In this document: piece after piece, positions 1 through 64,000 of the stretch | How positions within the stretch are numbered: position 1 is the first letter of the stretch | How the letters are laid out: each line of letters opens with the position of its first letter | From: an uncultured Chloroflexia bacterium | GTDB taxonomy: Bacteria; Chloroflexota; Limnocylindria; Limnocylindrales; CSP1-4 | Assembly (NCBI GenBank): GCA_963707215.1 | Contig: CAVPPB010000003.1 | Coordinates: 960,001-1,024,000, forward strand | Reading direction: 5' to 3' | Length of the DNA stretch: 64,000 nt | Translations under genes and position numbers: made by a program | The notes under the pieces: generated by a model | The model's database searches: none | The model's input: only the letters and a program-made list of their open reading frames with translations | What the model was told of the DNA's origin: nothing

Positions 1-2459
1 AGATCGGCCGGTCCTCGGGCGACGAGGGGCATGTGCACTGCCAGCTCCCGGGGATCGAGGCGGGCCGCCAGCGGTCGGCCGCCGACGGTCCGCTCCTGCT
101 CCCGGGCGTCGATCCAGACCGACAGCCCGAGCCGATGCCCAAGATCGGCGAGGAGGGCCAGCAGCTCACCGCGCTCACGGGTCCGGCGGACCAGGTCGTC
201 CGCGGTGACGAGACGGTCGGGGGCGCTCGTCCGGGAACGGTAGGCGTCGAGACAGGCCCGGACAAGCGTCTCGTCGGGACGATCGTGCCCCGAGAACAGG
301 CCGCCGATCCGCTCCAGGAATGCCTCCTCGGTGAGCGGTCCGGCGGTCGAGAGGAGGCTGAAGATCGCCCACTCGACACGATCGGCCAACGGGAGGGCGG
401 CTGCCTCGCGGTCACGACGATCCGCCAGCCACCAGCGGTCGGGCTCGATCTCGACGAGGCGACGCTGGTCGGAGCGCCCCATCTCGTCCCGGATCAGGGC
501 GATCACCCGATCCACCTGCCCACCGGATCCCTCGTGCCCGGGCCGATCGAGGCTCCACAGGTCGGGTTCGGGCCTGGCCAGAGCCGCCGGACGGGTCTCG
601 GGCTCGGTCGATGCCGACGCCGACAGGCTGTCGCCCGGCGTCTCGATCGGCGACGAGACCTCGTCCGCCGTGGCCCTCGGCTGGGGCTCCGCCGGTGTCG
701 CGGGGAGGTCGCCCAGCGCGGGGGAGGCCGCCGACTCCGGTGCCTTGGGCGGTGCCGATGCGCCGGCGGTCGGATCGGGCACACGTCCCGGCGCCTCGGT
801 CCCGCTGGCGACCAGGCGGCGAAGGTGACCCGCCCGGTCGAGGCCGACGAGGATCTCCCCGAAGAGCCGGTCCGTGCGGGCTGGCTCGCCACGTGCCTTG
901 AGGATGTCGACGGCGACGTCGGTCACCGACCGGGCCGCGTCGGCCTGCGAGAAGGGTCGGGCGTCGAAGCGCTCGGGGGGGCCGAGGATCCCCCGGCCAG
1001 GCACCAGGTCGGGATCGCCCGCCCCGCCCGGGACGGCCGGAAGCGGGACGTTGGCACGGGTCCGGGGTCCTGGCGGGAGGGCCGCGCCCGGTGGCCGGAG
1101 CTCCACGATGGACGCCGCTTCCGGTGCCTCGGCCAGCCTCGCGGCCGTCAGCCGGTAGCCGGCCCCGATCCCGCCGAGGGCGGCCGCCACGATCGGCTCC
1201 TTGCCGTCCGGATCGCAGAGCAGGACGGCGCGACCATCGCGTGCCAGCATCGGCTCGGCGGCCTCGAGCGATCGTCCGAGCGCCGCGGCCTGCCAGGCCC
1301 AGGGCACGCGCCCGACCCCGGCGGCGAGGGTATCGAGCGGGAGGAGCGCTGCAGCGGAGCGACCGAGGGTCCACGCGGTGGCGAGGTAGGCGAAGGCGAG
1401 GCGGTCGGGCGCCGGTCGGAGCGGAGGCTGGGCGAGGATCAGTCGAACCCTCGACCGGCCCTCGCTCCGGCCGGTCCGGCGAGCCTCCCCTGCGAGGGCC
1501 CGGTAGCCGGAGGCGGTGCCCACTCGGACCGACACGGTCGCCGTCCCGTCGACGAGCGAGAGGAGGTCGGGACCCACCCTGGCCGTCAGTGACCCGCCAG
1601 AGCCCTCGAGGTGCTGGAGGAACCGACGGACCTGGCGATAGCCGTCCTCGAAAGCCAGCCAGGGATTGCGCTCGCGCCACTGCCCGGTCGGCATCCGCAG
1701 CCGCCCGCCCGAGACCCGGAGCAGGCCGGTCCGGCCGCCCTGCTGATGGAGGCGGCTGGCCGGCAGGAGGGCTCCGAGCAACGCGAAGCGGAGCGCGGCC
1801 TCGACGTTGGCTGCCCGCAGGTCGCTCTCGATCCGGTCCAGGATCGCGGCGAGGCCGATCAGCTGGCGCGGAGTGTGGAGGGCAAGGAAGTCGTCCACGA
1901 GCCCCTCGCTCCCCTCGGGGACCGGGAAGCGATCACGGATCAGGTCGAGCGCCTCGCGAGCGTCGTCCCCCCCGTCGTCGAAGGCCAGCTCGAGATCCGC
2001 CTCGGTCGGCGAGGCGGATCGGTGCTCGCCGCCGCCCCGCTGGGCGGCGCAGACCGGACATCGGTAGTGCCGTGCCGACGGCTCGCCCCTGGCGTCGTCG
2101 GAGCCGCTGGCCCAGGCGAGCTCGTCGAGGATCGAGGGACGTTCGCACGTCGCGCATCGGGTCGCGAAGCGTGACCCGATCCACAGGCGGAGGCTGCTGT
2201 CGCGACGCGGCGATGCCGCCAGGGCACCGAACGACGCATCGAGGTGTCGCAGGTCGGGCGGCCTGAGGACGAGATCGGCGAGCAACCGCGCCAGCGGGCT
2301 GGCCTCGAGCGAGATCGCCCGCCGATCCCGCTGGGCGGCCGCCCGGGCGATCCAGCCACCCCGTCCGTGGAGGTCGATGAGGACGTCGCCGGCGACGGTC
2401 GCCGCTTCGATCCATTCCGCGACGACGTCGATCGGTGGTGGCGGGGCAAGTCGGTCCAT
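1..2459 (-). CDS. Large Zn-ribbon adenine-specific DNA methylase-like protein (COG1743/DUF1156-like), degenerate catalytic motifs; 3' end beyond window
   Basis: Not in the ORF track because there is no stop inside the window. Manual translation from ATG 2459 (alternative ATG 2513): MDRLAPPPPIDVVAEWIEAATVAGDVLIDLHGRGGW...RCATCER...YRCPVCAA...LHTPRQL...ERNPW...RVRLILAQPPL. The + ORFs 33..1592 and 1611..2174 are its in-register antisense shadows. Confidence 0.7.
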   Translation of the reverse strand, partial: MDRLAPPPPIDVVAEWIEAATVAGDVLIDLHGRGGWIARAAAQRDRRAISLEASPLARLLADLVLRPPDLRHLDASFGALAASPRRDSSLRLWIGSRFATRCATCERPSILDELAWASGSDDARGEPSARHYRCPVCAAQRGGGEHRSASPTEADLELAFDDGGDDAREALDLIRDRFPVPEGSEGLVDDFLALHTPRQLIGLAAILDRIESDLRAANVEAALRFALLGALLPASRLHQQGGRTGLLRVSGGRLRMPTGQWRERNPWLAFEDGYRQVRRFLQHLEGSGGSLTARVGPDLLSLVDGTATVSVRVGTASGYRALAGEARRTGRSEGRSRVRLILAQPPLRPAPDRLAFAYLATAWTLGRSAAALLPLDTLAAGVGRVPWAWQAAALGRSLEAAEPMLARDGRAVLLCDPDGKEPIVAAALGGIGAGYRLTAARLAEAPEAASIVELRPPGAALPPGPRTRANVPLPAVPGGAGDPDLVPGRGILGPPERFDARPFSQADAARSVTDVAVDILKARGEPARTDRLFGEILVGLDRAGHLRRLVASGTEAPGRVPDPTAGASAPPKAPESAASPALGDLPATPAEPQPRATADEVSSPIETPGDSLSASASTEPETRPAALARPEPDLWSLDRPGHEGSGGQVDRVIALIRDEMGRSDQRRLVEIEPDRWWLADRRDREAAALPLADRVEWAIFSLLSTAGPLTEEAFLERIGGLFSGHDRPDETLVRACLDAYRSRTSAPDRLVTADDLVRRTRERGELLALLADLGHRLGLSVWIDAREQERTVGGRPLAARLDPRELAVHMPLVARGPAD

Positions 2460-2620
2460 GGACGGCAGGCCGACGAGTGACCCCGTCCCGCCCGGACCCG
2501 CGTGCTCCACCATCCCGGGATCGTGCCAGTGAGACCGGGGATCGGCAACCCGGCGGACCTGCCGGGGCTACCATCGTCCGGGACACGGACCGCGGGCCGG
2601 ACGGGACGCGGTGGGCACCG

Positions 2621-3670
2621 ATGAAGCGGGATGAACGGGTGAGCGACGGAACCGACACGACAACGGCGGGCGAACGAGCACCGGGTCGAGTGGCGGACCA
2701 GGCCGACGGGCGGGCGATCTGGGCCGCCGTCCGCGTCGCCGTGGGCGAGGCGGTCGTCGGGGCCGAGGATGCGCTCCGCCTCGTGATGGTGGCCCTCCTC
2801 GCCGACGGCCACGCCCTGATCGAGGACGTCCCGGGCATCGGCAAGACACTGCTCGCCCGGGCGACCTCCCGGGCGCTCGGCCTGGCCACCGCCCGGATCC
2901 AGGGGACGCCCGACCTGCTGCCGACCGATGTGACCGGCGGCAGCATCCTCGAGGGGGGCTCGCTCCGGTTCGTGGCCGGACCCGTCTTCACCAACCTGCT
3001 GCTCGTCGACGAGATCAACCGGGCGACGCCGCGAACCCAGTCCGCCCTCCTCGAGGCGATGCAGGAGCGGCAGGTGACCGTGGAAGGTGTGACCCGCCCG
3101 CTGCCCGATCCGTTCCTGGTCCTGGCGACCCAGAACCCGATCGAGTACGAGGGCACGTTCGCCCTGCCGGAAGCCCAGGTGGACCGGTTCCTGCTGCGGA
3201 TCCGGCTCGGCTACCCGTCGGAGGACGAGGAGCGGGCCATCGCTCGCCGCTACCGGGCGGAGGCCGAGCCCCTCGATCTCGTGCCGACGGCGATGGACGC
3301 GGTGACCGTGCTGGGACTGCGTGACCGGGTCCGTCGACTGGCCGTCGCGGACGAGGTCGAGACCTATGTCGTGGCCCTGGCGGTCGCCTCTCGCCGGCAC
3401 CCGCAGCTCCAGCTCGGAGCGAGCCCCCGGGCGACCGTCGCCCTCTACCGGGCCGCCCAGGCGTGGGCGTTCCTGGCCGGACGCGACTTCGTCCTCCCCG
3501 ACGACGTCAAGTCCGTCGCCGGTCCGGTCCTTGCCCACCGCCTGGTGGTGGACCTCGACCAGGGGCTCCGCGGCGCAACGAGCGACGCGGTGGTCGACGA
3601 GCTCCTCGCGACGGTACCGGCTCCGCCCGCAGGCGGCCCGCCCGCCGCGGATGCGCCGACCGCGCGCTGA
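2621..3670 (+). CDS. moxR: MoxR-family AAA+ ATPase
   Basis: Walker A variant EDVPGIGKT, RIQGTPDLLPTD, Walker B LLVDEINRA, TQSALLEAM, ATQNPIE, DRF. Start is ATG 2621 or GTG 2639. Confidence 0.93.
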   Translation: MKRDERVSDGTDTTTAGERAPGRVADQADGRAIWAAVRVAVGEAVVGAEDALRLVMVALLADGHALIEDVPGIGKTLLARATSRALGLATARIQGTPDLLPTDVTGGSILEGGSLRFVAGPVFTNLLLVDEINRATPRTQSALLEAMQERQVTVEGVTRPLPDPFLVLATQNPIEYEGTFALPEAQVDRFLLRIRLGYPSEDEERAIARRYRAEAEPLDLVPTAMDAVTVLGLRDRVRRLAVADEVETYVVALAVASRRHPQLQLGASPRATVALYRAAQAWAFLAGRDFVLPDDVKSVAGPVLAHRLVVDLDQGLRGATSDAVVDELLATVPAPPAGGPPAADAPTAR

Positions 3671-3680
3671 GGCTGACCGG

Positions 3681-4907
3681 GTGCCGGGCGGCCTGATCCT
3701 CGGCGGCGGCCTGGTCCTCCTCGGAGCCCTGGTCGAGCAGCCACTGGTCGTCGTCCTCGGCGTGGTCGCGACCCTGGTCGAGTCCGTCCGCCTCCTCTGG
3801 CAGCGAGCCGGCGCGTCGCGCGTCGTCTACCGGCGCCGCTTCGAGCGTGACCGCGCCGTGGTCGGGGACGACGTCCCGCTCACGGTGATCGCCTGGAACC
3901 GCGGGCGGCTGCCCCTGGCCTGGGTCCGGGCCGAGGACGCCGTGTCGCGCGGCCTGGCAGTCGCGGAGCGGGAGCTCGTCCCGAGCGACGACTTCGGGCA
4001 GGCCCTGGCGAACGCCTGGACCCTCGCCCCGAGCGAGCGGGTGACCCGCCACTTCCGAGCCCGGGCGCTTCGCCGGGGTGTCCAGTCGGTCGGTCCCGCC
4101 CGCCTGGCCGTCGGCGACCTCTTCGCGGCAAGGGCGGCCGAGCTCACCGTCGGCGGTGCCGAGCGCCTCATCGTCCGGCCTCGCACGGTCGCCGTGGCGG
4201 GCCTCGAGCAGCGCACCCGGTGGGCCGGTTCCGAGCGCGCCCGGCGCGGCCTCTCGGAGCACCTGACGAGCTACGCGGGGCTTCGCGACTACCGTCCGGG
4301 CGACCCCGTCCGGCGGATCCACCACCGAGCCTCGGCCCGGACGGGACGACTGCTGGTGAAGCGGTTCGACCCGGCGCGCGAGCGCGAGGTCCTCATCGCC
4401 CTCGACATCCAGACCGTGGAAGGTCCGGCCTGGCAGCCACAGTACGACGACGACCTGGTCGAGGGACTCTGCGTCATCGCCGGCTCGATCGCCCGCCGTC
4501 TCCGCGCGGACGGGGCGGCCGTCGGCCTGGCCGTCGCCGGCTACTCGGGTGCGCCGCGCCCCATGGCCATCCTGCCGCCGTCGGCAGGGGCCGGCCAGGT
4601 GCCCCGGATCCTCGACACGCTCGCCCGGCTGGGTCCCTTCCCCTCTGCGCCGTTCGGGCGCCTGCTCGGCGTGCTGCCGCGCGCCCTGCGGCCGGGCGCC
4701 GAGGTGCTCGTCCTGACGGCCCGTGACCCGGCGTCGTGGCTCGCGTCGCTCCGCCGGATGGGGACGTCGGGCTTCGGGGTCGAGGTCGTTGCCGTCGGCC
4801 CCGATGCGGGAAGGACGGTGGCGCGGGCTCGTGCCGCCGGGATCCCGGCGCGGGTCGCCCATCTCGACGGCGGCTGGGCGGACGCCACCGGGCTGGTCGT
4901 CGCATGA
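3681..4907 (+). CDS. DUF58 domain (vWA-like) protein, MoxR partner
   Basis: N-terminal TM segment and GLRDYRPGDPVRRIHHRASARTGRLLVKRFD motif; GTG at 3681 follows the moxR stop. Confidence 0.88.
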   Translation: MPGGLILGGGLVLLGALVEQPLVVVLGVVATLVESVRLLWQRAGASRVVYRRRFERDRAVVGDDVPLTVIAWNRGRLPLAWVRAEDAVSRGLAVAERELVPSDDFGQALANAWTLAPSERVTRHFRARALRRGVQSVGPARLAVGDLFAARAAELTVGGAERLIVRPRTVAVAGLEQRTRWAGSERARRGLSEHLTSYAGLRDYRPGDPVRRIHHRASARTGRLLVKRFDPAREREVLIALDIQTVEGPAWQPQYDDDLVEGLCVIAGSIARRLRADGAAVGLAVAGYSGAPRPMAILPPSAGAGQVPRILDTLARLGPFPSAPFGRLLGVLPRALRPGAEVLVLTARDPASWLASLRRMGTSGFGVEVVAVGPDAGRTVARARAAGIPARVAHLDGGWADATGLVVA

Positions 4908-6295
4908 CCGATACGCCCACCCGGCCGGTCGTCGGTGTCCCCCGGGTCAGGTGGGCGGGCCGGCCGATCGTGGTCGAGCTCGTGCCGGCGGCACTCGCGG
5001 TAACCGCCGAGGGTGCCTGGGTCGCCGTCCTCTACGCGCTCGTCGAAGCCGCGGCGGCAGGGCCCTTCGTCGTCGGCCCGCTCGGCATGGTCCTCGCGGC
5101 GGCCGGAGGGTTCGCCGCGGCCCGCCTCCTGGCGCGCCGCCTGGGCGAGCGCTGGCCGATGGTCGCCCTGGGGCTGGTGCTGGGTGCCGGGGTCCTCGGC
5201 TGGCTCGCCGACCCGACCGTCCGGACGTTCCTTGCCGACGGCGCGCCCGACCGAGCGACCTTCACCCACCCGGGCGGCTGGCTCGCGGGCCTGGCCTTCC
5301 TCCGGGGGATCGCCCACGCTCGCCCGTCGACGTCCGGCGCGGTCCTCGAGCGGCTGATGGTCGTGGGCCTGCCGGCGCTCGCGATCCCGCTCCTGGTCGG
5401 CGGGATGCTGGCCGCGCCGCGCTGGGAGCGCTTCGTCGCCGAGGCCACGCCGGCGATCCTCCTCTTCATCGTCTCGGGGACCGTCGGCCTGGCCGTCCGG
5501 AGACTTGACCAGGTCGGCGTCGGTGCCGGGTTCGACTGGCGCCGGAACCGGGCCTGGCTGCTGATGGTGGCGCTCCTGGTGGTCGGCGCGGGCCTCCTGG
5601 CCATCCCGGTCTCAGGCTTCGTGGGGCCGGCCGTCCGGATCGGCGTCGGGATCCTCGTCGTCCCCCTCCTCCTGGTGGGGGCTGTCGCCGGTTTCGGCCA
5701 GGTCAGCCGCCGGGCCGTGATCTCGCTGCTCGCCCTCGGGTTCGTCCTCATGCTCCTCGTGGCGCTCGCGGGCCCGGCGAGCCAGCCAGCGCCGGAGCCA
5801 CCGGGCCAGGTCGCGCCGGGGGGCGGCGGCACGGCGGGCGACCTCCTGATCACGATCGGCGGGGGCGGCTTGCTGGCCCTGCTCGTCGTCCTCGGGATCC
5901 TGGTCCTCGCCCGGCTCTGGATGCGCGAGGCGTTGCGCCCGAGCGGCTCCGACGTCCCGGAGGAACGGGTCATCGATCCCGGAGAGCGCGAGCCGGTGGC
6001 GCGACGGCGCCCGGCCGCGGCACGGCGACGGCGGGCGGAGCCGACGGATGCGGCCACGGCCTACCTGGCGCTCGTCGACGACCTCGAGCCGAGGCCAGCG
6101 GTCCGGCGATCGGCGGGCGAGACACCGGCGGAGCATGCCCGACGCCTTCGTGACGGAGGGCTGGGGTCGACGTCGCTCGACCTCCTGGCGGCCGACTACG
6201 CGCTGGCCCGGTTCGGCGGGCGACGGCTCTCCGACCTCGAGGACCGCCGAGGCCTGGCCCGGTGGCGGCGGCTCCGGGCGACCCTGGGACGCTGA
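4904..6295 (+). CDS. Polytopic membrane protein with C-terminal DUF4129 domain
   Basis: ATGA overlap with the DUF58 gene; many TM helices; C-terminal RRSAGETPAEHARRL...YALARFG typical of DUF4129. Confidence 0.8.
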   Translation: MTDTPTRPVVGVPRVRWAGRPIVVELVPAALAVTAEGAWVAVLYALVEAAAAGPFVVGPLGMVLAAAGGFAAARLLARRLGERWPMVALGLVLGAGVLGWLADPTVRTFLADGAPDRATFTHPGGWLAGLAFLRGIAHARPSTSGAVLERLMVVGLPALAIPLLVGGMLAAPRWERFVAEATPAILLFIVSGTVGLAVRRLDQVGVGAGFDWRRNRAWLLMVALLVVGAGLLAIPVSGFVGPAVRIGVGILVVPLLLVGAVAGFGQVSRRAVISLLALGFVLMLLVALAGPASQPAPEPPGQVAPGGGGTAGDLLITIGGGGLLALLVVLGILVLARLWMREALRPSGSDVPEERVIDPGEREPVARRRPAAARRRRAEPTDAATAYLALVDDLEPRPAVRRSAGETPAEHARRLRDGGLGSTSLDLLAADYALARFGGRRLSDLEDRRGLARWRRLRATLGR

Positions 6296-6316
6296 CGGCG
6301 GCGGCCGGATCGAAGG

Positions 6317-7171
6317 CTAGTCCTCGTCCTCCTCGTCGCCCTCGTCCTCGAAGGCCTCGTCGCCGGTCTCGTCGGGCGGGATGACCCGCTCGAGGTTCTC
6401 GATCCCCTCGTCCTCGACGTCGTCCTCGAGGTCTTCCTCGAGCTCCTCCTCGTCGCGGACGAGGGTGCCCTTCGTGTAGGCGCGCAGGTCGGTCGAGCGG
6501 GCGGCCGTCGGGAAGCTCACCTTGCCGTAGTTGCGCGGGTCCTGGAAGACCTCGCGGATGATGATCCGCACCTCGGCGTCGGTGATCGAGATGACACCGG
6601 CGGCGTACTTGTTGCCCTCGGCGATGAGCTTGAGCAGGCGGGCCGCGACGCGCGGCTCGACGTAGCCGGCCCGGACGCCGTTGCTGACGGCGACGAGACG
6701 GCCGTCCTCGGGGGTCAGCTCAACGAAGTCCCCGGCGTTGACCTGGGCCAGGGTCGCCCGACTGGGCAGATCCACGAGATGGGCGAAGCCGGTCTTGCCG
6801 GTCTCCTCGACGAAGATGCTGACCGGGGCCTTGCTGCCATCGGCGGCCGGCACCGTGGTCTCGCCGGCGTCGACGATGAGCACGCGAAGGCGCTCGATAT
6901 TGCGCTCGGCGATCCGACTCGTCGGATCGATCGCCAGGGCCGTCTGGTAGTGCTCGCGGGCGGCGCCGAGCTCGCCGAGCTCCCAGAGCGCCTTGGCGAG
7001 GCGGTTCTCCGCCTCCACGTCCGGGCCAAGCTCGAGGATCCGGCGATTGGTGTCGGCCGCGTCCGTCCAGCGCGCCTCGGTCGCGGCGGCGATCGCCTGC
7101 TCGGCCAGCTGGCGCTTGAGCCGGGTCGTGTTGGTCGGGCCCTGGGAGTCCTGCAGGTCGGGAGTCGTCAA
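6317..7171 (-). CDS. Tetratricopeptide-repeat protein with HIRAN-like C-terminal domain and acidic tail
   Basis: TTG start at 7171 with GAAAGGA RBS; TPR-like AENRLAKALWELGELGAAREHYQTALAIDP; FVEETGKT; GYVEPRVAARLLKLI; D/E-rich tail. Confidence 0.8.
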   Translation of the reverse strand: MTTPDLQDSQGPTNTTRLKRQLAEQAIAAATEARWTDAADTNRRILELGPDVEAENRLAKALWELGELGAAREHYQTALAIDPTSRIAERNIERLRVLIVDAGETTVPAADGSKAPVSIFVEETGKTGFAHLVDLPSRATLAQVNAGDFVELTPEDGRLVAVSNGVRAGYVEPRVAARLLKLIAEGNKYAAGVISITDAEVRIIIREVFQDPRNYGKVSFPTAARSTDLRAYTKGTLVRDEEELEEDLEDDVEDEGIENLERVIPPDETGDEAFEDEGDEEDED

Positions 7172-7271
7172 CGGGGGCGTCCTTTCGGGGTGACAGAGCG
7201 CGGGCACCGGTGCGGATCGGGTGCCGGGCGGGCAGGATGCCCTCCGGGATGCGCATTGTGGGGGCCGACAG

Positions 7272-7300
7272 GTTCTAGCACCGCTCCGCCGCCCTGTCAA
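7272..7300 (-). promoter_or_regulatory. Sigma70-type promoter for the TPR gene
   Basis: Minus strand reads TTGACA-N17-TAGAAC with an extended -10 TG. Confidence 0.7.
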
Positions 7301-7362
7301 CGACGGGCCGTCTTCGGCGGTCGGTCGGAGCCCGGATCCGGTCCCGGATCCCGTCCGTGGGA

Positions 7363-8163
7363 TCAGCCGACCTGGCGGACGTTCAGGGCGATGACCAGCA
7401 GCCCGAGGATGGCGAGGAGGACGATCTGCCAGATCGATCGGGCATCGCGGACCCCACCGGACGCAGTGCCCCGGAGGCCGTCCCACAGGAACAGGACCAG
7501 GGCGAGGACGGCCGGGCCCACGACACCCGGAAGGTCGAGCACGGCGAGCCCACCGGCGGCCACGGCGACTGCCGCGGCATAGGTCGCGGCGGCTGGCAGG
7601 ACCCGCCGGACGTCCGTCGTCCGCAGGGCCGTGAGGCGGTAGCCCAGCAGGAAGGCGATAGCCGAGTCCGCGAGCACGGCCAGGGTCACCGCCCACCCGG
7701 CGCCGGTCCCATCGTCGGTCGCCGCCGTCCCGTTCGGGACGCCTGCCAGCGCGTGGATGCCGGCGAAGGCCAGGAACGCGACCAGGACCGAGAGGCCCAG
7801 GACCGGCGTGACCTCGGCTGCGGGAGCCGTCGTCGACCGGGTCTCCAGTCGGGCCTCGACGACGAGGGCGCGGTGGACCAGCAGGTAGACGAGCGGGACG
7901 GCCAGGATGACGAGGAGGTTGAGCGGGACCAGCTGCAGGGCGACGAGCCCGCCGAGGGCAGCCAGGGCCGGCAGGATGAGCGCCTCGACAGCCACGCCGC
8001 GCGGCTCGGCCTCGCCGAGCACCCACACCGCCCCGAGGGCGACGGCCGCGACGAGACCGAGCGCGACGAGCCAGAGGAGCGGCGGGTCGGCCAGACGGGA
8101 GAGGGCGACCACGGCGGCGGCGAGCAGGGCCAGGTCGCGACGGGCGGAGGCTCGGTCATCCAT
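7363..8163 (-). CDS. Hypothetical polytopic membrane protein (probably leaderless)
   Basis: About 8-9 hydrophobic segments; TACCAT -10 box 7 nt upstream of ATG 8163. Confidence 0.75.
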   Translation of the reverse strand: MDDRASARRDLALLAAAVVALSRLADPPLLWLVALGLVAAVALGAVWVLGEAEPRGVAVEALILPALAALGGLVALQLVPLNLLVILAVPLVYLLVHRALVVEARLETRSTTAPAAEVTPVLGLSVLVAFLAFAGIHALAGVPNGTAATDDGTGAGWAVTLAVLADSAIAFLLGYRLTALRTTDVRRVLPAAATYAAAVAVAAGGLAVLDLPGVVGPAVLALVLFLWDGLRGTASGGVRDARSIWQIVLLAILGLLVIALNVRQVG

Positions 8164-8242
8164 CGGGCGGATGGTAGCGGCGGTAGGCCGACCCGGCCCA
8201 TCGCCCATCACCGTCGCGGCGACGCGGTCCGATCCGGCGGAC

Positions 8243-10237
8243 TCAGCCACCGACCCGCGCACCCTTGGCCGCCACCCAGGCCAGCAGCTCGTCACGCGGG
8301 CGGGCGTTGAGAACGACGCCAGGCTCGATCCAGGCCCGTCGAGCCTGCTCGGTCCCCCACCGCAGGTGCTCGAACTCCTCGACCCGGTGCGCATCCGAGT
8401 CGATGGCCACGAGGCATCCGAGCTCGACCGCCCGGCGGGCCCGCTCGGGAGCGAGGTCCAGGCGCGGTGGCGAGCCGTTGATCTCCAGGGCCGTGCCCGC
8501 CTGGGCGGCCGCCTGGTAGATCGCCTCCCACTCGAGATCGAGGTCATCACGCTCGCCGATCATCCGGCCGGCAGGGTGCGCGATGACGTCGACGTGCGGC
8601 GAGCGGATGGCCGCGAGAACCCGCTCGGTCAGCCGCTCCCGCGGCTGGCGGCGCCCGACGTGGAGCGAGGCCACGACCACGTCGAAGCTCGCCAGGACGC
8701 CGTCGGGCAGGTCGAGGCTGGCGTCGGCGCGGATCTCGAGCTCGCAGCCGTGGAGCAGGCGGAAGCCGCCGGGGGCGGCGCCGCCCGGTGCCATCCCGGC
8801 TGCCTCTTCGGCCGCGAACCGCTGGTTGAGCGCGTCGACGATCCGGCGCTGCTCGGCGAAGCGGTCCCGATCGAGACCGCGGGCGATCGCCAGGCTGAGC
8901 GTGTGGTCGGTCAGAACGAGGTACTCGAGGCCACGCTGGCGGGCCGCCTCGGCCATCGCCTCGATGGGCCGGGTCCCGTCCGACCACTCCGAGTGGCTGT
9001 GCAGGTCCCCACGGAGATCGGCCAGCTCGACGAGGGCCGGAAGGCGATCTTCGGCCGCGGCCTCGACCTCGCCGCGGTCCTCGCGCAGCTCCGGCGGGAT
9101 CCAGGCCAGGTCCAGGAAGGCGTAGGCCTCGGACTCCGTCGCGAAGGTCCGTAGCTCGGCTCCGGGGCCGTCGAGCGGCTCGCCGTCCTCGCCGATCCGC
9201 AGGAAGCCCTTCTCGGACAGGCTCCAGCCGCGGTCGCGGGCCCGGCTGCGCAGGTGGACGTTGTGGGCCCTGCTGCCGGTGAAGTGGATGCGGTACGTCC
9301 CGGCCTCGCCCGGGGGGACGATCATCAGGTCGACCTGGGGGCCCTCCGCCAAGCGCACGGCCGCCTTGTGCGAACCGGCTCCCAGGACCGCGTCGACCCC
9401 GGCCAGCGAGGTGAAGCGCTCCACCAGCGCCGCCGCGTCGGTCGTCTCGGCCAGGAGGTCCAGGTCGCCCACCGACTCCCGCCGGCGACGCAGCGAGCCG
9501 GCCGGCTCGATCCAGGCCACGCCGGGCGTGTCGGCCAGTGCATCCGCCATGCGCGCGGCGGTGGCCTCGGCCCGATCGATGTGCATCCTGGCCTGGCGGG
9601 CCTGCAGGTGCTCGATGCCGTCGAGGATCGACCGCTCCGTCCTTGCGCTGAAGCCGCGCATCTCGCGGATCCGCCCGGACCGGGCGGCTCGGCCGAGGTC
9701 CTCGACGGACTCCACGCCCAGCTCCCGGTAGACGGCCCGGACGGTCTTGGGGCCGACGCCCGGGACGTCGAGCAGCCCGATGAGGGTCGCCGGGAACTCG
9801 GCCCTCAGGCGCTCGTGGTAGCTGAGCCGACCCGTCCGGGCCAGCTCGTCGAGCTTGTCGGCGAGCGCCCTGCCGACCCCGGGGATGGCCGGCGGTCGCC
9901 CCTCGCGGTAGGCCTGCGCGACCGACTCCGGCCAACGGTCGATGGCGTCGGCGGCGCGATGGTAGGCGACGGTCTTGAAGACGACCTCGCCTTTGACCTC
10001 CAGCAGGTCGCCGATCTCGTGGAAGACCCGGGCCAGATCGCCGTTGGAGAGCAGCGGGGCGGCGGGGTCGGGTGGGTCTGGGCGCGGGTCGGGGCCGGTG
10101 GGCGAGGCGGGGCGGCTGGGCGGGGCGGGCTCGGGGGCCGCGCTGGGCTCGGCGGACGGGGCGTCGGGGCCCGCGGGACCCGCGTCGAGGTCGTCGGGAC
10201 CCGCGCCAGGGTCGTCGGGCGGCGATCGCTTCGGCAT
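8243..10237 (-). CDS. polX: DNA polymerase/3'-5' exonuclease PolX (PolXc + PHP)
   Basis: HhH motifs IPGVGRA and VPGVGPKT, AGSLRR, catalytic GDLD...QVDL, HFTGS; PHP motifs DLHSHS, TDH, GCE, AHP, DSDAH. Confidence 0.95.
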   Translation of the reverse strand: MPKRSPPDDPGAGPDDLDAGPAGPDAPSAEPSAAPEPAPPSRPASPTGPDPRPDPPDPAAPLLSNGDLARVFHEIGDLLEVKGEVVFKTVAYHRAADAIDRWPESVAQAYREGRPPAIPGVGRALADKLDELARTGRLSYHERLRAEFPATLIGLLDVPGVGPKTVRAVYRELGVESVEDLGRAARSGRIREMRGFSARTERSILDGIEHLQARQARMHIDRAEATAARMADALADTPGVAWIEPAGSLRRRRESVGDLDLLAETTDAAALVERFTSLAGVDAVLGAGSHKAAVRLAEGPQVDLMIVPPGEAGTYRIHFTGSRAHNVHLRSRARDRGWSLSEKGFLRIGEDGEPLDGPGAELRTFATESEAYAFLDLAWIPPELREDRGEVEAAAEDRLPALVELADLRGDLHSHSEWSDGTRPIEAMAEAARQRGLEYLVLTDHTLSLAIARGLDRDRFAEQRRIVDALNQRFAAEEAAGMAPGGAAPGGFRLLHGCELEIRADASLDLPDGVLASFDVVVASLHVGRRQPRERLTERVLAAIRSPHVDVIAHPAGRMIGERDDLDLEWEAIYQAAAQAGTALEINGSPPRLDLAPERARRAVELGCLVAIDSDAHRVEEFEHLRWGTEQARRAWIEPGVVLNARPRDELLAWVAAKGARVGG

Positions 10238-10334
10238 CGGCCGATGCTAGCGCGCCGGGCCTCCGGGCGACGCCGGGCTTGCTCGTCGCCGCCTCGGCTG
10301 CCGCGGGCCCGCCTCCTCCCTTCGTCCCACCAGC

Positions 10335-10770
10335 GTGGCTGGTGGTATCCGGAACGGAGTCGTGCGGCACCGGTCCCACTGGTGCGATGCAGGATCCGAT
10401 CGGCGCTCCCGCACGCCTCGCGACGCTCTGGACCCGGCCGAGCCGAGATCGTCGGCACAACACCAGGGCCACTGGTGTCCGCCAGGAAGCGGAGCGGCAC
10501 GGACCGAGGCCCGCCGGGCCGGGCCCCACGAGGGAGCCGTGCCGAGCGCCGGTCCGCGCCGCAGGCCGGAGCCACGCCGCACGGTGCTCGCCGCCCCTCC
10601 GGGCGGCCGCCGGGGGCCGCTTGCTGGGCGAGCACTGCGACCGCAGGATCGGCGCCCACGGTCCCGCCTGAGCGTGCATCGCGCCGTTGGGCGAGCGGAG
10701 CGACGGAGATGCGGCGACCGGTCGCTGGGCGAGCCGCGGGTCACCGTCGCCGGCCATCGGCGACCAGCTA
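10335..10770 (+). ncRNA. Candidate large structured ncRNA (or MITE-like palindromic element)
   Basis: Apparently non-coding ~550-bp gap. A 16/17-bp long-range stem (10375-10391 with 10675-10691) encloses at least 6 hairpins; G-U pairs favour the + strand. Confidence 0.4.
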
Positions 10771-10793
10771 CCAAGCCCCGGGCCGACCGACCG

Positions 10794-12245
10794 TCAGGCG
10801 GCGACCACGCGGTCCCGGCCGTCCTTCTTGGCCCGGTAGAGAGCCCGGTCCGCCCGGCCCACGATCTCGTCGATCGGCTCCACCGGGTCGACCTGGACGG
10901 CCGCTCCGACCGAGACCGTGATCCGCGACCCGCGCAGCTCGGCCAGGTCGATGCCCCGGACGCTGGCCCGGATCCGCTCGGCGACGTCGACCGCCACGTC
11001 CGGCGACGGGTTCCGCAGGAGCACGACGAACTCCTCGCCGCCGTAGCGGGCAGGGATGTCCTCGCCGCGGACGGTCGCCGCGATGGCGCTGCCGACGGCG
11101 CGCAGGACCTCGTCGCCGACCGGGTGGCCCAGGCGGTCGTTGAGCTTCTTGAAGTGGTCGATGTCGATCATCAGGACCCCCACCGCGTCCCCGGTGCGCC
11201 GGCGACGGGCGAGAAGCCCACAGAACTCGTCGAAGTAGCCACGGTTGGGCAGCCCTGTCAGGGCGTCGGTCGAGGCGCGGGCCTCGGCGGCCCGCTTCGA
11301 GTCGGCCCGGCCCAGCGCGAGTGATGCCTCCGTGGCCGCATCGGCCAGCAGTCGCCGAGCTGCCGGGGTCCAGTCGGGCGACGCCCGCCGGGAGAGGACC
11401 AGCGCCCCGACGACCCGATCGTCGACGACCAGGGGTGCAGCAAGGACGTGGCGCAGGCCGAACACAGCCCGGACCCGGGTCGCGATCCTGTCGGCGATCC
11501 GGTCGGCCTCGACGAAGTCCACCGGACGGAGCCGTTCCGGGTCCGCCGCGCTCGCAGCCTCCTCGAGCCGGTGGGCCTGGTCGGGGACGGCCCCCGGTGA
11601 CCCTGCCACCGGGATCGGCCCATCCGACGAGTCGCCTGCCGGCTCCGCGTTCGACGCCGATGCGCCGGCGACCCCGTCGCCGACCAGCGCCGGGATCGGC
11701 GCGTCCGGGCCGACCGGGACCGCCATCCTCGTCGGGCCCTCGTCGGCGGGGGGAAGGTCGAGCGGGGCGACGAGATCGCTGATCGGCAGTGTCGTGCGGG
11801 CGTCGCGGACCCCGGCTCGTGCGGCGACGAGCGTCGCCTCGAGACGCGGCGGGTCGTCCCGGCGGCGAACGACCGCGACGTGATCGGCCTCGGCCCCGAG
11901 CGCCAGCTCACCGGCGATCGCCGCGACGATCGCGTCCGGTGAGACCGAGCGGGAGAGGCCGCGGAGGAGCCGCGCGGCGCTCTCCGCCTCCACGCGTCGC
12001 TGGGCTTCGAGGGCGGAGACGGCACGCCACAGGACGGCGGCCGCGACGACGACCGAGAGCAGCAGGGCGAAGGCCCCCCAGTCGAGCGGGCCCGGGTCGC
12101 CGGCGACGAGCCGGGCGCCGAGGACCGTGGCCAGGAGAGCGAGGGAGACGGCGAGGACGCCGCTGGTCCGGCGGATCCACCGGACGTCGGGCTCGCCGGG
12201 GCGATGGGTCGCTCGCTCGCTGTCGGCCACGTCGGGGTCAAGCAT
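10794..12245 (-). CDS. Membrane-anchored GAF-like/GGDEF diguanylate cyclase
   Basis: 2 TM; DALTGLPNR, DIDHFKKLND, I-site RGED, RYGGEEF, ADRALYRAK. Confidence 0.92.
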   Translation of the reverse strand: MLDPDVADSERATHRPGEPDVRWIRRTSGVLAVSLALLATVLGARLVAGDPGPLDWGAFALLLSVVVAAAVLWRAVSALEAQRRVEAESAARLLRGLSRSVSPDAIVAAIAGELALGAEADHVAVVRRRDDPPRLEATLVAARAGVRDARTTLPISDLVAPLDLPPADEGPTRMAVPVGPDAPIPALVGDGVAGASASNAEPAGDSSDGPIPVAGSPGAVPDQAHRLEEAASAADPERLRPVDFVEADRIADRIATRVRAVFGLRHVLAAPLVVDDRVVGALVLSRRASPDWTPAARRLLADAATEASLALGRADSKRAAEARASTDALTGLPNRGYFDEFCGLLARRRRTGDAVGVLMIDIDHFKKLNDRLGHPVGDEVLRAVGSAIAATVRGEDIPARYGGEEFVVLLRNPSPDVAVDVAERIRASVRGIDLAELRGSRITVSVGAAVQVDPVEPIDEIVGRADRALYRAKKDGRDRVVAA

Positions 12246-12361
12246 GGACCGCCGGAGGACGGACCGTCCACCGGCGCCGACCCGTACCTGCGGACCATGG
12301 CGAGGCTGGTACTTCCGTACCGGTGCCGGGCGACCCCCGCCGCGGGAGGGATCGGGGTGGG

Positions 12362-14180
12362 CTAGGCCGGGATCCTTGGAGGCCGCGCCACGGAGGCAAC
12401 GCCCCTGGCGTGCTTCTCGCGGTAGAGGGCGTCGTCGGCCGCGGCGATGAGGGCGGTCGCGACCAGACCGTCGGCGGGATGGGTCGCCGCCCCGATGGAG
12501 ATCCCGATCGGGACCGAGCCACGACCATCAGCCTGGAAGGAGGCCGCACCGAAGGCGTCCCGGATCCTGGTCGCCACGGCCAGGGATTCCTCGGATCCCG
12601 CGCCGGGGAGGATCACGGCGAACTCGTCGCCGCCGTAGCGGGCAGGGACGTCGCTGGCCCGGAGTGATGATCGGATCAGCTCGGCGGTCCAGACCAGCAC
12701 CCGATCGCCCAGGAGGTGGCCGAACGTGTCGTTGACGACCTTGAAGTCGTCCATGTCGAGCATCAGCAGACCGACCGAGGCGCGTCCCCGGCTGGCTCGC
12801 AGGATCTCCTCGCCCAGGCGCTCGTGGAAGGCCCGGTGGTTGAGGAAGCCGGTCAGCGGGTCGTGGTCGGCCGCCGCCCGAGCATCCTCGTAGAGGCGGG
12901 CGTTCTCGAGCGCCATCGCCGCCTCGCTGGACATCGCCACGGCGAGCTCCGCCAGCGAAGCGCTCGGCTCGAACGGACCGGTGAAGTAGAGCTCGGCGAT
13001 GCCGATCGACGCGCCCTTTGCGACGAGCGGCAGGAGGTAGAGGGTGTCCAGGCCGTATTGTCGCAGGTAGGCCACCTCGGCCGGATCGGCCGTCGGGTCC
13101 TCGATCCGGATCAGGAGCGGGACGCTGGTCCCGGAGGGCCTCCTGGGTGGCCGGGAAGGCGTCGAGCGGATACTCGTCGGCGACGGCCCCGGGGGCCTGG
13201 GGCGGCCAGTAGCCCGTCGTCAGGATCCGATCGCCCGCCCGGTCGATGTAGCTGACCGCGCACTCCTGGGCGCCGATCGCGTCCATGAGATGGCGGGCCA
13301 TGAGGAGCGAGACCTGCCGCGAGTCGAGGCTGCGCGACAGGGCGCCACTCATGTCGAGGAGGCGGCGGAGGTCCGCAGTGAGCGCCTCGCTGCGGCCCAG
13401 GAGGCGGGCCGTCTCCACCGCGGTCGCGGCGTGGTCGGCCAGGATCGAGAGGAGTCGGAGGTCGTCGGCCGAGAACTGGCGCAGGCCGAGCTTGCTGAGG
13501 GCGATGACCCCGACCGTCCGCTGGTCGTGACGCATCGGGACGACCAGCATCGACTCGTCGATCTCGTCGGTCCCGGGGATCGTCTGCCCGCGTGGGTCAC
13601 GGTCCGCGTCGTCGATCCGGAGCGGCACGCCATGCTGGGCCACCCAGCCGGTGAAGCCCTCGCCGAGGCGGCAGCGGAGGACGTCGGGATCCACGATGTC
13701 GTACTCCCCCACCCGACCCTCGAAGGCGATCGGCACGACCTCGTCGCCCTCCAGCACGTAGACCCGGGCGTTGTGGTATTCGATGATCCGGCCGATCTCC
13801 TCGACGATGGCCCGTCCGACGGCCTGGACGTCCGCGGCCCGGTTCATCCGCGCCGCCGCCGACCGGAGGACCTCCAGGTGAGCGCTCTGCTCGCGGACCC
13901 GCCGGGTCGCGATCCGGGCCGCCAGGACCACCAGGCCGGCGACGGCGAGCGGCAGGGTCCAGGCCCACTCCGGGTCGTAGCTCGGCAGCGTCGCGACGGC
14001 CCAGGCACCGATGCCGAGGCCGGCCAGCCCCGAGCCGATGAGGATCCAGGGGTCGACCACCCAGCGCACGGCCCGCGCCGGGCGCGACGTGCCGAGCTCG
14101 GCCCGGACGCGGTCCAGCCGAGCGTCGATGGCCACCTCCGGTCGCCGCTCGGCGACCGAGCCTTCGGCCTGCGCGCTCAT
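12362..14180 (-). CDS. 2TM-GAF-GAF-GGDEF diguanylate cyclase, split by a 1-nt frameshift near 13118-13120
   Basis: N-terminal part in ORF 12528..14519 (ATG 14180, GAF domains); C-terminal part in ORF 12362..13075 (DPLTG, DMDDFK, RASD, RYGGDEF). Removing one base of the G run gives ...QRPLLIRIEDPTADPAEVAYL... Confidence 0.85.
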
Positions 14181-14341
14181 GAGGGCATGGTGCTCGTGGC
14201 GGTCCTGCCGCGCGCTCACCCGAGGGTACGGGTGCGGTGGCCCGTGGGTACCGCAGGAGGAGGCTCGATGGCGGACCCTCCTGCCTTGCGCTCGGCCTCG
14301 GATCGTCGCGCACCGTCGAAGGACATCCGTCGCGTCGGTGC

Positions 14342-14347
14342 TAGACT
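14342..14347 (+). promoter_or_regulatory. Putative -10 box (TGc-TAGACT) for the sqdB/glycan operon
   Basis: GTGCTAGACT about 115 nt upstream of the sqdB start; the same hexamer precedes other genes in this window. Confidence 0.5.
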
Positions 14348-14460
14348 CTCGCCGGGTCGCAGGGGTGCAGTGGAGCCGCAAGGGTGCTCCAGGCGCGAGG
14401 CGGATCGCTTTGGCGCGCACGTCCGACTTCGACCGCAGGCACATCCAAGAAGGGGGCACG

Positions 14461-15645
14461 GTGGGACTTCGGATCCTGATCCTCGGCGGTGACGGGTACC
14501 TCGGCTGGCCGACGGCCATGGCCTTCTCGCGCCAGGGTCATCGGGTGGCCGTCGTTGACAACTTCGCGAAGCGCCAGTGGGAGCTCGAGCTGGGAGTCCG
14601 GCCCCTGTTTCCGATCCCGACCCTGCACGAGCGGGCCCGAGCGTGGCGTGAGGTGACCGAGAACGAGATCGAGGTCCACGTGGGCGACCTCGTCGACTAC
14701 GAGTTCGTCGACTCGCTGCTCGCCGACTTCCAGCCCGACGCGATCGTCCACTACGGACAGCAGCCGTCGGCCCCCTACTCGATGATCGACGTCAAGCACG
14801 CCACGTACACCCAGCGCAACAACGTCGTCGGCAACCTCAACCTCATCTTCGCGATCCGCGACCGGGCGATCGACACCCACCTGGTCAAGCTGGGCACGAT
14901 GGGTGAGTACGGCCAGCCGAACATCGACATCGAAGAGGGGTACCTGAGCGTCACCCACAACGGCCGATCCGAGACGTTCCTCTATCCGAAGCGGCCCGGC
15001 TCCTGGTACCACCTCTCGAAGGTCCACGACAGCCACAACATGGACTTCGCCTGTCGCATCTGGGGTCTCCGGGCGACCGACCTTCACCAGGGCGTCGTCT
15101 ACGGCGTCGAGACGGACGAATCGGCGCTCGACCCACGCCTGGCCACCTCGTTCCACTACGACGAAGTCTTCGGCACGGCCCTCAACCGCTTCTGCGTCCA
15201 GGCAGCGATCGGCCACCCGCTGACCGTCTACGGCAAGGGCGGCCAGACCCGCGGGTACCTCAACATCCGCGACACCATCGCCTGCGTCGGCATCGCCGTG
15301 GCCAACCCGGCCGAGCGCGGCGAGCTACGCGTGTTCAACCAGTTCACCGAGCAGTTCAGCGTGATGGAGCTGGCCGAGCGGGTGACGGCCGCGGCGGAAC
15401 ACCTTGGCTGGACGGTCACCGTCGAGCACACCCGGAACCCCCGGAAGGAGCTCGAGGAGCACTACTACAACGCCAAGCACTCCAAGCTCATCGAGCTGGG
15501 GCTGCAGCCGCGCCTCCTGAACGAGGAGTTGATCGACACGATGCTCTTCAGGATCAAGGCGCACGAGGACCGCGTCGACCGGTCGACCCTGATCCAGGAC
15601 GTCCGATGGGTGCCGGCATCCCTGGAGCAGGCGGCGGCCCGCTGA
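14461..15645 (+). CDS. sqdB: UDP-sulfoquinovose synthase (SqdB/SQD1/Agl3 family)
   Basis: GGDGYLGWPTA, QPSAPYSMID, HLVKLGTMGEYG, YHLSKVHDSHN, TDLHQGVVYG, FGTALNRFCVQ, PLTVYGKGGQTRG; GTG start with AAGGGGG RBS. Confidence 0.92.
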   Translation: MGLRILILGGDGYLGWPTAMAFSRQGHRVAVVDNFAKRQWELELGVRPLFPIPTLHERARAWREVTENEIEVHVGDLVDYEFVDSLLADFQPDAIVHYGQQPSAPYSMIDVKHATYTQRNNVVGNLNLIFAIRDRAIDTHLVKLGTMGEYGQPNIDIEEGYLSVTHNGRSETFLYPKRPGSWYHLSKVHDSHNMDFACRIWGLRATDLHQGVVYGVETDESALDPRLATSFHYDEVFGTALNRFCVQAAIGHPLTVYGKGGQTRGYLNIRDTIACVGIAVANPAERGELRVFNQFTEQFSVMELAERVTAAAEHLGWTVTVEHTRNPRKELEEHYYNAKHSKLIELGLQPRLLNEELIDTMLFRIKAHEDRVDRSTLIQDVRWVPASLEQAAAR

Positions 15646-15676
15646 GCTCGGCCGGGCCGAAGTCGTGGCGGCCATC

Positions 15677-16654
15677 ATGAGCCGCCTCGTCCTCATCAGC
15701 GGGGGCGCCGGGTTCATCGGTTCCGCCCTTGCCCGGCGGCTCGTTGCCGGCGGCGACCGCGTCCGGGTCATCGACGACCTGTCGATCGGCAGCGCCCGGT
15801 ACCTCGACGAGGTACCTCACGAGATGGTTCCGGCCTCACTTTCCGACCCGGCGGCCGTGAGCGCGGCCGTCCTGGGTGTCGATGCCGTGGTCCACCTGGC
15901 GGCTCGGGCGGGGATCCCGGATTCGGTCACCGACCCGCTGGGGACCCTTGACGCGAACGTCACCCAGACCGTCGGGCTGCTGGATTCGGCACGGCTGGCA
16001 GGAGTTGCGCGCTTCGTCTTCGCCTCGTCCAACGCCGCCGCCGGCGATCATGAGCCGCCGGCCGACGAGACCGATCTGCCACACCCGGTATCGCCCTACG
16101 GCGCCTCCAAGCTGGCCGGTGAGGCCTATTGCCAGGCCTATGCCGCGACGTACGGGATGGCTGCCTGCGCGCTGCGCTTCTCCAATGCCTACGGGCCACG
16201 GTCACTGCACAAGAGGAGCGTGGTCGCGAGCTGGCTCCGAGCCGCCATGGCGAGCGAGCCGATCCGAATCCACGGCGACGGCGACCAGACCCGCGACTTC
16301 GTCTACGTCGGCGACCTCGCGGCGGCCGTCTGCGCTGCCCTGGACGCGCCCCACGAGTCCGTCGCGGGGGAGCTCTTCCAGGCCGGCACCGGTCGCGAGA
16401 CGACGATCAACGAGCTGGCGTCGGCGATCGGTCGAGCCATCGGCCGACGGCCGACCATCGTCCACGGACCGGCTCGAGACGGCGACGTACGGCGGAACGT
16501 CAGCCGGGTCGACAAGGCCGCGCGGGTGCTCGGCTACCGAGCCGCGATGCCCCTGGACGAGGGCCTGGCGGAGACCGCCCGGTGGTTCCGGGAAGCGGTC
16601 CTGGACCCGGAGCTGGCGGCGATCAGGCCGCACGCCGCGTCGGGATCGGAGTAG
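15677..16654 (+). CDS. NAD-dependent nucleotide-sugar epimerase/dehydratase (extended SDR)
   Basis: SGGAGFIGS, VVHLAA, YGASK, GDGDQTRDFVYV. Confidence 0.9.
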   Translation: MSRLVLISGGAGFIGSALARRLVAGGDRVRVIDDLSIGSARYLDEVPHEMVPASLSDPAAVSAAVLGVDAVVHLAARAGIPDSVTDPLGTLDANVTQTVGLLDSARLAGVARFVFASSNAAAGDHEPPADETDLPHPVSPYGASKLAGEAYCQAYAATYGMAACALRFSNAYGPRSLHKRSVVASWLRAAMASEPIRIHGDGDQTRDFVYVGDLAAAVCAALDAPHESVAGELFQAGTGRETTINELASAIGRAIGRRPTIVHGPARDGDVRRNVSRVDKAARVLGYRAAMPLDEGLAETARWFREAVLDPELAAIRPHAASGSE

Positions 16655-16665
16655 GCGGCGTCGCC

Positions 16666-18159
16666 GTGACCTCGAACCGGCTCGAGCCAGCGCCTGTCGA
16701 GGCCGGCGCATCCGGCTCCGGGGGGCCGTCAGCGCCACCGCAGCGCTCCGGGCTAGCTCGTGACGCCGCGATAACGATCTTGACCCGGTTCGGGCTCGCC
16801 GTGCTGATCTTCGGCACCGACATCGCCCTCGCGAGGCTCCTGGGGCCCGCCGCCAAGGGCCGGTTCACGCTGGTGCTCCTCTACTCGCAGCTTGCCGCCC
16901 TGATCCTCGGCTGGGGCACCGACCAGGCCCTCGCCATCGTCGCCGGCCGCGATCGTCCTTCCGCTCGCCACGGCATCGCCAACGCCCTCGTCTGGACCGC
17001 CATCGTGGGCGGCTTCGGGGTGGTGCTGTCCGCCTGGCTGTACGGACTCGGGCATCCGGGACCGCCGGACGGACCGCTCGTGCCGCTGCTGCCGAACCTC
17101 TCGGCCCGACAGTTCATCTACGCGGCAGTGGCCATCCCCGGGGAGCTCTTCTTTGCCCTCGGCCTGATGGCGCTCGTCGGGCGCCGGCGCATCCTCGGCT
17201 ACTCGCTGATCCGCCTCCTTCGCCGCGGCATCCTGCTCATCCTGATCCTCTCGGTAGCCGCCCTTGCTCGACTGAGCCTTGACGTCGTCCTGGTCCTGAA
17301 CCTCGCGGCCCTGGGTGTGACCGGGCTGGCCATCCTCTGGGTCGCTCGGCACGACGGGATCCTGGGTCTGCGCCCGTCGGTGCGCCTTCTCGCGGAGGAG
17401 CTACGGTTCGGTACGCGGGCCCTGCCCGGCACACTCGCCGAGCGACTCCAGTTCAGGGCGGACACATTCCTCGTGAACGCGTTCCTCGGCGTGCGAGCGA
17501 CCGGCATCTACTCCGTCACCAGCGGGCTCGCCGAGACCCTCTGGTACGTCCCGAATGCCCTCGGGGTCGTCATGTTCAGCCGGGCGGTCGACCCCCGGGC
17601 GGATGCGGGCGGGGTCGCCGCCGTCCTGACCCGGACCACTGTCGCCGTCACCACGATGGCAGCCATCCCGGTGTTCGTCCTGGGTCCGTATCTCGTCCGC
17701 TTCGTCTACGGCTCGCAGTTCGTCGACGCCGGCGTGGCGCTCCGCTTCGTCCTGCCGGGAGTCGTCGCCTATTCGGCGGTCGCGGTGCTCACCCGCTACA
17801 TCACCGGGCAGGGCCGACCCGGCACGACCACGATGATCATGCTGACCGGCCTGCTCACCAACATCGTCGCCAACCTGGTCCTGATCCCGGTCTACGGTAT
17901 CAACGGCGCAGCGGCCGCGTCGTCGATCTCGTACGGGCTCACGGCGCTGCTGACGCTGACTGTGTTCGTGGGGCTTTCCGGGCGCGGGGTGGTCGAGACG
18001 CTCGTCGTCCGGCCGGCCGACGTCCTCGCGGCTCGAGAGGCCGCTCGCACGCTCGCCCACCGGCGATCGGGTGGACGTGAACGGCTGGAGCTGACGCTGG
18101 ACGACGACCGCGCTGCAGAGCTCGTCATCGACGAGCGAGATCCCGGAGAGGAACCCTGA
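16666..18159 (+). CDS. Wzx-type polysaccharide flippase
   Basis: About 12 TM; ARLLGPAAKG, RADTFLV, TGIYSV, LIPVYGINGAAAAS. Confidence 0.85.
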   Translation: MTSNRLEPAPVEAGASGSGGPSAPPQRSGLARDAAITILTRFGLAVLIFGTDIALARLLGPAAKGRFTLVLLYSQLAALILGWGTDQALAIVAGRDRPSARHGIANALVWTAIVGGFGVVLSAWLYGLGHPGPPDGPLVPLLPNLSARQFIYAAVAIPGELFFALGLMALVGRRRILGYSLIRLLRRGILLILILSVAALARLSLDVVLVLNLAALGVTGLAILWVARHDGILGLRPSVRLLAEELRFGTRALPGTLAERLQFRADTFLVNAFLGVRATGIYSVTSGLAETLWYVPNALGVVMFSRAVDPRADAGGVAAVLTRTTVAVTTMAAIPVFVLGPYLVRFVYGSQFVDAGVALRFVLPGVVAYSAVAVLTRYITGQGRPGTTTMIMLTGLLTNIVANLVLIPVYGINGAAAASSISYGLTALLTLTVFVGLSGRGVVETLVVRPADVLAAREAARTLAHRRSGGRERLELTLDDDRAAELVIDERDPGEEP

Positions 18160-18263
18160 CCCGACGCCGGCCAGCGTTCGACCCCGGACCGGCGAGCCAG
18201 GGGGACACGGGACTCACGGGTGATGAGACCGGTCGTCCGGCGCACCGATACTGGATCGAGCGC

Positions 18264-20078
18264 ATGAGGATCCGATCGCTCGCCCCCGCCGTCTGGCTCG
18301 TCGCCGCGGCCACGCTCGTGGCATCCATCGGCATGCCCGGTCGGGCCGTGGCTGCCGATCCGGTCGCGGATGGCCCGTCGGTCGGGTTCGCTACGTGGGA
18401 GGTCCCGGTCGACTCGATCCGACTGCTGGGCAGCCCCAGGACCGAGCTCCTGGTCAAAGCGTTCAGCACGACGATGGACCCGGTGAAGTACCTCGACGAG
18501 GCAGCCCGACATGGCCAGCGAGTCGTCGTCTACTTCCGCGAGACGGTCGACGAAGCGAAGGGTGCCGTGTACCCGTCCCGGGTCGCCCGGAACGTCGAGA
18601 AGGTCCGTGGCCATCCGGCGTTGGCCGGCTACCTGTCGGTCAAAGAACCTTCGTGGAACGGCATCTCGCTGGCCGAGATGCGCTCGCTGTACGCAGCGTA
18701 CCGGGCCGCCGACCCGGGCCATCCCGTCATCGCCCTGCTGGGCGACATCCCCCACTTCGGGACGAGCCAGAACCCCTGGGGGGCCGGCGCCGCCGACGAG
18801 CTGTGGGTCGACTGGTACCCGGTCACCTACTCAAGGGGCTACATCTCCACCGGTCCGACCCACTTCAGGAATGTCCGGGCGGTCGTCGATCGGGTGACAC
18901 CCGGGACCCCGATCTGGCTGATGGTCCAGGGCCACGGATACCGGCCGGGCGATCGGCGGACTCCGACGGTTGCGGAGCTCGAACGCCAGGTCCGCGATGG
19001 CCTCTCGGCGCTTCGAGCCGACGGGATCGTCTTCTACACCTGGAACAACGCGCTCTACGACCGCGACCTGGCCCGCAACCCGACGCTGTGGTCGGCAGCC
19101 CGGTCGATCGTCAGCCGGGTCCGGGCCGGGACCTTCATGCCGCCCACGAGCGACCCGACGACACCGGGGTTCACCCGCCTGTCCGGTCCCGACCGCTACG
19201 CCACGGCGGTCTCGATCAGCAAGGCGGCCTTCCCGTCGGGCGCCCCCGTCGCCTACCTCGCCACCGGGGCGAACTTCCCCGACGCCCTCGCCGGGGCGGT
19301 CGCCGCGGCACGCGACGGCGGCCCGCTCCTGCTCACCGGGCGCGATGCCCTGCCGCCAGCGACCGCGAGCGAGCTCGCCCGCCTGGCCCCCGGCCGGGTG
19401 GTCGTCCTCGGGGGGACGGCCGTCGTCGGGGGCGCCGTGGTCACCGCTCTCCGTGATCGACTGCCCGGTGCCGCGATCACCCGCCTGTCCGGTCCCGACC
19501 GCTACGCCACGGCGGTCTCGATCAGCAAGGCGGCCTTCCCGTCGGGCGCCCCCGTCGCCTACCTCGCCACCGGGGCGAACTTCCCCGACGCCCTCGCCGG
19601 GGCGGTCGCCGCGGCACGCGACGGCGGCCCGCTCCTGCTCACCGGGCGCGATGCCCTGCCGCCAGCGACCGCGAGCGAGCTCGCCCGCCTGGCCCCCGGC
19701 CGGGTGGTCGTCCTCGGGGGGACGGCCGTCGTCGGGGGCGCCGTGGTCACCGCTCTCCGTGATCGACTGCCCGGTGCCGCGATCACCCGCCTGTCCGGTC
19801 CCGACCGCTACGCCACGGCGGTCTCGATCAGCAAGGCGGCCTTCCCGTCGGGCGCCCCCGTCGCCTACCTCGCCACCGGGGCGAACTTCCCCGACGCCCT
19901 CGCCGGGGCGGTCGCCGCGGCACGCGACGGCGGCCCGCTCCTGCTCACCGGGCGCGATGCCCTGCCGCCAGCGACCGCGAGCGAGCTCGCCCGCCTGGCC
20001 CCCGGCCGGGTGGTCGTCCTCGGGGGCAGCTCGGTCATCTCCTACGCGGTGGCCCATGTGGCCGCCAAGGTGCTGTAA
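18264..20078 (+). CDS. Secreted glycoside-hydrolase-like protein with three cell-wall-binding-2 (CWB2) repeats
   Basis: Signal peptide ending AVA-A; TIM-barrel-like HPALAGYLSVKEP...VDWYP...PIWLMVQ...ADGIVFY; 3x RLSGPDRYATAVSIS...NFPDALAG...GPLLLT...VVVLGG. Confidence 0.85.
   Translation: MRIRSLAPAVWLVAAATLVASIGMPGRAVAADPVADGPSVGFATWEVPVDSIRLLGSPRTELLVKAFSTTMDPVKYLDEAARHGQRVVVYFRETVDEAKGAVYPSRVARNVEKVRGHPALAGYLSVKEPSWNGISLAEMRSLYAAYRAADPGHPVIALLGDIPHFGTSQNPWGAGAADELWVDWYPVTYSRGYISTGPTHFRNVRAVVDRVTPGTPIWLMVQGHGYRPGDRRTPTVAELERQVRDGLSALRADGIVFYTWNNALYDRDLARNPTLWSAARSIVSRVRAGTFMPPTSDPTTPGFTRLSGPDRYATAVSISKAAFPSGAPVAYLATGANFPDALAGAVAAARDGGPLLLTGRDALPPATASELARLAPGRVVVLGGTAVVGGAVVTALRDRLPGAAITRLSGPDRYATAVSISKAAFPSGAPVAYLATGANFPDALAGAVAAARDGGPLLLTGRDALPPATASELARLAPGRVVVLGGTAVVGGAVVTALRDRLPGAAITRLSGPDRYATAVSISKAAFPSGAPVAYLATGANFPDALAGAVAAARDGGPLLLTGRDALPPATASELARLAPGRVVVLGGSSVISYAVAHVAAKVL
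19171..20026 (+). repeat. 306-bp tandem repeat, about 2.8 copies, apparently identical (CWB2 units)
   Basis: Units start at 19171, 19477 and 19783; identity ends at about 20026. Confidence 0.95.
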
Positions 20079-20170
20079 CCGGGCACTCGGGTCGCGGCGT
20101 CGCGCGGTTCTTCGGGGCTGGCTCTCCGGACCACACATCACCACGGGCCGCGCCTGCGACAATGGCCGCC

Positions 20171-21439
20171 GTGGTCCGCCCCGAGCTGACGCCCGACGTG
20201 CGCACTCCCCGCCTGACGATCCTGGACGACAATCCGTTCGTCCGACGGGCCGACGGCGCCATCGTGCCCGTCGCGGCCACCTTCCACCGCTTCGCCGAGG
20301 CCGTCGTGGCCGCCGGAGGCCTGGATCCCGCCGCCTACCTGGTGCCGGTCCGTGACCTCCCGGAGGACGAGCGACCCCCCGACCATCGGGCCGTGGACCC
20401 GTCCCTGCTACGGGTGGTCCCGACCGCTCCTTTCGACGGGATCGCCGGCTACGCTCGGCGGGCCCTCCGGCTCGTGCGCCACAACTGGCCGCTGATCCGC
20501 GAGGCGGTGGACGAAGCCGATGTCGTATGGATCAAGGCGCCGGCATCCAACGCGCCACTCGTCGCGCTGGCCTGTCGTCGGGCCGGCGTTGCCCGCTTCA
20601 CCTGGGTGGCCGGCAGCGTCAGGTCCGTTGTCCGCAGCCGCCCTGGGAGCCGTGCCCAGCGCGCGCTGGCCGGAACGGCCGCCGTGGGCTACGACAGCGT
20701 CACCCGCTGGCTCGAGCGCACCGGACCGTCGATCCGCCTGAGCGCCGATCTGTTCACCAGCGTCGTCACCAGCGCCGAGGTCGAAGCGACCCGGGTGCGG
20801 ATGCGACGGGCAGAAGTCGGCCGCGAGGGTCCGAGCCGACACGCGAGCGACCCCTTCCGCGTCGCCTGGGCGGGGCGGGTGGCTCCCGAGAAGGGCCTCG
20901 CGGATCTCCTTGCGGCGGTCGCCATCCTGCGACGCGGTGGCCTGGACGTCCGTCTCGACCTCGTCGGCGACGGACCTGCCCGGGCGTCGATCGAGGGGAT
21001 CGTCGCCTCGCTGGAACTGACGGAGACGGTGCGCTGGCATGGGTACGTGGCGGACCGTGAGACCTACCTCGGGATCCTCCGCGACGCCGAGCTGTTCGTG
21101 TTGCCCTCGCACGCCGAGGGATTGCCGAAGGTCGTCGTCGAAGCCATGGCGGCCGGACTCCCGGTGGTCGCGAGCCGGATCGGGGCCGTCCCTGAACTCC
21201 TCGATCATGGATCGCGAGGTCGCCTGGTCGGGCCGGAGGATCCGAGCGGGCTGGCGGACGCCATCGCGGGGCTGGCCGCCGATCCCACCGAGCGCACGCG
21301 CCTCGCCGAGGTGGGACTCGCATGGGCGGCCGAGCACACGATGGAGGCCCAGGCCGGACGGCTCGTCGACTGGCTACGGACGACGTTCCCGGAGCTCGAC
21401 TGGCCTGTCGTCGACGGTTCCGACGGGGCCGCCCGGTGA
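20171..21439 (+). CDS. GT4-family glycosyltransferase
   Basis: AGRVAPEKG, LVGDGP, FVLPSHAEGLPKVVVEAMAAGLPVV. Start is GTG 20171 (GACAAT 7 nt upstream) or ATG 20162. Confidence 0.92.
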   Translation: MVRPELTPDVRTPRLTILDDNPFVRRADGAIVPVAATFHRFAEAVVAAGGLDPAAYLVPVRDLPEDERPPDHRAVDPSLLRVVPTAPFDGIAGYARRALRLVRHNWPLIREAVDEADVVWIKAPASNAPLVALACRRAGVARFTWVAGSVRSVVRSRPGSRAQRALAGTAAVGYDSVTRWLERTGPSIRLSADLFTSVVTSAEVEATRVRMRRAEVGREGPSRHASDPFRVAWAGRVAPEKGLADLLAAVAILRRGGLDVRLDLVGDGPARASIEGIVASLELTETVRWHGYVADRETYLGILRDAELFVLPSHAEGLPKVVVEAMAAGLPVVASRIGAVPELLDHGSRGRLVGPEDPSGLADAIAGLAADPTERTRLAEVGLAWAAEHTMEAQAGRLVDWLRTTFPELDWPVVDGSDGAAR

Positions 21440-22620
21440 CGACCGTCGCCATCGTCCTGTTCTGGGTCGCGGTGGTGCTGCTCGGGTGGGTCTACCTCGG
21501 CTACCCACTGGCCGCCGCCGTCGCCGCACGTCTCCGGCCGTTCCGTCTCCACGAGGACGGCGCGGCACCGGGTCTCGTCACCGTCGGGATCGCCGCCCAC
21601 GATGAGGCTCCCCAGCTCGAGGCGCGCGTCGCCGACATCCTCGCCCAGGAGGGTCCGTTCGAGCTCGAGGTGATCATCGCGTCGGACGGCTCGTTGGACG
21701 GTTCGGTCGGGCTCCTCGAGGGAGTGGCCGCAGCGGAGCCGCGGCTCCGCGTTCTCGACCTGGACCGGCTCGGCCAGACCGGCGCCCAGAACGAGATCTT
21801 CCGGGTCGCCAACGGTGACGTCATCGTCCTGTCGGATGCCGAGACCCGCTTCGCGCCCGGCTGCATCGCCGCCCTCGTCGCGCCGTTCGGTGATCGACGG
21901 GTCGGCTGCACGACCGGTCGACTGGAGTGGCGCGATGCCGACCGGACCGAGACGGCGCGCAACGAGGGGGCCTACTGGCGCTACGAGCAGCTCGTCCGCC
22001 GACTCGAGAGCCGCGCCGGCTGGTTGACCGCCGTTACCGGGGCGCTGCTCGCCGTCCGGGCGTCCGCCTTCCGGGAGGTGCCGGGCCACGCATCGATGGA
22101 CCACCTGCTGCCGCTCTACGTCAGGGAGGACGGGCTGCGCGTCCTGGCCGTTCCTGAGGCCGTGGCAAGCGACCGAGGGATCGGCGGACTGGCGGCCCAG
22201 TTCCGCAACCGCTCGCGGACGGCCACCCGGGGGATCCGCTCGAACCTCTCGATGGCGGTCCGTCTCGCGCCGTGGCGCCGCCCCAGCGCCGCGCTGGCGG
22301 TCTGGTCCCACAAGCTCCTGCGGTGGGCGACACCGATCCTGGCCATCGTGGCGGGGTCTGCCGCGAGCTTGCTGGGCGCCACCGTCAGCCCGCTCTACCT
22401 GGTGCCGGTGGCGATCGGGCTGGCGCTCCTCGTCCTTGCCCTCGGCGGCTGGCTCATGCGGTCATCGGGGAGGCGCCCGCCGCGCGTCGTGAGCCTCCCG
22501 CTGACGGTCGTCGTCGTGAACCTGGCCTTCCTCAACGGCTGGTGGAACGTGATCCGGGGCCGTCGGATCGAGGCCTGGAGGCGAACGGATTGGTCGGCGA
22601 CCGGGAGCGACCGTCCCTGA
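21436..22620 (+). CDS. GT2-family membrane glycosyltransferase
   Basis: GTGA overlap; IAAHDE, ASDGSLD, LSDAE, YWRYE, HKLLRW; flanking TM helices. Confidence 0.88.
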   Translation: MTTVAIVLFWVAVVLLGWVYLGYPLAAAVAARLRPFRLHEDGAAPGLVTVGIAAHDEAPQLEARVADILAQEGPFELEVIIASDGSLDGSVGLLEGVAAAEPRLRVLDLDRLGQTGAQNEIFRVANGDVIVLSDAETRFAPGCIAALVAPFGDRRVGCTTGRLEWRDADRTETARNEGAYWRYEQLVRRLESRAGWLTAVTGALLAVRASAFREVPGHASMDHLLPLYVREDGLRVLAVPEAVASDRGIGGLAAQFRNRSRTATRGIRSNLSMAVRLAPWRRPSAALAVWSHKLLRWATPILAIVAGSAASLLGATVSPLYLVPVAIGLALLVLALGGWLMRSSGRRPPRVVSLPLTVVVVNLAFLNGWWNVIRGRRIEAWRRTDWSATGSDRP

Positions 22621-22622
22621 TC

Positions 22623-23675
22623 TCACTGCAACCAGCTGCGGAAGATGACCCGGAGGAAGCCCAGACCGTAGCGGATGGTCCCGCCCTTCTTCGACTTGCC
22701 GGCGGCTCGCCGCCGGATCGTGACCGGGATCTCGCGCATCCGGAGGCCAGCACGCGCGGCGCCCATGATGAGCTCCGGATTGTGGAATTGGTCCTCCGTG
22801 AAGACGATCTCTGCAAGGCGCGACGCTCGGATGGCCCGATAGCCGTTCGCGACGTCGGTCACGTCCGTCCCACCGAGCATGTTGATCAGGCGGGTGTAGA
22901 CGGAGATACCAGCATTCCTCAGCGCCCCGCCTGCCCCCTCCTCGGGCTCGTACTCGCCGGACCTCCGCGACCCGACGACGAAGTCGGCACTCCCTCGGAC
23001 GATCGGCTCGACGAGTCGACCCATCTCCGCCGGATCGTGTTGTCCGTCGGCATCCATGGTCACGACGACGTCCACGCCGACGCGCTCGGCCACCAGGTAT
23101 CCCGTCTGCAAGGCAGCCCCCTGGCCGCCGTTCACCGGATGAGTCACGACATGGGCCCCGCTGGCGATCGCGATCTGGCGAGTGTCGTCCTTCGACGCAT
23201 CGTCGACCACGAGGATCCTGGTCGGGATGCCTAGCACCTCCGCGGGGACCTGGGCGAGGACGGCCGGCAACGACTCGGCCTCGTTGTACGCCGCAATCAC
23301 CACGAGGACTCCGCCCATCCGTCCGTGGGCCTCTTCGACCTCGAGTTGAGCCGCGGACATCGCCCGGATCAGGCGTCGCAAACGCTGCGTCTGGCGCTCC
23401 GTCTTGGAGAGTACATAGAAGATGAGCCCGAAAGCCACGCCGACGGCGATCAGCAGTGCGGTGATGATCCCACCGGCCGGTTCCGCGCCCAAGCCGATGA
23501 GCCCCTGGACCGCTCGGACGAGATCCGGGAAGACCGCGACGGTCAGCAGGCCCAGCCCGGCCATGGCGACGGGAACCATCAAGCCCCGGTTGCCACCTCG
23601 CCGCCCGAGCCAGACGGCAAGCGCCAAGAGTAGGATCGCGGCCGCTAGCCCCGCGAGACGTAGAAGGCTAGGCAT
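22623..23675 (-). CDS. DUF2304-like membrane domain fused to a DPM1-like GT2 polyprenol-phosphate glycosyltransferase
   Basis: N-terminal 3 TM plus amphipathic helix, then IAAYNEA, VVDDASKD, MDADGQHDP, VVGSR. ATG 23675 has TAGACT 7 nt upstream. Confidence 0.82.
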   Translation of the reverse strand: MPSLLRLAGLAAAILLLALAVWLGRRGGNRGLMVPVAMAGLGLLTVAVFPDLVRAVQGLIGLGAEPAGGIITALLIAVGVAFGLIFYVLSKTERQTQRLRRLIRAMSAAQLEVEEAHGRMGGVLVVIAAYNEAESLPAVLAQVPAEVLGIPTRILVVDDASKDDTRQIAIASGAHVVTHPVNGGQGAALQTGYLVAERVGVDVVVTMDADGQHDPAEMGRLVEPIVRGSADFVVGSRRSGEYEPEEGAGGALRNAGISVYTRLINMLGGTDVTDVANGYRAIRASRLAEIVFTEDQFHNPELIMGAARAGLRMREIPVTIRRRAAGKSKKGGTIRYGLGFLRVIFRSWLQ

Positions 23676-23774
23676 CGACGCTAGTCTAGGGCTGGACGAC
23701 GCCACGAGGCGTCTCTGGGGCGCGCAAGACTCGGACCATCAAGGTCGCCCCGCTCCTGCTTCGTGACCGCTCGC

Positions 23775-25517
23775 CTACTCGGTGCACGGCGACGTCGACA
23801 TGACCTCAAGTGCACGATTGGCGGCACTCCGGGTCACTGGAAGGACTGGGAAATCCGTGCGCGCGGTCGACCGTGCTACCGCGATCGCCAGGTCCTGCAA
23901 CGAGCACAGATCCCTGGATTCGCCGAAGCCACCTATGAACGCCGCCATCCGGAAATCCGGGTAGCCCCGGTCTCCAGAGATGATCTGCAGGTGCTCCAGA
24001 TCGTTTGGCGAACCGCCTTGATACGTCGGTGCCGTGACCGGGGCCACGGTCAACCAGAGAACGGACCTCCCATCCGACCACCCCTCGGGCGGCTCGCCCG
24101 CGGCCAGGGCCCGAGCGAGGTCACCGAAGCGGACCGTGTCCACAGCCATGAGAGCCGCGTAGTGCTCAACGGCCGGAAAGACGGTCTCCTCCGCTGGCCC
24201 GACGACAACCAGAGGCCACCCGTCATCCCGTGAGGCTACCTCGACCGCCTGCCGATAGGCTGGCTTCTCGCTGTGCCCGTAGTCGGCAAGGGGACCTGTA
24301 CTCAAGATGGCGACGACCACTATCAGCAAGCCGGCGACCGATGGTCTGGCCCAGGCGATGGTCGGCAATCGGCCCACCTTGACCAGAATGGTGGCCATCT
24401 CGACGAACCCTGCCGCTGCCACGAGCAGGATCAAGGGTAGGACGAGCAGGGCGCGACGGAACGCGAGGTTCGTTCCAAGGGCATATGCGCCAACCGTTAG
24501 CGCCGCGAACTCTGCCATCGCGACCAGGAAGACAGCGATCACCCACCACTGGCGGCGGCGCGCGGCAAGCACGAGGCCGATCGCGGCCACGCCGACGAGC
24601 ACGGCGCCCAATGGAGCCCAAGGCTCGGTGTTTGCGACCAGCCACGAGAAGAAGCGGACCGGGAGATCGAACGTCAGCTCGAGACGGACGTCTTCATGGA
24701 TGGCGATCGGCTTGGCCCCACGTGTCCTGAGGTAGAGCGCGAGCCCCAGCCATGGCGCGATCGTCAGCGCCGCAGCGACCGGAGCGCCCGCGATGCGCAG
24801 GCGCTCGCGCCACGATCCGCTCGATTGGATGCCGATGGCCAGCCCCACGAGGGCCTGGACTGATAGCACAAGAACCCCGTAGGTCGTGGCCATGTAGAGG
24901 AGGCCACCCGACGCGGCCACGTAGGCGATGAATTCGGACCGTGAGGCCGATCGACGCCATCCGATGAAGAAGAACCAGCTCGCGACCTGCAACGCTGATG
25001 CCGCCGCGTAGTAGCGGAGTTCCTGTGCATAGCGGATGTCGAACGGAGCCATCACGAGGAGGGCTACGGCGGCGACCGAGACCAACCACGAACCGGACAA
25101 GCGCCGCGCAAGCCCGGCCAGGCCGATGATGCCAAGGAGCGACCATGCCACCGACTGGAGGCGCAGCCAAGCCTCGCCGTCCGACACGAGCAGCATCACA
25201 TGCGTGATCAAGTAGGATCCGGGGCCATCCAGAAGGGCTTGTCGGGCCGACTCCGCCAAGATGGCGGTGATCGAGCGCCCCGAGCGGCGGAGCACTTCCG
25301 CCTCATCTGCCCAGAGGCTCTCCTCTCCCAAGCCGACCAGCCGGAGTCCGAGACCCATCACCAGCAGGAGTGCGATGGCGCTCACTGCGAGGGCGGCCCG
25401 GGGAACACGGATCGACTTGAGCCAGGTTCCAGCGCGCATCCAGCCGCTTGCATGGCCCCGGCGCTGGACCGGGTCGGTCGTCTCGGCCGACGCTGGCCGA
25501 TGGATACGCGGGGTCAC
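23775..25517 (-). CDS. GT-C fold (PMT/ArnT-like) polyprenol-sugar-dependent glycosyltransferase
   Basis: ESLWADE, EAWLRLQS, YAQELRYYA, multiple TM. True start may be ATG 25439. Confidence 0.78.
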   Translation of the reverse strand: MTPRIHRPASAETTDPVQRRGHASGWMRAGTWLKSIRVPRAALAVSAIALLLVMGLGLRLVGLGEESLWADEAEVLRRSGRSITAILAESARQALLDGPGSYLITHVMLLVSDGEAWLRLQSVAWSLLGIIGLAGLARRLSGSWLVSVAAVALLVMAPFDIRYAQELRYYAAASALQVASWFFFIGWRRSASRSEFIAYVAASGGLLYMATTYGVLVLSVQALVGLAIGIQSSGSWRERLRIAGAPVAAALTIAPWLGLALYLRTRGAKPIAIHEDVRLELTFDLPVRFFSWLVANTEPWAPLGAVLVGVAAIGLVLAARRRQWWVIAVFLVAMAEFAALTVGAYALGTNLAFRRALLVLPLILLVAAAGFVEMATILVKVGRLPTIAWARPSVAGLLIVVVAILSTGPLADYGHSEKPAYRQAVEVASRDDGWPLVVVGPAEETVFPAVEHYAALMAVDTVRFGDLARALAAGEPPEGWSDGRSVLWLTVAPVTAPTYQGGSPNDLEHLQIISGDRGYPDFRMAAFIGGFGESRDLCSLQDLAIAVARSTARTDFPVLPVTRSAANRALEVMSTSPCTE

Positions 25518-25833
25518 AGCTCCACGGACCCGATCAAGACGACCTACCGAACCGGCAGCCTGGGCTCATCGGACGGGACGCTGAACCGAGGAATCCGACC
25601 ATCCGCCATGCGCCGAAGCCATCGAGGCTCCGGTGCCAGCGACAGCGATAGCAGAGTGCGCCATGACGATCCGAGGCCCGGCCCGTCTCCTCGATCGGCG
25701 GCAGTGGATCGAGGAGAGTGCAAGTCCGCACACGGCGGGTCAGGAGAATTCTGGCGGCCCGTGCGGCTCGCGAGCGAGGGGACTGAGACCATCGGTCCCA
25801 GATGGCAGATCGGATCAGGGATCATCGCTAGGC

Positions 25834-25860
25834 TTGACAGGGACACATGGCGGCTATGGT
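25834..25860 (+). promoter_or_regulatory. Possible sigma70 promoter for the second GT-C gene
   Basis: TTGACA-N15-TATGGT; the spacer is shorter than ideal. Confidence 0.35.
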
Positions 25861-25895
25861 GACGCTGGCCACCGAAGTCGTGACCGTCTGATTGC

Positions 25896-27905
25896 ATGGA
25901 GACGACCTCGCATGATATCGGGTCGCCGCTGATGCATGGATCCCGCCGGACGTTGGCACTCGCCTCGGGACTCGGGGGACTCATAGCGGTCTGGCTCTCG
26001 TCGGCGACCACACCGGCGCTGGTGGGCCCCGATGCTTCTATGTACGCGTCGATCGCGGTCTCGGTCACCAATGGCTACGGACTGACCTTCCCGGACGGGA
26101 CACTAGTTACGGAGCGACCGCCACTGATGGCGCTCGTAACGGCGGTTCTGGCTGGGCCACTCGGCGACCCGGTCTTGGCCGAGACACTGCTCTCGAAGGT
26201 CGGCTTCGTGGCCTTGGCCATCGCCTGCGCTTGGCTTGCGACAAGGGCCGCTGGGGTACTCGGTGGCCTCGCGGTCTCGGTGCTGTTCTTGGCGTCGCCG
26301 ATGTTCGTTCGCTGGTCCGGCGCCACCCTGGTCGACGGAGTCGCGGGCGCCCTCGCAATGGCGGCGATCGCCGTCGTCACAGACACGGGAACGAGCCGAC
26401 GCCGCTGGGCCGTCTTCGGGGTGCTGCTCGGCCTCTCGTTCCTGACCAAGGAGACCGCGATCCTGCTTCTGATCGTGCCTGGCTTGATCGCGGTGATCCG
26501 CCCCGGGTCGATCCGGGCACGGCTCGACCTCGTGCTCGCAGCGCTTGCGGGCTTCGCTCTGGCGGTAACGCCATGGTTCACCTGGGTCGCGGTCCAGACC
26601 GGCCAGGCGTATCTGCTTCAGGTCCCCGGCGTCCCGGCGGCTGCAGGGGCCATCGTGGCCGTGGCCATCGCAGGTCTCGTGCGGCACGTCTACGGCGACC
26701 GGGAGGTCGGGACCTCGCCCTGGGTGGCGGGTGGGCTCGTAGCCCTGATCTGCGGAGCCTGGGTCGTGCTCGGTTGGTTCGCCGCCGAGCGTGCGATCGA
26801 CACTGGCGTCGATACTGACCTCCCCCGCGCGATCTATCGGTACGGTCGTCTGACCCTCGCCCCAGACCTGCCCCTGCTCGTCCTCGGATCGGCGGCCGCC
26901 GTCCTCGGATCGTTCATGGCCTTCCGTCGTCCGGGGCTCCGGCCGGTCGTGCTCGCCGCCCTGGCCGGGGCCCCGCTGATCGCGTCCGTCGCATCCCGGG
27001 GCTGGGAGGCCCGGAGCCTGGTTCTGGTGCTCGCTTTGGGGGCCGTGCTCGCCGGTGTCGGCGTCGCCGCATCTCTGGACTGGCTGCGTGCGCGCCGACC
27101 CGTCCTCGGCGCGGTGCTGGTCACTGGTGGTATCGCTTTGGCCACCGGCGCCGCCCTCGGCCCTACGATGGCGGCCGTCGCGGGTCACCACGAGCGTGTC
27201 GACCGCGGCACATGGGACCGCCCCGAGATCGGGGAGCTGGCCGCGTGGCTCGACCATCGGCTGCCCGACCGTGGCCACGTCATGATGTCGTGGCAGTACG
27301 CGGCCATGGCATACGTCCGCGGCCACGGGGCATTCGTCGTTCGTCAGGTGCCGCTAGGCCGTGCCAACTGGACCGGGGACCCGGCTCGTCCGTTGATCCG
27401 GACTGCAACCTTCGGCGGCTGGGAGGACGAACGCGTGCCCGAGGCGGTGGTCGGACCTCTGATCTACGTCTCCGATGCCCGACCGACCGACCTTCCGGTC
27501 GTGCTGGAGCGGAGCGCCCTGGCGACGCGCATCGTCGAACTGGAGAGCCAGATCGTGATCGTCGTCGACGGGGGGCCCGTCGAGCGCAGCGGGGGCAACT
27601 ATCCGGCCATCGGCCGGGCCCTCGGCGCGGGCGCTCCGGAGCTGAGCCTCGCGACCGGGAACGCGACGATCGAGGCGTATGCGGTGCCAGCGGACGCCAG
27701 GTACGCCTCGACGGAAGTCTCGCTTGATCCGCGGGCCGCGACCCGACTCATGGCCGGTGACGCGGGCGCCGACATCGCGGCCCTGGACGCGATCGGGGCC
27801 GTCAGCGTCCGGATCTGGCCAGGACAAGGACTCGACGCGACGGTCCTCGCAGACCTGCAGGCGACGGGTCGGCCGGTCGTGGTCGACAACACTCAGCTGC
27901 GCTGA
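25896..27905 (+). CDS. GT-C fold (ArnT/GT39-like) membrane glycosyltransferase with C-terminal extracellular domain
   Basis: GPDASMY, ERPPL, GLSFLTKE, about 11-13 TM. Confidence 0.72.
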   Translation: METTSHDIGSPLMHGSRRTLALASGLGGLIAVWLSSATTPALVGPDASMYASIAVSVTNGYGLTFPDGTLVTERPPLMALVTAVLAGPLGDPVLAETLLSKVGFVALAIACAWLATRAAGVLGGLAVSVLFLASPMFVRWSGATLVDGVAGALAMAAIAVVTDTGTSRRRWAVFGVLLGLSFLTKETAILLLIVPGLIAVIRPGSIRARLDLVLAALAGFALAVTPWFTWVAVQTGQAYLLQVPGVPAAAGAIVAVAIAGLVRHVYGDREVGTSPWVAGGLVALICGAWVVLGWFAAERAIDTGVDTDLPRAIYRYGRLTLAPDLPLLVLGSAAAVLGSFMAFRRPGLRPVVLAALAGAPLIASVASRGWEARSLVLVLALGAVLAGVGVAASLDWLRARRPVLGAVLVTGGIALATGAALGPTMAAVAGHHERVDRGTWDRPEIGELAAWLDHRLPDRGHVMMSWQYAAMAYVRGHGAFVVRQVPLGRANWTGDPARPLIRTATFGGWEDERVPEAVVGPLIYVSDARPTDLPVVLERSALATRIVELESQIVIVVDGGPVERSGGNYPAIGRALGAGAPELSLATGNATIEAYAVPADARYASTEVSLDPRAATRLMAGDAGADIAALDAIGAVSVRIWPGQGLDATVLADLQATGRPVVVDNTQLR

Positions 27906-28954
27906 TGCTGCCAGGCATCGAGATCGGCGTCGGCCGAGCGCAGCGCGGCTAGGATCGCCAACCGGCCACCGACGCGCGAGCGCAGCGTCCGGGCCCTGGC
28001 CGCGCGATGACGAGGGAGTGAGACACAGACCCACGCCATCGCCACGAACGACAAGACCACCATCCCGGGGCGAACGAGCAGCGAGACGAGGCCGGTCGTC
28101 GGAATGTGATCAGCCTTGCCGCCGGACCGGAACAGCAGATCCGGGAGCGCCCGCAAGTACTCGGACGCGTGCATCGACCGCAGGCACGCCAGATGGCGGT
28201 TCCGAAGGATCCGGACGGTCTTGGCTACGGCCCGTCTGTCTAGCCACGCCTCGGGCGTCAGGTCGTGCAGGAAGACGGCATCCTGGGCTATCACGACACC
28301 CCTCCCCGCGGCGCGTAACCGCAGGGCGAGGTCGGTGTCCTCGCAGTAGGCCCAGAAGTCCTGATCGAACAGGCCGCCGATGGCAGGTAGGACATCGCGG
28401 TCGATCATGAACGCGGCGCCCGAGACGAACAGCGTCGGGACGATCCGCGGGCCTGGCGCCACCGCGTAGCCGACGAATGCGGCCCGGGTGAGCTCCGCGA
28501 TGTGCACGTCGGGGTGCTCGGCGGCCCGGTCGAACCCCTCGGCGCAGGCCTGCCAGGGCAGGACCATGTTGCCGTGGATGGCCGCCGCCCCGGTGGACTC
28601 GGCGGCCTCGACCATCGCCCGGATGAACCCACGTGACACGACGGTGTCCTGGTTCAGGAACAGGACCCACCTCGCGGTCGCGTGGTCCAGTGCAGCGACG
28701 TTCCCTGCAGCGTAGCCCAGGTTCACCGGGGACCTGACGAGCCGTACCGAAGGATGCCGACGCTCCACCCGCTCGGGCGTCCCGTCGATGGAAGCGTTGT
28801 CGAAGAAGATGATCTCGTACGTTGGGGTGCCGTCGCGCTGGTCACCGAGCGCCCCGAGGCAGTCGTCGACATACGCCAGCCCGTTGAACCCCAGGACCAC
28901 GACAGAGACCTCCGGTGACCCGACAGCGCCGGATCCGTCGGAACGAGTGACCAC
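27893..28954 (-). CDS. GT2-family glycosyltransferase (WbbL/rhamnosyltransferase-like)
   Basis: FFDNASID, NLGYAAGN, FLNQDT, SGAAFMI, FWAYCEDTDLALR. Confidence 0.88.
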   Translation of the reverse strand: MVTRSDGSGAVGSPEVSVVVLGFNGLAYVDDCLGALGDQRDGTPTYEIIFFDNASIDGTPERVERRHPSVRLVRSPVNLGYAAGNVAALDHATARWVLFLNQDTVVSRGFIRAMVEAAESTGAAAIHGNMVLPWQACAEGFDRAAEHPDVHIAELTRAAFVGYAVAPGPRIVPTLFVSGAAFMIDRDVLPAIGGLFDQDFWAYCEDTDLALRLRAAGRGVVIAQDAVFLHDLTPEAWLDRRAVAKTVRILRNRHLACLRSMHASEYLRALPDLLFRSGGKADHIPTTGLVSLLVRPGMVVLSFVAMAWVCVSLPRHRAARARTLRSRVGGRLAILAALRSADADLDAWQHQRS

Positions 28955-29049
28955 AGGCCCTCCAGCGGGATACGGCCACAGACCCGGACGGGCCCGTGTG
29001 TGCGCTAGGGTATGCCAGCGACGATGGCCCCTGACCGGGACCCCGAGCG

Positions 29050-30093
29050 ATGTTCGAGGCGGATGTGCGCTTCCGATACCTGACCCGCTGGTACGTATAC
29101 GGTCCGGTCTCGCTGCTCCTGCTCGCCTTCGTCGTCATCCGCGCGCGCCCAGCAGAGATGCTGGACCAGCTGGCCGCGGCTGATCTTCGGCTGATCGCCG
29201 CCGCGATCGCCCTCAACGTCGTCGTGATCGGGCTCTGGGTGATCCGCTCGAACCAGCTCCTCGATGCCCATGGGCGCCGGCTCGGCAGCTGGCCGATGGC
29301 GCTGCTCGTGACGTTCGCCAACACGGCCAGCACGATCACTCCGGCAAGCGCCGGCGAGGCGGTCAGGGTCGTCCTGCTCGAGCGGCGCCATGGGATCCCA
29401 CTCGCGACCGGGACGGCAGTCATCCTGGTCGAGCGCTTCCTGGCCCTCTACCTGATGATCCTCACCACGATCGTGGCCTGGGCGTGGCTGCTCCTGGACC
29501 CAGGGCCCGTGCTCGGGACATCCATCGCCGCCGCCGCGATCGTCCTGGCCTTCGCGCCGACCGGCGCCTACCGACTCGGTCTGCGTCCTCTGGGCCGGAT
29601 AGGGGATGCCGTCCAAGCCCGTCGTGGACCCGGTCGCATCCGCCATGTCGGACATCAACTGACCATCCTCGACGCAAGGATCGCCGAATCCTTGGTCGGC
29701 CTGCGCCAGATCGTCATCTTCACGATCGCAACGCTCGGTGTGTTCCTCGTCTACGCGATGCAGATGGCCCTGGTGGCCGCGGCGATCTCGGAACCGATCG
29801 ATCTCGTCACGGCCTGGGCCGTCCAGGGAGTGGCCGTCATCGTCGGGGTCCTCTCGGCCATCCCGTTCGGCCTGGGTCCGTCCGATGCCGCCGTAGCGAT
29901 CCTGCTGCCCGCGGCCGGGATGAGCGCCGCCACCGCAGCCGTCATCGCACTGCTCTTCAGAACGGTCAGCACTCTGCCGATCACCATCCTCGGTGTCGCC
30001 GCGTATGCCATCCTCTCGCGGTCCACGCCCCTCTCGCCTGCACCGGCACCGGGCATGGATCCGCCGGAAGGCACCGGCCTCCCTCCCGGGTGA
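29050..30093 (+). CDS. Lysylphosphatidylglycerol-synthase TM / AglD2-like flippase domain protein
   Basis: ITPASAGEAVR, ILVERFL, IPFGLGPSD, LLFR. Confidence 0.8.
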   Translation: MFEADVRFRYLTRWYVYGPVSLLLLAFVVIRARPAEMLDQLAAADLRLIAAAIALNVVVIGLWVIRSNQLLDAHGRRLGSWPMALLVTFANTASTITPASAGEAVRVVLLERRHGIPLATGTAVILVERFLALYLMILTTIVAWAWLLLDPGPVLGTSIAAAAIVLAFAPTGAYRLGLRPLGRIGDAVQARRGPGRIRHVGHQLTILDARIAESLVGLRQIVIFTIATLGVFLVYAMQMALVAAAISEPIDLVTAWAVQGVAVIVGVLSAIPFGLGPSDAAVAILLPAAGMSAATAAVIALLFRTVSTLPITILGVAAYAILSRSTPLSPAPAPGMDPPEGTGLPPG

Positions 30094-31406
30094 ACGGACC
30101 GTTCTTGGCCAGTGCGGTCGCGGTGCTCGTCGGGATCGGCTTCCTGCTCGCCTGGCGGGCCGGCGGCGCCCCCGGACGCCCGCTGGCCCCGGCGACGCCG
30201 GTCCGGATCGTGGCGCTCGGATACCTCGTCATGTACGGCGTCGGGTCGATCTGGCTCGCCGTGACGGGAGAGGCGACCGGCGGACCGGCGCTCGTGGCTG
30301 GTGGGATGCTCGCGATCGGCGTCGGAGCGACGCTTGTGACCTGGCGGCTCGGTCGGCCCGAGGTGATGCCGACCGACTCGATCGTCGGGACGCTACGAGC
30401 CTGGGTGGCCGTCGGTCTTGCGGTGGTCGGGCTGGTCGCGTTCGCCTGGATCGCGGCCGGGAACGGGATCCCGCTCCTGTCCGAGGACCCGCAAGGGACA
30501 CGGACGGCCTGGGGCGGCTACGCCTTCGACATGTTCCGTTGGCTCGTCCCGCCGGTGGCGCTCGTGACCCTGGCCGTCGCCCTGGCCGCTGGGCGTCGGG
30601 ACGCATGGGCCCTTGCCCTCGCTGGGCTCGCCGCCGTTGCCGGCCTCGAGATCCTGGTCGCATCGCGGGCCCTGCCCTTCGAGTTGGGCCTCGCGGCGCT
30701 CCTGCTCGCCTGGTGGGCAGGACGGCGCCTCCGCGCAGGAGCGTGGGTGCTCGTCCTGGGCGCCGCCGCGATGATCTTCCTGGGGGTGCTTTTCGCCCGC
30801 TTGAGTCCCGGTGGAAGCTTCAGTAGCCCGCTCGACGCCCTCGTCTTCGCCGTGAATCGGACGGTCAACCGGGTCCTACTCATCCATCCGCGGACGATCG
30901 ACCTGACCGTCGAGCTGTTCCCGGACGAGGAGCCGTACCTTGGCGGCAGCACCTACACGCGCTGGCTTGCCAGGGCGACCGGCGGGGAGCCGGAGCCTCC
31001 GCTCGGCGCGTGGTTGTTCGAGCAGCTGTTCCCCGGGGAGCCACCAGGGGGATTTGCCGCCCCCGGCGTGCTGGCCGAGGGCTACGCGAACGGCGGGCCG
31101 CTCCTCGCTCTCGCCCTGATGCTGGCCCTCGGTGGCGGTTCCGCGTGGCTGGGACGGCGCCAGCCGGACTGGCCACCAGGCGCTGCGACCAGGGTGCTGG
31201 GCGCGCTGCTGATCGTCGCTCTGATGCGAACGTACGCAACCAGCCTCAACGGCTTCGTACTGACCGCGGCGGCGGCGGTCGCCTGGTGGGTCGCGGTCGG
31301 AGCCCCGCTCGGACGGCTCCGGAGAGCCCTCGCCCGCAGATCGGAGCCGGCTCGCCGCGAGGCGAGTCAGGCGCTGGACGACCAGGCCCCCCCGGGACCC
31401 GTCTAG
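30090..31406 (+). CDS. Wzy/O-antigen polymerase-like polytopic membrane protein
   Basis: GTGA overlap; about 10 TM; large loop followed by GVLAEGYANGG. Confidence 0.65.
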   Translation: MNGPFLASAVAVLVGIGFLLAWRAGGAPGRPLAPATPVRIVALGYLVMYGVGSIWLAVTGEATGGPALVAGGMLAIGVGATLVTWRLGRPEVMPTDSIVGTLRAWVAVGLAVVGLVAFAWIAAGNGIPLLSEDPQGTRTAWGGYAFDMFRWLVPPVALVTLAVALAAGRRDAWALALAGLAAVAGLEILVASRALPFELGLAALLLAWWAGRRLRAGAWVLVLGAAAMIFLGVLFARLSPGGSFSSPLDALVFAVNRTVNRVLLIHPRTIDLTVELFPDEEPYLGGSTYTRWLARATGGEPEPPLGAWLFEQLFPGEPPGGFAAPGVLAEGYANGGPLLALALMLALGGGSAWLGRRQPDWPPGAATRVLGALLIVALMRTYATSLNGFVLTAAAAVAWWVAVGAPLGRLRRALARRSEPARREASQALDDQAPPGPV

Positions 31407-32593
31407 CCGTTGGGGCTCGCCGCAGACACGCCACTTGGCGACGGACTCGGGACTGGGGCGAGCGACGGGACCGGGGCCATCCAGTCATCGATGGCTCCCC
31501 GGACGACGGGCAGCTTGAGCTCGATGCTCGCCGTCCCGGGGATCCCGGCCGCCCACTTCGTGGGTCCGAAGACCGTGCGCTGGTCGGTCGTCAGGTCCGC
31601 CCTGGACGCGATCTCGTAGATGCCGATCAGCTTGTCGAGCGGTAGATCGGTGCGGACCCACTGGGAGCCGATTCGCAGGAGATCCGGAACGACGGCGACA
31701 CCCTTCGACTCCACCTTGGCGACGGCCGAGGCCACGAGGAGCTGCTGGCGACGTGCGCGTTCGTAGTCGTTGTCACCCTTGCGGGTCCGGGCGAAGATGA
31801 GCGCCCGTTCGCCGTCGAGGTGGTTCTTGCCGGCCGGGAAGTACACGCCCTGCTGCTTGCTGGTGACCCAGTAGTACGGGTCGTTCACCGCCTTGGCGAG
31901 CGTGACGTCCACGCCACCGACGGCATCGACGAGCTGACGGACGCCTTCGAAGCCGACGACCGCGTACCAGTCGACCTCCACGCCGAGGGCCGAGCCCACG
32001 ATCCGCTTCATCTCGGAGCCGGCCTTCGGCCTGCCCAACTTCGCGATCAGGCTCTGGTAGAGGCCGTTGACCTTCGGGCTGTAGACGCTGCCGTCCGGGA
32101 GCGGGAACCGCGCCGTGTCGCGCGGGATGCTGACGACCGCGGTCTGCCCGGTCTCGGCAGCGATCGAGACCACCATGATGACGTCCGTCCGGTTGCCAGG
32201 GTGGGATGGCCGGTAGTCGGACCCAAGCAGCAGGATCGTGAACCGGCCGTCATGACCGACGAGGACGTCGGGCTCGGACGATGGCTCGAGAGAGGGCAGT
32301 GGCTCGGGCGTTCGAGACGGCCGAGGGCTCGGACTCGGGGAGGAGGCGGCCATCGGCTCGGGCGACGGCGACGGCGAGGTCGCCGGGGAGCACCCCCCGA
32401 TGACGAACACCGCCAGCATGGAGGCCGCTGCGACCAGCGCGAACGGCCGAGGGCGACGCCTGAAGCTCGAGGCGCGAGGGACGGCGAGGACCCGAGGATC
32501 CAGCATCATCGCCGGGCCATCATGGTGCGTGGGCGCACCACCTGCCATCACCCGAAGGTCCCGGTCGACCCCGTACCCCACCGGACCGCTCAT
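31403..32593 (-). CDS. LCP (LytR-CpsA-Psr) family protein
   Basis: ILLLGSD, RTDVIMV, SIPRD, VDAVGGV, LDGERALIFARTR, DYERARRQQ. Start uncertain (ATG 32593 with GGGAAGG). Confidence 0.9.
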   Translation of the reverse strand: MSGPVGYGVDRDLRVMAGGAPTHHDGPAMMLDPRVLAVPRASSFRRRPRPFALVAAASMLAVFVIGGCSPATSPSPSPEPMAASSPSPSPRPSRTPEPLPSLEPSSEPDVLVGHDGRFTILLLGSDYRPSHPGNRTDVIMVVSIAAETGQTAVVSIPRDTARFPLPDGSVYSPKVNGLYQSLIAKLGRPKAGSEMKRIVGSALGVEVDWYAVVGFEGVRQLVDAVGGVDVTLAKAVNDPYYWVTSKQQGVYFPAGKNHLDGERALIFARTRKGDNDYERARRQQLLVASAVAKVESKGVAVVPDLLRIGSQWVRTDLPLDKLIGIYEIASRADLTTDQRTVFGPTKWAAGIPGTASIELKLPVVRGAIDDWMAPVPSLAPVPSPSPSGVSAASPNG

Positions 32594-32615
32594 GCCTTCC
32601 CCGGCTCGCCCGTCG

Positions 32616-34007
32616 CTAGGGCGACGGGCTCGGAGCTCCCGCGGCGGGGGTCCAGTAGCGGCTGTCCTCGCCATAGAAGTCGATGGACAGCTTGACGACG
32701 GCGTCCATCTTCGGGACCAGGATGTAGGTGCCGCCGGTCTGGGAGAGCGGCGGCTGGTCCGCATACTTCCTGGGCCCGAGGACGACCCGCTCGACGGTCC
32801 CGTCGTTGACCTTCCTGGCCAGGTCCAGCATCTCACCGATGCGTTCGGCCGGGAAGTTGGTGCGGACCGTCTCGCCGGCGGCCGCGATGAGCGACGGGAT
32901 CTGGGGGATCACCGATGGATCGGTCAGTCGCTTGCGCAACGCGAGGAGGATCTCCTGTTGCCGGCGCGCCCGGGTGAAGTCATTGTCACCAGCGCCCTTC
33001 CGGGAGCGCGCGTAGGCGAGCGCCTCTTGCCCATCCAGGTGGTGCGGACCCGCAGAAAGCCGGAACCCGACGGGTCGGCCGTCGGTCCACCCGCCGTAGC
33101 CCGGATCGTTGATGGCCTTCTGGTTGACGATGTCGATCCCGCCGACGGCATCGACCATCTGGACGAAGCCCGGCAGGTTGATGGCCGCGTAGTACGGGAC
33201 GGGGACACCCACAAGGTGGCCCAGCGCGCTCATCAGCGCAGGCAGCGGCCCCTCCGGGAACTCGTCCGGGTGGCGCTGCGCGTAGCTCATCAACGAGTTG
33301 ATCTTGCCGCGATAGATCCGCCCGTCCGGCAACTCGAAGCGGGCCAGGTCCCGTGGGATGCTGATCATCGAGGTCTCGCCCGTCTGGGGGTCGATCGAGG
33401 CGACGATCATCGTGTCGGTGAGGTTCGTGCTCCGTCCGGGCTCCGAATCGATGCCCGTGATGAGCACGGTGACCCGCTCACCGGGCGGGGGCGGCGTCCC
33501 GACCGGCGCCACCGGGAACAGGTTCGAGGGATCCGGGGTCGCGCCCGGCGCGGCGCCCGGGTCGTCACCGGTGAAGATCTTGGAGCCGGCTTCGTAGACC
33601 GACCACAGTCCCCAGGCCAGGGAACCGTGGACCAGTAGGGTCACGAGACCGAGGGCACCGAAGGTGGTGAGGGTGGAGGGTCGTCGCCAGGCCCGCCGAT
33701 CGGCGACCTGGATGGCGTCGCCCATCGACAGGATCCGCCAGGCGGCGGTGGCAAGCGCCAGGATCGTGAAGGATCCGGCGATCGCTGGCGTCAGGAAGCG
33801 CAGCGCGAACGTCTCCCAGCCGGTGACCAGCTGCCAGAGGATCAGCCCCGCTAGGGCCAGGGCCGGGATCGCGAACAGGAGGGCCCGGACGGGCCGCGAC
33901 GCGTAGGCCTGGCCGAGGCCGGGCCACAGGAACGAGAGGGCCGTGGCGACGGTCGCAGAGCGGCCGCGGCGCGGGTCCGGTGGCATCCGGCTGGGATCAG
34001 GCTGCAC
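32616..34007 (-). CDS. LCP family protein with N-terminal TM domain
   Basis: PGLGQ, TDTMIV, SIPRD, LDGQEALAYARSR, DFTRARRQQ. Confidence 0.92.
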   Translation of the reverse strand: MQPDPSRMPPDPRRGRSATVATALSFLWPGLGQAYASRPVRALLFAIPALALAGLILWQLVTGWETFALRFLTPAIAGSFTILALATAAWRILSMGDAIQVADRRAWRRPSTLTTFGALGLVTLLVHGSLAWGLWSVYEAGSKIFTGDDPGAAPGATPDPSNLFPVAPVGTPPPPGERVTVLITGIDSEPGRSTNLTDTMIVASIDPQTGETSMISIPRDLARFELPDGRIYRGKINSLMSYAQRHPDEFPEGPLPALMSALGHLVGVPVPYYAAINLPGFVQMVDAVGGIDIVNQKAINDPGYGGWTDGRPVGFRLSAGPHHLDGQEALAYARSRKGAGDNDFTRARRQQEILLALRKRLTDPSVIPQIPSLIAAAGETVRTNFPAERIGEMLDLARKVNDGTVERVVLGPRKYADQPPLSQTGGTYILVPKMDAVVKLSIDFYGEDSRYWTPAAGAPSPSP

Positions 34008-34048
34008 GGCGGCGCGAATGTAGCACGGGTCGGCGTAACCCTCGTTCT

Positions 34049-34182
34049 ATCGGCGGTCGGTCCCGGGCCTTCGGGCGGGACGACCCGATCAGGCTTCCCG
34101 GGGCTCGGTGGGGCCGGGGTTCTGACGGACCCGTCGCGGCGGGTGTGACGACCAGAGCGTCACCCCGGGGCAAGCCGTGATC
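34049..34182. other. Structured intergenic element (hairpin plus multibranch fold); possible terminator of the fab operon or a small RNA
   Basis: Hairpin 34049-34089 with a cTTCGg loop; 34087-34103 pairs with 34163-34182, enclosing 3 hairpins. Confidence 0.35.
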
Positions 34183-34188
34183 CCGGCC

Positions 34189-34938
34189 CTACATCATCGC
34201 CAGGCCGCCGTCCACGCCCAGGACCTGCCCCGTGATGTAGGCGGCCTCGTCGCTGGCGAGGAAGGCGACCGCGTTGGCGACCTCGTCGGGGGTGGCGAAG
34301 CGACCCAGTGGAGTGGCGCCCATGATGCCGTCCTTGACCCGGTCCGGCAGGCCGTCGGTCAGCTCGGTGGTGACGAAGCCCGGCGCGACGGCGTTGACGG
34401 TGATCCCCCGCGAGGCCACTTCACGGGCGAGCGACTTGGTGAGGCCGATGAGGCCGGCCTTGGACGCCGCGTAGTTGGCCTGGCCGGCGTTGCCCATCTG
34501 GCCGGCCACGCTGGTCATGTTCACGATCCGCCCGGAGCGCTGCTTGATCATCGGCCGGAGGACGGCCCGGGCCATGTAGAAGGCGCCGGTCAGGTTGACG
34601 TTCAGCACCTCGGCCCAGGCCTCGTCGGTCATCCGCATCGCCAGGTCGTCGCGGGTGATCCCGGCGTTGTTGACCAGGATGTCGATCCGCCCGAACGCCT
34701 TGAGGGTCTCCTCGACCGTCGCCGCACAGGACGCCGGATCGGTCACGTCGCCGCCCACGCACACGGAGCGACGCCCGATCGCCTCGACGTCGCCCTTGGT
34801 GTGGTCGTCGATCAGGCAGGCGGCCCGGTCGATGAAGGCCACGTCGGCGCCCTGGCGCGCGAGCAGCAGCGAGACGGCCCGGCCGATGCCCCGGGAGCCG
34901 CCGGTGACGATGGCCACCTTGCCGGTCAGATCGATCAT
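34189..34938 (-). CDS. fabG: 3-oxoacyl-ACP reductase
   Basis: TGGSRGIG, NNAGITRD, GNAGQANYAASK, VAPGF, YITGQVL. Confidence 0.93.
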   Translation of the reverse strand: MIDLTGKVAIVTGGSRGIGRAVSLLLARQGADVAFIDRAACLIDDHTKGDVEAIGRRSVCVGGDVTDPASCAATVEETLKAFGRIDILVNNAGITRDDLAMRMTDEAWAEVLNVNLTGAFYMARAVLRPMIKQRSGRIVNMTSVAGQMGNAGQANYAASKAGLIGLTKSLAREVASRGITVNAVAPGFVTTELTDGLPDRVKDGIMGATPLGRFATPDEVANAVAFLASDEAAYITGQVLGVDGGLAMM

Positions 34939-36128
34939 GCGTGGACCTCCGTGTGAGCGTGCTCCGGCTCGCCGGGAACGACGTCGTCGAGCGGCACGTC
35001 GACCGGTCCTGGCCGGGCCAGGACCTCGGCCAGGGCCGGCGGGATGGGATCGACCGAGTCCCAGTCGACCGGCAGGCGGACCGAGATGTCCTCGGGGCGG
35101 ACCGTCGCGGCCCGGGCGCCGGCCACCGGGTCGGCGGTCCACTCGATGGCCACCGCGCCGCTGGTGAACCCGGCCCCGAAGGCGACGATGACGATGCGAT
35201 CGCCGACCTTCACCCGGCCGGAGTCGACCGCCTCGGCCAGCGCCAGCGGGACCGACGCTGCCGAGGTGTTCCCGTAGCGGTCGACGTTGACGAACATCCG
35301 CTCCATCGGCAGGTCGAGACCCTTGGCCACCGCCTCGATGATCCGGATGTTGGCCTGGTGCGGGATGAACAGGTCGATGTCGTCGGGGTGGAGGCCAGCC
35401 CGCTCGATGGCCGCGAGGGCCGTGGAGGCAAGGGTCTTCGTGGCGAAGCGGTAGGTCTCACGGCCCTCCATCCGGATGAAGTGCTCGCCCCGGGCGAGCG
35501 TCTCGGATGATGGCGGGCTCTTGGCTCCCCCCGCGGGCAGCCAGATCATGTAGGCGCCCTGGGGCTCGGTCGTCAGCTCGACGCCCAGCGCCCCGCCCGG
35601 CTCATCGCGCCCCGAGACGACCACCGCTCCGGCGCCGTCCCCGAACAGGATGCAGGTGCCCCGGTCGGTGTAGTCGAGGAAGCGGGTCAGCAGCTCGGCG
35701 CCGACGACCAGGACGTGGCGAGCCAGACCGGCCGTCACGTACGCCTGGGCCGTGGAGAAGGCGTAGACGAAGCCGGAGCAGGCGGCCGCGACGTCCATCG
35801 CGGCGGCACGCGTGTTCCCGATCGCTTCCTTCACCAGCGCCGCCGTCGACGGCATCCAGTAGTCGGGGGTCAGCGTCGCGACGAGGATGAGGTCGACGTC
35901 GTCGGGCTCGATCCCGGCGACGCGGATGGCCCGCAGGCCGGCGGTCGCGGCCATCGAGGCCGTCGTCTCGTGGGCGGCGGCGACCCGTCGTTCGCGGATC
36001 CCGGTCCGGGTGACGATCCACTCGTCGTTGGTGTCGACCATCCGCTCGAGGTCGGCATTGGTCAGGACACCGGCCGGCGCGTAGGAGCCCCAGCCGGTCA
36101 CGTGAGCGCGCATTCCAGGATCGGTCAT
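34935..36128 (-). CDS. fabH: 3-oxoacyl-ACP synthase III
   Basis: RTGIRERR, AACSGF, LFGDGAGA, PHQAN, GNTSAAS, FGAG; about 60-aa C-terminal extension. Confidence 0.95.
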   Translation of the reverse strand: MTDPGMRAHVTGWGSYAPAGVLTNADLERMVDTNDEWIVTRTGIRERRVAAAHETTASMAATAGLRAIRVAGIEPDDVDLILVATLTPDYWMPSTAALVKEAIGNTRAAAMDVAAACSGFVYAFSTAQAYVTAGLARHVLVVGAELLTRFLDYTDRGTCILFGDGAGAVVVSGRDEPGGALGVELTTEPQGAYMIWLPAGGAKSPPSSETLARGEHFIRMEGRETYRFATKTLASTALAAIERAGLHPDDIDLFIPHQANIRIIEAVAKGLDLPMERMFVNVDRYGNTSAASVPLALAEAVDSGRVKVGDRIVIVAFGAGFTSGAVAIEWTADPVAGARAATVRPEDISVRLPVDWDSVDPIPPALAEVLARPGPVDVPLDDVVPGEPEHAHTEVHA

Positions 36129-36781
36129 AGAGGCTCCACCTCGAGGAGGGGCTGCTTCGCCTTCACCAGCTGCCCGTTCTCGGCCGCCACCCGGACGACC
36201 CGGCCCGACAGGTCGGACTTGATCTCGTTGAAGAGCTTCATCGCCTCGATCAGGCCGATGACCTGGCCGGCGACGACCTCCTGGCCGACCGTGACGAACG
36301 GCGCCGAGCCCGGCGACGGGGCCGCGTACCAGATGCCGGTCAGCGGCGCCTTGACCGAGGGTCGGCCGATCGGCGCGGCATGGGCGGCCGCCTCACCGGC
36401 CGGCCCACCGCCCGTGACCGGGGGGCCACCATCCGCCGGACCTGCCGGGGCGGCACCGGGCCCACCCGCCGGCACCGTGATCGCGATGGCCTCGGCGCGC
36501 CGGAGCACCAAGCCGGTGCCGCCCGCCTCCACCTCGAGCTCGACCAGGTCGCTGCCCTCGAGAACGGCAGCCAGCCGATCGACGAGCGCGAGCAGCGACG
36601 CGTCCGTCGAGCCGCGTTTCGGGAGGGTCGCGGCGGCCGAGTCCGATACAGGATCCGGATCCGACGCGAGGGCCGGGTCCGACGCGGGGGCCGGGTCCGA
36701 CGCCGCGCCATGCGCCTGCGCCTGCGCCTGAACGCCGTCGAACGACCCGTCCGGGACTGCCTGCGGCTCATGCTCGGTCAT
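36125..36781 (-). CDS. accB: Biotin carboxyl carrier protein (canonical)
   Basis: APLTGIWY, biotinylation motif IEAMKLFNEI. Confidence 0.93.
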   Translation of the reverse strand: MTEHEPQAVPDGSFDGVQAQAQAHGAASDPAPASDPALASDPDPVSDSAAATLPKRGSTDASLLALVDRLAAVLEGSDLVELEVEAGGTGLVLRRAEAIAITVPAGGPGAAPAGPADGGPPVTGGGPAGEAAAHAAPIGRPSVKAPLTGIWYAAPSPGSAPFVTVGQEVVAGQVIGLIEAMKLFNEIKSDLSGRVVRVAAENGQLVKAKQPLLEVEPL

Positions 36782-38043
36782 CCGTCCCACCTCGTGAAGA
36801 CGAGGGCGGTGTTCTGGCCACCGAAGCCGAACGAGTTCGACAGGGCGACCCGGAGGTCGCGCCTGGCGGCCGTGCCGGGCGTGAGGTCGAGCCCGGCACC
36901 AGCTTCGTCGGGATCCTCCAGGTTGATCGTCGGGGGGATCGAGCCGGTCCGCAGGGCCTTGATCGTGGCCACGGCTTCGATCGCTCCGGCCGCCCCCAGG
37001 GTGTGCCCGAGCATCGACTTGTTGGCGGTCACGGCCACTCGCCGCGCGTGCTCCTCGCCGAAGATCGTCCGGATCGCCTGGAGCTCGGCCTTGTCGCCCT
37101 CGGGCGTCGAGGTCGCGTGGGCGTTGACGTGGTCGACCGCCTCGGGCGGCAGGCCGGCCTTCTCGAGCGCCCGGCGGGCGGCCCGGACGGCTCCCGTCCC
37201 GCCCGGCGCCGGGAGGGTGATGTGCGACGCGTCGGCCGTGGCCCCGTAGCCGACGATCTCGGCGAGGGGCGTCGCGTCGCGGTCCTCGGCATGCTCCAGC
37301 GCCTCCAGGACCAGCGTCCCGGCGCCCTCCCCGATGACGAAGCCATCGCGACCACGGTCGAAGGGCCGCGACGCCCCGGTCGGGTCGTCGTTGCGGGTCG
37401 ACAGGGCCTTCATCGAGCAGAAACCGCCCATCGCGGCCTCGTGCAGCGGCGCCTCGACGCCCCCGGCGAGCATGACGTCGGCATCGCCGCGGCGGATCGT
37501 CTCCCAGGCCTCGCCGATGGCGTGACCTCCGGTGGCGCAGGCCGAGCAGGTCGCGAAGTTCGGGCCGAGGGGCCCGAAGTGGATCGCGATCTGGCCAGCC
37601 CCGACATTGAGGATGCCCATCGGGATGAAGAACGGGCTGATCCGATCAGGGCCCCGCTCCGCCATCGTCAGGACGCCGTCGAACAGGGTGGAAGTGCCGC
37701 CGAGCCCCGACCCGACGATGACCCCGGTGCGCTCCGCCAGAACGCCCTCGAGCCGCCCGGGCAGGCCCGCCTGGTCCATCGCCTCGCGGGTCGCCACCAG
37801 GGTCAGCTGGATGTAGCGATCGGTCCGCCGCATGTCCTTCGGGCCGAGCACCCCGGATGCGTCCAGGTCGCGCACCTCGGCTGCCACACGCGAGGTCAGG
37901 CGCCTCGCGTCGAACGACGCGATCGGGGCCACCCCGGACCGCCCGGCGACGAGCCCGTCCCAGGTGGCCTCGACGCCCTGGCCGAGGGCGGAGACCACGC
38001 CGAGCCCGGTCACCACGACGCGGCGCGGAGCGCTCGAGTTCAT
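36778..38043 (-). CDS. fabF: 3-oxoacyl-ACP synthase II
   Basis: RRVVVTGLG, SACATG, SRPFD, GEGAG, NAHATST, KSMLGHTLGAAG, SNSFGFGGQN. Confidence 0.95.
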   Translation of the reverse strand: MNSSAPRRVVVTGLGVVSALGQGVEATWDGLVAGRSGVAPIASFDARRLTSRVAAEVRDLDASGVLGPKDMRRTDRYIQLTLVATREAMDQAGLPGRLEGVLAERTGVIVGSGLGGTSTLFDGVLTMAERGPDRISPFFIPMGILNVGAGQIAIHFGPLGPNFATCSACATGGHAIGEAWETIRRGDADVMLAGGVEAPLHEAAMGGFCSMKALSTRNDDPTGASRPFDRGRDGFVIGEGAGTLVLEALEHAEDRDATPLAEIVGYGATADASHITLPAPGGTGAVRAARRALEKAGLPPEAVDHVNAHATSTPEGDKAELQAIRTIFGEEHARRVAVTANKSMLGHTLGAAGAIEAVATIKALRTGSIPPTINLEDPDEAGAGLDLTPGTAARRDLRVALSNSFGFGGQNTALVFTRWDG

Positions 38044-38786
38044 CGGACCAGCTTCCCCGTCCTGACGGTGGCGGCCCGGTAGACGTCGCCCGCGAGACCG
38101 CGCTCGGAGATGGCGTTGGCCACCGAGAGGGCATCGAAGTCGGTCCGCCGGATCTCGGCCGTGACCTCCTCGCCATCGAGGGTGACGAGGGCCCACGAGG
38201 CTGTCGGATCGCCGTCGAAGACGAAGCCGCAGGAGCCGTCGTTGACGATCTGCTTCCAGCCGAAGTCGCGGACTTCCGGCAGGTGGGTGTGGCCGCAGCA
38301 GATGATCCGAGCATCCGTCCGGGTGATCCGCTCCAGCACCACGGTGGCGTCCAGGTCGGTGTCGAAGCCGGCCGTCTGCGATCCCGGCGACGCATGGCAG
38401 GCGAGCAGCAGGGTGTCCCCGATGCGCAGCCGGCGTTCGGCCGGCAGGCGTCGGAGCCAGGCCAGCCGCTCGTCGTCGAGCGCGTCGTGCGCCCACTCGG
38501 CGGCGGCGACGAACGACGCGGGCGGGCCCTCGGGGAACCACGGGAAGGCCGCCCCGTAGTCGGCGTCGGCCACGGCGATGTCGGTGTTGCCCTGGATGAC
38601 GAGCGCCCCGTCGGCCTCGAGCTCGCGGACGGCGTCGACAGCGCCGACCGGATCCGGCCCGTTCATGACCAGGTCGCCGGCCACGAGGATCGCGTCCGGC
38701 TTCTCCTTCTTGATCGCCTTGCGGACGGCCTCCAGGGCAACGGCGTTACCGTGGATGTCCGAGAGGACGGCGACTCGGGCACTCAC
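38040..38786 (-). CDS. Calcineurin-like metallophosphoesterase (YfcE-like)
   Basis: SDIHGN, GDLV, QGNTD, CHASP, CGHTH; overlaps both fabZ and fabF. Confidence 0.9.
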   Translation of the reverse strand: MSARVAVLSDIHGNAVALEAVRKAIKKEKPDAILVAGDLVMNGPDPVGAVDAVRELEADGALVIQGNTDIAVADADYGAAFPWFPEGPPASFVAAAEWAHDALDDERLAWLRRLPAERRLRIGDTLLLACHASPGSQTAGFDTDLDATVVLERITRTDARIICCGHTHLPEVRDFGWKQIVNDGSCGFVFDGDPTASWALVTLDGEEVTAEIRRTDFDALSVANAISERGLAGDVYRAATVRTGKLVR

Positions 38787-39253
38787 CGGAGGACGCCTTC
38801 GCCCGGGATGATGAAGCTCAGGGTGGCCTCGCAGGCGACCTCGCCGTCGACGCTGGCGACACCGCGGCCACGGCCGAAGCGGCTGCCGAGCTTCTCCATG
38901 GTCACCTCCAAGCGGAGCGTGTCGCCCGGCTGGACGACCCGCTTGAAGCGGGTCTCGTCGATGCCGGCGAAGAGACCGATGCGATCACCGAAGCCCGGCT
39001 GCTTCGCGACGTAGACGGCCATCGTCTGGGCCAGCGCCTCCACCTGGAGCACGCCCGGCATGACCGGCAGGCCAGGGAAGTGACCCTGGAAGAACCACTC
39101 GGTGGCGGTCACCCCCTTGAGGCCGACGATCCGCTTCGCCTCCGGGTCGTACTCGGTGATCCGATCGACGAGCAGGAACGGCCAGCGGTGGGGGATGAGG
39201 GCCTCGATCTCGCGGGTGCTGTGGACGAGGCCGTCGGGAGCGGGATCGGTCAC
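38783..39253 (-). CDS. fabZ: 3-hydroxyacyl-ACP dehydratase
   Basis: IPHRWPFLLVDR, FFQGHFPGLPVMPGVLQVEALAQ, VQPGD. Start is GTG 39253 or ATG 39280. Confidence 0.95.
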   Translation of the reverse strand: MTDPAPDGLVHSTREIEALIPHRWPFLLVDRITEYDPEAKRIVGLKGVTATEWFFQGHFPGLPVMPGVLQVEALAQTMAVYVAKQPGFGDRIGLFAGIDETRFKRVVQPGDTLRLEVTMEKLGSRFGRGRGVASVDGEVACEATLSFIIPGEGVLR

Positions 39254-39311
39254 GGGTGCCTCCGGATGGCTGAGCGGCATGGGTCCGGCCGAACGGCCGG
39301 GAGGCGACACG

Positions 39312-40682
39312 TCATCCGCGCGTCGCGGCGGCGAGGAAGGCCCCGCTGCCGACCCGGTCGATGAGGTTGGTGGTGAAGCGGCCCTCAAGGAACACGTCGT
39401 GCCGGAGGAGGGCCCGGTGGAAGCCGACGTTCGTCTCGGGGCCGTCGAGGATGAGCTCGTCCAGGGCGGTCCGGCTGCGCTCGATCGCGGTCTGGCGGTC
39501 CGGGCCCCAGACGATCAGCTTGCCGAGGAGCGAGTCGTAGAACGGCGGGACCTCGTAGCCGGCGTAGAGGTGCGAGTCCATCCGGACGAACGGACCGGAC
39601 GGCGGCAGGTAGCGCTCGATCGTCCCGGCGCTGGGCCGGAAGTCGTGGGCCGGGTCCTCCGCGTTGATCCGGAGCTCGATGGCGTGGCCGGTCGGCCGGA
39701 TGTCGGCCTGGGTCAGCCCCAGCCGCTCCCCGGCGGCGATCCGGAGTTGCAGCGTGACGAGATCGATGCCGGTCCGGATCTCGGTGATCGGGTGCTCGAC
39801 CTGGATCCGGCAGTTGATCTCGATGAAGTACCAGCTCCCCTGGGCGTCCACAAGGAACTCCAGCGTGCCGACGTTTTCGTAGCCGGCGGCGACGACCGCC
39901 TGTACGGCCCGGCTGCAGAGCTCGTCGCGGACGGCCGGCGACAGCGACGGTGTGGGCGACTCCTCGAGGATCTTCTGGTGCCGCCGCTGGACCGAGCAGT
40001 CCCGCTCGCCGAGGTGGATGCCGTCGCCGAAGTTGTCGACGGCGACCTGGACCTCGACATGGCGGTTCTCGTCAAGCCACTTCTCCAGGTAGAGCGAGTC
40101 GTCGCCGAAGGCGGCCTTCGCCTCCGACCGGCAGACCTTCATGGCCGTCTCGAGCTCGCGGGGCGTGCGGACCATCCGCATCCCCTTGCCCCCGCCGCCG
40201 GCAGAAGGCTTGATCAGGACCGGGTAGCCGATCCGCTCGGCCTCCCCGAGGGCGTGCAGCTCGTCGCGGAGCATCCCGTCGGAGCCGGGGATCGTCGGCA
40301 GGCCGTGGGCGGCCAGGAGGCGGCGCGTCCCCTCCTTGGAGCCGAAGCGCTCGAGGACCTCCGGCGAGGGTCCCACGAACGTCAGGCCGTGGGCCCGGAC
40401 CGCCTCGGCGAACCCCTCGTCCTCCGACAGGAAGCCGTAGCCAGGATGGACCGCCTCGCAGCCGGTCACCAGGGCGGCCGAGATGATCGACGGCGCCGAG
40501 AGGTACGACCGCTTGGCGTCGGCCGGCCCGATGCAGATGGCCTCGTCGGCCAGGCGCACCGGGAGCGAGTCCCGGTCGGCCTCCGAGTACGCGACGACCG
40601 CCTCGATCCCGAGGGTCCGGCAGGCCCGCAGGATCCGCAGGGCGATCTCGCCGCGGTTGGCGATCAGGACCCGCCGGAACAT
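39312..40682 (-). CDS. accC: Biotin carboxylase
   Basis: LIANRGEIA, HPGYGFLSE, GGGGKGM, RDCSVQRRHQK, EINCRIQVEH, RINAED, YDSLLGK. Confidence 0.96.
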   Translation of the reverse strand: MFRRVLIANRGEIALRILRACRTLGIEAVVAYSEADRDSLPVRLADEAICIGPADAKRSYLSAPSIISAALVTGCEAVHPGYGFLSEDEGFAEAVRAHGLTFVGPSPEVLERFGSKEGTRRLLAAHGLPTIPGSDGMLRDELHALGEAERIGYPVLIKPSAGGGGKGMRMVRTPRELETAMKVCRSEAKAAFGDDSLYLEKWLDENRHVEVQVAVDNFGDGIHLGERDCSVQRRHQKILEESPTPSLSPAVRDELCSRAVQAVVAAGYENVGTLEFLVDAQGSWYFIEINCRIQVEHPITEIRTGIDLVTLQLRIAAGERLGLTQADIRPTGHAIELRINAEDPAHDFRPSAGTIERYLPPSGPFVRMDSHLYAGYEVPPFYDSLLGKLIVWGPDRQTAIERSRTALDELILDGPETNVGFHRALLRHDVFLEGRFTTNLIDRVGSGAFLAAATRG

Positions 40683-41377
40683 CAGGCCCCCACCGGCGTC
40701 GTGGGTCCAGCGCCGGCCCTGCCGTGGTCGGGCCCGCCGGGGCCGACCGCCACTGGGGCCGCGGGTGCTCCCGCGTGCTCGGCGCTGTCCACCCCGTCGC
40801 GCACCGCGCGGAAGGCCAGCAGGGGCTGGCCGTACTCGACGACGTCACCGTCCTCCGCGAAGGCCGTCTCCAGGACGCCGTCACCGGGTGCCACGACCTC
40901 CTGGCCGACGCCGAGGACGTCGACCCGGCCGAGGACGTCGCCTGACCGGACCCGGGCGCCCACCCGTCGGTGCTCCTCGTCGAGGTGGAGGACCCCGACT
41001 CCCGGCGACCGGCTGACGAGGGGGGCGTGGGCGAGGGCCTCGGCCAGCGGATCAGGGACCGCCGGCCCGATCGACGTCAACCGCGGGAGGTCGTCCGTCG
41101 CATGACCCTCATGGGCGACGTGCCCGGCACCCCGGCCCAGGCGACCGACCTCGCCGCGGTGGGCGCCGCGCCCGTGGTCGCTGTGCGGCTGGGCGTCGAT
41201 CCGCCGGCGCAGGCGCAGTCGCCAGGCGCCCTCGCGGACCTCGAGCTCGCCGAGGCCGGTCGCCGCGAGCCGCTCGGCGAGAGCCGGCAGCAGGTCGTCG
41301 GCGAGGCCCTCGATCGCGTCGTGGTCGGCACGGCGGGTCTCCGGGGAGCGGTCGTCGAGGGGGTGGCGGTCGGTCAT
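40682..41377 (-). CDS. AccB/BCCP paralog lacking the biotinylated lysine (BADC-like)
   Basis: BCCP-like N-terminal GLGELEVREG, SPGVG, and C-terminal EDGDVVEYGQPLL; VDVLGV replaces IEAMKL; no Lys anywhere in the ORF. Confidence 0.85.
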   Translation of the reverse strand: MTDRHPLDDRSPETRRADHDAIEGLADDLLPALAERLAATGLGELEVREGAWRLRLRRRIDAQPHSDHGRGAHRGEVGRLGRGAGHVAHEGHATDDLPRLTSIGPAVPDPLAEALAHAPLVSRSPGVGVLHLDEEHRRVGARVRSGDVLGRVDVLGVGQEVVAPGDGVLETAFAEDGDVVEYGQPLLAFRAVRDGVDSAEHAGAPAAPVAVGPGGPDHGRAGAGPTTPVGA

Positions 41378-42390
41378 CGGTCGGCCTTCGTGGTGGTCTC
41401 GGGGTCCTCACGGCGAGGGGGTCGCGGTGGCCCCATCTCGCCAAGGGTGCGACGGCCCGCGTCGATGAGGCCCTGGAGCCTGCCGGCGAGCCCGGGGCGC
41501 TCCACGACCTCGGGCGCGGCACCCGGGATCTCCTCGTATGGTCCCATGGCGCGGTAGCGAGCGTAGCGCCGCTCCAGCAGCTCGTCGATCGGGATCGCCT
41601 CGAGGGCATCGAGACGTTCGAGGAGGATGGGGCGGAGTCGCCGGGCGGTCTCGGCGGGATCGGCGTGGGCGCCCTCGTCCGGCTCCGGCACGACGTCGTC
41701 GAGGATCCCCAGCTCGAACTGGTCGAGCGCGGACATCCGCATCGCGAGCGCGGCGGTCGCCGCCTTGTCGCTGGTGCGCCAGAGGATGGACGCGCAGCCC
41801 TCCGGGCTGATGACCGAGTAGACGGCGTTCTCCAGGCCGATGACGACGTCCCCGACGGCGATCGCCAGAGCTCCGCCGGAGCCGCCCTCGCCGGTGATGA
41901 CGACGACGATCGGCGTCCGAAGTCGGGTCATCAGCCCGATCGAACGGGCGATCGCCTCGGCGACCCCACGCTCCTCCGCCGCCGGACCCGGGAAGGCGCC
42001 GGGGGTGTCGACGATCGAGATGACCGGCAGCCGGAAGCGCTCAGCCAGCTCCATCGCCCGCATCGCCTTGCGATAGCCCTCGGGGTGGGGCATGCCGAAG
42101 TTACGCCGGATGTTCTCCTCGGTCTCGGCCCCCTTCTGGTGGCCGATGACCACGACCCGTCGGCCGTCGATGCGGGCAAGGCCAGCGACGATCGCGGCGT
42201 CGTCGCCGTAGAGCCGGTCGCCGTGGAGCTCGACGAACTCATCGGCGAAGGTATCGACGAGCTCCAGCGTCCGGGGGCGCCGGAGGTTCCGAGCGAGCTG
42301 GACCCGGGCCCAGACCGACGCCTCGGCGTCTGCAGGCACGTCGGGTGGGGGCGGGCTCGGGCGATCGCGGCCGAGCAGCCGGTCAACCAC
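41374..42390 (-). CDS. accA: Acetyl-CoA carboxylase carboxyltransferase alpha
   Basis: ELHGDR, IGHQKG, NFGMPHPEGYRKA, AEERG, GEGGSGGAL, YSVISPEGCASILW. Confidence 0.96.
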   Translation of the reverse strand: MVDRLLGRDRPSPPPPDVPADAEASVWARVQLARNLRRPRTLELVDTFADEFVELHGDRLYGDDAAIVAGLARIDGRRVVVIGHQKGAETEENIRRNFGMPHPEGYRKAMRAMELAERFRLPVISIVDTPGAFPGPAAEERGVAEAIARSIGLMTRLRTPIVVVITGEGGSGGALAIAVGDVVIGLENAVYSVISPEGCASILWRTSDKAATAALAMRMSALDQFELGILDDVVPEPDEGAHADPAETARRLRPILLERLDALEAIPIDELLERRYARYRAMGPYEEIPGAAPEVVERPGLAGRLQGLIDAGRRTLGEMGPPRPPRREDPETTTKADR

Positions 42391-43525
42391 GGTCGGCCTC
42401 CCCCTCCCCGGTCGCGCCGGACTCGGAGGTCGGAGCGGAACCGGCGGTCACGGTGGATCCAGGGAGGGCGACGGGTCCCGGCCCTGGACCGGATCCGTCG
42501 TCCAGGGTGCCGGGCGAGATCGCCGCTCCGGGCGGATCGCCGGACGGCGCCCCACTGGGCGGGACCGTCGGCGGCGAAGATCGGGCCGCCACTGGCTCCT
42601 CGGGCAGGACCCGATCGACGAGGCCGCCCAGTCTCGAGAACGGTCGGAAGACCCGCTCGGCGGCCCCGATGGCATCGCGCTCGGCGACCCGCGGATCGGG
42701 CGGGACCAGGAAGCGAAGCAGCGTCCCCAGCTCGCCGCGCATCTCGTTGCGGGCGACGACCCGGTCCACGAAGCCGTGCTGGAACAGGAACTCCGCCCGC
42801 TGGAAGCCCGCCGGCAGCTCCGTCGCGATGGTCCCGGCGGCGACCCGGGCGCCGGCGAACCCGATCAGGGCGTTCGGCTCGGCCAGGTTGACGTCGCCGA
42901 GGGCTGCGTACGAGGCGAACACCCCGCCGGTCGTCGGGTCGGTCATGACGGACAGGTAGGGCACGGCCGCGGCCCGCAGCCGCTCGAGGGCGGCGACGGT
43001 CTTGGCAAGCTGCATTAGGGCGAACGTCCCCTCCTGCATCCGGGCGCCGCCGGAGGCAGAGACGACGATCAGCGGGGTCCGCTCGGCCAGGGCCGCCTCG
43101 GCCGCCCTGGTGACCTTCTCGCCCACGACCGCGCCCATGGAACCGCCCATGAAGCCGAAGTCCATGACGCAGATCGCTACGCGCTGGCCGTCGATGCGCC
43201 CGAAGCCCCAGACCGCGGCGTCGCGAAGGCCGGTGGCGACCTGGGCCGCGGCAAGCCTGTCCGGGTATGGCTTCTGGTCCACGAAGCCGAGTGGATCCAC
43301 CGACACTAGCCCGGCGTCGCGCTCATCCCAGCTGCCTGGGTCGAGCACGAGGTCGAGTCGGGCAGCCGCGCTCAGGCGGAAGTGATGGCCACAGTTCGGG
43401 CAGACCCGACCCTGCTTCTCGAGCTGCTTGTTGAAGAGCAGCTCCTCGCAGGAAGGGCACTTGGTCCACAGGTCGGCCGGGTACGACTCCTTGCGCGATC
43501 GGAAGGACGGCAGGCGGATCGGCAT
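42383..43525 (-). CDS. accD: Acetyl-CoA carboxylase carboxyltransferase beta, with Pro/Gly-rich C-terminal extension
   Basis: Zn finger WTKCPSC...CPNC, FMGGSMG, SGGARMQEG, DPTTGGV, GFAG. Confidence 0.96.
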   Translation of the reverse strand: MPIRLPSFRSRKESYPADLWTKCPSCEELLFNKQLEKQGRVCPNCGHHFRLSAAARLDLVLDPGSWDERDAGLVSVDPLGFVDQKPYPDRLAAAQVATGLRDAAVWGFGRIDGQRVAICVMDFGFMGGSMGAVVGEKVTRAAEAALAERTPLIVVSASGGARMQEGTFALMQLAKTVAALERLRAAAVPYLSVMTDPTTGGVFASYAALGDVNLAEPNALIGFAGARVAAGTIATELPAGFQRAEFLFQHGFVDRVVARNEMRGELGTLLRFLVPPDPRVAERDAIGAAERVFRPFSRLGGLVDRVLPEEPVAARSSPPTVPPSGAPSGDPPGAAISPGTLDDGSGPGPGPVALPGSTVTAGSAPTSESGATGEGEADRG

Positions 43526-44019
43526 CAGGGAAGCCCCCCGGGGCCGCCGGGCCGGAGGGTGCCGGCGAGGCGAGCGGCCGCAGCCAGCGGGTCGCCGGCA
43601 GGCCGGCTCAGGCGCCAGGCGACGAAGGCCGCCCCGGCGATCGAGAGCGCGGCTGACGCCACGGCGCCCCCGACCAGCAGTGGTCGCGACACACCGGGCT
43701 CGCGGTGTGCCTCGACGTCGAGGGACGGGTCGGCGGGATCGAGGCCAGGGTCGATCGGGAACGGCAGCGGGATCGTCAGGCCCTCGGCGCCGGAGGCGGA
43801 GCGGACTCGCATCGACGCCGCGACCTCGGCCAGGCGGCGGGCAAGGCGGTCCTCGAAGCGGAAGGACGGGTGGACCCGGACGAGCTCACTGCCCAGTCGT
43901 CCGGCCGCGGCCGCGACGACCGGATCCGGGGCGACGGCCGCCGATCCGGCCAGGAGCGACTCCAGGTAGCGGTCGGTCTGGATCGCCTCCATGTCGAGGC
44001 GGTCGCGCGCGTCGGTCAT
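43525..44019 (-). CDS. Single-TM protein, probable anti-sigma factor
   Basis: ATGA overlap with the ECF sigma gene and TGATG overlap with accD; HPSFRFEDRLARRL; C-terminal TM helix. Confidence 0.6.
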   Translation of the reverse strand: MTDARDRLDMEAIQTDRYLESLLAGSAAVAPDPVVAAAAGRLGSELVRVHPSFRFEDRLARRLAEVAASMRVRSASGAEGLTIPLPFPIDPGLDPADPSLDVEAHREPGVSRPLLVGGAVASAALSIAGAAFVAWRLSRPAGDPLAAAARLAGTLRPGGPGGLP

Positions 44020-44642
44020 CGGCCGTCGATCCCGAGATCCCGGGCGACGCTGCGGAGGGCCCGGTGGATGAGGACCCGGACGGCTCCCTCGGAGCGGCCG
44101 AGGACCCCGGCGATCTCCGCCGTCGACATCTCCTCGACGAACCGGAGCGTCAGCGCCCGCCGGCGGTCGGCGGGCAGCCGATGGACGGCCGCCCAGGCCT
44201 CGCTCGCCTCGGCGCGCCGCTCCACGCGGGCGGCCGGGTCACCGTTCGCGGCGATGGTTGCGGCAGCCTCCAACGGAGCCTGGGGGCGACGGCGGGCCTC
44301 GCGTCGCCGGTTGGAGATGACGTTCCGGGCGATCCGGAACAGCCAGACTCGGAAGGTGCTGGCGCCGTCTCCCTCCTCGGGCCGGGCGCGCTCGTCAAAG
44401 CGCGGCAGGGCCACCAGCGCCTGGAGGAACGTCCGCTCGGTGGCGTCCTCGGCGTCGTGATGGTCGCGGAGCTCGTAGAAGGCGAAGCTGTACACCTGGG
44501 CGACGTACTTCCGGTACAGGGCGTCGAATCGTTCGGGGTCCCTCCGGGCCGCCTCCACGAGCGGACGGTCCGCGTCGAGGTGGACGACCCGGCCGCCGCG
44601 CGACTGGCGGGCCCCTACCCTTCCCAACACCGGTCGGGGCAT
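44016..44642 (-). CDS. ECF sigma-70 factor
   Basis: FDALYRKY, DAEDATERTFLQA, FRVWLFRIARN, region 4 EIAGVLGRSEGAVRVLIHRAL. Confidence 0.93.
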   Translation of the reverse strand: MPRPVLGRVGARQSRGGRVVHLDADRPLVEAARRDPERFDALYRKYVAQVYSFAFYELRDHHDAEDATERTFLQALVALPRFDERARPEEGDGASTFRVWLFRIARNVISNRRREARRRPQAPLEAAATIAANGDPAARVERRAEASEAWAAVHRLPADRRRALTLRFVEEMSTAEIAGVLGRSEGAVRVLIHRALRSVARDLGIDGR

Positions 44643-44646
44643 CTCG

Positions 44647-45546
44647 TTACACCCCCGGACCGGCGGCGGCCGGCGGCGTCGCGCCGACGACCCTGACCCG
44701 GTCGACGTCAGCCGCGAGGACGATCCGCTCGCCGCCGGGCGCCGAGTCGTCGGCGATCACGAGGCCGCCCGACCCCGGGTCCACGCCGAGGGCACGGGCG
44801 TCCTCGGTGTGCGCCTCGCCGGTCCCGCTCAGGCGCACCATCCGCCCGGTGGTCGCCTGGCGGCCGATCCAGTCGTCCATCGCGAAACGACCCAAGCGCA
44901 GCGCCTCGACCCGCGGCTCGAGACGGGCGAGGAAGCCGTCCAGCAGCAGGGTCGGATCCACCGGGCGACCACCGGAGGCGACGCGAAGGCTCGTCATGCT
45001 GGGCGCCAGCTCGGGCGGGAAGGCGTCCTCCGGCCAGTCGGCGTTCAACCCGATCCCGACGACGGCCCGCGGGTCCTGCGTCCCGAGGCCGTCGGTCTCC
45101 CCAAGGACCCCGCCGAGCTTGCGCAGCTCGATCGGCCCGGCCAGGAGGGCGCGTGCGGCCTGCGGGTCCATCTCGGCGACCAGCGGAGCGCCGGGCCCGG
45201 AAGTCTCGACGACGAGGTCGTTCGGCCACTTGAGCCGGATCGCGCCGTCGGGCAGACCGGCGGCGTCCTCGGACGCGTCGGCCATCGCGAGCGCGACGAC
45301 GGCCGCCAGCCTCCAGGCCCGGGCCGGCTCCAGGTACTTCGGCCGGAAGCCGACCGACAGCAGGAGCCCGGCCCCGACCGGCGCCGTCCAGCGGCGGCCG
45401 GCCCGGCCACGCCCGGCCGTCTGCTCGTCGGCGACAGCCAGGCAGACCTCGTCGGTGCCGTCGGCAAGCCAGGCCCGGACGACGTCGTTCGTGGAGCCGA
45501 CGGCGTCGAAGCGCTGGCTGCGGGCCAGGAACGGCCGGCCGCTCAG
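44647..45546 (-). CDS. birA: Biotin--[acetyl-CoA carboxylase] ligase (no HTH), probable CTG start
   Basis: In frame upstream of the tracked ORF: VGSTND, ADEQTAGRGRAGRRW; then LKWPND, KLGGVL, GIGLN. CTG at 45546 overlaps the lysC TGA and has GGAGG upstream. Confidence 0.88.
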   Translation of the reverse strand: MSGRPFLARSQRFDAVGSTNDVVRAWLADGTDEVCLAVADEQTAGRGRAGRRWTAPVGAGLLLSVGFRPKYLEPARAWRLAAVVALAMADASEDAAGLPDGAIRLKWPNDLVVETSGPGAPLVAEMDPQAARALLAGPIELRKLGGVLGETDGLGTQDPRAVVGIGLNADWPEDAFPPELAPSMTSLRVASGGRPVDPTLLLDGFLARLEPRVEALRLGRFAMDDWIGRQATTGRMVRLSGTGEAHTEDARALGVDPGSGGLVIADDSAPGGERIVLAADVDRVRVVGATPPAAAGPGV

Positions 45547-46820
45547 CCGATCCCCTCCGCCATCGCCTCGGCCACCTCGGCCGGCTCGGGTCGCTCGAGC
45601 TCGAAGGCGGCATGGAGCGCCCGAACCGCGGTCTCGACCTGGTCCTCGGCGATCATGCAGGTGATCCGGATCTCCGAGGTGGAGATCATCTCGATGTTGA
45701 CCCCGGCCGCGGCCAGGGTCCGGAACATCCGGGCCGCGTACCCGGGGGCGTTGTGGATGCCGGCCCCGACGATCGAGACCTTGGCGACCGAAGAGTCGGT
45801 CGTCAACTCGCGGAATCCGAGGTCGCGGACGATCGGCTCGAGCACCCGCTTCGCCGCCGCCAGGTCGACGGCCGGGATGGTGAACGACAGGTCGGTCGCG
45901 CCGTGGTGGCCGACGTTCTGGACGATCATGTCGACGTTGATGCCGGCGTCGGCGAGCGGCTCGAAGACGGCCGCTGCGACGCCCGGTCGATCGGGCACTT
46001 CGACGAGGGTCGCCTTGGCCACGTTGCGATCGTGGGCGATCCCGCGGACCTTGTTCCGCTGCTCCACGAGCGGGTCCTCCTTGATCAGCGTTCCGGGTAC
46101 GTCCTCGAACGAGGACAGGACCTCGATGACGACAGCGTTGACCCAGCCGAGCTCGACCGCTCGGACCTGCATGACCTGCGCCCCCTGGTGGGCCAGCTCG
46201 AGCATCTCCTCGTAGCCCACGACGGGCAGCTGGCGGGCGTCGGGGACGATCCGCGGGTCGGCGGTGTAGATGCCCAGGACGTCGGTGAAGATGCGGCAGC
46301 GGTCGGCACCGAGCGCCGCGGCCAGGGCCACCGCGGTCGTGTCCGAGCCGCCCCGGCCGAGGGTCGTCGTCTCCGCGAGCCCTGCCGCCTGGGAGCTCAG
46401 GCCCTGGAAGCCGGCCACGATGACGACCTTGCCGCCGGCCAGCTCGGCGTGGACCCGGGCCGGATCGATCCCGGCGATGCGGGCCCTGCCGTACGTGCCG
46501 TCGGTGGTGATCCCGGCCTGGGCCCCCGTCAGCGAGATGGCCGGACAGCCGAGGGCCTGGAGGGCCATCGAGACGAGGGTCGCGCTCTGATGCTCACCGG
46601 TCGCCAGGAGCATGTCGAGCTCGCGCGCGTCGGGCTCGTCGGTGACGGCCGCGGCCAGGGCCAGCAGCTCGTCCGTCGTGTCGCCCATCGCGGAGACGAC
46701 CACGACCAGGTCGGCGCCGGCCTCGCGGTCGGCGGCGATCCGGGTGGCGACCCGACGGATCCGTTCGGCGCTGCCGACCGAGGACCCGCCGAACTTCTGG
46801 ACGATGAGGGGGGCTGCCAT
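45543..46820 (-). CDS. lysC: Aspartate kinase with two ACT domains
   Basis: VQKFGGSSV, SAMGDTTD, LLATGE, TTLGRGGSDTTAV, TADPR, STSEIRI. Confidence 0.95.
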   Translation of the reverse strand: MAAPLIVQKFGGSSVGSAERIRRVATRIAADREAGADLVVVVSAMGDTTDELLALAAAVTDEPDARELDMLLATGEHQSATLVSMALQALGCPAISLTGAQAGITTDGTYGRARIAGIDPARVHAELAGGKVVIVAGFQGLSSQAAGLAETTTLGRGGSDTTAVALAAALGADRCRIFTDVLGIYTADPRIVPDARQLPVVGYEEMLELAHQGAQVMQVRAVELGWVNAVVIEVLSSFEDVPGTLIKEDPLVEQRNKVRGIAHDRNVAKATLVEVPDRPGVAAAVFEPLADAGINVDMIVQNVGHHGATDLSFTIPAVDLAAAKRVLEPIVRDLGFRELTTDSSVAKVSIVGAGIHNAPGYAARMFRTLAAAGVNIEMISTSEIRITCMIAEDQVETAVRALHAAFELERPEPAEVAEAMAEGIG

Positions 46821-46892
46821 CACCGCGTATCGTACCCGGCCGTTGGCCGATGGCCGCCGCGGCGTGTCGGGCGGTAGCATCCGGGCCACGGC

Positions 46893-47003
46893 ACGACCGA
46901 GGCCGAGGGGGCCGGCAGGCTCGGCGCCACGCGCGTGATGATCTCGACCAAGGGCACCAGCCTGGCCGCCATCGGCCTGTACCAGCGGCTCGGCCTACCC
47001 TGA
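46893..47003 (+). pseudogene. Possible C-terminal remnant of a GNAT acetyltransferase
   Basis: Frame reads EGAGRLGATRVMISTKGTSLAAIGLYQRLGLP*, resembling a GNAT C-terminal motif; no N-terminal part is present. Confidence 0.35.
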
Positions 47004-47058
47004 CGACCCGGATCGTGCCGTACGCTGCGCCCGTGTATTGACCCGGAGGACCCGCCTC

Positions 47059-47832
47059 ATGTGCTTCGACGCCGACGCCCACCCGCCCATCGCCCCGATC
47101 GCCGGCGGCGCCCTCGACAGTGGCCACCTTGAGCTCACCGCCGACGACGGGAACCGCTTCGCCGTGTACCGCGCCCGGGCCGCCAGCCCGTCGGGTGCGG
47201 GGATGATCGTCCTGCCTGATGTCCGCGGCCTGTTCGGCTACTACGAGGAGCTGGCCCTGCGATTCGCCGAGCACGGCATCGACGCCGTCGCCATCGACTA
47301 CTTCGGGCGCACGGCCGGGGTCGGCGAGCGCGATGCGGCCTTCGACTACATGCCCCACGTCGAGCGCACGACGTACGCGGGGCTGGCGGCCGACGTCCGC
47401 GCGGCCGCGGCCTACCTGCGCTCGCCCGACGGCGGCCGCGTGGGGTCGCTGTTCTCGATCGGCTTCTGCTTCGGCGGCCGCCTGTCCTTCCTGGCCTCGA
47501 CGCTGGGCCTCGAGCTGGCCGGCGTCGTCGGCTTCTACGGCTGGCCGGTCGGAACCTCGCGCAACGACACTCCGGCCCCGGCCGACGTGGCCAGCGCCTG
47601 CGCCTGCCCGGTGCTCGCCATCTTCGGCGGGGCGGACCGGGGGATCCCGCCCGAGGCCGTGACGACGTTCCGGACGGCGCTCACCGAGGCCGGCGTGACC
47701 AAGCGGATCGTCACCTACGAGGACGCCCCGCACTCCTTCTTCGACCGCAAGCAGGAGGAGTACGTCGCCGAATCGGCAGCCGCCTGGGAGGAGGTCCTCG
47801 CCTTCGTCCGGACGAACACGGCGGCCGGGTAG
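47059..47832 (+). CDS. Dienelactone hydrolase family protein
   Basis: PDVRGL, nucleophile motif GFCFGG, FGGAD, YEDAPHSFF; GGAGG RBS. Confidence 0.92.
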   Translation: MCFDADAHPPIAPIAGGALDSGHLELTADDGNRFAVYRARAASPSGAGMIVLPDVRGLFGYYEELALRFAEHGIDAVAIDYFGRTAGVGERDAAFDYMPHVERTTYAGLAADVRAAAAYLRSPDGGRVGSLFSIGFCFGGRLSFLASTLGLELAGVVGFYGWPVGTSRNDTPAPADVASACACPVLAIFGGADRGIPPEAVTTFRTALTEAGVTKRIVTYEDAPHSFFDRKQEEYVAESAAAWEEVLAFVRTNTAAG

Positions 47833-47901
47833 GCGCGCTCGCCTCGCGGGCCCACTGGGGTCACGAGCTCGGTCGCGGGCCGGGCCATCCGGCGCCCTCC
47901 C

Positions 47902-48087
47902 TTAGCGCTTGGCCAGGAACCAGGCCAGGCCGACGAGGAGCAGGAAGCCGCCGACGAGGATGATCGGCAGCGGGGCGACGTCGTTGAGGACCGACCAGAC
48001 ACCCTGGACCGCATCCTGGGCAGCCCGGACGACGCCCTCGACCAGGCCCGAGATGGAACGCCCGACGTCCCCCACCACATCGCCCAT
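47902..48087 (-). CDS. Small (61 aa) single-TM membrane protein, probably leaderless
   Basis: Amphipathic N-terminus, TM segment, KR tail; TAGACT 7 nt before the ATG. Confidence 0.65.
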   Translation of the reverse strand: MGDVVGDVGRSISGLVEGVVRAAQDAVQGVWSVLNDVAPLPIILVGGFLLLVGLAWFLAKR

Positions 48088-48201
48088 GGGCGAAAGTCTA
48101 GTCCCGGCGCCAAGCGGATCCCCCGCCTCGGGGAGCGCCCCCCGGGACCCCGAAGCGGCGATCCTGGACGGCAGGCCGGCCGGCGACGAGAACGTCAGCG
48201 G

Positions 48202-49191
48202 TCACGCGCCCTCGGTAACGGTCGCCCCGGCATTGCGCGGCGGGATGATCTCGACCCGACCGGCCAGGTCGGCGTCACCCGCGGCGGCCAGGAAGGCGGC
48301 CTCGATCCGGGTCATCGCCGCGACCGAGTCAGCGAAGGCGATGACGCTCGAGCCGCTGCCCGAGAGGCAGGCCCCGATGGCCCCGGCGCCGCGGGCGCCA
48401 TCGACGAGGGCGGGGAGCTCCGGGTAGACCTTCGCTCGGTACGGCTCGTGGAGTCGGTCCCGGGTCAGCCAGCCGAGCAGGTCGGTGCGGCCGCGAGCCA
48501 GCCCCGCCACGCCGATGGCGACCCGCCCGACGTTGCCGACCGCGTCGACCCGGGGCACGCGATCCGGCAGGATGCCTCGCATCTCACTCGTGGAGAGGCG
48601 GCGCTCGGGGATGAAGATGACGGTCCGCAGCTCGCGCGGCACGTCGAAGCGGATCGCCTCGAGCACGTCCCCGTCGGTCGCCACGACGACGAAGCCGCCC
48701 ATCAAGGCGGCCGCGGCGTTGTCGGGATGGCCCTCGATGTCGACCGCGAGGCGGAGCAGCTCGGGCTGGTCCAGCGGCCCGCCGAGAAGGGCGTTGCCGG
48801 CGACCAGGCCGCCGACCGTCGCCGCAGCCGACGATCCGAGGCCACGGGCCAGCGGGATGCGGTTGCGCATCCGGATCCGCCAGCCGGCCTGATCGGGGAC
48901 GTCACCTCGGGCCGCCCGGAGGGCCGCCTCGAGTCCCTGGACGAAGCGGTTGCCCCGGTCGGCGACGAGCTCCCCCTCCCCATCACCCTCGACGACGAGC
49001 TCGACGCCGTCGGCGCCCCAGCCGAGGACCTCGAGGTCGATCCGATCCGTCAGATCCAGGGCGACGGCGAGGCAGTCGTAGCCGGCGCCCAGGTTGGCGC
49101 TCGAGGCCGGCACCTCCACGGTGACCCGGCGACCATCGAACTCGGCCAGCCAGGTCGTCGTCGGCCGCTCGCCCTTCGGTCCTCCGCTCAT
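48202..49191 (-). CDS. thrB: Homoserine kinase
   Basis: [45 protein letters not shown]. Confidence 0.95.
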
Positions 49192-50286
49192 CGGTCCCTC
49201 CAGCCGAGCGCCCCCATGACGCCGTCGAGCGAGGCGGGCGCCTCGATGAGCCGGGCGGCCTGGGCCTCGGCGGTCGTCGGATCCTTGAGGCCGGCGCCCG
49301 TCAGGACGCAGACCACGACCGCTTCCGGATCGAGCTCACCGGCCGTCGCGACCTTCCGCAGGCCGGCGACGCTGGCTGCCGACGACGGCTCGCAGAAGAT
49401 GCCCTCTAGCCGGGCGAGGTCCCGGTAGGCGGCCAGGATCTCCTCGTCGGTGACCGCGTCGATCCGGCCGCCGGACTCGTCGCGGGCCGCCTCGGCCGCC
49501 GCCCAGGACGCCGGATTGCCGATCCGGATGGCGGTCGCAACGGTCTCGGGATGCTCGACCCGATGGCCGAGGACGATGGGCGCCGCCCCGGTCGCCTGGA
49601 AGCCCCACATCCGCGGCAGCGTGTCGATCCGGCCGGCCCGTAGGTAGTCGCGGAAGCCCGCCCAGTAGGCGGTGATGTTGCCGGCATTGCCGACCGGGAT
49701 GGCGAGCACGTCAGGTGCCCGACCCAGGTCGTCGCAGACCTCGAACGCAGCGGTCTTCTGGCCCTCGATCCGGTGGGGGTTGACCGAGTTCACCAGGGTG
49801 ATCGGGATGCTCGTCCTGGTCCGCCAGCTCGCGCACGATGCGAAGGGCCTGGTCGAAGTTGCCGTCGACGGCGACGACCCGCGCCCCGGCCACGAGGGCC
49901 TGGACGAGCTTGCCGAGGGCGATCTTGCCGCTGGGCAGGACGACGACGACCTCCATCCCGGCGCGGGCGCCGTAGGCGGCGGCCGAGGCCGAGGTGTTGC
50001 CGGTCGAGGCGCACACGATGGCCCGAGCGCCGGCCTCGAGCGCCTTGCTGACGGCCACGACCATGCCCCGGTCCTTGAACGAGCCGGTCGGGTTCATGCC
50101 CTCGACCTTGACGTAGAGCCGCCGCAGGCCCAGCTCGGCGGCCAGCCGCGGGACCGGCACGAGCGGTGTAGAGCCCTCGCCGAGGCTCACGACCGGGGTC
50201 GCCTCCCCGATGGGCAGGAAGCTCCGGTAGCGCTCGGTCAGGCGAGGCCGCTCGGCTTCGCCGTGCGTCGCGGCGTCAGTCGTCAC
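49188..50286 (-). CDS. thrC: Threonine synthase, 1-nt frameshift near 49804-49806
   Basis: [10 protein letters not shown] and [10 protein letters not shown] in the 5' ORF; [20 protein letters not shown] and TGAGLKD in the 3' ORF. Confidence 0.9.
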
Positions 50287-51567
50287 AGGGGTAGAGCGTG
50301 ACGTCGATGTCGGACGGCAGGATCGCGGCGAAGGCGGCCCGGGCCTCCTCGAGGGTCACGTGCTCGGTCCGGATGGCGGTGCCAGCCTCGAAGTCGACAG
50401 CGGCGGCCTCGTCGAGGGCGTCCGGCAGGTCGGTCCGGGCCAGGTCGATGGCCGGGATGAAGGCGTACCAGTGGCGAGCGCCCGCCAGGCCGTCGCCGGC
50501 GGTGGCATGGTCGCCAGGCCCGTTGGCTGCCGGCGCCAGGCCCGCCCAGGTGCTCCCCGCCCCGCGGGCCACCGCGACGACGTCGGCGAGGACCGCGCTG
50601 CTCGTCTCCGGGCCGCCGGCGCCGGGACCGGCGATCCCGATGTTCCCGATCGGGATCGCCCTCGACCTCGACCCGGTTGGTGACCCCGGCGGTCCAGCCG
50701 AACGGGCTGTTCGGCGGGTACGCAGGTCGGGACGACCGATGCGGCGATGCCGTCGCCCTCGAGGCGGGCGGCCGAGGCGATCAGGCGCATCGAGTACCCA
50801 AGGGACTCGGCCCCCTCGATCTCCTGGTCGGTGACCCCGGTGATGCCGGGAGCGCCCTCGCCCCGCACGCGTCGGCGGGCAGCGGACGATCGATGCCGGG
50901 TCGAGCCACTCGCCGAAGGCCAGGCGGGCCAGGATGACCAGCTTGTTGACCGCGTCGTCGCCCTCGACGTCGCCGGACGGATCAGCCTCCGCGTAGCCCA
51001 GCGCCTGCGCTTCCTCGAGGGCGCCGGCGTAGGGGCGACCGTCCTCGGCCATCAGGGTCAGGATGTAGTTGGTCGTGCCGTTGACGATCCCGCGGACCCG
51101 GCGGATCTCATTGGCCGCGAGGTCGGTGGCCAGGGGCGCCAGGATCGGGATGCCGCCGCCGACCGCGGCCTCGAAGCGCAGCGCGGTGCCGGTCCGCCGG
51201 GCGATGCGCCTCCAGCTCGGCTCCGTGGTGGGCGATGACGTGCTTGTTGGCCGTCACGACGGGCTTGCCGGCGCCGAGGGCGGCGGCGATGAGCGTGTGG
51301 GCCGGCTCGTCGCCGCCCATCAGCTCCACGACGACGTCGGTCTCGTCGGAGGCGACGAGGTGGGCCGGGGCGTCGGTCAGGAGCACCGCGGGAAGGCCCC
51401 GCTCGATCGCGTGCGGGATGGACCGGACGGCGATGCCCGGTCACCGCCAGCTGCCCCGACCCGGCGGCGCGCAGGCGGCCGCCCCGCTCCAGCAGGCCCC
51501 GGACGACCTCGCGGCCGACGGTGCCGGCCCCCAGCACGGCGAGCCTCAGTGGACGGTCGGTGGGCAT
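50276..51567 (-). CDS. hom: Homoserine dehydrogenase, several apparent indels
   Basis: LAVLGAGTVG, VVELMGG, VVTANK, AQALGYAEADPSGDVEG and GPGAGGPETSSAV occur in successive frames; TACCAT 7 nt before the ATG. Confidence 0.85.
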
Positions 51568-51635
51568 GGCTGGAATGGTAGCCGAGGCCGACCCTGCTCC
51601 GGTGGCCGCCGACCGGTCGACTACACTGCCGGGCC

Positions 51636-52657
51636 ATGACGACCAGCAGCGAGCCGGCGGCCGGCCGGCGGCGGGACTCTGCCGACACGGCCACGGATCT
51701 TCAGTGGCATCCAGCCCTCCGGCGTCGTCCACCTGGGCAACGACCTGGGGGCCATCCGCAACTACGTCCGCCTCCAGGACGAGTACGAGGCGATCTACTG
51801 CATCGTCGACTACCACGCCCTGACCAGCACCCACGACGCCGACGTGCTGCGGGCCCGTACCCGCGAGATGGCCGCCTCGCTGCTGGCCCTGGGCCTTGAC
51901 CCGGAACGCTGCTCGCTCTTCGTCCAGAGCCATCGACCCGAGGTCACCGAGCTCATGTGGCTGTTCGCCACGGTCACGCCGGTGAGCTGGCTCCAGCGGA
52001 CACCGACGTACAAGGAGAAGCGCGCGGCCCAGCCCGACGACGTCAACGACGGACTGCTGACCTACCCGGTCCTGCAGGCCGCCGACATCGTCATCTACAA
52101 GGCGTCGCTCGTGCCCGTGGGACGCGACCAGGCCGCTCACCTGGAGCTGTCGCGCGAGATCGTCCGGGCCTTCAACCACCGCTACGGCGACGACCTTCCC
52201 GGAGCCCCAGGCCGTCTACACCGAGGCGCCGGTCGTGCTCGGCACGGACGGCGTGCGCAAGATGAGCAAGTCGGTCGGCAACACGATCGAGATCCTGGCG
52301 GAGCCCGACGTCATCCGCCGCCAGGTCATGTCGATGGTCACCGACACCCAGCGGATCAAGCGGACCGACCCGGGTCGGCCGGAGGTCTGCAACGTCTGCC
52401 AGCTGCACCGATCCTTCGGGGACGACTACGAGGAGATCTGGGAGGGCGAGCGGACAGCCAGGACGGGCTGCGTGGAGACCAAGAAGCTGCTGGCCGAGCG
52501 GATCGTCGCCCGCTACGCGGAGGCCCGTCAGCGCTATGCCGAGTTGATGGCCGAGCCGGCCCGCATCGACGAGATCCTCGCGGCCGGCGCCGAGCGGGTC
52601 CGGCCGATCGCCGGGGCGACGATGGACGAGGTCCGCGAACGGATGGGGCTCCGCTAG
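51636..52657 (+). CDS. trpS: Tryptophan--tRNA ligase, two apparent frameshifts (about 51660-51690 and about 52195)
   Basis: RIFSGIQPSGVVHLGN, YPVLQAADI, VPVGRDQ, KMSKS, TDPGRP. Confidence 0.9.
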
Positions 52658-52706
52658 GCTCCGGCGCTACCATGGCCTCGTCGGGAGCCGAGCCAGGGAG
52701 GACGGC

Positions 52707-54005
52707 GTGGAACGCGAGCAGCCGGTGACGGGTCTCGGGCTGACCGAGCGCCAGCGGGGCTGGCTCGACGTGCTGCTCATCCTGGCCACCATCATCGCCT
52801 TCTTCATCGCGACCGGCCTGGTGGCGAGCGCCCTCTACGCGTTCGGCGACGTCATCCTGATCTTCTTCCTGGCATGGCTCATCGCCTTCATGATCGCCCC
52901 GCTGGCCCGGGGACTGGGCCGCCTGCTGCCCTGGCTGGACCAGCGGGTCGCAGTGGTGCTCGTCTACATCGTCCTGCTGCTCTTCCTCATCGGTGCGGTC
53001 TTCTTCATCGCGGAGACCCTGGTGAACTCCATCAACGAGTTCATCGCGAGACTGCCGACCATCGAGCAGGATCTGGCTGCGCTCCTCCTGCCGATCCAGG
53101 AGTGGCTCGACCGACTCGGCCTCGGTGTCAACGTCCAGGTCCAGCTCGACGCCATCGTGGCGGCGATCCGATCGGGCGCGATCGACCTCCTCGGCCCGCT
53201 CCAGCAGCTGGCCGTCGCCGGGATCGGCGTCGTCGGGAACCTCCTCTTCGTCGTCATCCTCTCCGTCTACATCGCGGTGGACCGCGACCGGATCACCTCC
53301 TTCCTCCTGCGACTCGTCCCGCCCCGCTTCGGCGAGGAGGCCGACGTCGTCATCCGCAGCACGAACCGCTCGTTCGGCGGATTCATCCGGGGCCAGATCA
53401 TCCTGGGCCTCACCTACGGGTCGGTCGCCTTCCTTACCTCGGTCGTGCTTCGGCCTCGAGTTCGGCATCCTGACCGCACTGGCGGCCGGGGTCCTCATGG
53501 CCATCCCGTTCTTCGGGCCGTTCGTGGCCTGGGCGCCGCCGGTCCTGGTCGCCATCGCCCTCGACCAGGGCGACGATCATCCCGACCCTCGTCGTCATGG
53601 GTGCCGGCTGGTTCGTGGTCATGAACATCGTCCAGCCGCGGGTCATGGCCGGGACCATCGGCATCCACCCGATCGTGGTCCTCGCGTCGGTCATCATCGG
53701 AGCCAAGATCGCCGGCATCGCCGGGGCGATCTTCGGGATCCCGATCGCCGCCATCGCCTCCTCGCTCTTCCTCCACTTCTCTCGGCCGGAGCCGCGGCGG
53801 CACGGTCACCGAGCGCGCCGCTCGACGGGTCGAGGACCGGGAGGGTCGACCCGTCCGGGTGCCGCGCGAGCCGATGGCCGGCCTGGACCAGGACATCGCC
53901 GAGGCCGAGCGACCGGATCGGGCGGCGCCGGATGCCGATGACGCTGCATCCACCCCGACAGCCGCGCGACCCATCCCGACGACCGACGCGCCCAGCCCCC
54001 CGTGA
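52707..54005 (+). CDS. AI-2E (PerM) family transporter, frameshifted
   Basis: FFLAWLIAFMIAP, GFIRGQ, IPFFGP, VQPRVM, IHP...GAIFGIP across frames. Confidence 0.82.
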
Positions 54006-54056
54006 GCGAGACGGGAGCGCGGAGCCGAGGCCGCAGGCGGCGACACCGCCCCGGAC

Positions 54057-55066
54057 ATGACCAGGGAGCGGGCCCGGTCCGAGCGGCGCGACCTCGACAA
54101 GGAGCGTGGCGAGCCGGTCGCCGGGGCCGCCGAGCGGACCTCGCGGGCCCGGCCACGGATCGCCCGGCCCCTGCCGGAGTGGCGGACCCGGCCGCGCATC
54201 CTGGTGACCAACGACGACGGCATCGAGTCCCGCGGCCTGCTCGCGCTCAAGCAGGCGCTCGAGCCGATCGGCGACGTCACCGTCGTCGCACCGGACACCA
54301 ACCAGAGCGCGGTCGGCCACCAGAAGACCCTGATGCGCCCGCTGCGGGTCCGCGAACGGACGCTCGCCGACGGCTCGGCGGGCTGGTCGGTGGACGGCTC
54401 GCCGACCGACGCCGTCAGCCTGGCCTTCCTGGGCTTCTTCGACGAAGGCTTGGGACCTGGTCGCCGCGGGCATCAACTACGGCGCCAACCTGGGTGACGA
54501 CATCACCTATTCCGGGACGGTGAGCGCGGCCATGGAGGCGGCCATCAACGGCTGCCCGTCGTTCGCGATCTCGCAGGAGTACTACGAGCATCCCGACTTC
54601 TCCCTCGCGGCTCGGGCCGCAGCGATCGTCGCGCCGCAACATCCTCGAGCACGGCCTGGGCGAGGGCGAGTTGCTCAACGTCAACGTGCCCGCCTGCACG
54701 GTGGCGCGAGCGTGCGAGGGCATCGAGGTCACCCGCCTCGGCAAGCGCGTCTACCAGGACGAGCTCGTCCAGCGGCTCGACCCTCGGGGGATCCCCTACT
54801 ACTGGATCGGTGGCCCACCGCCGTCGGGACTGGCGATCGAGGGCACCGACTTCCACGCCGTCGTCAACCGACGGATCGCCGTCACACCGATCCACCTCGA
54901 CCTGACCGGTGTGGAGCTGCTGCAGCGCCTGGGCGGATGGGATTGGTCACCCGCGGCGCAGACCCAGCCGAGCGCCCCGGCAGCCGAGCCCCCGGGTCCC
55001 GAGGCCCGAGCTGAGGCAGAGCATGACCGCGACCTCTCCGACGAGCTCCGCCGGGAGCGTCGCTAG
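54057..55066 (+). CDS. surE: 5'/3'-nucleotidase SurE, frameshifted
   Basis: [61 protein letters not shown]. Confidence 0.9.
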
Positions 55067-55239
55067 GCCGGTCGCCTGCCCTGGTCGGCAGCGGTTCCGG
55101 CACCGGGAGGTCTCACCCCCTGGTACCTCACTCCGGAGTCACGTCTGGGCATAGGCGCGTGGCCCGCGGGCCGCCGCCGCCCCACCAGCCGTTGATGCGG
55201 GTATGCCCAGAGTCGACCAGAGGCAGCGGCGCCAAGCCG

Positions 55240-55284
55240 GCCCGGCCCGAAGCCGCCCGGCCCGATGCCGCCCGGCCCGAAGCG
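55240..55284. repeat. 15-bp tandem repeat x3 (GCCCGGCCCGAWGCC)
   Basis: Units at 55240, 55255 and 55270, directly after the oxidoreductase stop codon. Confidence 0.8.
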
Positions 55285-56906
55285 TCAGCGGCGCTTCCCC
55301 AGGTCCGCGATGATCTCGCGGGCTGCGTTGCGGCCGGGCCAACCGGTGACCCCACCGCCCGGATGAGCCCCGGAGCCCGCCAGGTAGAGGCCCGCGATGG
55401 GCATCCGGTATCGAGCGTGGCCGAGCAGCGGCCGCCAGGCGTAGAACAGGTCCAGCGACGGCTCGCCGTGGAGCGGATGCCCGCCGGTCAGGCCCCAAGT
55501 CGCGCTCCAGGTCGAGCGGGGTGATGCACCTGCCGCGCCGTGACCAGCCCGCCGATGCCGGGCGCCACCGACTCGAGCGTGCGAAGGGCGAGGTCGCCGA
55601 GCCCCTCGCGACGCCGTCCCAGTCGCCCTCCCGGAGCGCGAACGGGCGCGTACTGGAGGACGATGCTCATGACGTGGCGCCGGCGGCGGCGCCCGCGACG
55701 AGCGACGGATCGACGAGCGACGGGATGGTCGCCTCGACGACCGGCTCCTCCGAGATGCGCCCGTACTTGGAGGCGTCGAAGGCACGCTCCATCGCATCGA
55801 TCCCGGGGGCGACGACGATCCGGCCCCGGAGGAGCCGCTCGTCTCCCGGCGCCGCGGGGAAGCGTCGGCAGGCCGGCCAGGGCCAGGTTGACCTTGGCCA
55901 CGACACCGGGCATCCGGATGTTGCCGGCTCGCCAGCGGAGCGACGGGCCGAGGGCGACCGGGTCGACCAGGCCCGTCAGGAGGCGGCGCGGATCGAGACC
56001 CGGACACGACGGCGCGGGCGCCGATCTCCTCGCCCGGAGGCAGAGCGCGACGCCGGTGACTCGACCGTCGGTCGTGGTGATCGGCGACGACCTCCGCGCG
56101 CGGTCCGGATCTCGCCGCCCGCCGCGCGGACGGCCGCAGCCAGCGCCTCGCCAGCGCGCCCGGGCCGCCGCGCGCGATGACCGTCTCGCCGGCCGCGCCG
56201 CCATCGTTGCCGGCGGCCTGCATCAGCAGGTGAGCGGTCGAGCCGGCCGACCACGGCCCCATCGCGGCGTAGCGGACGCCGCGCCAGGCGATCGCGGCCC
56301 GGATCGCGTCGGTCTCGAACGCTTCGGCGACGAAGTCGGCGACGGCCATCGGCAGGACCCGCAGGATCGTCCGGGCGTCGTCCGGTCCCGAGGCCGCGGA
56401 ACCGGCGTCCGATCCGCAGGCCGGCCAGGGCGTCGCCCAGGCCGGGGCGCTTCACGTCGGGCGGCGTCGACCCCATGAGCTCGGCCATGAAGCCGCCGAG
56501 CGCCCGGACCCGCCGGTCGAACTCCGGCTAGGCGGCCGCGTCCCGCATCGAGCGGTCACGCAGGCCCTCGGCGGTGCGCGACCGCGTCGCCCCGGAGCAC
56601 GACCGCGCGTCCGTCGGACGGACGGCGCGAACACCGGCACGTCCGGCGCCACGAGCGACAGGCGCCGCTGGGCAGGCAGTCGAGGTCGCGTACGACCGCC
56701 GGCCGGATCGCGCCCGACGGTCTGGGCCAGCGTCGGCACCCGGAAGCCAGGCGCCAGCTCGCTCGTGCCGCCGCACCGCCGACGGCGGCCGCCGCTCGAG
56801 CACGAGCGTCCGCAGGCCCGCCTTGGCGAGGTAGGCCGCGGCGACGAGCCCGTTGTGGCCGCCGCCGACGACGATCGCGTCGTAGGTCGTGGTCGGCGGT
56901 CGTCAT
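55285..56906 (-). CDS. Phytoene-dehydrogenase-like FAD-dependent oxidoreductase (COG1233), copy 2, multiple indels
   Basis: [67 protein letters not shown]. Confidence 0.8.
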
Positions 56907-56907
56907 C

Positions 56908-58536
56908 TCAGGCCACCTTCCGTCCGCGGCTGCGAAGCACCTCGAGAGCCGCGAGCCGACCGTTCGCGCCCATGATGCCGCCGCCCGGGTGGGTCGAGCT
57001 GCCGCACAACCAGAGGTCGCGGATCGGTGTCCGGAAGCGCGCGTAGCCCGGCACCGGCCGGTTGAAGAAGAGCTGCTCGAGGCTCAGCTCGCCCGCGAAG
57101 ATGTTGCCCTCGGTCAGGCCCGTCGTCCGCTCGATGTCGAGCGGCGTCATGACCTGGCGGCCGACGATGATGTCGCGGATGACCAGGGGCGAATTCGGCG
57201 ATCCGGTCGACCACGGTGTCGCCGAACGCCTCGCGGTTGTCGTCCCAGCTGCCCAGCTCCGGCGCCAGGTGTACGGCGCGTACTGGACGAAGCAGCTGAT
57301 GACGTGCTTGCCCGGCGGTGCCATCGACGGGTCGACCAGGGTCGGGATGATCATGTCGACGTACGGCCGGCGGCTCCAGCGCCCGTACTTGGCGTCGTCG
57401 TAGGCCCGCTCCATGTCGTCGGTGCTGGGGCTGAAGCTGATCGCCCCGCGAAGGTGCTCGCCCTCGCCGGGCAGGCAGGTGAACTCGGGCAGGCGATCGA
57501 CGGCCAGGTTGACCTTGCCCGACGATGCCCCGGAACTTGAAGCGGCGGACCTCGTCCTCGAAGTCCGGGTCCAGCGGCCCCGGGCTCGAGCAGGTCCAGG
57601 AAGGTGCGCCGGATGTCGGTCGAGGCGAGCACGACCGAGGCCGGGATCTCCTCGCCCGACTCGAGGCCGACGCCGGTCGCCCGGCCGTCGCGCACGGTGA
57701 TCCGCTCGACCCGGGCGCCTCCGTGCGGATCTCGGCGCCCTGGGCGACGGCGGCGTCGCCGATCGCGTTCGCTGATCCCACCGGTGCCGCCCTTAGGGAT
57801 GCCCCAGGCGCGGAAGGCGCCGTCGATCTCGCCCATGTAGTGATGGAGCAGGACGTACGCCGTGCCCGGCGAGCGGATACCCAGGAAGGTGCCGATGATC
57901 CCGGACGCGGACATCGTGGCCTTGAGCGGGTCCGTCTCGAACCACTGGTCGAGGAAGTCGGCGGCGCTCATCGTCATCAGCTGCACGAAGACCGCCTGCT
58001 GGCGCTCGGGGAGGCGCTGGAAGTCGCGGAGCAGCGCGCCGAGCGGCCGGAAGCTCGCGCGGGTCGCGGCCGGCCGGATCGGTGGGACGATGCCCAGGAT
58101 CGGCTTGATGAAGCGAGCCATCTCGACCATGAGCTGGCCGTATTCCTCGTACGCCTCGGCATCGGAGAGCGACCAGCGGCGCAGCTCGCGGATCGTCCGG
58201 CCGTGGTCGTTGACGCGCCAGACGTAGTCGCCGCCGCCGCCCTCGGGGCCCTCGCCCGGGCGCAGCGGCGTCAGGGTCCCGTCGAGCGGGAGGATGTCGA
58301 GCCCGTGGCTTGCGGCAGCTCGAGCTCGCGGATGACTCCGGACGGAGCAGCGACACGACGTAGCTCATCTGGCAGAACCGGAAGCCCGGGACGACCTCGA
58401 CGGTGGATGCAGCCCCGCCGAGATAGGGGTTCTTCTCCAGGACGAGCGTCCGCAGCCCGGCCTGGGCCAGGTACGCGGCGCTGATGAGCCCGTTGTGGCC
58501 CCCGCCGATGATCACCGCGTCGTAGCGCTCGGGCAC
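56908..58536 (-). CDS. Phytoene-dehydrogenase-like FAD-dependent oxidoreductase (COG1233/PYROXD2-like), copy 1, multiple indels
   Basis: YDAVIIGGGHNGL, SYVVSLLRP, PGTAYVLLHHYMGE, GLTEGNIFAGE, CGSSTHPGGGIMGA; GGGAGG RBS before the GTG. Confidence 0.85.
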
Positions 58537-58597
58537 GCGATCCTCCCAGCTCGGTCCTTGGGTCCCGGCCCCGGGGCGCCCGGTCGGCACGGTCCGC

Positions 58598-58628
58598 TAT
58601 CCAGCGTGGATACGGTCTATGCAGTCTA
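58598..58628. promoter_or_regulatory. Palindromic operator TATCCA-N3-TGGATA plus -10 TAGACT (minus strand)
   Basis: Perfect inverted repeat at 58598-58612, just downstream of the minus-strand TAGACT at 58623-58628. Confidence 0.55.
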
Positions 58629-58750
58629 GTGGAGGCCGGCGGCCGTCGCGAGCCGGGCTCGCCCGACGGGTCGCGAGGGCCCGAGGCAGCGGACACGACG
58701 ACGCCGCCTCGCCGGCCGAAGCCAACGAGGCGGCGAGACGGGAACGGCGA

Positions 58751-59302
58751 TCAGCTGGCGACGGTCTCGAAGGAGGCGTCGACGGCATCGGCCGCGACCG
58801 GCCCATCGAAGTCCAGGACAAGGACACGGTCGAAGCCGATCGCGTCGGAGTCCGGGGGCGGCGCCGGCTGGACGAAGTCGAGTCGGTAGCCATCGCCCTC
58901 GACTGACACGGCGAGCTCGATGACGGTGTCGACCGGCAGGCCGACCCAGGTCACCCGGAGCGTGTCGGCATCGACATTGACGATCTCGACGTCGCCCCAG
59001 CGGACGGACATCCCATCACCAGCTCGACCTGACTCGGCACCGACCAGCGAGTCGGGCTCGTCGTCGATGACGACCGATACGTCGTGGCCGGTCGCGATGT
59101 CGAGGTCGACCCGGAAGTCGCCGTCCGGGGCCGGACTCGGCGCGACGCTCGGTAGCGGCGTGGCCGGGACCGAGGGTGTCGGTCCGCCGGGCACATCCGG
59201 CGACGGGGCACCGGCCACGGCCGAGCAGGCGGCGAGCACGGCGCCGAGCGCGAGGGCGGCCATGGACAGGCTGGCGGAACGGGAGATCGAACGACGGTCC
59301 AT
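58751..59302 (-). CDS. Putative lipoprotein
   Basis: Signal peptide with lipobox LAAC, Pro-rich linker, beta-rich C-terminal domain; GAAGGGGA RBS. Confidence 0.72.
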   Translation of the reverse strand: MDRRSISRSASLSMAALALGAVLAACSAVAGAPSPDVPGGPTPSVPATPLPSVAPSPAPDGDFRVDLDIATGHDVSVVIDDEPDSLVGAESGRAGDGMSVRWGDVEIVNVDADTLRVTWVGLPVDTVIELAVSVEGDGYRLDFVQPAPPPDSDAIGFDRVLVLDFDGPVAADAVDASFETVAS

Positions 59303-59464
59303 ACCGAGGTCCCCTTCGATGGGCGGCTTCAGCGCCGCTGCTGCGTGGCACGTCCGCGCCACTGCTGCCAAGACGTCGGAGAGAGCCACCGCGTTCGTGG
59401 ACGAATGACGACATCGGGGCGGGACATCCGCCCGGTGCCCGACCGTCCCGACGCCCGGGTCGGC

Positions 59465-59494
59465 CATCCAGCCTGCATAGGGCTCATGCATACT
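59465..59494. promoter_or_regulatory. Second copy of the operator (CATCCA-N3-TGCATA) upstream of the GcvT-like gene
   Basis: Matches the 58598 site, including a second YATGCA half-site at the same +20 offset. Confidence 0.5.
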
Positions 59495-59538
59495 GGAGGT
59501 GCCGGCCGGCGCCGCCGGCGTCCGCACAGGAGGAGCCC

Positions 59539-60744
59539 GTGAGCGTCGGCACCCCGCTGCATCCCCGGACCTCGCCGCTCAACCGGAAGCTGCAGTGGCG
59601 CGAGTGGGCCGGCTACTACGCCTCGTCCGTCTACGCCGATGCCCATGACATCGAGTACAACGCGATCCGCGAGGCGGCCGCCCTCATCGACGTCAGCCCG
59701 CTCTACAAGTACCGGCTCTCCGGACCCGACGCGGAGCGGCTCGTCGACCGGGTCATCACCCGGGATACGACCCGGATGGCCGTGGGCCAGGTCTACTACA
59801 CGCCCTGGTGCGACGAGCACGGCAAGGTCATCGACGACGGGACCGTCCACCGCCTCTCCGAGACCGACTTCCGCTGGACGGCCGCGGACCCGCAGTACCG
59901 CTGGCTCAGCCAGAACGCAGCCGGGCTCGACGTCGAGATCGAGGACGAGACAGAGCGGACCGCGGGGATCGCCCTCCAGGGGCCACTCTCGAGGGCCGTG
60001 CTCGAGAGCGCGACGCGCGACGACTTCGGTGACCTGCGCTACTTCCGCCGCCGCGAGGCTCGGCTCCGGTTGGGTCGGAAGTCGATCGCCGTCGATGTCT
60101 CCCGGACCGGCTACACCGGCGACCTGGGCTACGAGCTCTGGGTCGCGGCCGACCGGGCGGTCGATGCTTGGGACGCCCTGATGGAGGCCGGACGGGCGTT
60201 CGGCGTGCGACCGGCCGGGATGCTGGCCCTCGACGTCACCCGGCTCGAGGCCGGGCTCATCCTCCTCGAGGTCGACTACACCTCGGCCCGCCACGCCATG
60301 AACCCCGAGCAGAACTACTCGCCCGCGGAGGTCGGCCTCGGCCGGCTCGTGAGCTTCGACAAGGGCGACTACGTGGGTCGCCGGGCGCTCGAGGCCGAGC
60401 AGGTCGCCGGCGGGCCGCCGCGGCGGCTCGTGGGGCTCGTCCTGGACTGGTACGGGATCGAGGGCCTCTTCTCGGCCCGGGGCCTGCCGCCCGGGATCTC
60501 GCCGGCCGTCGACCGCTCGCCGGTGCCCGTCTACGCCGAGGGGCGGGGCCAGGTCGGCAAGGTCACCAGCCACGGCTGGAGCCCGATCCTCAAGCAGATG
60601 CTGGCGCTCGCGTCCGTGCCACCGTCGTACAGCCGTCCTGGTTCGAGCCTCCAGGTCGAATGGACCGTCGAGGGTCGGCGGGGTCGGGTGAAGGCGACGG
60701 TCGTGGACCTGCCGTTCCTCGACCTCGAGCGCCGGCGCGCCTGA
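59539..60744 (+). CDS. GcvT-like folate-binding aminomethyltransferase family protein
   Basis: EYNAIREAAALIDVSPL, GKVIDDG, IALQGP, SRTGYTGDLGYELW, RLEAG; AGGAGG RBS. Confidence 0.9.
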   Translation: MSVGTPLHPRTSPLNRKLQWREWAGYYASSVYADAHDIEYNAIREAAALIDVSPLYKYRLSGPDAERLVDRVITRDTTRMAVGQVYYTPWCDEHGKVIDDGTVHRLSETDFRWTAADPQYRWLSQNAAGLDVEIEDETERTAGIALQGPLSRAVLESATRDDFGDLRYFRRREARLRLGRKSIAVDVSRTGYTGDLGYELWVAADRAVDAWDALMEAGRAFGVRPAGMLALDVTRLEAGLILLEVDYTSARHAMNPEQNYSPAEVGLGRLVSFDKGDYVGRRALEAEQVAGGPPRRLVGLVLDWYGIEGLFSARGLPPGISPAVDRSPVPVYAEGRGQVGKVTSHGWSPILKQMLALASVPPSYSRPGSSLQVEWTVEGRRGRVKATVVDLPFLDLERRRA

Positions 60745-60760
60745 CCGCGCCCGATCCACG

Positions 60761-61390
60761 ATGGCCTCCGAGCTGGCCGACGCCGAGTACTGGCGGGCCT
60801 ACTACGAAGTCACCGTCGACCGGCCCGCGTGGCGGACCGTGGAGACGGCCATCGAGCGCTTCGCGGCCGAGGACGGTCCCGACGGGCCGACGTCCCCGCG
60901 CGACGCCGTCGACCTGGGCTCGGGAGCCGGCCGCGATGCGAGGCGGCTGCTGGCAGCCGGCTGGCGGGTCCTCGCGATCGACCGCGAGCCGGTCGCCATC
61001 GAGGTCCTGCGATCGGCGACCCCCGAGGCGGACCGACCGCGGCTGGAGACGGTCGTGGCCGACCTGGCGACCGTCGCGATCCCGGCCTGCGACCTCGTCA
61101 ACGCCAGCGTCAGCCTCCCGTTCCTCGACGAGGCCGCCTTCTGGGCGACCTGGGGCCGTGCCATGGCCGCCATCCGGCCGGGCGGTCGGCTGGCCGCGAT
61201 GATCTTCGGCGATCGCGACGAGTCGGCCGGCGACGGCTCGATGACCTGTCCGTCCCCGGATGCGATCCGTGCATCCCTGGACGGTTGGGGCATCGAGGAC
61301 TGGACCGAGCGCGAGGAGGACAGCGAGACCGCGCTCGGCGAACCCCACCACTTCCACATCATCGAGTTCGTGGCCAGGCGGCCGACCTGA
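60761..61390 (+). CDS. Class I SAM-dependent methyltransferase (TehB-like)
   Basis: AVDLGSGAGRD, VLAID, IRPGGRL. Confidence 0.88.
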   Translation: MASELADAEYWRAYYEVTVDRPAWRTVETAIERFAAEDGPDGPTSPRDAVDLGSGAGRDARRLLAAGWRVLAIDREPVAIEVLRSATPEADRPRLETVVADLATVAIPACDLVNASVSLPFLDEAAFWATWGRAMAAIRPGGRLAAMIFGDRDESAGDGSMTCPSPDAIRASLDGWGIEDWTEREEDSETALGEPHHFHIIEFVARRPT

Positions 61391-61406
61391 CGGCGGAGGA
61401 CGCGAC

Positions 61407-62788
61407 ATGACCGAGGACCGCACCGCATCGCTCGACGCGCTGGTGGCCGAGCGCCTGCCGATCTGGACCGCCGAGCTCGTCCAGTTCTGCCGCTTCAGCT
61501 CCGAGGAGGACGACCGCGACGCCCTGCTCGGCGCCGCCGACTGGACGGCCGAGCGGCTGCGAGCGCTCGGCGCCGAGGTCGAGGTCCTGGAGCTCGACGG
61601 CGCCCCGCCACTGGTCGTGGGCGAGATCGGCGACGGGCCGGTGCTGAGCTGCGTCCAGCACTACGACGTCCAGCCGGCCGCCCCGCTCGACCTGTGGACG
61701 ACGCCGCCCTATGAGCCCGACGTCCGCGACGGCCGGCTCTTCGCACGCGGCGCGACCGACAACAAGGGCGAGCTGCTGCCGCGGATCTGGGCCGCGAGGC
61801 GTACCTCGAGGCGGTCGGTCCCCTGCCCTGCCGGATCCGCTTCCTCGTCGAGGGCGAGGAGGAGTCGGGCTCGGGCCACCTCGATGCCCTGCTGGACCTG
61901 CGGCCGCACCTGCGCAGGGCGGACGGCGCGCTCATCGAGGGTGGTGGGCTCGACCTGGACGGGCGGCCCTACGTCATCGGTGGCGGGCGGGGCATGGTCA
62001 GCCTCGAGCTCGTCGCCGCGGACGATCGCCCACGATGCCCACTCGAGCCTGGCGATGGTGCTGCCGAACGCGGCGGTGCGGATGACCCAGGCGCTGGCGA
62101 CCATGTGGGACGCCGACGGCCTGCCGGCGATCGAGGGCCTCGACGCGGGCGCCCTGGAGCCCACCGAGGCCGCAGCTGGCGCTCGTCGACGCGACCCCGG
62201 TCTCGACGCTCGAGGACCTCCGCCGCGAGTTCGAGGTCGCGCGGTTCCTCGGCGGGCGCGACGGGATCGAGGCGCTCCGGGCGATGACCTTCGAGACGAC
62301 GCTCAACGTCCAGGGCCTCTGGTCCGGCTACACGGGCCCGGGCGACAACACGATCGTGCCGGCCGAGGCCCACGCCCGGATCGACATCCGGTTGGTGCCG
62401 GACCAGGAGCCCGACGTCGTGGAGGCCGCGGTCCGTGCGCCACCTCGACCGACACGGCTTCGCGGACGTCGAGGTCGCCGACCTCGATCGACGGTTCGCT
62501 ACCGGGCCTACTGGACGCCGCCCGACCATCCGATCCTGGATGCGGCCGCCCTCGTCTCCGAGACGGTCGACCGGCCAGCCGGCCATCCGGGCGTCGCGAT
62601 GTCGGGCACCGTGCCGATGTGGCAGGTCTGCGGCCGCGACGACGTGCCCGCAGACGAGCCTCGGCGCCGGCCGTGACGACTGCCGGGCCCACGCTCCCGA
62701 CGAGAACATCCGCCTCGAGGACCTGGCGACGGCCACCCGCATCACGGCTCGCTTCCTCGACGTGTTCGCGGCCCTGCCTCGAGACTGA
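61407..62788 (+). CDS. M20/M25/M40 family metallo-hydrolase (dipeptidase-like), multiple indels
   Basis: HYDVQP, ARGATDNKG, VEGEEESGS, RGMV, DAHS, RLVPDQ, AHAPDENI. Confidence 0.85.
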
Positions 62789-62817
62789 GGGCGCGAGGGG
62801 GCGGCGATCGCGGCCCG

Positions 62818-63186
62818 TCAGTCGGTCGTGGTGCCCTGGTGGAAGCGCATCCGCCAGCGGTCGTCACGGCGGACCCAGATCGAAGACCGATGCGCCCGAC
62901 TCCCGGTGCCGTCCGCCCAGGTCGTCGTGGTGACGTAAGTGACGAGGGCCACGTCCTCTGCCAGCCGGTCCAGCGCGAAGCCGTCCAGCTCGGTCTGCCA
63001 GTCCGCCGGTCCGGCCAGCAGGTCCGCGACCGACCGGGCATCCCAACGGCTCCCACTCGCGCCGAACTCGAGGAACACGCCGTCGATCAGGCCCATGAGG
63101 CCACCCTCGAGACCGGTCGGGTCGCGCCGCGCGAGGGCGATCTCGTACCGATGCAGCTCGTCGAGAAGCGCCGCGTCGTCGCTCAC
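62818..63186 (-). CDS. DUF4440 / NTF2-like protein
   Basis: FLEFGASG, LVTY, RSSIW, WRMRFHQGT; GTGA overlap. Confidence 0.85.
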   Translation of the reverse strand: MSDDAALLDELHRYEIALARRDPTGLEGGLMGLIDGVFLEFGASGSRWDARSVADLLAGPADWQTELDGFALDRLAEDVALVTYVTTTTWADGTGSRAHRSSIWVRRDDRWRMRFHQGTTTD

Positions 63187-64000
63187 GACGGGCGGTCCAG
63201 GAACGCCTCGAGGCGGGCGAGCGCCTCGGGCAGGTCGGTCCGGCCGAGACCGATCCTGAAGTGGTCGCCTCCGAAGCCGAAGGCCGAGGCCGGCAGGAGC
63301 AGCACGCCCTCGGTCTCGACGAGCTCGGCGGCGAAGCGGTCGATGGAGCCGCCACGGAGCAGCCGCGGGAAGCCGACCGAGCCCGCCCGCGGGCGGACCC
63401 AGGCGAACGTGTCGGCGCGCTCGGCGAAGAGCCGGCCGATCCGCTCGAGGTTCTCGGCCACGAGCGCGCGCGAACGGGCGAGGACCGTGTCGCGGGCTCG
63501 CAGCCCGGCCACGGCCAGGATCTCCGACGGCGCCGCCGAGCAGATGGTCGTGTAGTCCTTGAGGGCGGCACAGCGCTCCAGCAGCGCCCGGTCCTTCGAG
63601 GCCAGCCAGCCGATCCGCAGCCCTGCCATGGCGAACGACTTGGACATCACCCCGATCGAGATGCCGTTCGACGCGACGTCCACGCCGGCCGGGAGCCGGT
63701 CGGCGTCCTCGTGCTCGAGGAAGCGATAGACCTCGTCGGCGACGAGGATGATCCCGGCCTCGTCGCAGAGCGCGGCCAGCTCGGCCCACTCCTCGCGGCT
63801 CGGCAGCATCCCCGTCGGGTTGTGCGGCGCGTTGACCACGACGGCCTTCGTGTTCGGGTGGATGGAGCGCCGCAGCCGTTCCACGTCCAGCGCCCAGCCG
63901 TCCTCCTCGCGGAGAGCGTGGAGGCCGACCGTCGCCCCGGCCGCCCGGGCTACCTCGTAGAGCGACTGGTAGCCGGGCCAGGTGACCAGGACGTGATCGC
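63183..64000 (-). CDS. PLP-dependent class I/II aminotransferase, 5' end beyond window
   Basis: NAPHNPTG, ADEVYR, MSKSFAMAGLRIGW, FRIGLGR. Confidence 0.9.
   Translation of the reverse strand, partial: DHVLVTWPGYQSLYEVARAAGATVGLHALREEDGWALDVERLRRSIHPNTKAVVVNAPHNPTGMLPSREEWAELAALCDEAGIILVADEVYRFLEHEDADRLPAGVDVASNGISIGVMSKSFAMAGLRIGWLASKDRALLERCAALKDYTTICSAAPSEILAVAGLRARDTVLARSRALVAENLERIGRLFAERADTFAWVRPRAGSVGFPRLLRGGSIDRFAAELVETEGVLLLPASAFGFGGDHFRIGLGRTDLPEALARLEAFLDRPS

Follow-up and report, generated by a model that had tools for sequence, protein, structure and literature searches.

The closest described counterparts of the protein reported here are the BADCs of plants and algae (Arabidopsis BADC1-3, in the heteromeric plastid ACCase), homologs of BCCP that arose in algae, lack the biotinylation motif and its lysine, and read xFG at the turn. 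Work on plants regards these non-biotinylated BCCP mimics, which are non-catalytic, as subunits that regulate the plastid enzyme. They are described as proteins without the AMKL motif that bind both BC and BCCP and have been proposed to act as a "glue" (PMC11926652, PMC12706156), and the choice between inhibitor and complex glue is presented as still debated (PMC12706156). According to the summary of Conrado et al. 2024, that work examined when the regulatory genes of ACCase "arose in autotrophic eukaryotes" (PMC11439503). Among bacteria, the actinobacterial acyl-CoA carboxylases have small, non-catalytic epsilon subunits, also regarded as "glue," that assemble and activate the holoenzyme (Gago et al., cited in PMC11926652), and the passage of PMC11926652 that cites them does not describe them as BCCP derived. 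In the tubes formed by the E. coli ACC, the C-domain of BCCP is described at a non-catalytic site made up of BC and the AccD N terminus, and an oligomer is modelled for its N-terminal alpha/beta/beta motif (PMC11160672); in PDB 4HR7, E. coli BCCP is reported to bind BC at helix 64-73 (bioRxiv 10.64898/2025.12.30.697075). A literature search that covered few of the subscription journals listed no paper on a Lys-less BCCP from bacteria.

The window analyzed here is a stretch of 64,000 nucleotides from an uncultured member of the Chloroflexota (class Limnocylindria in GTDB), and it contains an acc-fab operon with the minus-strand order accD-accA-X-accC-fabZ-metallophosphoesterase-fabF-accB-fabH (Table 1), where X is the gene studied. 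The whole genome comprises 3.26 Mb in five contigs, and profile searches found in it one copy each of X (218.6 bits against the X profile) and of canonical AccB. An earlier note on this DNA had described a protein with the full AccB layout lodged between accA and accC, followed further down the same operon by a canonical accB with EAMK; the ORF list, the predicted fold and Pfam agree on the former, and the latter was found downstream of fabF, in a fabF-accB-fabH order that is conserved. Judging from the codon overlaps at both of its ends, X is translationally coupled to accA and accC. A birA-like gene lies 3 kb away, and another biotinyl protein is encoded elsewhere in the genome (contig C1, 237415-237600). 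A search of sequencing runs retrieved no RNA run with X, and the top DNA share was 0.12.

Table 1. Features of the X gene and the surrounding acc operon (positions in the window)
Feature	Position	Strand	Basis
accD, carboxyltransferase beta with Zn ribbon	42383..43525	minus	Pfam Carboxyl_trans and Zn_ribbon_ACC
accA, carboxyltransferase alpha	41374..42390	minus	Pfam ACCA, E 1.2e-114
ATGA, overlap of accA stop and X start	41374..41377	minus	Sequence read
X CDS, stop included	40682..41377	minus	231 aa, ATG start (ORF list)
N-terminal helix and beta-hairpin, residues 12-57 (...LGELEVREGAWRLRLR)	41207..41344	minus	AF2
Disordered Arg/Gly/His-rich linker, residues 58-117, with LPRLTSIG motif	41027..41206	minus	pLDDT <50 at residues 62-97
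Pseudo-biotinyl (barrel-sandwich) domain, residues 118-191	40805..41026	minus	pLDDT blocks 96-98
Gly156 codon at the biotinyl-lysine position (turn VDVLGV)	40910..40912	minus	AccB alignment, translation check
VEYGQ motif, residues 180-184	40826..40840	minus	Invariant in family; at predicted AccC contact
Variable Gly/Ala/Pro-rich C-terminal tail, residues 192-231	40685..40804	minus	pLDDT ~50
TGATG, overlap of X stop and accC start	40680..40684	minus	Sequence read
accC, biotin carboxylase, predicted partner of X	39312..40682	minus	Pfam Biotin_carb_N, CPSase_L_D2 and Biotin_carb_C; complex model
Canonical accB (IEAMKLFNEIKSD), fabF-linked	36125..36790	minus	Pfam Biotin_lipoyl, 50.4 bits; TIGR00531, 102.5 bits

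X shares the three-part layout of canonical AccB/BCCP (E. coli AccB; 1BDO, 4HR7), that is, an alpha/beta/beta N-domain, a flexible linker and a barrel-sandwich fold, as predicted by AF2 and Foldseek. The N-domain is modelled as one helix (H12-40) and two strands (E44-49 and E52-57) with pLDDT values of 79 to 91; within it, L37 is invariant and E44, E46, R48, R55, and R57 are nearly invariant, and the conserved motif of the family reads LGELEVREGxWRVRLRR. The best Foldseek matches of the pseudo-biotinyl domain were 1bdo (E 1.7e-5, TMt 0.79, rmsd 2.1 over 75 columns), 4hr7_G (TMt 0.81), and 9a87, and 2d5d_A reached a TMt of 0.87. At the sequence level the family assignment is weaker: the Pfam model PF00364 (Biotin_lipoyl) covers residues 138-187 with 22.1 bits, exactly the gathering cutoff (24.4 bits in a six-frame search of the genome), and TIGR00531, the NCBIfam BCCP equivalog, gave 21.8 bits for X and 102.5 for the AccB of the operon, with a cutoff of 115.2. 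In the homolog alignment, V180, E181, Y182, and G183 are invariant and Q184 is conserved in at least 90% of the sequences. A search with the pattern VEYGQP also catches canonical BCCPs of many phyla (K in 61 of 80 loci).

X differs from canonical AccB in its linker, which is rich in Arg, Gly, and His (12.2, 15.4, and 4.3%, respectively, across X linkers, with seven His in residues 59-117 of the window's copy), whereas canonical linkers are rich in Ala and Pro (His 1.2% in seven of them). The motif LPxLT[SA][VI] in the linker occurs in 22 of 111 homologs, and the C-terminal tail is missing or different in most of them. In addition, the segment from SPGVGV to the next conserved Gly, where BCCPs have their "thumb," reads ca. 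5 residues shorter than in the AccB of the operon; some of the contacts made by BCCP may be lost in X.

The main departure from AccB is at the hairpin turn, where EAMK is replaced by DVLG and the biotinyl lysine by a glycine. The turn had been read in the earlier note as GRVDVLGV in place of IEAMKL, and the alignment bears this out, since G156 stands opposite the biotinyl lysine when X is compared by BLASTP with the AccB of the operon (IEAMKLF; 33% identity over 49 aa, E 2e-5). Both L155 and G156 are nearly invariant across the X family, D-x-L-G is present in all 33 sequences of the same family, and AMK is absent from 111/111 proteins of the homolog search, the one from the window included. 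From its sequence, X is therefore a conserved Lys-less BCCP paralog, predicted to be unable to carry biotin, that accompanies a canonical AccB in a bacterial ACC operon, as had been proposed. The additional remark that the protein has no lysine at all is true of the window's copy (the eight neighboring proteins of the operon have 1.8% Lys, so 4.1 would be expected in X, with P(0) ~0.015). It is not true of the family, in which the number of Lys ranges from 0 to 6 among the 33 sequences and is zero only in this copy. A Lys-free protein was thus rejected as the conserved trait, because other copies of the same family contain Lys; what the alignments indicate to be conserved is the absence of Lys at the turn.

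The model of the complex between X and AccC had an ipSAE of 0.76 (0.74, 0.76, and 0.76 in the individual runs; 0.00 for the best of three controls), a mark that 116 of 157 solved complexes attain, as do 2 of 215 mismatched pairs. The runs agreed in at least 66% of their contacts, and the pLDDT of the partners was at least 58. The modelled interface involves residues 126-129, 154-155, 157, 179, and 181-184 of X, which are the invariant motifs of the family, and residues 34, 49-53, 59, 64-73, and 98 of AccC, so that X contacts the BC helix 64-73 as E. coli BCCP does in 4HR7. Since the BC-BCCP complex has already been solved (4HR7) and the same site was modelled, the score may reflect recall, and it speaks for likeness to that complex rather than proving binding.

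It seems rather probable that X is a non-catalytic subunit of ACC that docks on biotin carboxylase and is a functional analogue of plant BADC. The pseudo-biotinyl domain would dock on the N-domain of BC via the invariant SPxVG, V-L-G-V, and VEYGQ surfaces, at the place that corresponds to the non-catalytic "parking" site of BCCP in E. coli (BC helix 64-73), and the N-terminal helix and hairpin would co-oligomerize with the same domain of canonical AccB. X might then hold the BC-BCCP-CT holoenzyme together as a scaffold or "glue" or, less likely, compete with the real carrier and tune the number of BC sites open to it; carboxybiotin would be shuttled by AccB only.

The combination of a lost lysine, coexistence with AccB and a modelled contact with AccC is the situation that defines the BADCs, and it is therefore reasonable to suggest that X works like them. 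The idea of a bacterial BADC analogue, already put forward in the earlier note, is in this way partly supported: the lost lysine, the coexistence with a true BCCP/AccB, which BADCs share, the purifying selection described below and the modelled contact with BC speak for it. BADC binds both BC and BCCP; for X, a contact with BC is predicted from the complex model. Moreover, BADC is nuclear encoded, plastid targeted, and eukaryotic, whereas X is bacterial, operon encoded, coupled with accA and accC, and devoid of a transit peptide. The resemblance between the two is probably a case of convergence, with an independent origin. The actinobacterial epsilon subunits, compared by description only, resemble the proposed role of X in their non-catalytic contribution to assembly; unlike X, they are not described as BCCP derived in the cited passage.

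Outside the class, a related gene occupies a slot whose order, pepP-efp-[BCCP-like]-xseA, is conserved. The turn of this gene reads EAMK in 16 of the 59 genomes sampled and carries G, N, R, A, Q, E, S, or M in place of the lysine in the other 43. Lys-less BCCP-like genes, by these alignments, are thus spread phylum-wide in Chloroflexota, a distribution that the earlier note had missed. The efp-linked Lys-less genes (titles include Ktedonobacterales, Ktedonobacteraceae, and Chloroflexia) are like X in layout, in the VEYGQ motif, in the lost lysine and, where checked, in their coexistence with a fabF-linked canonical AccB. They differ from X in their slot, which for X is accA-[gene]-accC, in the turn residue, which is Gly in X, and in having short linkers and a full-length thumb segment.

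Where checked, the Lys-less genomes also carry a second BCCP-type gene. A fabF-linked canonical AccB was present in four of them, and in the Lys-less genomes in which its place is known the top match of the fabF-type profile lay elsewhere than the efp-linked gene, whereas in seven K-retaining genomes this top match was the efp-linked gene itself. The X profile gave 72 to 106 bits with efp-linked genes and 34 to 56 bits with fabF-linked AccBs, and in a quick tree X grouped with the efp-linked VDVLGV genes of one family (f22; SH-aLRT 90). In the genome of the window, efp lies next to xseA, and the slot holds no BCCP-like gene. X thus appears to derive from an efp-linked BCCP-type gene and not from the neighboring accB, an origin that is based on profile scores, motifs, and synteny, since the AU test did not reject a single clade of X and the fabF-type AccBs (p 0.12). 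The efp-linked gene would have lost its lysine in the Chloroflexota lineages with a second, fabF-linked AccB and, in this class, would have left the efp-xseA slot for the acc operon.

These neighborhoods also bear on the possibility that X works outside ACC catalysis. It might be a regulator that acts on the expression of the acc-fab operon through its BCCP N-domain and its Arg/Gly/His-rich linker, it might serve to decoy biotin protein ligase or PII, or it might be the partner of another carboxylase (e.g., the BC-biotinyl fusion encoded on contig C1). We consider such a role unlikely, although it has several points in its favor. Of the 43 Lys-less genes from other sampled classes, 40 adjoin efp and/or xseA and none adjoins acc genes, which means that the connection to ACC outside the class comes from homology. 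The linker also departs in composition from that of canonical AccB, the N terminus of E. coli AccB has been discussed as an expression regulator (PMC11160672), and the birA-like gene and the other biotinyl protein mentioned above are present. However, K-retaining canonical AccB is efp-linked as well, in 14 of 16 sampled genomes, so that the efp context marks ancestry and not a role outside ACC. In addition, the gene has in this class been taken into the operon between accA and accC, where its start overlaps the accA stop and its stop the accC start, its invariant residues fall on the modelled BC interface, and the linker, supposedly the part that binds nucleic acids, is the least constrained of the protein.

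A purely competitive negative regulator that displaces AccB on BC and has no part in assembly, which is the original model for BADC, seems a little less likely still. The modelled interface does coincide with the one that BCCP occupies in E. coli, and the earliest descriptions of BADCs cast them as inhibitors in competition with BCCP for BC (PMC12706156, PMC13585458). However, X shares its operon constitutively with accA and accC, to which it is coupled, and shows no regulatory unit of its own, the retention of a pure inhibitor at fixed dosage by virtually all genomes of the class is hard to rationalize, and the E. coli site is described as non-catalytic (PMC11160672).

The X profile found a match in all 201 genomes of the class at E <=1e-5 and in 197 of them at E <=4.4e-18; as a reference mark, canonical AccB of the window's genome cross-matches the X profile at E 3.5e-14. 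A Gly-type gene directly follows accA in 20/20 sampled loci from five families, and the source names of the homologs are Limnocylindrales or Dormibacteraeota MAGs. Selection was read region by region from the 35 closest pairs, in which dN/dS was 0.061 for the N-domain (residues 17-58), 0.145 for the C-domain, and 0.393 for the linker, the fastest-evolving region of X. Over whole genes, X has a higher median in 496 pairs (0.454) than its neighbors accA (0.300) and accC (0.218), a point against strong constraint; these medians are inflated for all three genes because dS is saturated and GC3 biased. As far as codon comparisons can tell, both folded domains are under strong purifying selection and X is conserved, not decaying. 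The earlier note had named orthologs with the MK lysine and a dN/dS near 1 as grounds for refutation; none of the orthologs in the class keeps MK, and the dN/dS of both folded domains lies far below 1.

These data refute the view of X as a decaying accB duplicate, an error of sequencing or assembly at the Lys codon or a chance ORF, to which we give practically no weight: the family scores are weak (Pfam at the cutoff, NCBIfam far under it) and high-GC DNA gives many spurious ORFs, but the lysine is lost in all 20 class loci and all 33 same-family sequences, no AMK is left among the 111 homologs, the folded domains have a dN/dS of 0.06 to 0.15, the fold is confident (C-domain pLDDT 96-98), and the codon overlaps that couple X to its neighbors are intact. 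Equally improbable is that X still carries a cofactor, be it through a non-canonical attachment site or of a non-canonical kind; both fold and hairpin are preserved, but the window's copy has no Lys, the few Lys of its relatives are unconserved and outside the invariant or nearly invariant columns, and the turn residue varies outside the class, a misfit with conserved attachment chemistry. The suggestion that the His-rich linker senses pH or metals found no support and was rejected as a family property, since His-richness is lineage specific (at least three His in 47 of 92 parsed linkers, none in 13) and the linker evolves fast, with the highest dN/dS of the protein.

More tentatively, and with more doubt than the docking of X itself, it is possible that many Chloroflexota have a five-component heteromeric ACC, in which a biotin-less "structural BCCP" permanently fills the BC/AccD parking site and co-assembles via its N-domain with AccB. 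Such a subunit would have arisen independently at least twice in the phylum and once more in the BADCs of plants and algae. If true, heteromeric ACCs would generally need carrier-shaped subunits for their architecture as well as for catalysis. A bacterial counterpart of BADC would be a simple system in which to study the role of a carrier-shaped subunit without cofactor, and X could be useful as a model because it is operon encoded, fixed in a whole class, and has relatives in many Chloroflexota lineages, with a natural contrast between sister lineages that have a single K-retaining BCCP and those with a pair of K-less and K-retaining proteins. As to annotation, in two homolog searches the JGI label "acetyl-CoA carboxylase biotin carboxyl carrier protein" was attached to many of these proteins despite their predicted inability to carry biotin.

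X, a lysine-less paralog of AccB (BCCP), lies between accA and accC in the acc-fab operon, and a canonical accB follows later, an arrangement that the earlier note had described and that the ORF list, Pfam and BLASTP all bear out. The accA stop overlaps the X start as ATGA and the X stop overlaps the accC start as TGATG, so that X is, as read from the sequence, translationally coupled to both neighbors. The operon also holds a gene for a calcineurin-like metallophosphoesterase, found by BLAST at the same position in 4 of the 5 sampled loci of f1 and f2, two of the five families (f1 to f5) of the window's class. Upstream of the operon, a birA-like gene has its first in-frame ATG/GTG/TTG downstream of its conserved N-terminal half, which includes GRGRAGRRW, and no canonical start was found in frame as far back as the stop codon of lysC. 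This stop shares the bases CTGA with a CTG, which suggests either that translation starts there non-canonically and coupled to lysC or that the local sequence contains an error.

Features of the acc-fab operon and its surroundings (window positions)
Feature	Position	Strand	Remarks
birA-like biotin protein ligase gene	44647-45548	-	3 kb upstream of the acc-fab operon; CTG at 45546; first in-frame ATG/GTG/TTG at 45285
accD	43525-42383	-	first in operon order, ahead of accA
accA	42390-41374	-	directly upstream of X
X	40682..41377	-	ORF, ATG start, 231 aa
LPxLT[SA][VI] motif (LPRLTSIG in X)	41063-41086	-	X residues 98-105
accC	40682-39312	-	directly downstream of X
fabZ	likely start 39280	-	after accC
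metallophosphoesterase, calcineurin-like	38040-38786	-	between fabZ and fabF
fabF	likely start 38043	-	ahead of canonical accB
canonical accB	36790-36125	-	IEAMKLFNEIKSD; after fabF
fabH		-	follows canonical accB; last gene named in operon order

The biotin turn of X reads VDVLGV in place of an EAMK-type motif, as had been noted; BLASTP with the operon's AccB (33% identity over 49 residues, E 2e-5) places G156 opposite the biotinyl lysine (VDVLGV versus IEAMKL). X scores exactly the cutoff of Pfam Biotin_lipoyl (22.1 bits, residues 138-187) and only 21.8 bits against the NCBIfam BCCP equivalog (cutoff 115.2), to which the canonical AccB gives 102.5 bits. Since the lysine is absent and the score falls far under the equivalog cutoff, X is by its sequence not a canonical AccB. 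The claim that it has no lysine at all holds for the window's copy (0 Lys versus 4.1 expected from the 1.8% Lys of eight operon neighbors, P(0) ~0.015) but not for its relatives, since 33 same-family sequences (32 loci and the window) carry from 0 to 6. The fully lysine-free state is therefore peculiar to this copy, the conserved trait being the missing turn lysine.

A homolog search returned 111 proteins, including the window's X, of which none has AMK and nearly all have V-D/E-x-L-G-V/I followed by (A/V)VEYGQ; the few source organism names given are Candidatus Limnocylindrales and Candidatus Dormibacteraeota MAGs. The X profile A2, built from 41 sequences, has one match at 218.6 bits in the window's own genome, where the canonical AccB scores just 53.9 bits (E 3.5e-14). 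Within the class, A2 matches 201/201 genomes at E <= 1e-5 and 197/201 at E <= 4.4e-18, better than the AccB cross-match level (9 of the 201 are unpublished and counted in these tallies only); in G159, G073, G103 and G181, genomes 69-88% complete, the match is only 1e-9 to 1e-11. Twenty loci were fetched from all five families, and in each the gene directly after accA is of the lysine-less kind, its turn carrying Gly. The order accD-accA-X-accC is kept in f1, f2 and f4; the loci of f3 and f5 have accC a few kb farther along or beyond the stretch fetched.

Purifying selection is evident in the 35 closest same-family pairs (accC dN < 0.06; dN and dS summed per region), with dN/dS of 0.061 in the N-terminal domain, 0.145 in the C-terminal domain, 0.393 in the linker and about 1 in the C-terminal tail, the last from one pair only. 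Whole-gene medians over 496 pairs (X 0.454, accA 0.300, accC 0.218) are inflated for all three genes because dS is saturated. The idea that X is a decaying copy is rejected by its conservation across the class and the low dN/dS of its folded domains; neither sign of decay named in the earlier note, an MK lysine kept in relatives or dN/dS near 1, is seen, and D-x-L-G is present in 33/33 same-family sequences. X is a conserved gene, and f1, f2 and f4 keep the accA-X-accC synteny that the note had proposed to look for.

At the level of the phylum, A2 at E <= 1e-16, a stricter first look that gives a floor, matches at least 195 of the 401 genomes sampled; all counts given here are from samples of each group, not all genomes, and many of the genomes are MAGs. 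For 59 matched genes fetched from 59 genomes outside the class, Pfam and BLAST of their neighbors reveal a conserved slot, (aroQ)-pepP-efp-[BCCP-like]-xseA-(DUF212), and all 59 retain the N-terminal domain as well as the (P)VEYGQ end. EAMK is kept in 16 (efp and/or xseA adjacent in 14) and the lysine is replaced in 43 (adjacent in 40), by N (18), G (13), R (6), A (2) and once each by Q, E, S and M. In four lysine-less genomes that were inspected (G345, G239, G325, G261) a canonical AccB (IEAMKVFNEI) adjoins fabF, as in the window. A3, a profile of fabF-type AccBs, was run on the same 401 genomes, four unpublished ones being counted in tallies only. In every lysine-less genome for which a match position was listed its best match lies apart from the efp-linked gene (for example, G345, G434, G420, G305, G518, G395, G341, G409, G228, G437, G357, G479, G309, G205, G317, G516, G532, G551, G230, G301, G528, G277, G287, G458, G269, G261, G239 and G325). 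Among genomes that retain K, the best A3 match is the efp/xseA-linked gene itself in G449, G378, G407, G435, G470, G414 and G512. Two K-retaining genomes, G470 and G474, have extra stand-alone BCCP-like genes that keep the lysine, with no fabF detected next to them. Because the genomes share ancestry, the association of a lost lysine with a second carrier gene elsewhere should be read as a pattern, not as the outcome of a statistical test.

Closest to X are the lysine-less, efp-linked genes of other Chloroflexota. The X profile gives efp-linked genes 72-106 bits versus 34-56 bits for fabF-linked AccBs. A quick maximum-likelihood tree of 95 sequences and 158 columns unites the fabF-linked AccBs in one group (SH-aLRT 85). 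In this tree the X genes of the window, f1, f2 and f4 are sister to the efp-linked VDVLGV genes of f22, a family outside the class (SH-aLRT 90), and a starred branch sets 45 lysine-less G/R-type sequences apart from the rest. Since lysine-less genes of the N type sit apart, nested within K-retaining ones, the starred branches force at least two losses of the lysine. In the window's genome, xseA directly follows efp (G000 contig C3:175127-178684, L235), and the slot between them, occupied by a BCCP-like gene in other Chloroflexota classes, is empty here. From the scores, the f22 grouping and the empty slot, we infer that an efp-linked gene was probably relocated into the acc operon in the window's class; against this stands an AU test that does not reject X joined with the fabF-type clade (p 0.12).

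On the present sampling, the lysine-less form seems to be mostly restricted to Chloroflexota. A4, a profile of 22 lysine-less efp-linked proteins, was searched against 1.84 billion representatives and matched 42,275 proteins at E <= 1e-3, of which 813 reach E <= 1e-30, canonical BCCPs included; in the best 150 the turn residue is K in 78 and another in 63 (N 26, G 12, R 11, Q 5, H 4, S 2, D 1, A 1, T 1), the pattern failing in 9. In a 5.8-billion collection, the best 120 of 1150 matches at E <= 1e-20 have no K (N 116, R 3, Q 1), and the named proteins among them are from Ktedonobacteraceae. A scan of species-representative genomes with [DES]Gx[PV]VEYGQP kept 80 loci, of which 61 retain K and are titled as many other phyla. 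The 19 lysine-less loci are titled Chloroflexota, Chloroflexi, Chloroflexia or Ktedonobacterales in 14 cases, only "bacterium" in 4 and Sphingomonadaceae in 1; the last, "Sphingomonadaceae bacterium" (L166), has an IEVMMV gene and a doubtful taxonomic label, its contig of 48,677 bases being exactly as long as contig C99 of G279 in the Chloroflexota sample. Among the representative-library matches, P0148 (233 aa) has two tandem lysine-less biotinyl-like domains, and in P0112 (546 aa) four stretches match the lysine-less profile.

AlphaFold2 with the family alignment models X at a mean pLDDT of 74.9, with an N-terminal helix (12-40) and hairpin (44-49, 52-57) at 79-91, a disordered linker (62-97) below 50 and a C-terminal domain at 96-98. 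For this last domain, the Foldseek matches are E. coli BCCP 1bdo (TMt 0.79, rmsd 2.1, 75 columns), Pyrococcus BCCP, 4hr7 chain G and Arabidopsis BCCP1 (9a87). The helix and hairpin at the N-terminus correspond to an alpha/beta/beta motif that has been described in E. coli BCCP for its first 30 residues (PMC11160672). A complex model of X with AccC (BC), using one alignment each and covering one interface, scored 0.76 (runs 0.74, 0.76, 0.76; best control 0.00), a value reached by 116/157 solved complexes and 2/215 mismatched pairs, with at least 66% contact agreement between runs and partner pLDDT of at least 58. The modeled contacts on X are 126-129 (GVGV of SPGVGV), 154-155 and 157 (the V-L-G-V turn), 179 and 181-184 (VEYGQ), in invariant or nearly invariant family columns; those on AccC are 34, 49-53, 59, 64-65, 67-69, 71-73 and 98. 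In PDB 4HR7, E. coli BCCP is bound to BC at helix 64-73 (bioRxiv 10.64898/2025.12.30.697075). Because the model reproduces this solved interface, its score may be recall of that structure; it indicates likeness and does not prove that X binds.

In E. coli ACC tubes, the BCCP site on BC is described as non-catalytic and shared with the AccD N-terminus, and the BCCP N-termini are modeled as an oligomeric barrel (PMC11160672). The BADCs, BCCP-like proteins that are not biotinylated and bind BC and BCCP, were initially regarded as inhibitors, and a later view makes them a "glue" required for the active holoenzyme (PMC12706156, PMC11926652, PMC13585458). For X, the data bear out the architecture, the lost lysine, the conservation, the selection and the coupling to accA and accC; binding, the part played by the N-domain and the effect on function are inferred, and with them the BADC-like ACC subunit suggested in the earlier note. 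X may work like a BADC, given its non-biotinylated BCCP-like state and modeled BC contact; it differs from plant BADC in being bacterial, and by membership tests it fails as either canonical AccB or plant BADC. As a structural, carrier-shaped subunit, X would park its C-domain on BC and co-assemble through its N-domain with AccB, the real AccB doing the shuttling. A pure inhibitor and a scaffold are indistinguishable on present data; we favor the scaffold because of the operon coupling and near-universal presence in the class. Chloroflexus ACC is described with a fused BC-BCCP and with a canonical motif (PMC11077971), and a literature search, with most subscription journals outside its reach, found no prior description of a bacterial lysine-less BCCP.

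The linker of the window's X is His-rich, as had been noted, but the pH or metal sensing proposed from it is not supported as a family property because His enrichment is patchy, the pattern is conserved only among the closest relatives (P0001-P0008) and the linker is the least constrained region of X. X linkers have 4.3% His, 12.2% Arg and 15.4% Gly, those of canonical AccBs (n=7) 1.2% His, 30% Ala and 18% Pro; of the 92 linkers parsed, at least three His occur in 47 and none in 13. Within this otherwise fast-evolving disordered stretch, 22 of the 111 X homologs carry LPxLT[SA][VI], which may be a docking motif.
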